Program-made: the position numbers and the translations under genes
The notes under the pieces: generated by a model
What the model was told of the DNA's origin: nothing
Database searches by the model: none
The model's input: only the letters and a program-made list of their open reading frames with translations
Virus record (IMG/VR): IMGVR_UViG_2713896905_000006
From: a virus
Taxonomy: Duplodnaviria > Heunggongvirae > Uroviricota > Caudoviricetes
DNA: 4,389 bases
Reading direction: 5' to 3' (one strand)
Shown here: piece after piece, positions 1-4,389 of the stretch
How the letters are laid out: each line of letters begins with the position of its first letter
Numbering within the stretch: position 1 is the stretch's first letter

Positions 1-169
1 ACAAGACAGAAGCAATAAATCTCCAGTCCGTTCTGCTTATCTTCGATTCATGACAGCCAATCATCTTTGCCAGACCTCGCTGGGTAATCGCTGACAGGTT
101 GATGAGTAAATCTGTTTCTGCGCGATCAACGTCGCGCTGTGATAGTTTGCTGTAACTTGTTCTTTCCAT
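1..169 (-). CDS. cII: CII-family transcriptional activator, N-terminal part (3' end cut by window edge)
   Basis: Minus-strand reading frame from ATG (complement of cat at 167-169), open to position 1, not in the ORF track because it is under 60 codons. Translation MERTSYSKLSQRDVDRAETDLLINLSAITQRGLAKMIGCHESKISRTDWRFIASVL. The segment IGCHESKISRTDWRF resembles lambda CII VGVDKSQISRWKRDW as I recall it. Position downstream of cro and nutR matches lambdoid order. Clearly divergent from lambda CII. Confidence 0.6.
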   Translation of the reverse strand, partial: MERTSYSKLSQRDVDRAETDLLINLSAITQRGLAKMIGCHESKISRTDWRFIASVL

Positions 170-179
170 TTCTTAAGAT
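147..179 (+). promoter_or_regulatory. pRE-like establishment promoter with CII-type direct repeat (TTGC-N6-TTGT) and candidate -10 taagat
   Basis: ttgc (147-150), 6-nt spacer, ttgt (157-160), then 13 nt to taagat (174-179). Lambda pRE has TTGC-N6-TTGC and, as I recall, the same 13-nt spacing to its -10. It lies inside the start of the cII-like gene and points toward cro/cI on the + strand, as in lambda. Confidence 0.4.
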
Positions 180-254
180 TTCCAATAGTGAATAGTTAGT
201 TGACTGGTATGCGTGGAAACGCATATGGCCTGAGTTGGTCAGATATCTTGGGGC

Positions 255-301
255 TCGCTTTTCAGCGACGTAGGACGAATGTCCGTTGTTACAAAGAGCG
301 G
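255..301 (-). promoter_or_regulatory. nutR-like N-utilisation site (boxA, spacer hairpin, boxB)
   Basis: Minus-strand sense reads CGCTCTTTG (boxA-like, complement of 293-301), a small hairpin GGAC-ATTC-GTCC (complement of 273-284), then TCGCT-GAAA-AGCGA hairpin (boxB-like, complement of 255-268). Located between cro stop and the cII start, as lambda nutR is. Confidence 0.5.
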
Positions 302-307
302 GGTTAC

Positions 308-517
<210 letters not shown>

Positions 518-532
518 TTAGTACATACAGTC

Positions 533-602
533 ATTATCACCGCCAGAGGTAAAAGAGTCAACATCCGCGGTGTTAGATATTTATCCCCTGCGGTGATAGA
601 TT
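533..602. promoter_or_regulatory. Right operator region: OR1 (535-551), OR2 (559-575), OR3 (582-598) with divergent promoters pR (toward cro) and pRM (toward cI)
   Basis: Three 17-bp sites: tatcaccgccagaggta, caacatccgcggtgtta, tatcccctgcggtgata. pR on minus strand: -35 TTGACT (complement of 556-561), -10 GATAAT (complement of 533-538), 17-bp spacer. pRM on plus strand: -35 tagata (574-579), -10 tagatt (597-602), 17-bp spacer, with the cI ATG at 609 giving a leaderless-type arrangement. OR1 matches lambda as recalled; OR2 and OR3 differ slightly. Confidence 0.85.
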
Positions 603-605
603 TAA

Positions 606-1322
<717 letters not shown>

Positions 1323-1408
1323 CACGAAATAAACGTCCGACAAGCACAGCAGCCAATACCTAAAAACAATATTTTGCCGAATATTCAGTTCGTTATAAAG
1401 GTTAAGCA

Positions 1409-1987
1409 TTGAGTATACCAACTGTCTCTCTATGGAATGAGATGGGGTTAATCCCCCCAATAGACGAGGCTGATCCTACAAGCCATACTCGTTCCCCATA
1501 CAAAATGGATATAGTACGCTTTGTTAGTACTTTTTCGCTTAGCCCTGCAAGGATTAAAATCCTTAAGGGTTTTCTTAACTTTCGTGTTTCACTCACTCAA
1601 GCAGGGCTAGTTGAAGGTTTTCAGTGGGTAGATGGAAGCTTCACAGAACATATTGAACTTATTGAAAAAAGGCCACCGAATGATGTCGATGTTGTGACCT
1701 TTTTTCAATTCAGTAATGGCGATAATGATGCAATCGTAATCGGTAGAAAGCCAGAGCTATTTGATCATGATTTTGTTAAGAAGGAGTTTTTCGTAGATTC
1801 CTACTTCCAAGAACTTAATCTACCAAGTCATGAGCTTGTTGAAATGACTGTATATTGGTACAGTATGTGGGCACATAGACGCGATCTGTCGTGGAAGGGA
1901 TTTATCCAAATCCCGTTAAACCCACAACTTGATGTTGTGGCAATGACTATACTTAATTCGGCTACTACTGAGGGGGTCAAACAATGA
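1409..1987 (+). CDS. Hypothetical protein, cargo gene 1 of 2 in the rexAB slot; possible nucleotidyltransferase-fold protein
   Basis: 192-codon ORF beginning at TTG 1409 with AAAGG (1397-1401) 7 nt upstream. Alternative in-frame ATG starts at 1442 and 1505. Contains G-S (nt 1634-1639) followed 14 residues later by D-V-D-V-V (nt 1682-1696), the pattern of minimal Pol-beta-type nucleotidyltransferases. Stop TGA overlaps the start of the next gene. No similarity to lambda RexA or RexB that I can recognise. Confidence 0.6.
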   Translation: MSIPTVSLWNEMGLIPPIDEADPTSHTRSPYKMDIVRFVSTFSLSPARIKILKGFLNFRVSLTQAGLVEGFQWVDGSFTEHIELIEKRPPNDVDVVTFFQFSNGDNDAIVIGRKPELFDHDFVKKEFFVDSYFQELNLPSHELVEMTVYWYSMWAHRRDLSWKGFIQIPLNPQLDVVAMTILNSATTEGVKQ

Positions 1988-2913
1988 ATCGTAATGATTA
2001 TGTTTTCGCTCTCAGTGAGCGCGAGCAAATAAGTAATCTATTAAAAAATATGCCAACAAGTCATTCTATTAGCCGAAAAAGCTTAGAAGACCGTCTGGAG
2101 AAAGTTGAGCGATTAATTTCACAAGCTGACGTTCGAGAACATGAACCTACGCATGCTGTGTTAACTTTTAGAGGCCCAACAGTAGTTGGCACGCATGGCA
2201 TTTCAGCAGTATTTGGAACAAAAGCTATATCTTGTTTTAATGATGCAATAGCTTACTTGGCAACCTCTTTCAATGGCCCACTTCCTGCATCAGGCAAGAT
2301 ACCAAACATAGAAAATAATCATCTCATGATTACCGCGTCAGCCCGTGGTTCTTTCGGATTCGTACTTGAAGAGTTTAGACCTGATGCTCCTCTTGAATTC
2401 GATGAAGAAACCCCAGTAGCAAAAGCTATTAATAAGGCCAGAAAAATATTTCAGGCAAGCTTGGATAATGATGATGAAGAATTGTCTGATGCTATAGAAA
2501 ACTTAGACTCTCGGGCCTTAGATAAAATCAGAGCATTCATTCATTATCTGCATGAAAATAAAACAGTTTTTACACTTAAAAGCCAAGGTTTTAGCATCGT
2601 TTTTAGAGAGCCAAAACAGCTTGAAGCTGTATATCAACATCTCAGCAATGATAACATTCAGCAGGAAAAAATTATTGAGAACGTTATATTTTTGGGAACT
2701 CTTCCTAACAAGCGCCAATGTGAATTTATAGTTTTAGGTAACACTGATATCAGAACCGCTAGCATTGACAAAGCTGTAGATGACCCAGATATTATAAACA
2801 AGCACTTAGGAAGCGTTGCAACAGCCACGTTCCTGAAAAAAACTGTTGGTAAGGGCAAGCCCAGATACACTCTGGTTTCTCGACCTCAATGGGATATTAA
2901 ATCAATCGATTAG
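1984..2913 (+). CDS. Hypothetical protein, cargo gene 2 of 2 in the rexAB slot; no recognisable domain
   Basis: 309-aa ORF, ATG at 1984 overlapping the upstream stop (caaacaATGAatcg), implying translational coupling. No transmembrane-length hydrophobic stretch. Acidic segment DNDDEELSDAIENLDSRALD. Followed immediately by an intrinsic terminator. Confidence 0.75.
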   Translation: MNRNDYVFALSEREQISNLLKNMPTSHSISRKSLEDRLEKVERLISQADVREHEPTHAVLTFRGPTVVGTHGISAVFGTKAISCFNDAIAYLATSFNGPLPASGKIPNIENNHLMITASARGSFGFVLEEFRPDAPLEFDEETPVAKAINKARKIFQASLDNDDEELSDAIENLDSRALDKIRAFIHYLHENKTVFTLKSQGFSIVFREPKQLEAVYQHLSNDNIQQEKIIENVIFLGTLPNKRQCEFIVLGNTDIRTASIDKAVDDPDIINKHLGSVATATFLKKTVGKGKPRYTLVSRPQWDIKSID

Positions 2914-2926
2914 AATGAGCCCCTTC

Positions 2927-2955
2927 AGCCCGGCCTCCGCGCCGGGTTTTCTTTT
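2927..2955 (+). terminator. Rho-independent terminator ending the cI / cargo operon
   Basis: GC-rich stem cccggc (2929-2934) / gccggg (2941-2946) with loop ctccgc, followed by ttttctttt (2947-2955). T-run is on the + strand side only. Lies 14 nt after the ORF2 stop. Confidence 0.7.
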
Positions 2956-3105
2956 ACCATCAGTCCGTCAAAAACACACCTAACGAATTGTATTTATTGA
3001 ATAAATATAAATCACACTTATCACATTGCGCAATTCAGCTCCTACACATCCAGACTAGCTCTGCAAAACTTTAAAAAAATAAATCAATAGTAAAAACATG
3101 CACAT

Positions 3106-3168
3106 AACCATTTGCGGTAATATTTTATCTCTAGCGGTGTTGACGAAAATACCTCCGGCGGTGATACT
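3106..3168 (+). promoter_or_regulatory. Left operator region OL3 (3106-3122), OL2 (3126-3142), OL1 (3150-3166) with promoter pL
   Basis: Three 17-bp sites aaccatttgcggtaata, tatctctagcggtgttg, tacctccggcggtgata, the same family as the OR sites. pL -35 ttgacg (3140-3145), 17-bp spacer, -10 gatact (3163-3168). Near-identical to lambda oL/pL as recalled. Directs + strand transcription into nutL and N. Confidence 0.85.
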
Positions 3169-3214
3169 AAACACATCAGCAGGACGCTGGAAGCTAAATG
3201 GAACAGACTGGCAG

Positions 3215-3259
3215 GCTCTTTAAACAACGTCGACTCTCGACTACGTGGCTGAAAAGCCA
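3215..3259 (+). promoter_or_regulatory. nutL-like N-utilisation site (boxA, spacer hairpin, boxB)
   Basis: GCTCTTTAA (3215-3223, boxA-like), hairpin gtcga-ctc-tcgac (3229-3241), tacg, then tggct-gaaa-agcca hairpin (3246-3259, boxB-like). Lies in the pL leader upstream of N. Parallel architecture to the nutR copy. Confidence 0.55.
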
Positions 3260-3357
3260 GATCACCCAACCACATAAGCTGTGGGATGCAATGCCGAAGC
3301 AACCGTCTCAGGAGGAGCTTCGAGATTGCATCGCCAAAGTTTATTCGGGAGGAATCT

Positions 3358-3630
3358 ATGTCCAGAAAAACAGAATTTAAAGGCACCGCAGCTTCTCGCC
3401 GTAGAGCTCGTCGCGCAAATCTGCAAAGTCAGGAGGCGATTAGCTCCGACAAGCTACACAGGCCAACCCCTTCACGAGTGGTCTTGCAATGCAAGCGCAA
3501 ACCAGCAATGAGAGCAGAAGTTATAACTCTGACAACGTTGACCAGAAAATATGAAGGTTCAACTTGTCTTCCGAACGTAGCTCTTTACGCGGCAGGCTAC
3601 CGGAAATCAAAACAACTGACAGCGAGGTAA
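3358..3630 (+). CDS. N: N-family transcription antiterminator (arginine-rich motif; phage 21 N / P22 gp24-like)
   Basis: 90-aa product MSRKTEFKGTAASRRRARRANLQ...ALYAAGYRKSKQLTAR. Strong ribosome-binding site gggagga 5-8 nt upstream of ATG 3358. Arginine-rich N-terminus typical of N proteins. The N-terminus resembles phage 21 N and the C-terminus resembles P22 gp24, both from memory. First gene after pL/nutL, as expected. The upstream in-frame ATG at 3286 has no ribosome-binding site and is rejected as the start. Confidence 0.8.
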   Translation: MSRKTEFKGTAASRRRARRANLQSQEAISSDKLHRPTPSRVVLQCKRKPAMRAEVITLTTLTRKYEGSTCLPNVALYAAGYRKSKQLTAR

Positions 3631-3688
3631 CCTGCACTGTTCGCCAGAAAATGAAATTAGGCAGCAAACCACTTATTTGAGGTGATAT

Positions 3689-4138
3689 ATGGAAGAACAG
3701 GCAAATAAGATTCTCATAGAACTATTGCAAAAAGCCAGTAATGGAATAGACGCGGCTGTCTCATTTAGCCAGGCACAGATTCCTGATGTTGTTCATCAGT
3801 TACTGCTATGGAATATGGTTGACAGTCTGATTAAAACATTAATAGCCATTTTAACAATCCCGCTGGTTTTCTGGTTTATGAAGAAACAGTGCCAAAAAGT
3901 TGAAATTGGTAAGTTCGATGATGAAGGATGGTCATGGGATAAGGGGAAGACTAAATACAAACCGACTATGATTTGGGAAAGTAACTGTGAGATTAGTTTT
4001 CTAATCTTACCATTAGCTGCAGTTTTTGTTCTGTGGGTAAGTTTTATTATTGCTGTAGTAACCAATATGACTTGGTTAAAAATTTGGCTGGCCCCAAAGC
4101 TTTACCTTATCGAATATGCAGCATCATTGGTTAAGTAA
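3689..4138 (+). CDS. Hypothetical small membrane protein with two predicted transmembrane helices
   Basis: 149-aa ORF with ribosome-binding site gaggtga (3679-3685) before ATG 3689. Two hydrophobic segments, LIKTLIAILTIPLVFWFM and ISFLILPLAAVFVLWVSFIIAVV. Sits in the early-left operon directly downstream of N, where lambdoid phages carry accessory and exclusion genes. Not recognised by me as a named protein. Confidence 0.65.
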   Translation: MEEQANKILIELLQKASNGIDAAVSFSQAQIPDVVHQLLLWNMVDSLIKTLIAILTIPLVFWFMKKQCQKVEIGKFDDEGWSWDKGKTKYKPTMIWESNCEISFLILPLAAVFVLWVSFIIAVVTNMTWLKIWLAPKLYLIEYAASLVK

Positions 4139-4142
4139 TTTT

Positions 4143-4168
4143 AGGCCGCATAGTCGGCCTTTATTTTT
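4143..4168 (+). terminator. Rho-independent terminator-like hairpin after the membrane protein gene
   Basis: Stem aggccg (4143-4148) / cggcct (4155-4160), loop catagt, followed by ttattttt (4161-4168). Begins 5 nt after the stop codon. Would be read through under N antitermination. Confidence 0.55.
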
Positions 4169-4287
4169 GGCATAAACAACAGAATAAACACTGCACTGTG
4201 CATTCATTCCAACGAGTGAATACACGGAGAAATGTCGCTCATAATTAAACAGGAGCCGACTTGTTCTGATTATTGGAAATCTTCTTT

Positions 4288-4314
4288 GCCCTCCGATGTG
4301 AGGGCAATTTTTTA
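4288..4314 (+). terminator. Second terminator-like hairpin upstream of the next ORF
   Basis: Stem gccctc (4288-4293) / gagggc (4300-4305), loop cgatgt, followed by aatttttta (4306-4314). Confidence 0.4.
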
Positions 4315-4333
4315 TCTATGAGGATATGAATAG

Positions 4334-4389
4334 ATGTCAAACATCAAAAAATACATCATTGATTACGACTGGAAAGCATCAATAGAAAT
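4334..4389 (+). CDS. Hypothetical protein, N-terminal fragment (3' end cut by window edge)
   Basis: ATG at 4334 preceded by gagga (4319-4323). Open frame MSNIKKYIIDYDWKASIE runs to the window end. Too short to assign. Confidence 0.3.
   Translation, partial: MSNIKKYIIDYDWKASIE

Follow-up and report, generated by a model that had tools for sequence, protein, structure and literature searches.

The interval between cI and OL/pL of lambda-type phages has already been described as a variable defence locus, and the cargo tested in exactly this slot (RexAB and HigBAC) defends. In lambda it holds two genes, rexA and rexB, which lie in the orientation of cI, end at a terminator and are presumed to be expressed in the lysogen; RexB is a multi-pass membrane protein. 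HigBAC and HicABC are exchangeable cargo located directly after cI, and are three-gene modules with an RNase toxin and a SecB-like chaperone.

Other relevant two-gene systems include a nucleotidyltransferase. In the type VII system HepT/MntA, the gene of a small Pol-beta nucleotidyltransferase lies upstream of, and overlaps, that of a larger partner, an HEPN toxin of ~130 aa, and the enzyme acts as a negative regulator of this toxic partner. AbiE (AbiEi/AbiEii) and MenAT are abortive-infection or toxin-antitoxin pairs in which the Pol-beta-fold nucleotidyltransferase is itself the toxin (DUF1814, ~250-300 aa), and its gene is the second, downstream of that of the antitoxin. In the Hailong and Clover systems, the nucleotidyltransferase (HalB or CloB) is a negative regulator that constitutively restrains, via its nucleotide product, a toxic partner, which is a transmembrane ion channel (HalA) or a dNTPase (CloA) (PMC13434031).

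We analyzed a stretch of phage DNA of 4,389 nucleotides (referred to below as the window), in which the cI-OL/pL interval holds two genes, named here A and B. An earlier note on this DNA had proposed that they form a prophage defence module, on the grounds that the slot is known for exclusion genes. The latter point is correct, and since the slot has been published as a defence locus, the idea is not new.

The rexAB interval and its replacement

The earlier description of cI, cro, OR and OL as lambda-like was confirmed by Pfam domains and by the operator sites. The cro gene (positions 308-508, minus strand; 66 aa; Pfam Cro, E 5.9e-35) marks the part of the immunity region that forms its rightward arm. 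It is followed by OR1 (535-551), an exact 17-mer identical to lambda OR1, for which 0.01 matches are expected by chance, and by OR2-like and OR3-like sites, read directly from the sequence and extending to ~598. The cI gene (609-1322, plus strand) encodes a lambda-like repressor of 237 aa with HTH_3 and Peptidase_S24 domains, and the DNA of this region is 91-92% identical to that of HK97 and mEp234 as far as position 1318. The downstream boundary of the slot is formed by the OL operators and the pL promoter (3103-3168, plus strand). A promoter scan located a pL-like promoter (TTGACG-17-GATACT) at 3140-3168, OL1 (3150-3166) has one mismatch to lambda OR1, and OL2-like and OL3-like sites could be read from the sequence within 3103-3168. 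The first pL-transcribed gene (3358-3630, plus strand) encodes the N antiterminator (90 aa; Pfam N_peptide, 3.4e-32; phrog_271).

Between these elements, the list of open reading frames and the sequence itself confirmed the presence of two overlapping genes on the same strand: gene A (1409-1987, plus strand; 192 aa, TTG start) and gene B (1984-2913, plus strand; 309 aa, ATG start), which share the ATGA at 1984-1987. The TTG start at 1409 is backed by an N-terminal 'IPxWN..PP' motif conserved in distant homologues, and is preceded by an AAAGG Shine-Dalgarno-like element (1397-1401) located 7 nt 5' of it; some database entries begin gene A at an internal ATG (1442). The spacer separating cI from gene A (1323-1408, plus strand; 86 nt) holds no terminator according to a terminator scan, and is unstructured, its RNA folding less stably than shuffled sequence (z +1.8). 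Transcription of the cassette presumably starts from the cI promoters, and the position of the genes suggests that they are expressed in the lysogen by read-through from these promoters.

Downstream of gene B, the terminator scan identified an intrinsic terminator (2927-2957, plus strand), whose position matches that of the lambda terminator after rexB. Its hairpin (2927-2948; 8 pairs, 6 of them G-C) is followed by TTTTCTTTT, and the folding energy is -15.5 kcal/mol. Blastn comparison revealed that homology to HK97 and mEp234 ends at 1318 and restarts at 2923-2931, and that the segment from 2921-2931 onward is common to mEp234, HK97 and 2B8. On this basis we assign the terminator to the phage backbone. 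The earlier picture of two genes followed by an intrinsic terminator is therefore correct as to the hairpin, which, however, does not belong to the cassette. The cassette exactly replaces rexAB (1319 to 2922), filling the whole stretch that separates the stop codon of cI from the terminator of the backbone, and its location between cI and OL/pL, in the orientation of cI, is evident from the map of open reading frames, the operators, the promoter and terminator scans and the annotation of the CE10 prophage.

In sibling phages with the same backbone, the slot holds HicA/HicB/HicC (mEp234 and HK106, whose backbones are near-identical), an NYN-domain protein, or gp49/gp48. The cassette resembles HigBAC and HicABC in being exchangeable cargo, although its two proteins are unrelated to those of the three-gene modules and its mechanism would be a different one. 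A DNA identity of 80% with a Salmonella prophage (L079) carrying an unrelated repressor defines a mobile unit at 1380-2950 (plus strand), the extent of which was derived from blastn of the window against L079 and from the gene context of L079-L082. The repressor-adjacent genes STM14_3218-3220 of Gifsy-1, which trigger RtcR, were also considered as a copy of the same cassette and were rejected because they encode proteins of other sizes (279, 102 and 220 aa).

As the earlier note had claimed, the pair is unrelated to RexA/RexB: there is no Pfam match to either model, and both products appear soluble, with no transmembrane segment above a hydropathy of 1.6 in 19-residue windows (highest Kyte-Doolittle means 1.13 for A and 1.16 for B). 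The cassette and rexAB are alike in slot, orientation, the number of genes, their ending at a terminator and the presumed expression in the lysogen, but they share no sequence or domain similarity, and A is a predicted nucleotidyltransferase. A functional analogue of RexAB, in which a sensor would open a membrane channel and depolarize the cell, is suggested by position only, that is, by the same slot and orientation. With no RexA/RexB homology, a predicted nucleotidyltransferase as the product of gene A, and no membrane protein in the pair, which largely refutes it, this explanation is scarcely conceivable, and we rejected a RexAB-like mechanism.

A predicted nucleotidyltransferase and its partner family

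The product of gene A matched Pfam DUF6932 (PF22014) with a score of 93.6 bits (cut-off 27; E 2e-26) over profile positions 3-141 of 142. All of its 36 relatives matched the same family, and no other nucleotidyltransferase Pfam family was found among them, even when weak matches were included. The sequence carries the Pol-beta motif pattern (hG[GS], DxD 9-15 residues further on, and another carboxylate on the core strand that follows), and residues G76, S77, D92, D94 and D130 are invariant across 36 A sequences with identity down to 37%. In an AF2 model (pLDDT 90.5) the motif residues are placed on canonical strands 1, 2 and 3, namely at the end of strand 70-76, at the start of strand 93-99 and within strand 129-135; the model has the core fold, and its structural neighbours are nucleotidyltransferases. 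Sequence and model thus identify A as a predicted divergent, minimal Pol-beta-type nucleotidyltransferase with an intact active site. A set of basic and aromatic residues (Y149, W150, H156, R158, W162 and K163) is invariant as well, and an RSPY motif that contains Tyr31 is conserved. The earlier view that nothing of the function can be read from the sequence does not hold for this protein, which is assigned to DUF6932 and also matches a PADLOC candidate (see below).

The partner is less easily placed. The B family comprises at least 1,468 clusters at 50% identity (E<=1e-3), to which no source gives a name, and no Pfam or NCBIfam domain was detected when 70 diverse members were scanned singly at E<=0.5. 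B is predicted to begin with a helical hairpin, followed by an alpha/beta region in the middle, a helical bundle and, at the C-terminus, a domain rich in beta structure; no fold match was obtained. Only G64, F77, G122 and S123 are invariant, the last two within a G122-S123-F-G-F hairpin of the alpha/beta region, and R37, R177 and E247 are nearly so; this is not an enzyme-like set of residues. Among 70 B relatives no HEPN family recurs, and neither an invariant Arg/His pair nor an Rx4-6H motif is present. For residues 225-297, three strands, a short helix and two strands are predicted, an order that may be compatible with an OB-like nucleic-acid-binding barrel. Searches of solved structures with A and B, by single sequence and by profile, yielded nothing meaningful, and matches to PPR-repeat and BAG-domain proteins were dismissed as repeat or low-score artefacts. 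PHROGs places both proteins in families of unknown function, and the literature search yielded no paper that names DUF6932 or the RefSeq accessions of the proteins.

Analysis of genome loci revealed how closely the two genes are linked. In 72 of 77 loci a DUF6932 gene is located directly upstream of a B homologue, as in the window, and the paired loci span Enterobacterales, Rhodobacteraceae, Planctomycetota, Acidobacteria, Cyanobium, Leptospira and Methanomicrobia; this adjacency in unrelated genomes, together with the family scores, shows that A and B are genuine genes and not chance open reading frames. In 56 of 67 loci the stop codon of A overlaps the start codon of B, and in the other loci the distance between them is <=12 nt. 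The pairwise identity matrices of the two proteins are strongly correlated (r = 0.90, Mantel p <= 0.001), and divergence is faster in B (mean pairwise identity 32.5%) than in A (41.1%). No conserved third gene was found, since the 127 Pfam families represented among 135 flanking open reading frames are heterogeneous. A and B therefore form an obligate, translationally coupled, co-inherited and horizontally mobile unit. In four loci (L010, L043, L056 and L071, three of them from metagenome bins) A is missing or disrupted and B is apparently intact.

Within Enterobacterales the pair is located directly 3' of four different prophage repressor types, which demonstrates its repeated capture in the cargo slot after prophage repressors. 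The genes that flank it elsewhere include those of integrases (5), resolvases (4), type I restriction-modification subunits, DpdF and PbeA, these tallies being family totals over loci; on a megaplasmid of P. aeruginosa, a copy has an integrase as its neighbour. The pair is distributed patchily, being present in 8 of 5,426 complete E. coli genomes.

These features bear on the possibility that the pair serves no conflict at all, and constitutes a two-subunit nucleotidyltransferase acting on small molecules, as aminoglycoside nucleotidyltransferases do, or an RNA 3'-end repair or tagging system, which would be a lysogen conversion trait. The putative OB-like barrel of B could be accommodated by such a function. 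We consider it highly improbable, since obligate coupling, patchiness and mobility across phyla are typical of conflict modules, and genes for metabolism or resistance do not recur in the neighbourhood.

PDC-M63 and a possible anti-phage role

The closest catalogued relative is the PADLOC candidate PDC-M63, likewise a two-gene system. A matched PDC-M63A (E 2.2e-10), as did all 36 of its relatives (best 1.1e-16). The B protein of the window does not match PDC-M63B at E<=1, and none of 30 close relatives does so at E<=0.1; weak matches were obtained for 8 of 70 diverse members of the B family (best 2.2e-6). Because the match is lacking in B of the window and its close relatives, the link to PDC-M63 runs mainly through A, and for the same reason PADLOC would not call the cassette. 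The cassette represents a sister lineage of this candidate. Among the PADLOC models of validated systems, none matched A or B, and the pair does not present the combination that defines CBASS, a CD-NTase (SMODS) with a Cap effector.

An instance of PDC-M63AB that also lies inside a prophage has been deleted from its native host, E. coli NILS69, and no defence activity was observed with 10 virulent phages, a panel that the authors themselves call narrow (PMC12409345). Since PADLOC calls the B protein of NILS69 but not that of the window, the NILS69 pair represents a different lineage. The proposal of a prophage defence module thus survives in part: the replacement of rexAB, the mobility of the cargo and the slot itself speak for it, whereas the sole test of PDC-M63AB was negative and validated PADLOC models gave no match. 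We regard the overall reading as partly supported, and suggest that the cassette may have an anti-phage role.

The unchanged sensitivity of the NILS69 deletion mutant (PMC12409345) could also be explained if the pair were a plain addiction or stabilization module, or selfish cargo devoid of anti-phage activity, whose loss harms the cell and which hitch-hikes in a permissive slot. In line with this, numerous copies are found in ordinary chromosomal settings without defence neighbours, and DNA and protein searches of 50,697 deposited phage genomes revealed neither A nor B. However, the tested cargo of this slot defends, and the immediate neighbours of the pair repeatedly include integrases, resolvases and restriction-modification or Dpd genes; moreover, ten virulent phages are a narrow panel, and they were applied to another lineage. 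We therefore judge the explanation improbable.

Which component may restrain the other

The reading that we prefer, with a probability of roughly 0.45, is that of a toxin-antitoxin-like module of the abortive-infection type, governed by the nucleotidyltransferase, with A restraining B and infection releasing this restraint. In broader terms, a lysogen-expressed, nucleotidyltransferase-governed toxin-antitoxin or abortive-infection module is plausible but unproven. In the lysogen, transcripts initiated at the cI promoters would run on through the cassette and end at the backbone terminator; A would be translated first, in a fixed ratio to B. A could then restrain B in one of two ways, (i) by nucleotidylylation, with the invariant Ser123 of the Gly-rich hairpin as the candidate acceptor, or (ii) by making a nucleotide product that is bound by B. 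Infection by another phage would disrupt the control exerted by A, and the component set free in this way would bring about arrest of the cell. What we infer here is that A and B interact physically, which of them controls the other, and what the trigger is; because B shows neither enzyme-like invariants nor a fold match, its role as the effector is a guess.

The architecture of HepT/MntA, with a small nucleotidyltransferase gene upstream of and overlapping that of a larger partner, is the same as that of the cassette, and control of the partner by nucleotidylylation may be a shared logic. Nevertheless, B (309 aa) is not an HEPN protein and exceeds the ~130 aa of such toxins, and A has additional conserved N- and C-terminal elements that are missing from MNTs. 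Hailong and Clover offer a further candidate logic, in the form of constitutive restraint through a nucleotide product, but B has no transmembrane segment, HD domain or other domain that would correspond to HalA or CloA. Several observations are at odds with the preferred reading: the negative deletion test in NILS69, the lack of a PDC-M63B match, of enzyme-like residues and of a fold match in B, the copies in ordinary chromosomal settings and the absence from sequenced phages. Loci that have lost A but kept an apparently intact B would likewise not be anticipated with A as an indispensable antidote, although metagenome bins account for three of these four.

The roles may instead be reversed, as in AbiE and MenAT, so that A is the toxin, acting for example by nucleotidylylation of tRNA 3' ends or of another essential target, and B is the antitoxin and phage sensor. 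A is the sole recognizable enzyme of the pair, and its invariant residues from Y149 to K163 could bind nucleic acid; B, which has no catalytic invariants or enzyme fold match, diverges faster, as sensors and antitoxins often do, and the loci that keep B and lose A follow the usual decay to an orphan antitoxin. However, these decayed loci number just four, mostly from metagenome bins. No Pfam or PADLOC match to DUF1814/AbiEii was found in A, a DUF6932 protein which, at 192 aa, is far smaller than the AbiEii/MenT toxins, and the nucleotidyltransferase-first gene order is opposite to that of AbiE and MenAT. In addition, the small-nucleotidyltransferase systems solved recently use the enzyme as a negative regulator (PMC13434031). 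Reversed roles are, in our estimation, unlikely.

Returning to restraint of B by A, a bolder form of it would make the pair a new class of bacterial and archaeal immunity, in which a DUF6932 nucleotidyltransferase modifies, or signals to, a non-enzymatic effector or sensor of novel fold, infection frees the brake, and abortive infection proceeds by a novel mechanism. We advance this version as a doubtful one.

The prophage setting makes the locus easy to test, as it offers a 1.6 kb cassette in a lambda-immunity backbone, natural isogenic comparators (rexAB and HicABC) and obvious active-site residues. Should the pair not defend, it would be a useful caution against reading a prophage slot combined with a two-gene operon as defence. 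Should it defend, it would add to the anti-phage catalogue a widespread system, ranging from enterobacterial prophages to methanogenic archaea, which current detection tools miss because B has no model, and it would provide the first function for the large DUF6932 family and for its partner family of ~300-aa proteins.

Organization of the immunity region and boundaries of the cargo

Analysis of ORFs, Pfam matches and operator sequences bore out the lambda-type anatomy proposed in the earlier note, and revealed that the immunity region lies in the orientation opposite to that of the standard lambda map. The genes cro (308-508, minus strand) and cI (609-1322, plus strand) matched the expected Pfam families. 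They are followed, on the plus strand, by gene A (1409-1987; 192 aa, TTG start), gene B (1984-2913; 309 aa), which shares with A the overlap ATGA (1984-1987), a terminator hairpin of 8 pairs with a T-run (2927-2948), a pL-like promoter (3140-3168) and N (3358-3630; Pfam N_peptide, 3e-32). OR1 (535-551) is an exact match to that of lambda and OL1 (3150-3166) contains one mismatch; with 0.01 operator matches expected by chance, these are genuine lambda operators.

Some 45-65 nt past pL, at 3213-3241, the sequence GCTCTTTAA, a short spacer and the inverted repeat GTCGACTCTCGAC together look like a nutL site (boxA plus boxB hairpin) for this type of N. In RefSeq, the corresponding region of the E. 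coli CE10 prophage (L001, 13876-14308) is annotated with two overlapping "hypothetical proteins", which leaves N unannotated. A sigma-70-like site (TTGACA-17-GATATT, 10/12 match) is present within gene B at 2765-2793 (plus strand), pointing downstream; it and the pR-like site at 561-533 are jointly the best matches in the window. An internal promoter, pLIT, occurs in the equivalent rex region of lambda. Overall, however, promoter-like sites are no more numerous than chance predicts (9 found, 9.8 expected).

In local blastn comparisons, homology to phages that share the backbone (mEp234, HK97 and 2B8) ran to position 1318, four bases short of the cI stop, and returned at 2921-2931, at the base of the hairpin of the terminator. 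The foreign segment therefore spans approximately 1319-2922, and the terminator, which is present after the cassette as the earlier note had it, belongs to the phage backbone and not to the cargo. Window positions 1380-2950 recur, at 80% DNA identity, in a prophage of Salmonella whose 155-aa repressor is unrelated; this defines a mobile unit beginning about 30 nt 5′ of gene A, a lead too short for a shared promoter. The spacer between cI and gene A folds worse than shuffled sequence and a site scan found no terminator in it, so that read-through from the cI promoters would, judging from position, be the simplest route to expression of the cassette. There is a precedent in the cI-rexA-rexB arrangement of lambda. 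Mitomycin C does not induce an unrelated set of repressor-adjacent genes of Gifsy-1, while it raises the lytic genes on either side by more than 32-fold; this fits repressor-operon-type expression of cargo in such slots.

Other occupants of the cI-to-N interval are HicA/HicB/HicC in mEp234 (L090, 1986-3116), an NYN-domain protein in 2B8 (L091, 1724-2581) and gp49/gp48 in HK97 (L092, 2047-2951); the last two are likewise uncharacterized. Just past N, a 149-aa ORF (3689-4138, plus strand) with strongly hydrophobic segments belongs to phrog_3054, of unknown function, has no Pfam or PADLOC match, and lies near terminator-like sites at 4143-4160 and 4286-4307. Homology to the CE10 prophage, otherwise 99% identical, ends at 3681, and an Nmad5-family gene takes the place of this ORF, which indicates that the post-N position is a second variable cargo slot. 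The 149-aa product is possibly a membrane exclusion protein.

Co-inheritance and distribution of the two genes

Scanning one genome per species identified relatives of B at 77 loci, ranging from Citrobacter, Providencia, Rhodobacteraceae, Sphingomonas and Burkholderiales to Planctomycetota, Acidobacteria, Cyanobium, Leptospira and three methanogenic archaea. In 72 of them a DUF6932 gene, the family of A, lies directly upstream on the same strand; four of the remaining five are cut by contig ends, and the fifth has an Mrr-like ORF upstream. Of 67 complete pairs, 56 have a gene A whose stop overlaps the start of B, and in the others the two are separated by at most 12 nt. Pairwise identity matrices of A and B are strongly correlated (r = 0.90, Mantel p ≤ 0.001), B being the faster to diverge (mean identity 32.5% versus 41.1%). 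No conserved third gene was found: the 135 immediately flanking ORFs contain 127 different Pfam families.

The locus lacking a DUF6932 gene (L010, 4650-6777, a Planctomycetota bin) carries a 371-aa ORF resembling Mrr-type restriction proteins, adjoining a 1,105-aa SNF2-like helicase; this ORF may be an alternative partner of B, or B may lie nested within a different defence locus. Frameshifted or N-terminally truncated A genes accompany an apparently intact B at L043 (5382-5980), L056 (4360-4671) and L071 (1167-1755). Among the 72 paired loci, gene B is split at L058 alone, and A is truncated there as well. Such loci could indicate which partner is dispensable or toxic, or could be assembly errors.

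In Enterobacterales the pair follows a prophage repressor in four different immunity types: (i) lambda-like cI (the window and E. coli CE10), (ii) a 155-aa CI-type repressor (Salmonella), (iii) a 245-aa S24 repressor (Pectobacterium), or (iv) an S24 repressor plus a DUF3024 gene (Proteus), the latter encoding 111 aa and, in the P. mirabilis prophages (L087-L089, 7614-7949), lying between the repressor and the DUF6932 gene. The Burkholderia copy lies in a prophage-like region and that of a P. aeruginosa megaplasmid adjoins an integrase, while the Bremerella copy and one on a JGI metagenome contig have ordinary chromosomal surroundings. Phage integrases (5) and resolvases (4) are the top families among immediate neighbors, whose PADLOC matches include type I restriction-modification subunits, DpdF, PbeA and mad2. 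B relatives were found on five plasmids. The cassette of the window is rare in E. coli, being present in 8 of 5,426 complete genomes (all ≥99% identical), and the 50,697 deposited phage genomes contain no gene for either protein.

Predicted properties of the two products

Both products appear soluble from sequence, in agreement with the earlier note. A matched Pfam DUF6932 (93.6 bits, cut-off 27) and no NCBIfam model. Among 36 aligned relatives, with identities as low as 37%, its invariant residues include G76-S77, D92, D94 and D130, a set that forms the hG[GS]...DxD...D signature of Pol-beta-type nucleotidyltransferases. In the confident AF2 model (pLDDT 90.5) the motif residues lie at the end of strand 1, at the start of strand 2 and on core strand 3, and the top Foldseek match is the minimal nucleotidyltransferase 2rff. 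Signature, model geometry and fold neighbors together point to a divergent minimal nucleotidyltransferase with a predicted intact active site.

The alignment revealed additional conserved parts, an N-terminal IPxWN..PP...RSPY arm and a YWYSMWxHRR..WKG helix and loop. Residues 1-31 (1409-1501), outside the nucleotidyltransferase core, contain the nearly invariant P16, P17, R28, P30 and Y31. HalB of the Hailong system reportedly has a self-priming tyrosine, of which the conserved tyrosine on this flexible arm is, purely as speculation, reminiscent.

B matched no Pfam, NCBIfam or PADLOC model and, by sequence, no solved structure; the sole family to which it was assigned is a PHROG without known function. 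The family of B is nevertheless large: when 1.84 billion representative proteins were searched with a profile, 1,468 clusters matched at E ≤ 1e-3, and 609 did so at 1e-30. Most of the 150 top-scoring matches are 295-330 aa long. None of the 120 relatives listed, of 404 matches in a second search, has a Pfam domain or meaningful name, and 70 diverse members scanned singly share no recurring Pfam family. The confident AF2 model (pLDDT 86.6) comprises a helical hairpin at the N terminus, an alpha/beta region with the invariant G122-S123-F-G-F on its beta-hairpin, a three-helix bundle and a C-terminal beta-rich domain. Among the 70 members only G64, F77, G122 and S123 are invariant, with R37, R177 and E247 nearly so, which suggests no obvious catalytic constellation.

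All 36 A relatives matched PDC-M63A of the PADLOC candidate system PDC-M63, while PDC-M63B was matched neither by the window's B nor by 30 close relatives, and only weakly by 8 of 70 diverse ones. This makes the cassette a sister lineage of PDC-M63, one that a PADLOC run would miss. PDC-M63AB, which in E. coli NILS69 also sits within a prophage, was tested once, by deleting it in that strain, and showed no defence against 10 virulent phages, a panel the authors call narrow (PMC12409345).

Possible roles of the pair

The pair is tightly coupled and co-inherited, is mobile across domains, occurs patchily and has repeatedly been captured in an exclusion-gene slot, all of which is typical of toxin-antitoxin and abortive-infection modules. 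That it has a conflict function of some kind is likely (probability about 0.7). We consider a pure addiction role quite improbable, and a function outside conflict very improbable.

When a two-gene system contains a small nucleotidyltransferase, the enzyme usually serves to restrain a toxic partner. HepT is AMPylated by MntA, and the gene order is the same as here, with the nucleotidyltransferase first and the partner overlapping. HalB of Hailong and CloB of Clover synthesize nucleotides that act as inhibitors, and cells suffer toxicity when either enzyme is inactivated (PMC13434031). These precedents lead us to favor, tentatively and at just under even odds, a model in which A restrains B: A would nucleotidylylate B, or B would be held by a nucleotide ligand, with the invariant Ser123 hairpin as candidate acceptor or binding site. 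The opposite assignment, in which A would be the toxin and B the antitoxin or sensor, is unlikely yet a serious rival; it is favored by the missing enzyme-like signature and faster evolution of B, and by four loci that kept B while A was lost or broken.

The observation of a two-gene cassette in the rexAB slot was thus confirmed, while its interpretation as a lysogen-expressed anti-phage module is supported in part only. The slot itself is already known as a site of exclusion and defence genes. The cargo is a real, widespread, uncharacterized two-gene module with one clear enzymatic handle, and the cassette represents not a demonstrated defence system but a good experimental candidate.

Follow-up and report, generated by a model that had tools for sequence, protein, structure and literature searches.

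What do the two genes lying between cI and N in a lambda-immunity prophage encode, and is the first of them an enzyme? The window analysed here (the whole stretch of 4,389 nucleotides from IMG/VR record IMGVR_UViG_2713896905_000006) carries in this cI-to-N (rexAB) slot a pair of overlapping genes, ORF192 (1409..1987, + strand; 192 aa) and ORF309 (1984..2913, + strand; 309 aa). A preliminary description of the sequence had proposed that ORF192 contains a G-S ... D-x-D motif like that of minimal Pol-beta-superfamily nucleotidyltransferases (NTases), and that the 309-aa protein is its functional partner. Our analysis assigns ORF192 to the DUF6932 family, with a predicted minimal Pol-beta-type NTase core, and indicates that the pair most likely constitutes a lysogen-expressed conflict or defence module with the NTase as its catalytic part.

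The DUF6932 family and the start of ORF192

ORF192 belongs to the Pfam family DUF6932 (PF22014), scoring 93.6 bits against a cut-off of 27 and aligning to profile positions 3-141 of 142, and an identical gene is named 'DUF6932 family protein' in RefSeq. Relatives were detected in at least 585 species-representative genomes of Bacteria and Archaea, and form 1,965 clusters at 50% identity. Among 50,697 deposited phage genomes, tblastn searches with ORF192 did not return any match to DUF6932, and the phage genome collection yielded no nucleotide match to the ORF192-ORF309 cargo. The lack of DUF6932 in these phages counts against the model proposed below. A literature search found no paper mentioning DUF6932, nor any description of the ORF192-ORF309 module in the literature on rexAB hotspots or on toxin-antitoxin (TA) systems combining an NTase and an OB fold.

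Residue numbering in ORF192 depends on the start codon, for which TTG-1409 and ATG-1442 are the candidates, and RefSeq annotates the product at two lengths (192 aa and 181 aa). We favour the longer of these because a conserved N-terminal segment, IPxWN..G.xPP, lies upstream of ATG-1442; a Shine-Dalgarno sequence, AAAGG (1397..1401, +), can be read from the DNA at a spacing of 7 nt from TTG-1409. The conserved N-terminal extension PP...RSPY (P16-Y31; 1454..1501, +) is mostly devoid of regular secondary structure in the predicted model. Conservation of its residues P16, P17, R28, S29, P30 and Y31 reaches 90% or more in an alignment of 37 homologues (A1; 36-85% identity), and they are largely kept in a set of 150 cluster representatives (30-55% identity). 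Towards the C-terminus, conservation also revealed a motif specific to the family, YWYSMWAHRRDLSWKG (Y149-G164; 1853..1900, +), which in the AF2 model covers the last part of helix 140-154 and the following loop. Within it, Y149, W150, H156, W162, K163 and G164 are invariant in A1, with H156 and K163 retained in 146/150 and 148/150 representatives, respectively, and the motif may take part in substrate or NTP binding.

Conservation of the putative active-site residues

Translation of positions 1634-1690 in the frame of ORF192 yields GSFTEHIELIEKRPPNDVD. With the TTG-1409 start, G76 and S77 are encoded from nt 1634 and 1637, and D92, V93 and D94 from nt 1682, 1685 and 1688. The spacer between S77 and D92 comprises 14 residues, and hydrophobic stretches flank both elements (FQWVD before GS and VVTFF after DVD). 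Taken alone, this motif is weak evidence and does not go beyond chance, the bare pattern G[SG]-x9-16-D-x-[DE] appearing in 5.9% of 20,000 shuffles of the ORF192 protein. We judge it to be real because its residues are conserved across homologues, and not because of the pattern itself. In alignment A1, G76, S77, F78, E83, P90, D92, D94 and D130 are all invariant. Among the 150 cluster representatives, S77 and D92 are present in all 150, G76 in 147 and D94 in 149, the remaining sequence carrying E at this last position. Translation and conservation hence confirm the motif, the spacing and the hydrophobic flanks put forward in the preliminary description.

In addition, a third conserved carboxylate, which the preliminary description had missed, was observed at D130 (1796..1798, +), within the segment FVDSY; this column presents 140 D, 1 E and 9 H in the 150 representatives (141/150 acidic). 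The residue preceding G76 is D or N, as opposed to the hydrophobic residue usual in Pol-beta-type NTases, and the 14-residue spacer exceeds by one the classical range between G[GS] and DxD (about 9-13).

Predicted fold of ORF192

The AF2 model of ORF192 (pLDDT 88.8, pTM 0.86) encompasses a helix (46-64), a strand (70-75) leading into the G76-S77 turn (1634..1639, +), a short helix (82-85), a strand (93-99) starting at the putative metal-binding pair D92-V93-D94 (1682..1690, +), helices at 107-127 and a strand (129-135) containing D130, the putative third catalytic carboxylate. The order of elements in the model, alpha1-beta1-[GS]-alpha2-beta2[DxD]-alpha3-beta3[D], is that of Pol-beta-type nucleotidyltransferases. 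ORF192 presents the G[GS] turn directly after the first core beta-strand, the [DE]h[DE]h pattern of the superfamily on the second (D92-V-D94-V), the third carboxylate, h[DE]h, on an adjacent strand, and an alpha-beta-alpha-beta-alpha-beta core resembling that of solved NTases. The topology of the predicted model suggests that GS, D92, D94 and D130 come together in three dimensions.

Foldseek searches with ORF192 returned the minimal NTase 2rff as the best match (prob 0.97, E 0.015), the MntA chains 7bxo_A and 7ae9_H ranking next, and the best structural matches overall were 2rff, 1ylq, HI0073, MNT 8xeh and 7bxo. The fold-search scores were weak, with ATP-grasp and ribosomal proteins interspersed among the matches. 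At the sequence level, Pfam NTase models did not match any of the 37 family members even at E <= 10, DUF6932 being the sole family detected, and a PDB sequence search with ORF192 alone returned nothing. Profile comparison with hhalign, using thin templates, revealed no similarity between DUF6932 and recognised NTase families, either against a three-sequence MNT alignment (a real MNT from locus L068 together with HI0073 and 8xeh fragments; prob 1.1%) or against a KNTase sequence (prob 0.2%). A search of the PDB with the A1 profile retrieved only designer PPR proteins, which were rejected, their E-values arising from summation over 9 repeats with an i-Evalue of ~1e3 each. Structure prediction and Foldseek favour the NTase-like fold anticipated in the preliminary description, while a sequence-profile link to NTase families is lacking; the outcome that would have spoken against that description, a motif placed outside any NTase-like fold, was not obtained.

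ORF309 is a conserved partner of DUF6932 proteins

ORF309 overlaps ORF192 through a shared start/stop sequence, ATGA (1984-1987), and a Shine-Dalgarno sequence, GAGGGGG (1970..1976, +), read from the sequence 7 nt from ATG-1984, lies within the 3' end of ORF192. Its product matches phrog_18731 (E 3.6e-53) and maps to no known family. Searches against Pfam, NCBIfam and PADLOC did not return any significant match, with Pfam and NCBIfam scores far below threshold, and none of its 856 relatives presents a Pfam domain of its own. A profile search against the PDB returned matches to BAG and RF2 alone, which were set aside as insignificant. The AF2 model of ORF309 (pLDDT 89.5) outlines an N-terminal antiparallel helical (coiled-coil) hairpin at residues 3-47 (helices 3-22 and 28-47; 1990..2124, +), an alpha/beta domain at residues 57-130 (2152..2373, +) and a C-terminal OB-fold barrel at about residues 221-300 (2644..2883, +). 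The alpha/beta domain, for which no structural match was obtained, contains columns invariant in alignments A2 and A3, including GSFGF (residues 122-126, nt 2347-2361). No catalytic signature was seen in ORF309. Both ORF192 and ORF309 are soluble; hydrophobicity does not exceed 1.6 in any window of the two proteins.

The pairing of both genes is nearly obligate. In 77 of 80 loci the gene immediately after DUF6932 encodes a partner homologue, and in 43 of these the two genes overlap by 4 nt. Two of the three partnerless loci are cut by contig ends, bringing co-conservation to 77 of 78 testable loci. The remaining locus, in Cupriavidus (L079), harbours an intact solo DUF6932 gene. Conversely, DUF6932 was found upstream of partner homologues in all four places examined, and the pair ranges from Proteobacteria and Planctomycetota to Methanothrix-type archaea. 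This co-conservation, mostly with the 4-nt overlap, supports the functional partnership with the 309-aa protein claimed earlier. Two apparent DUF6932-partner fusions, P0191 (507 aa) and P0161 (420 aa), present out-of-frame sequence in place of the C-terminal WKGF; they look like frameshift read-throughs and were therefore left out as Rosetta-stone evidence.

The module occupies the rexAB slot of a lambda-immunity prophage

The genes flanking the module outline a lambda-like immunity region. Upstream, cro (308..508, - strand; Pfam Cro, E 5.9e-35) is followed by a promoter, TTGACT-17-GATAAT (533..561, -), identified in a consensus scan and assigned by its position and by what we take to be a resemblance to lambda pR. 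The cI repressor gene (609..1322, +; Pfam HTH_3, 4e-12, and Peptidase_S24, 6e-27) lies in a region with about 92% nucleotide identity to the immunity regions of HK97, mEp234 and HK106. No terminator-like site was found on the + strand between cI and ORF192 (1322-1409), and cI is presumed to be the first gene of a cI-ORF192-ORF309 lysogenic operon. The unit ends at a strong intrinsic terminator (2927..2948, +) with an 8-bp stem, six GC pairs and a T-run, which is a positional analogue of lambda tIMM. Beyond it, the consensus scan identified a pL-like promoter, TTGACG-17-GATACT (3140..3168, +), flanked by operator-like repeats read from the sequence, TATCTCTAGCGGTG / TACCTCCGGCGGTGATA, which we presume to be akin to lambda oL. 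The N antiterminator gene (3358..3630, +; Pfam N_peptide, E 3.4e-32) defines the downstream edge of the cargo slot. Nine promoter-like sites were found in the window against 9.8 expected from shuffles, and since this count is not above shuffles, internal sites such as 2765-2793 were left uninterpreted. ORF192 and ORF309 have a GC content of 0.385-0.404, compared to 0.444 for cI.

The cI-N slot holds variable cargo in lambda-immunity phages, such as HK97 gp49/gp48, a ParA-family gene or a pair formed by a hypothetical protein and DUF1828. Like lambda RexA-RexB, the module is encoded on the cI strand between cI and the oL/pL-N region, surrounded by lambda-like genes. Because it sits in the rexA-rexB slot, the module is most likely transcribed together with cI in the lysogen, and since the two-gene unit is closed by a terminator, it is presumably expressed from the cI promoter, as RexA-RexB is. 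The likeness to RexAB is one of genomic position alone: no Rex family was present among the Pfam, PHROG and PADLOC matches, ORF192-ORF309 includes one enzyme-like component, and neither protein has a hydrophobic window of transmembrane grade, in contrast to RexB, a polytopic (multi-pass) membrane protein.

Unrelated CI-type repressor genes also immediately precede the module in another type of E. coli prophage (26 genomes), in Aeromonas salmonicida and in Citrobacter. Furthermore, roughly 10% of DUF6932 loci are flanked by HsdS, HsdM or HsdR, and the module is found inside type I restriction-modification (R-M) operons. Neighbours at other loci include Abi_2, Abi_C, AAA_21, PIN, TacA and MNT-HepT; at most of the 80 loci, neighbouring genes have no obvious link to defence, which counts against a defence reading.

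Comparison with known two-gene systems

The PADLOC model PDC-M63A matches all 37 DUF6932 relatives (best 1e-16; ORF192 2.2e-10). ORF192-ORF309 also shares its two-gene architecture with PDC-M63AB, whose tested representative is likewise carried by an E. coli prophage. For the B subunit, ORF309 gave no PADLOC match at E <= 1, and PDC-M63B was matched by only 2 of 35 partner homologues, at 3e-4; 10 of the 35 weakly matched PDC-M32A. Since the A-subunit scores are only moderate, we regard ORF192-ORF309 as a sister subfamily of PDC-M63AB and not as the catalogued system. The literature search located a single study featuring PDC-M63 and a different one featuring PDC-M32. Among relatives, this sister system alone has been put to an experimental test: deletion of PDC-M63AB in E. 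coli NILS69 had no effect on 10 virulent phages, a negative outcome that counts against the model proposed below.

ORF192 shares with the MNT/MntA (NTP_transf_2) proteins of HepT-MntA type VII TA systems a small alpha/beta core with G-S, a DxD ~10-15 residues later and a third Asp on the next strand. Like MntA, it is the upstream gene of an overlapping two-gene operon, and both modules occur in defence islands and type I R-M loci. By this logic, a protective NTase would nucleotidylate (e.g. AMPylate) a growth-inhibiting ORF309 acting via nucleic-acid binding by its OB fold, and the effector would be released once infection cut the activity or the supply of the NTase. The order of a small NTase gene overlapping a larger downstream partner is that of the MntA-HepT pair seen adjoining in one locus (L089), and the best Foldseek matches after 2rff are MntA chains of HEPN-MNT complexes. 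The solo DUF6932 in Cupriavidus suggests, from a single locus, that the NTase alone is not lethal, and invariant or near-invariant hydroxyls of ORF309 (T61, T117, S123, Y295) could accept a nucleotide. Against this, ORF309 presents neither a HepT/HEPN Pfam match nor the HEPN Rx4-6H motif nor any recognisable toxin domain, its fold combining a coiled coil, an alpha/beta domain and an OB fold, and the residues invariant in it, chiefly Gly, Phe and Pro, look structural. DUF6932 has no detectable profile similarity to MNT, and adds ~45 conserved N-terminal residues (PP..RSPY) and ~60 C-terminal residues with the family-specific YWYSxWxHRR..WKG motif. We hence consider such an arrangement unlikely. 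A classical TA system, in which ORF192 would nucleotidylate tRNA acceptor ends as toxin and ORF309 act as antitoxin, mainly for addiction or stabilisation of prophages and R-M islands, appears quite unlikely. The tight, translationally coupled pairing and the presence of the module on mobile elements and in R-M operons are consistent with it, and NTase-fold toxins are an established TA class (MenT, AbiEii). AbiEii/MenT (DUF1814) are Pol-beta-fold NTases with GS and DxD that nucleotidylate tRNA as the catalytic part of two-gene phage-defence or TA modules, but they are larger than ORF192 (about 250-300 aa), have additional C-terminal motifs and are preceded by their antitoxin gene. In ORF192-ORF309 the enzyme comes first, whereas the antitoxin does so in most TA operons, an intact solo DUF6932 exists without its presumed antitoxin, ORF309 (309 aa, three domains including the OB fold) is far bigger than typical antitoxins, and no Pfam or PADLOC similarity of ORF192 to AbiEii or DUF1814 was detected.

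It is very improbable that ORF192 generates a nucleotide second messenger in the manner of CBASS CD-NTases, with ORF309 as receptor or effector. At 192 aa, ORF192 does not have the C-terminal helical lobe that forms the CD-NTase acceptor site, fold-search scores are higher for minimal NTases and ANT enzymes, and ORF309 presents no known cyclic-nucleotide sensor fold (SAVED, STING, CARF) or effector domain. The aminoglycoside nucleotidyltransferases ANT(3'')(9), ANT(9) and ANT(4') differ in turn from ORF192 by a second helical domain and by acting alone on small molecules, whereas ORF192 is obligately paired with an OB-fold protein and occurs in prophages or R-M loci. The lack of a sequence-profile link to any NTase family, the weak and mixed fold-search results and the chance level of the bare motif would also fit an inactive ORF192. 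As a pseudo-enzyme, or as a protein of some unrelated alpha/beta fold, it would serve lysogeny in a structural or regulatory capacity, and its resemblance to NTases would be convergent or a modelling artefact. This we deem decidedly unlikely, given that the five residues expected for catalysis are near-absolutely invariant in the 150 representatives, that pseudo-enzymes normally lose such residues, and that the motifs fall on the canonical secondary-structure elements of the model.

A model for the ORF192-ORF309 module

With moderate confidence, we interpret ORF192 as a catalytically intact, highly divergent minimal Pol-beta NTase that forms with ORF309 a two-gene lysogen module, operating as a conflict system. 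This interpretation draws directly on the invariance of the motif, the NTase-like predicted fold, the near-obligate pairing and the recurrent location behind prophage repressors and within type I R-M operons, and it is for catalysis, substrate, the division of roles between both proteins and an anti-phage phenotype that we infer beyond them. Because the pair occupies the position of the lambda rexAB exclusion genes, it is probably an anti-phage or addiction module, and we propose it as a candidate for this role. In this model, G76-S77, D92, D94 and D130 would form the nucleotide and metal site of ORF192. The two genes would make up an obligate module with coupled translation, to which ORF309 would contribute the soluble, non-enzymatic half, with its coiled-coil hairpin, alpha/beta domain and C-terminal OB fold. 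The module may serve superinfection exclusion, abortive infection or addiction. As the OB-fold partner, ORF309 could bind nucleic acid or a phage-derived ligand and thereby control or target the NTase, whose nucleotidyl transfer, onto a protein or onto the 3' end of RNA or DNA, may then arrest the infected cell or the invading phage. More tentatively, and as a possibility that we hold to be doubtful, DUF6932 and its OB-fold partner could constitute a widespread, hitherto uncharacterised two-component immune system, which temperate phages would place in the repressor operon to stand in functionally for RexAB. Its mechanism would be new, in that the OB subunit would sense single-stranded nucleic acid of the phage, or else a replication intermediate, and so license the NTase to tag a host or phage macromolecule.

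If this model is correct, an uncharacterised domain comprising about 2,000 sequence clusters could be assigned biochemically as a nucleotidyltransferase, and a new class of partner, combining a coiled coil, an alpha/beta domain and an OB fold, would join the few NTase conflict modules represented by MNT-HEPN, AbiE, MenAT and CBASS. It would also add a second, mechanistically different occupant to the classic lambda rexAB slot, and its occupancy of this slot would make the module directly testable in the best-understood phage genetic system. Furthermore, its recurrence behind unrelated prophage repressors suggests that the post-cI position may provide a practical search key for further lysogen-expressed exclusion genes.

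A conserved catalytic-type site in the predicted fold of ORF192

The segment at 1634-1690, for which the preliminary description had proposed a nucleotidyltransferase (NTase)-like G-S ... D-x-D motif, translates as GSFTEHIELIEKRPPNDVD within ORF192, the 192-aa DUF6932-family protein, and the residue numbers assigned to it are exact for a TTG start at 1409. This start is supported by the conservation of residues upstream of the alternative ATG at 1442, and an AAAGG sequence precedes it with a spacing of 7 nt. Taken by itself, the pattern has no significance, with G[SG]-x9-16-D-x-[DE] found in 5.9% of ORF192 shuffles; the motif is real because it is conserved, G76, S77, D92 and D94 being invariant, together with F78, E83, P90 and D130, in 37 homologues of 36-85% identity. 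The preliminary description did not mention D130. When 1.84 billion representatives were scanned in full with HMMER, 1,965 DUF6932 clusters were found at E <= 1e-3. Among the best 150 of these clusters (30-55% identity to ORF192), S77 and D92 are present in all 150, G76 in 147, D94 in 149 (Glu in one) and D130 in 140 (Glu in one more), and R48, R59, H156 and K163 are almost equally invariant.

Sequence methods returned only ORF192's own family, through matches to Pfam DUF6932 (PF22014, 2e-26), phrog_9194 and, moderately, PADLOC PDC-M63A. None of the 37 members matched an NTase Pfam family, even at E <= 10; hhalign comparisons against KNTase and a thin MNT alignment gave nothing, and PDB sequence searches with the ORF192 family were empty or spurious. 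The predicted structure of ORF192 is confident (pLDDT 88.8, pTM 0.86) and presents a helix (46-64), a strand (70-75) leading into G76-S77, a short helix (82-85), a strand (93-99) starting at D92-V-D94, helices (107-127), a strand with D130 (129-135), a helix (140-154) and a strand (166-169). Such an element order and such motif positions define the Pol-beta-type NTases (Aravind and Koonin 1999; Kuchta et al. 2009). The ORF192 model has both, so that a conserved site of catalytic type lies in a predicted fold resembling that of NTases, and the inference first drawn from the motif holds up.

ORF309 is an obligate partner

ORF309 (1984-2913, plus strand) is an obligate, translationally coupled, non-enzymatic OB-fold partner of ORF192 (1409-1987, plus strand). 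The two genes overlap by the ATGA at which ORF309 starts, and a separate Shine-Dalgarno sequence, GAGGGGG, serves ORF309. In 77 of 80 loci fetched via DUF6932 patterns from one-genome-per-species contigs, the gene immediately after DUF6932 encodes an ORF309 homologue (30-71% identity), with the same 4-nt overlap in 43 of the 77, and the reverse search from ORF309 homologues found DUF6932 upstream in 4/4 places. Two of the three loci without a downstream partner are truncated by contig ends. Cupriavidus sp. D384 carries a genuine solo DUF6932 gene with all motifs intact (L079:5875-6618), the sole such locus among those with sufficient flanking sequence, at which tblastn detected no ORF309 homologue; the locus is relevant to the question of which protein of the pair might be the toxic one. 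DUF6932 relatives occur in at least 585 species, including Proteobacteria, Planctomycetota, Chlorobi, Myxococcota and Methanothrix-type archaea.

ORF309 has no Pfam, NCBIfam or PADLOC assignment, and none of the at least 856 members of its family has a Pfam domain of its own. GSFGF (122-126) is invariant in the family; elsewhere, conservation falls mainly on glycine, aromatic or proline residues. The AF2 model (pLDDT 89.5) predicts an N-terminal helical hairpin (3-47), an alpha/beta domain (57-130), a helical segment (144-191) and a C-terminal five-stranded barrel. Two metagenomic proteins, P0191 (507 aa, standing for 11 member sequences) and P0161 (420 aa), were considered as DUF6932-ORF309 fusions; they are probably frameshift or assembly read-throughs, since the WKGF motif is lost and the linker text is out of frame.

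The pair occupies the cI-to-N interval of a lambdoid immunity region

The window (4,389 nt) is a lambdoid prophage immunity region. The minus strand carries the 5' part of cII, assigned via a homologous annotated locus, and cro (308-508; Pfam Cro, 5.9e-35). Along the plus strand, cI (609-1322; HTH_3 and Peptidase_S24) is followed by ORF192 and ORF309, a strong intrinsic terminator after ORF309 (2927-2948), a pL-like promoter (3140-3168), N (3358-3630; Pfam N_peptide, 3.4e-32) and a small membrane-protein gene (3689-4138). The immunity regions of HK97, mEp234 and HK106 are ~92% identical to the cI-cro-cII block. ORF192 and ORF309 therefore lie on the same strand as cI and fill the interval from cI to oL/pL-N, which in lambda is occupied by rexA and rexB. 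No terminator was predicted between cI and ORF192, so that the pair is most simply read as being co-transcribed with cI in the lysogen. The cargo of this interval varies among lambda-immunity phages and prophages, which may carry HK97 gp49/gp48, a ParA-family gene or a hypothetical gene paired with DUF1828. G+C content is 0.404 in ORF192 and 0.385 in ORF309, with a trough of 0.34 at 2401-2700, as against 0.444 in cI and 0.487 in N; the lower values at 1351-2850 relative to the flanks are consistent with a foreign origin of the two cargo genes.

Between pL and N, a basic 60-aa ORF (3198-3380, plus strand, pI 10) overlaps the N start by 23 nt, covers the region where a nutL site is expected and contains a short hairpin, GTCGACTCTCGAC (3229-3241); in RefSeq it is a hypothetical protein in CE10 and frameshifted in WP9-S17-ESBL-11. 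The 149-aa product of the gene downstream of N (3689-4138, plus strand) has strongly hydrophobic segments at residues ~39-135 (maximum Kyte-Doolittle 19-residue mean 2.82) and matches phrog_3054 (1.8e-60, function unknown), with no Pfam match. CE10-type prophages with the identical DUF6932 module encode a 'Nmad5 family putative nucleotide modification protein' in its place, indicating a second variable cargo slot right after N. Around 3630-3690, the closest full-length E. coli matches (L001) exceed the window by 228 nt, and their alignment to it is split in two; within the additional DNA, between N and ORF149, is a 60-nt remnant annotated 'antirestriction Ral family protein'.

The module is mobile

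Of 5,426 complete E. coli genomes, 8 carry the 1,505-nt module at 100% identity. It sits there on two backbone variants, distinguished by ORF149 or the Nmad5-family gene downstream of N, a pattern that indicates recent horizontal spread in E. coli. A further 26 E. coli genomes carry a variant (68% nucleotide identity over the A gene; DUF6932 of 195 aa, partner of 305 aa) immediately after a LexA-family CI, but there the lambdoid prophage is of another type and the repressor protein is not the same. The variant is exemplified by SUISSEKPC3NDM5 (L090:4977-6478), and these genomes are mostly human clinical isolates. The module also follows CI directly, opposite Cro, in an Aeromonas salmonicida P22-like prophage, with a partner only 35% identical to ORF309, and likewise in Citrobacter. 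It was not found in 50,697 deposited phage genomes and is rare on plasmids (7 matches).

Outside prophages, the pair is inserted in a type I restriction-modification (R-M) operon in roughly one locus in ten. HsdS is the immediate upstream neighbour in 7 loci and HsdR the immediate downstream neighbour in 6; in several more, the second neighbour is HsdM, HsdS or HsdR. At L087 the pair separates HsdS from HsdM. Abi_2, Abi_C, AAA_21, PIN, TacA, RhuM and one MNT-HepT pair are among the other neighbours. The placement of the module is mobile, and such settings, in repressor operons, in R-M islands and beside defence genes, are typical of defence and addiction modules; most loci, however, have unremarkable neighbours. 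A bona fide MNT (L068:3350-3682; HI0073-type, 6e-17 to 1no5) and the MNT-HepT pair (L089:5744-6401) each lie a few kb from a DUF6932 module, indicating that the two kinds of NTase module co-reside and are not substitutes. One of the 72 immediate downstream neighbours of the pair is a Pfam DUF6933 protein (1.2e-48). Pfam numbers this family PF22016, near the PF22014 of DUF6932, a hint that both families were perhaps defined from the same neighbourhoods.

Possible function and relation to known systems

On balance, we lean towards the pair being a lysogen-expressed conflict module with nucleotidyl transfer as its biochemical output. ORF309 could act through its OB fold and coiled coil as a binding or sensing subunit that would gate or target the NTase, which might then, during infection, modify a protein or the end of an RNA or DNA; we prefer this specific model, although taken whole it is less likely than not. 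A rival, MntA-like arrangement, where nucleotidylation by the NTase would neutralise ORF309, is favoured by the gene order, by structural matches to MntA and by the solo NTase of Cupriavidus. The same gene order and solo NTase argue against the NTase being the toxin, as in MenT or AbiEii. Second-messenger synthesis by ORF192 is disfavoured by the size of the protein and the lack of a sensor fold, and the invariance of the catalytic residues speaks against a non-catalytic protein.

The module is akin to MNT-HEPN, AbiE and MenAT in architecture, as an NTase-based two-gene system, but has another partner and no profile similarity to them; with RexAB it has only the genomic slot in common. ORF309 fails the model for subunit B of PDC-M63AB, a related two-gene PADLOC candidate, so PADLOC would not call the pair PDC-M63; deletion of PDC-M63AB in E. 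coli NILS69 left 10 virulent phages unaffected. Pfam already lists DUF6932 as a DUF, and PADLOC covers it through this sister candidate; no phenotype is known, and no mention of DUF6932 was found in the literature searched. The DUF6932 family is large and unstudied, and the module described here sits at a genetically tractable and historically important locus.

Follow-up and report, generated by a model that had tools for sequence, protein, structure and literature searches.

The closest described relatives of the sites analysed here are the nut sites of phages H-19B and 933W. Read as RNA, H-19B nutR (GenBank AF034975) is CGCUAUUUU-CACAAU-(GGAC AUUC GUCC)-UACG-(UCGCU GACAA AGCGA), with parentheses around the hairpins, and nutL in the same record is ACAAC-(GAUUCG AAUA UGAAUC)-UACG-(GCGCU GACAA AGCGC); the 933W sites are the same. 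In both phages the nutR spacer hairpin is GGACAUUCGUCC and its boxB UCGCUGACAAAGCGA, and nutL has the hairpin GAUUCGAAUAUGAAUC and the boxB GCGCUGACAAAGCGC. The dyad symmetry of the H-19B spacer has reportedly been analysed: a change in one arm is said to inactivate NUT and compensatory changes to restore it, deletion of the dyad from NUT reportedly has little effect in reporters, and NusB, S10 and boxA are said to be dispensable for this phage. A reduced host-factor requirement is given in the title of one study (Neely & Friedman 2000, Mol Microbiol 38:1074). With N and NusA/NusG, H-19B nutR is protected from RNases H and T1 over spacer and boxB, Rho alone protects the spacer, and the H-19B N mutants R3H and S11F, altered in the N-terminal motif, are defective in nut binding (PMC3526286). 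The SKK domain of NusA contacts the nut spacer, according to a later paper from the same laboratory (PMC4499122).

Lambda, P22 and phage 21 have nut spacers of 8-11 nt without a hairpin. The put RNA of HK022, about 65-70 nt long with larger stem-loops, works without any N protein.

H-19B had already shown the two-hairpin architecture with its compensatory logic; what is added here is a variant with a GAAA boxB loop. The sites described below read as a specificity variant within the H-19B class, combining a GAAA tetraloop, a lambda-like motif in N and an imm-lambda background. A full-text literature search with the nut sequences themselves gave no relevant match.

The immunity region and its two nut sites

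The window, by which we mean the whole stretch of DNA that was analysed (4389 bases), is the immunity region of an E. coli lambdoid prophage. Its Cro matches lambda Cro at 66/66 residues (100%) and its cI repressor matches lambda cI at 224/237 (95%); these protein comparisons assign the prophage to the lambda immunity type, but its N is not lambda N. On the minus strand pR (561-533; TTGACT-17-GATAAT, inside the oR operators) is followed by cro (508-308), nutR (300-255) and the 5′ part of cII (1-169), an ORF that leaves the window at the left edge and is annotated as cII at this place in related records. On the plus strand the cI gene occupies 609-1322, and pL (3140-3168; TTGACG-17-GATACT, with oL; transcript start near 3175) is followed by nutL (3215-3259) and N (3358-3630; 90 aa; identified by Pfam PF25694 N_peptide, 3e-32, and by alignment). 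Both promoters agree with homologous annotation. From this gene order the elements at 3215-3259 (+) and 300-255 (-) are nutL and nutR of a lambda-immunity lambdoid prophage.

Other features of the region are noted here in passing. Two accessory genes (1409-1987 and 1984-2913, +) follow cI and precede a terminator-like hairpin (2927-2948). A DUF6932 protein (PF22014, 2e-26; PADLOC candidate defence family PDC-M63A, 2e-10) occupies the lambda rexAB slot; its gene overlaps that of a 309-aa protein whose sole known label is phrog_18731, and in close relatives an Nmad5-family gene stands beside DUF6932 in place of the phrog_18731 gene. The two have the look of a defence or exclusion pair that the prophage carries and expresses with cI. 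From nutL to the start codon of N, 3260-3356 (+) folds as a single long hairpin (-39.5 kcal/mol, z -4.4; none of 200 shuffles folds as well) whose base extends to the Shine-Dalgarno region of N; it stands where the leader of lambda N has the stem processed by RNase III. Downstream of N lies a gene for a predicted membrane protein of 149 aa (3689-4138, +; phrog_3054, a function-unknown family), and the two terminator-like hairpins after it (4143-4160 and 4286-4307) are candidate targets for N-mediated read-through.

In nutL, boxA GCUCUUUAA (as DNA GCTCTTTAA; 3215-3223, +) is followed by the single-stranded flank ACAAC (3224-3228), a spacer hairpin GUCGA-CUC-UCGAC of 5 bp with a 3-nt loop (3229-3241; from folding and family comparison), the linker UACG (3242-3245) and boxB, UGGCU-GAAA-AGCCA (3246-3259). 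In nutR, on the minus strand, boxA is CGCUCUUUG (as DNA CGCTCTTTG; 292-300), the flank UAACAAC (285-291, with CAAC conserved), the spacer hairpin GGAC-AUUC-GUCC of 4 bp with a 4-nt loop (273-284; identical in H-19B and 933W nutR), the linker UACG (269-272) and boxB UCGCU-GAAA-AGCGA (255-268). Both boxA copies, read directly from the DNA, are close to the consensus CGCUCUUUA and sit 5′ of boxB, and the order common to the two sites is boxA, CAAC, a short hairpin, UACG and a 5-bp boxB with a GAAA loop. The earlier note on this DNA had described such a two-hairpin layout with UACG flank and GAAA loop, and it is indeed present at its place on both strands. Its CAACG flank held as far as CAAC, which is conserved; the G had been counted twice and opens each spacer stem. 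The extra hairpin was seen correctly, and what went unrecognised was that it belongs to the documented H-19B/933W nut type.

The joint pattern of boxA, ACAACG, CTACG and GAAA-boxB has exactly two matches in the window, one per strand, and none of 200 dinucleotide-preserving shuffles contains any match. In silico, both hairpins form as the minimum-free-energy fold of the isolated elements, as the earlier note had proposed to check: the 45-nt nutL folds at -11.4 kcal/mol (z -2.6) and the 48-nt nutR at -11.7 kcal/mol (z -1.0, which is not unusual). As also claimed there, both stems differ between the sites without loss of pairing. In the spacer they are GUCGA/UCGAC and GGAC/GUCC, and the boxB stems UGGCU/AGCCA and UCGCU/AGCGA differ by one G-C to C-G flip. 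About 2% of shuffled spacers close into a terminal stem of 4 bp or more, so that two independent spacers would both do so by chance with a probability of roughly 4e-4.

The sites share with H-19B and 933W the order (boxA), CAAC or CAAU, a G-C-closed spacer hairpin, UACG and a 5-bp U-A-closed boxB. The nutR sites have the hairpin GGACAUUCGUCC and the boxB stem UCGCU/AGCGA in common, so that window nutR is H-19B nutR minus one boxB loop base. The differences from H-19B are the boxB loop (GAAA in the window, GACAA in H-19B), the arginine-rich motif of N (lambda-like RRRARRA against RRRERLKAKALA), the length of N (90 against 127 aa) and, in nutL, a canonical boxA and the lack of the upstream CACC..GGUG hairpin of H-19B nutL. 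The N proteins are homologous, with identical C-termini.

Likeness to lambda extends to the genomic positions of the sites, the boxA consensus, the 5-bp U-A-closed boxB stem, a GNRA-type loop and RRRxRRA in N, whereas lambda has an unstructured spacer of 8-9 nt where the window has a hairpin insert of 12-13 nt, and pentaloops (GAAAA/GAAGA) where the window has a true GAAA tetraloop. Aligned with lambda, nutR is identical through CGCTCTT of boxA and then continues with an H-19B-type spacer, about 15 nt longer and with the hairpin inside. Since lambda sequence reaches only through CGCTCTT, the alignment puts a mosaic junction with lambda inside boxA, which reads as nutR having been exchanged to match the non-lambda N about 3 kb away.

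Conservation of the spacer hairpin

Nut sites were collected from 80 IMG/VR loci that share at least 98% N identity with the window, from six phage genomes with more distant N, from a DNA pattern scan with an unconstrained spacer, and from the H-19B and mEp234 records. Sites were anchored on UACG with a paired boxB and on CAAY 8-22 nt upstream, the spacer itself being unconstrained; pairing statistics for UACG and boxB are therefore partly built in by the collection, and the spacer-stem statistics alone are free of this bias. Among loci retrieved without reference to nut sequence, UACG precedes 169/175 boxB-like hairpins, and the two-hairpin motif occurs in 109/109 distinct regions upstream of N-like ORFs.

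From first base to last, 31/31 distinct spacers close into a terminal stem of 4 bp or more, compared with 2% of composition-matched shuffles. The family has about ten different spacer stems (GGAC/GUCC, GUCGA/UCGAC, GAUUCA/UGAAUC, GGCC/GGCC, GGUGA/UCACC, GGACG/UGUCC, GAAGAU/AUCUUC, GGCA/UGCC, GGGC/GCCC and GGCG/CGCC) of 4-6 bp, with loops of 3-6 nt. For a covariation alignment of 34 distinct sites, the spacers were left- and right-justified on their flanks, so that structure was not fitted. The outer four spacer pairs are 100% paired in the 34 sequences, three of the four showing compensatory change with 3-4 pair types, whereas registers slid along the same alignment are only 26-44% paired. The covariation score is 0.614, compared with 0.131 ± 0.020 in shuffles (0/500 reach 0.614). 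G-U wobble pairs in the spacer stems occur in the sense strand only. The suggestion, made from two copies, that covariation here is a sign of selected RNA structure is borne out by these figures, and in the sequences compared the spacer hairpin behaves as an element selected for pairing only and not for sequence.

The boxB stems of relatives (CGGCU, AGGCU, UAGCU, CAGCU and GCGCU) are also all paired, although pairing was a collection criterion and their diversity alone is informative; in the collected sites the first boxB pair is U-A, C-G, A-U or G-C and the second C-G, G-C or A-U. A recognisable boxA is absent within 50 nt upstream in many family members; the window has one at both sites.

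Relatives without the hairpin, or with non-compensatory changes, would speak against selected structure. The complete IMG/VR was scanned with ACAAY-N(0-7)-TACG-boxB, a pattern too short to accommodate a hairpin. Its 94 matches held no genuine hairpin-less site of the H-19B class, the ACAAY of all genuine nut sites lying within a hairpin loop, and the outcome of this check favours a selected structure. One IMG/VR contig (L046; 1060-1130, -, and 3720-3780, +) has the window N and nutL but a lambda-type nutR without spacer hairpin. The junction is carried by no complete E. coli genome and the assembly may be chimeric, so this contig was not counted as a natural hairpin deletion.

In the nut sites compared from outside the H-19B class the hairpin is missing, in keeping with the view that it is not part of the canonical lambda-type site: lambda, P22 and phage 21 have none. 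P22 nutL and window nutL have boxA GCUCUUUAA in common, P22 and H-19B nutL share boxB GCGCUGACAAAGCGC, an E. albertii locus (L085) has the near-identical boxB CGCGCUGACAAAGCGCG, and the N C-terminus is shared as well. P22 nutL, with gp24, and the E. albertii site nevertheless differ in having no spacer hairpin and no CAAC/UACG flanks; their unstructured spacers are 11 nt and about 9 nt long, respectively. Since lambda, P22, phage 21 and the E. albertii P22-type pair all lack both hairpin and flanks, the hairpin is a trait of the H-19B-like clade. The leader of phage 21 (nutL, L210 190-232) is similar up to boxA, and its unstructured spacer AUCGACGGACUCUC resembles the window nutL hairpin GUCGA-CUC-UCGAC. 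The resemblance hints that an ancestor like phage 21 gave rise to the spacer hairpin, out of its spacer or a boxB arm.

N, the boxB loop and competing readings

The window N is 57-58% identical to the N proteins of H-19B and mEp234 over the aligned part, and it shares its Pfam family with H-19B N. The three share the start M-S/T-R-R/K-T-x-F-K-G and differ in the arginine-rich motif, and the last 21 residues are identical between window and H-19B N. The window motif is SRRRARRANLQ, of which SRRRARRA aligns with lambda TRRRERRA; Glu stands at the position aligned with lambda Trp18. Compared with PDB sequences by phmmer, N had no match even at E 10. A scan of genome contigs for N relatives returned four loci only, two of them contamination-like. 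Short contigs with near-identical window-type N or H-19B N were seen in a Segatella copri MAG (L083, L086) and in Xanthomonas pisi (L084), where they most likely represent E. coli phage contamination of those assemblies.

For 60 distinct N proteins encoded 3′ of a nutL, loop and motif were compared. A GAAA boxB pairs with the N motif G-S/T-x-A-x-RRR-(A/E)-RRA-x-LQ, near lambda TRRRERRAEKQ; the single GCAA nutL goes with RRRAHRAELQ; and GACAA goes with RRRERLKAKALA. N proteins at least 98% identical serve the stems GUCGA/UCGAC (nutL) and GGAC/GUCC (nutR) with varied loops (CUC, AUC, ACUC, ACAC, GCAC and AUUC under the same N, the nutL stem being fixed), and the hairpin GGAC-AUUC-GUCC is common to nutR sites with GAAA, GCAA and GACAA boxB loops. 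Among these proteins it is the boxB loop, not the spacer hairpin, that tracks the arginine-rich motif, and the distal hairpin has the make-up of an ordinary boxB for a lambda-like motif. The window nutR boxB (255-268, -) is one loop base apart from that of H-19B/933W (L002 5664-5678), GAAA against GACAA, which looks like a one-base specificity switch.

These results bear on the earlier suggestion that N recognises a bipartite or different-register element, with the spacer hairpin as a second N-binding determinant beside the GAAA hairpin. Aligning the nut sites of phages with the closest N, as had been proposed, gave the two-hairpin layout throughout and a boxB loop that follows the N motif. 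Three observations would fit a bipartite element: the hairpin stands next to boxB in all 109 regions upstream of N with no hairpin-less site, about 10 extra N-terminal residues precede the RRR core in these N proteins, and the nut-binding mutants R3H and S11F of H-19B N fall in this N-terminal segment. Set against them, stems and loops differ among phages with the same N, one hairpin serves three boxB specificities, the arginine-rich motif co-varies with the boxB loop rather than with the hairpin, and P22 N has a similar N-terminal extension yet no spacer hairpin in its site. With a hairpin that varies under the same N and a boxB loop that follows the N motif, the data do not support bipartite recognition of a sequence-specific kind, and we regard a second N determinant as quite improbable; any contact of N with the hairpin would be to its shape and not to its sequence. 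It is hardly credible that the hairpins are chance likenesses or DNA-level palindromes (an operator, a restriction-site palindrome or a minus-strand terminator), given that about ten unrelated stems stay paired at the same anchored position, that the wobble pairs are confined to the sense strand, and that both copies lie in transcribed orientation 3′ of pL and pR; GTCGAC is palindromic, and a terminator scan does list 3241-3229 on the minus strand, but this 'terminator' was rejected as the spacer palindrome read backwards, with a weak T run. A put-type RNA as in HK022 was likewise rejected: putL and putR resemble the window sites in that a pair of neighbouring stem-loops promotes antitermination in each of the early transcripts, leftward and rightward, but the window has a cognate N with an arginine-rich motif that co-varies with boxB, hairpins of 12-14 nt of which the distal one is a standard boxB, and no Rfam match (searched over its full length at E up to 10, it yielded terminator-like noise only and no nut or put family).

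Folding with longer flanks raises another candidate structure. The predicted minimum-free-energy and centroid structures of flanked nutL pair boxA with the boxB loop and 3′ arm (GGCU-C-UUUA with UGAAA-AGCC; 3214-3258, +), with the spacer hairpin at the tip, and in equilibrium folding the probability of boxB, P(boxB), is 0.03-0.17 for nutL with flanks and 0.58 for nutR in one context. If this were the functional structure, it could act as an RNA switch gating access of N or NusB. We judge this very improbable: natural nutL variants with U or A at 3214 lose the alternative fold and have P(boxB) of 0.85-0.98, the base 5′ of GCUCUUU shows no co-variation with the boxB stem, no such fold is predicted in lambda, P22 or g341c, and the flanked sites do not stand out by their folding z-scores. 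The pairing was rejected as a conserved feature, in view of the lack of co-variation, the many relatives without boxA and the single natural substitutions that abolish it; we take it to be lineage-specific and probably not selected. The hairpin might, alternatively, be a positive docking or geometry element for a host factor (NusA SKK, or competition with Rho at nutR/rut) that partly replaces boxA–NusB/S10. That it is never lost in nature (109/109 regions; no hairpin-less IMG/VR site), that many family members lack a recognisable boxA, and that the H-19B nutR spacer is protected by NusA with N and by Rho alone would all agree with such a role. The hairpin nevertheless varies freely in its interior sequence, in stem length (4-6 bp) and in its loop (3-6 nt), which is unusual for a specific protein site, and conservation is limited to the closing G-C pair and to CAAC and UACG on either side; the dyad deletion in H-19B reportedly had little effect in reporters, and the window itself has good boxA copies. 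We consider this element unlikely. Still tentative, and in our estimate unlikely, is that the hairpin is a positively required architectural element of this large N family, for example one that positions CAAC and UACG for NusA SKK and allows antitermination without boxA–NusB/S10. If true, this would explain why more than 100 distinct natural sites have all kept the hairpin despite the reportedly mild effect of deletion, and why many family members have no boxA.

A working scheme and its meaning

The reading that we prefer, and hold to be probable, is that the window carries a nut module of the H-19B/933W family in a lambda-immunity prophage, in which a spacer hairpin selected for its pairing folds away and N does not read the hairpin sequence. 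Upon transcription from pL or pR, the nut RNA would fold as boxA, CAAC, spacer hairpin, UACG and boxB. By homology, N with its lambda-like motif (RRRARRA against lambda RRRERRA) would bind boxB; if lambda and H-19B are a guide, NusA would bind the spacer and NusB/S10 could bind good boxA copies. The resulting N-Nus complex should then let RNA polymerase read through downstream terminators. In our interpretation the hairpin would fold away the 12-13 extra spacer nucleotides, leaving when closed a single-stranded spacer of about 10 nt in nutL and about 12 nt in nutR (compare 8-9 in lambda and 11 in P22), and it would set the flanking CAAC and UACG beside boxB and guard the extra nucleotides against mispairing.

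The hairpin arms were also subjected to in-silico mutagenesis. Random changes in the 5′ arm of H-19B nutR bring P(boxB) below 0.5 in 34% of cases; in window nutR, P(boxB) stays at about 0.8 when the arms are changed at random and rarely falls below 0.5. As a general picture, that an unpaired arm destroys boxB was not reproduced by in-silico arm disruption, compensation and deletion. The tolerance of dyad deletion reported for H-19B fits a folded-away insert but is hard to square with a hairpin that no natural site was found to lack, and this full retention hints at a positive role.

The two-hairpin nut site can now be placed: it combines the H-19B/933W architecture with a lambda-like N motif and a true GNRA (GAAA) boxB in a lambda-immunity prophage. 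Beyond what two copies could tell, the comparison indicates a spacer hairpin conserved purely as structure over about ten stem variants and apparently never lost, a specificity of N that is followed by the boxB loop and not by the hairpin, and a mosaic junction with lambda that lies inside boxA. The window N is 100% identical to that of the Stx phages 1717, 2851 and YYZ-2008 and of the O157:H7 Morioka V526 Stx1-converting phage. Because N is the same in several Shiga-toxin phages, these sites therefore mark the opening of the cascade of early genes through which such phages come to express their late genes and toxin.

Follow-up and report, generated by a model that had tools for sequence, protein, structure and literature searches.

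The open reading frame that follows the N gene in the phage DNA analysed here, a stretch of 4,389 nt referred to as the window, is clearly a genuine prophage gene and not a chance ORF. Its product (the target protein) belongs to the Sf6 gp34/PHROG 3054 family and has two predicted transmembrane helices, and allele comparisons showed that in enterobacterial prophages the hairpin formed by these helices and their loop was swapped by recombination inside the gene. Tentatively, and somewhat short of even confidence, we read the target as a superinfection-exclusion or membrane-level competition factor that would act like T4 Imm, HK97 gp15 or P22 SieA.

The gene and the Sf6 gp34/PHROG 3054 family

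The target ORF (Table 1) was accepted as a real gene because full-length homologues exist, the family is large and dN/dS is far below 1 in the plus frame. Family conservation and the plus-frame dN/dS also ruled out a spurious ORF at 3689-4138 and, on the opposite strand, an 89-aa ORF (3796-4065) as the true gene. A Shine-Dalgarno sequence, GAGGTG, was located at 3679-3684, 4 nt 5' of the target ATG. The position directly downstream of N, claimed in an earlier sequence-only reading, was borne out: the upstream gene matched Pfam PF25694 (N_peptide; E=3.4e-32, residues 1-90) and phrog_271, showed 95% DNA identity to N of VT2-Sakai and is separated from the target by a gap of 58 nt, in the setting of a lambda-immunity prophage. 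A protein identical to the target is already present in public databases, and close relatives were found in 268 of 5,426 complete E. coli genomes (about 5%).

Table 1. Features of the target gene and its surroundings (window coordinates)
Feature	Position	Strand	Details
PL-type early-left promoter	3140..3168	+	TTGACG-17-GATACT
N transcription antiterminator	3358..3630	+	933W/P22 gp24 type; directly upstream of target ORF
Mosaic 'linker', conserved	3664..3697	+	Shine-Dalgarno, ATG and first three codons (ATG GAA GAA); 5' cassette boundary
Target ORF	3689..4138	+	149 aa plus stop, ATG start; two-pass membrane protein (predicted), Sf6 gp34/PHROG 3054 family
Acidic N-terminal module, conserved	3689..3823	+	aa 1-45; alignments A1, A3, A4
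Transmembrane helix 1 (TM1), predicted	3824..3880	+	aa 46-64; hydropathy peak 2.01
Lineage-specific loop	3881..3988	+	aa 65-100; basic beside TM1
Transmembrane helix 2 (TM2), predicted	3989..4069	+	aa 101-127; hydropathy peak 2.82 at aa 106-124
C-terminal amphipathic module, conserved	4070..4135	+	aa 128-149
Intrinsic-terminator-like hairpin	4143..4170	+	AGGCCGCATAGTCGGCCT, then T run; starts 5 nt past target stop

When compared with phrog_3054, the target aligned over residues 1-149 with positions 1-137 of the 137-position profile (E=1.8e-60), and all 40 aligned family members matched the same entry, which is annotated as "unknown function" and includes Shigella phage Sf6 gene 34. A profile search returned 5,115 clusters at 50% identity, the best 150 representatives of which are 121-184 aa long; two protein searches gave 520 and 1,304 matches, and full-length homologues were present in 177 phage records. 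The family was found in temperate lambdoid and P22-like phages, and also in virulent N4-like, phi92-like and jumbo phages. All its invariant columns (alignments A1, A3 and A4) are present in the target, together with the N-terminal motif F26 ... Q-I-P-D-V-x-x-Q-L-L-x-W, the C-terminal motif I-x-x-A-P-K-x-x-L-x-E-Y-A-x-x-L, and the two hydrophobic helices between conserved modules in a single-domain protein of 120-185 aa. Sf6 gp34 itself is a full-length homologue (48% identity) of the same architecture and motifs, encoded like the target in the early-left operon, there after N and ral, but in its hairpin and loop it represents a different allele that cannot be aligned with the target, with 12% amino-acid identity in the middle and 86-89% at the ends.

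Membership of this family explains no function, the family itself being uncharacterised. As anticipated in the sequence-only reading, which had found no named protein to match, the target hit zero Pfam families at E<=1, zero NCBIfam entries and no PADLOC-DB 2.0 defence model at E<=1, and a sequence-profile search of the PDB gave GPCR noise only (E>1); a housekeeping membrane family, also looked for in Pfam and NCBIfam, was not found. A Pfam scan of the 40 aligned members at E<=10 yielded scattered noise, a BFVD fold search retrieved uncharacterised family members only, and a PDB fold search gave nothing below E=3.5. 'Phage transmembrane protein' (UniProt) was the best name obtained from any source. 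No paper on any family member was recovered when the literature was searched by accession, PHROG id, peptide motif and the name 'Sf6 gp34', and topical searches recovered general exclusion literature only; the 'gene 34' of an epsilon34 paper is a different gene. The target is an ordinary hypothetical gene in a family that is unusually large and oddly modular. This family is among the larger phage protein families without a Pfam model or function, occurs in both temperate and virulent phages across many Gram-negative hosts, has an unusual design of strongly constrained termini flanking a recombining transmembrane hairpin, and is found in tractable models such as lambdoid prophages, Sf6, CUS-3 and the BASEL phage Bas60.

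Conserved termini and an exchangeable hairpin

Hydropathy was calculated on the Kyte-Doolittle scale in 19-residue windows. The two hydrophobic helices and the soluble N-terminal region of about 45 residues proposed from the sequence alone were recovered in this analysis: the helices gave the peaks listed in Table 1, the N-terminal part was too weakly hydrophobic for a membrane span, and the segment between the two peaks was strongly hydrophilic, with a minimum of -2.02. The same reading had singled out a charged segment with tryptophans; DDEGWSWDKGKTKYK (aa 76-90) is indeed present within the loop, but it is lineage-specific and no feature of the family, with a loop length of 8-67 aa among 135 representatives. 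This W-rich charged loop is the least conserved part of the protein, and the conserved, presumably functional parts are the two termini.

Within the N-terminal module, F26, P32, L38 and L39 are invariant and V34, Q37 and W41 nearly so (alignments A1, A3 and A4). Over the 135 representatives, this module has a K+R density of 0.048 and a net charge of -3.4, and the loop has a K+R density of 0.178, with about 2 K/R in its first 8 residues. The C-terminal module follows the motif W-L-K/Q-I-W-x-A-P-K-x-Y-L-x-E-Y-A-x-x-L, in which both A3 and A4 show I132, P136, L140 and E142 as invariant, and A135 and K137 are invariant in one of these alignments and at least 90% conserved in the other. Among the family sequences compared, neither an extra N-terminal transmembrane helix or signal peptide nor a C-terminal extension or fusion partner was found. 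The architecture shown for the family is fixed, the TM1-loop-TM2 hairpin connecting two conserved modules that share one side of the membrane. Charges flanking TM1 favour termini in the periplasm (N-out) and a loop in the cytoplasm, whereas those flanking TM2 disagree, and periplasmic termini with a cytoplasmic loop are weakly favoured for the target from the charge around TM1. In two AF2 runs with 40 and 70 sequences (pLDDT 61.2 and 63.7), TM1 was modelled as helical with pLDDT 73-80 in both; these overall values are too low to trust the predicted packing of the terminal modules, and the models give the exclusion reading no structural support.

Selection and exchange differed along the gene. 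The dN/dS ratio was 0.02-0.19 in the N-terminal module and 0.02-0.09 in the C-terminal one, 0.20-0.28 in the loop between close alleles, and about 0.83-1.15 in TM2 between close alleles, the latter from small counts. In DNA comparisons, the ends of the target were 79% identical and its middle 95% identical to the PhiR46_1 allele, whereas the WP9 and H10407 alleles were 93-100% identical at the ends and 82% in the middle. The alleles of Sf6, UTI89 and E. coli W, whose loops could not be aligned with that of the target, were 77-89% identical at the ends and 32-38% in the middle, and in many E. coli genomes the match was restricted to the two ends of the gene. Among 84 alleles, all four combinations of N-type with middle-type and all four of middle-type with C-type exist, whereas N-type 1 is paired with C-type 1 in every case, and N-type 0 with C-type 0 in nearly every case.

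This pattern bears on a reading in which the target serves host takeover at the membrane, its termini binding and modulating some conserved inner-membrane machinery of the host in favour of lytic growth, with the hairpin solely as an anchor; the divisome, FtsH/HflKC, Sec/YidC and systems for transport and energy would be examples of such machinery. The termini are extremely conserved across phages of distant hosts, TM2 evolves almost neutrally, as an anchor would, and the gene sits in early regions beside other host-directed PL-operon genes such as cIII and kil; SPO1 gp56, which is small, membrane-anchored and made early and inhibits host division, is a precedent. The loop fits this reading less well, as it is under purifying selection within a lineage yet replaced between lineages, which suggests that it is more than a spacer. 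Three tandem divergent paralogues in one phage, and the late-operon, structural-module and opposite-strand moron positions described below, are unexpected for a core takeover function, and the family gene is carried by only about 0.35% of isolated phage genomes and is therefore dispensable. We consider host takeover doubtful.

Cassette placement, expression and possible functions

Homology with VT2-Sakai, phage 2B8 and lambda stops at about 3694-3697, at the end of a linker (window 3664-3697) that matches lambda 34381-34349, immediately ahead of orf28, with 91% identity. In E. coli WP9, the same linker, about 20 nt long, occurs twice (L012 9681 and 9908), preceding a ral remnant and the target homologue. 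On the 3' side, homology with the same three phages picks up at 4150-4156, and the lambda match from there covers 34087-33849 at 95%. These comparisons show the target gene to be a discrete cassette, bounded by linker and terminator, in place of lambda orf28-ral; the lambda neighbourhood that it occupies contains ral and sieB.

Elsewhere the family gene takes several positions. It follows one of three N types or ral at about 58 of the 65 classifiable IMG/VR loci and occupies the Rz-Nu1 slot at 7. A siphovirus contig has its homologue between head-completion and tail genes, and in a Rahnella prophage one is encoded on the opposite strand, flanked by portal and terminase genes. In virulent phages, N4-like and phi92-like ones among them, the gene is placed in early regions or in regions of DNA metabolism, with accessory neighbours such as genes for a NADAR protein or a YadA-anchor outer-membrane protein. 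Three paralogues in tandem, whose ends are conserved and whose loops differ, are present in a Ralstonia jumbo phage. Most relatives of the carrier phages lack the gene. The suggestion of the sequence-only reading that a gene just after N might serve exclusion or host takeover fits the accessory cassette, the early positions in virulent phages and the recombining region.

A sigma-70-like scan of 2900-4389 gave one promoter-like site, compared with 3.8 expected from shuffles, and this site, the only one upstream of the target ORF, is the PL-type promoter, placed as expected between the cI-side genes and N. The target is probably co-transcribed with N from PL, because the interval between the two ORFs contains no promoter-like or terminator-like site. 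As PL is the sole upstream promoter-like site, the target is probably silent in the repressed lysogen, and co-transcription from PL implies that its production would probably coincide with the onset of infection or induction. For the Rahnella and PhiR46_1 copies, no convincing upstream promoter was found in a simple sigma-70 scan, so that gene orientation is the sole pointer to their independent expression.

Very early expression, as given by probable co-transcription with N from PL, would also suit a counter-defence protein that neutralises, in the first minutes of infection, a membrane-acting abortive-infection or defence effector of the host or a prophage, for example, an ion-channel or pore-forming one. 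In Sf6, UTI89 and H10407, the family gene is a neighbour of ral, an anti-restriction gene, the VEcB homologue lies near a NADAR-domain protein, a class of candidate anti-ADP-ribosylation counter-defence factors, and a variable region with gene exchange is compatible with an arms race. Nevertheless, no defence or anti-defence partner consistently accompanied the gene in the contexts examined, the late-operon and opposite-strand positions point to a function not bound to the first minutes of infection, and a two-pass membrane protein with anti-defence activity has no precedent known to us. We find it distinctly unlikely.

The positions in DNA-metabolism regions bear on a possible role in tethering complexes of phage DNA replication or recombination to the membrane, for which Bacillus phage phi29 p16.7 is a precedent. 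Several virulent phages place the gene among RusA, a DUF2800 PD-(D/E)XK nuclease, thymidylate synthase and dUTPase genes, and lambdoid phages place it upstream of gam, bet and exo or of erf and ssb. The acidic soluble modules, with the negative net charge of the N-terminal one given above, argue against DNA binding, though; there is no fixed replication partner, late and structural regions are also occupied, and a gene missing in most relatives of its carriers is not what a tether would suggest. Such a role seems highly improbable.

Our tentative reading remains superinfection exclusion. The target protein would insert in the inner membrane and would stop later-arriving phages from finishing genome entry; the conserved termini would form a common core, either oligomerising or touching a conserved envelope component, and the lineage-specific hairpin and loop would decide which incoming phages are affected. 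In favour of exclusion are a real gene of a large family, conserved termini with a variable hairpin, intragenic mosaicism and an accessory, mobile placement, as well as the ral/sieB neighbourhood in lambda, the accessory neighbours in virulent phages, the PL promoter and 3' terminator, and the precedents set by T4 Imm, HK97 gp15 and P22 SieA, which are described in the last section. Against it stands the lack of homology to T4 Imm, HK97 gp15, lambda SieB, Pfam families or PADLOC models. Classical prophage exclusion genes protect the lysogen, but the target has no promoter-like site of its own in this prophage and so would not. The termini are, moreover, common to phages of Escherichia, Vibrio, Pseudomonas and Ralstonia, whose tails differ considerably, and a conserved host partner or self-assembly would account for this more readily than would recognition of the proteins of incoming phages; the variable hairpin could simply be a loosely constrained membrane anchor.

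On a broader view, the family would consist of previously unrecognised, very widespread modular phage membrane 'immunity' proteins with a conserved core and exchangeable specificity hairpins. The N- plus C-terminal core would engage a universal envelope component or assemble the protein, and hairpin cassettes, exchanged through recombination at the conserved ends of the gene and multiplied as tandem paralogues in the jumbo phage, would set exclusion specificity; temperate and virulent phages of Gram-negative bacteria alike would use such proteins. This generalisation we hold to be improbable. If the target is an exclusion factor, a widespread mechanism would be added to the short list of understood ones, and there could be consequences for superinfection and for how multiplicity of infection affects lambdoid decisions, since the target would be made together with N at the very start of infection.

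Comparison with known exclusion systems and holins

Small phage proteins with two transmembrane helices are frequently holins or pinholins, and in PhiR46_1 and E. coli TUM9803 the family gene lies downstream of a holin-lysozyme-Rz cassette, which would suit a holin, antiholin or lysis-timing regulator. However, phages with the gene near a lysis cassette already carry an annotated holin, most contexts, like the window, are early and far from lysis genes, and strongly conserved termini with a variable transmembrane core are not normal for holins. The target has a single N-terminal Met, the next being residue 43, and hence no dual-start motif. Holin or pinholin membership was rejected from the lack of a Pfam holin match, the PL-operon position and the lack of any lysis gene in the window, and a lysis-related role is the least likely of the functions weighed here.

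Lambda and P22 SieB share the neighbourhood of the target, between N and cIII, but sieB lies on the opposite strand. Membership was rejected (hhalign probability against lambda SieB 0.2%; no Pfam match at E<=1), and in E. coli H10407, sieB and a target homologue coexist; therefore, they are not alternatives.

[quoted passage not shown] It differs from the target in having three (or four) transmembrane helices, the cytoplasmic motif FxRYPxEAxxFNK, and a gene that is located between 16 and 9 and expressed from the prophage (PMC10883804). This published description sets the target apart, with its two predicted helices, its lack of the motif and its PL-operon location.

HK97 gp15 is likewise a small membrane protein encoded by a mobile moron, in the tail-gene region of HK97, and the homologue in the tail-gene region of the siphovirus contig resembles this placement. 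With 62 aa, its own terminators and a late-operon position, gp15 contrasts with the target in its PL operon, and a relation between them was rejected by hhalign (probability 0.4%). A block to genome entry by tape-measure protein binding has been described for T4 Imm, and a similar tape-measure binding block has been proposed for gp15 (bioRxiv 10.64898/2026.03.06.709160).

T4 Imm (Pfam Imm_superinfect) was also rejected as a relative, with an hhalign probability of 0.2% against alignment A4 and zero Pfam matches at E<=1; it has 83-94 aa and a four-helix core, without the conserved N- and C-terminal modules of the target. The T4 imm gene adjoins gene 42, annotated as thymidylate synthase/dCMP hydroxymethylase, and a thymidylate synthase gene likewise precedes the Vibrio N4-like homologue of the target, a parallel that is anecdotal. 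Imm nevertheless resembles the target in being a small, early, inner-membrane protein, and its periplasmic N-terminus (bioRxiv 10.64898/2026.03.06.709160) corresponds to the N-out topology weakly favoured for the target.

Gene map and expression of the early-left region

The window, which is the complete 4,389-bp contig BBVV01000037.1 of assembly GCA_001514905.1, is made up of a lambdoid prophage immunity region in the orientation reverse to the lambda map. In related contigs, the operon continues beyond it with ea10 (DUF2528), cIII, kil, gam, bet and exo. As the sequence-only reading had placed it, the 149-aa ORF was the next gene after N. PL was the only sigma-70-like site upstream of this ORF, the stretch from the N stop (3630) to the ATG (3689) contained no terminator-like hairpin, and one was present after the ORF. 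This arrangement suggests that the gene would be transcribed with N, ahead of N-dependent read-through into ea10-cIII-kil-gam-bet-exo, and that it would be silent in a repressed lysogen, an expectation on which Rho-dependent termination or weak internal promoters may bear.

Features of the window and moron-like companions of homologues in other records
Feature	Record	Position	Strand	Details
cII	window			3' part only
cro	window	308-508	minus	PF09048
Lambda-type CI repressor	window	609-1322		HTH_3 + Peptidase_S24
Two genes in the lambda rexAB place	window	1409-1987 and 1984-2913	+	stop and start overlap
Terminator-like hairpin	window	2927-2948		after the rexAB-place pair
PL-like promoter	window	3140-3168
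N antiterminator	window	3358-3630		PF25694, E=3.4e-32
ORF under study	window	3689-4138	+	ATG start, GAGGTG ahead, 149 aa
Hairpin + T run (terminator-like)	window	4143-4170		after the stop of the ORF under study
ea10 start	window	4334		next gene past the ORF under study
'TonB family protein'	E. coli TUM9803	3382-3708		108 aa
286-aa protein	PhiR46_1	4017-4877		no Pfam or PADLOC match

The rexA-rexB place directly after cI was occupied by a two-gene cassette different from that of lambda. Its first gene codes for a DUF6932 protein (PF22014, E=2e-26; PADLOC candidate PDC-M63A, E=2e-10; phrog_9194) and the second a 309-aa protein of phrog_18731 without a Pfam family; both may form a candidate defence pair expressed by the prophage and transcribed with cI. 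Related E. coli prophages have an annotated 'Nmad5 family' gene in this stretch. Between PL and N, and overlapping the start of the latter, there is a 60-aa ORF (3198-3380, +) whose counterpart in E. coli WP9 appears in RefSeq as a frameshifted hypothetical protein; within this region, the hairpin GTCGACTCTCGAC (3229-3241) could be the boxB of nutL for the N type of the window. A remnant similar to the C-terminus of a lambda-type N was also detected at 3609-3677 (+), in a frame other than that of N, with KTTDSEVTCTVRQKMKLGSKPLI being 48% identical to lambda KPGERGITCSGRQKIKGKSIPLI over 23 aa (pairwise E=8e-5). It overlaps both the intergenic region and the last part of the 933W/P22-type N gene, pointing to an old joint formed by recombination between two N types.

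The encoded protein and its family

The 149-aa ORF is certainly a genuine gene, as full-length relatives were found by tblastn in 177 phage records, two large protein searches yielded 520 and 1,304 relatives, and a profile search against 1.84 billion cluster representatives returned 5,115 clusters at E<=1e-3 (2,364 at E<=1e-10), the best 150 of the 5,115 being all of 121-184 aa. Furthermore, codon-level comparison gave a dN/dS far under 1 in this frame.

The hydropathy profile clearly exceeded the usual membrane threshold in two segments, TM1 (aa 46-64, peak 2.01) and TM2 (aa 101-127, peak 2.82). About 45 non-membrane residues come before the first, and the stretch between the two is hydrophilic and includes DDEGWSWDKGKTKYK. 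This confirms the sequence-only reading of two hydrophobic helices with a charged segment between them and a soluble N-terminal region. The charged, tryptophan-rich loop that it had also pointed out is present in this protein, but it is a lineage-specific trait and not a feature of the family, as the loop varies in sequence and in length, from 8 to 67 residues among 135 representatives. Alignments of 14, 40 and 70 diverse members showed conservation concentrated at both ends, with F26, P32, L38 and L39 invariant or nearly so and V34, Q37 and W41 nearly invariant in the N-terminal ~45 residues, and I132, A135, P136, K137, L140, E142, Y143, A144 and L147 invariant or nearly so in the C-terminal ~22, whereas only hydrophobicity was kept along TM1-loop-TM2. 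By the Nei-Gojobori method, dN/dS was 0.02-0.19 for the N-module (aa 1-45) and 0.02-0.09 for the C-module (aa 128-149). Between the two closest middle alleles, TM1 was nearly invariant, the loop had a dN/dS of 0.20-0.28 and TM2 one of 0.83-1.15, the latter from small counts.

As the protein would cross the membrane twice, both end modules must be on one side of it. The N-tail has an acidic net charge (-3.4) and a low K/R density (0.048); in the loop, the K/R density is high (0.178), with about two K/R immediately past TM1. This charge bias slightly favours termini outside and loop inside (N-out/C-out), a preference kept weak because the C-tail also has lysines. Among the sequences examined, none of the homologues had a fused domain, a C-terminal extension or an additional hydrophobic segment at the N-terminus, any of which could settle the topology.

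The protein matched PHROG 3054 ('unknown function') over its full length (E=1.8e-60), as did 40 of 40 aligned relatives. Its sole named relative was the 'gene 34 protein' of Shigella phage Sf6 (48% identity), and the best name in any source was 'Phage transmembrane protein'. The sequence-only reading had offered no named match, and Pfam (E<=1), NCBIfam, PADLOC and PDB sequences likewise gave none. No paper on the Sf6 gp34/PHROG 3054 family was found in literature searches with its accessions, PHROG id, motifs or gene name. Two AlphaFold2 models were all-helical and of low confidence (pLDDT 61 and 64), with the TM helices as the only reasonably confident parts; fold searches returned uncharacterised relatives only from BFVD and no match from the PDB. 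The gene is an additional member of a catalogued, uncharacterised family, and an identical protein was already public.

Exchange of the helical hairpin and cassette boundaries

DNA comparisons show the gene itself to be a mosaic. Compared with phage PhiR46_1, its ends were 79% identical and its middle (TM1-loop-TM2) 95%, and compared with E. coli WP9 and H10407, the ends were 93-100% identical and the middle 82%; E. coli TUM9803 carries a WP9-type middle joined to PhiR46-type ends. For Sf6, UTI89 and E. coli W, identity was 77-89% at the ends and the middle was unalignable (32-38%), so that many E. coli genomes were matched by the query at both ends only. Among 84 alleles with 149 codons, two N-types and two middle types were seen in all four combinations, and so were the two middle types and two C-types. 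N-type 1 was always accompanied by C-type 1, and N-type 0 nearly always by C-type 0. From these patterns, the conserved ends serve as recombination handles by which a hairpin cassette can be exchanged. Three tandem paralogues in the Ralstonia jumbo phage RsoM2USA (2121-2645, 2860-3357 and 3364-3900) keep the N- and C-modules and have quite different loop lengths; the opposite-strand ORFs annotated over them are probably over-calls.

Across N, the window is homologous to VT2-Sakai, phage 2B8 and lambda; this homology ends at ~3694-3697 and is back at 4150-4156. Window 3664-3697 was 91% identical to lambda 34381-34349, just ahead of orf28, and window 4150-4389 shared 95% identity with lambda 34087-33849, which begins at the ral stop codon and reaches into ea10, so the ORF sits exactly in the lambda orf28-ral place. 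The 5' boundary is a linker of ~20-34 nt (…TGAGGTGATATATGGAAGAA…, within 3664-3697) that provides the Shine-Dalgarno site together with the ATG and the first codons. It also stands ahead of unrelated cassettes in other lambdoid phages (H0090 in VT2-Sakai, orf28 in lambda), and twice in E. coli WP9, before a ral remnant (9681-9701) and before the homologue (9908-9928); it behaves as a mosaic boundary sequence.

Genomic positions and candidate function

Among 80 close IMG/VR relatives, 65 loci had recognisable neighbours. About 58 of these were in the early-left operon, after one of three N types or ral and before ea10 or cIII, and seven had the lysis genes on one side and the small terminase on the other. 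In E. coli H10407, N is followed by sieB (opposite strand), ral, the homologue and ea10, in that order, so the homologue coexists with both Ral and SieB. A role in lysis timing is highly improbable. In the contexts examined, the gene was never part of a lysis cassette, although a few copies lay downstream of one. Copies between Rz and the small terminase travel with other moron-like ORFs, as in E. coli TUM9803 and PhiR46_1.

More distant members were found between head-completion and tail genes (a siphovirus contig), between portal and terminase genes on the opposite strand (a Rahnella prophage), and in early or DNA-metabolism regions of N4-like, phi92-like (including BASEL phage Bas60) and many Vibrio and Pseudomonas phages. 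Named hosts were Gamma- and Betaproteobacteria; the binning of a few matching contigs to other phyla may be an artefact. In the virulent N4-like Salmonella phage FSL SP-058, the gene next after the homologue (4427-5416), annotated as 'tail protein', contains collagen-triple-helix repeats (PF01391, E=2.5e-22) and a YadA-like outer-membrane anchor (PF03895, E=1.4e-19), and thus encodes a trimeric-autotransporter-like envelope protein of an early or middle region. In the virulent phi92-like Escherichia phage VEcB, the homologue is directly followed by an accessory cluster (4433-7176) of the defence or counter-defence kind, composed of an AAA/STAND-like ATPase, a CapR + T5orf172 nuclease-like protein and a NADAR-domain protein (PF08719, E=5.8e-36; PADLOC PDC-M42C, E=2e-34).

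The family is a reasonable experimental target for its size, its occurrence in both temperate and virulent phages, its design of conserved ends and swappable hairpin and its precise cassette boundaries, with nothing startling in it. The evidence points to a dispensable, mobile and stand-alone accessory membrane protein, composed of a constrained core and an exchangeable lineage-specific region. No recurrent partner gene adjoined it in the contexts examined; it lies in the region of competition functions (ral, sieB) in lambdoid phages and in early regions in virulent ones. Characterised proteins of such a profile are mostly superinfection-exclusion factors, which block genome entry at the inner membrane. 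We therefore tentatively chose an exclusion-like role as the leading reading, a possibility rather than an expectation. Its main weakness is that the best-conserved parts are common to phages with very different tails and hosts, as would be expected of a protein that assembles with itself or contacts a conserved host partner more than of one that recognises incoming phages. The variable hairpin, too, might be just a loosely constrained anchor. In our view, takeover of the host through a conserved membrane machine is unlikely, counter-defence against membrane-acting effectors more unlikely still, and a tether for replication or recombination complexes very improbable.

Membership of the T4 Imm, HK97 gp15 and lambda SieB families was rejected, as hhalign probabilities of 0.2-0.4% indicated no family relation, and that of P22 SieA was rejected because its defining features were absent. 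An exclusion-like protein of this separate family would block genome entry at the inner membrane, following the precedents of T4 Imm, which binds the tape-measure protein, HK97 gp15, proposed to act as Imm does (both from bioRxiv 10.64898/2026.03.06.709160), and P22 SieA, which acts on ejection proteins (PMC10883804).
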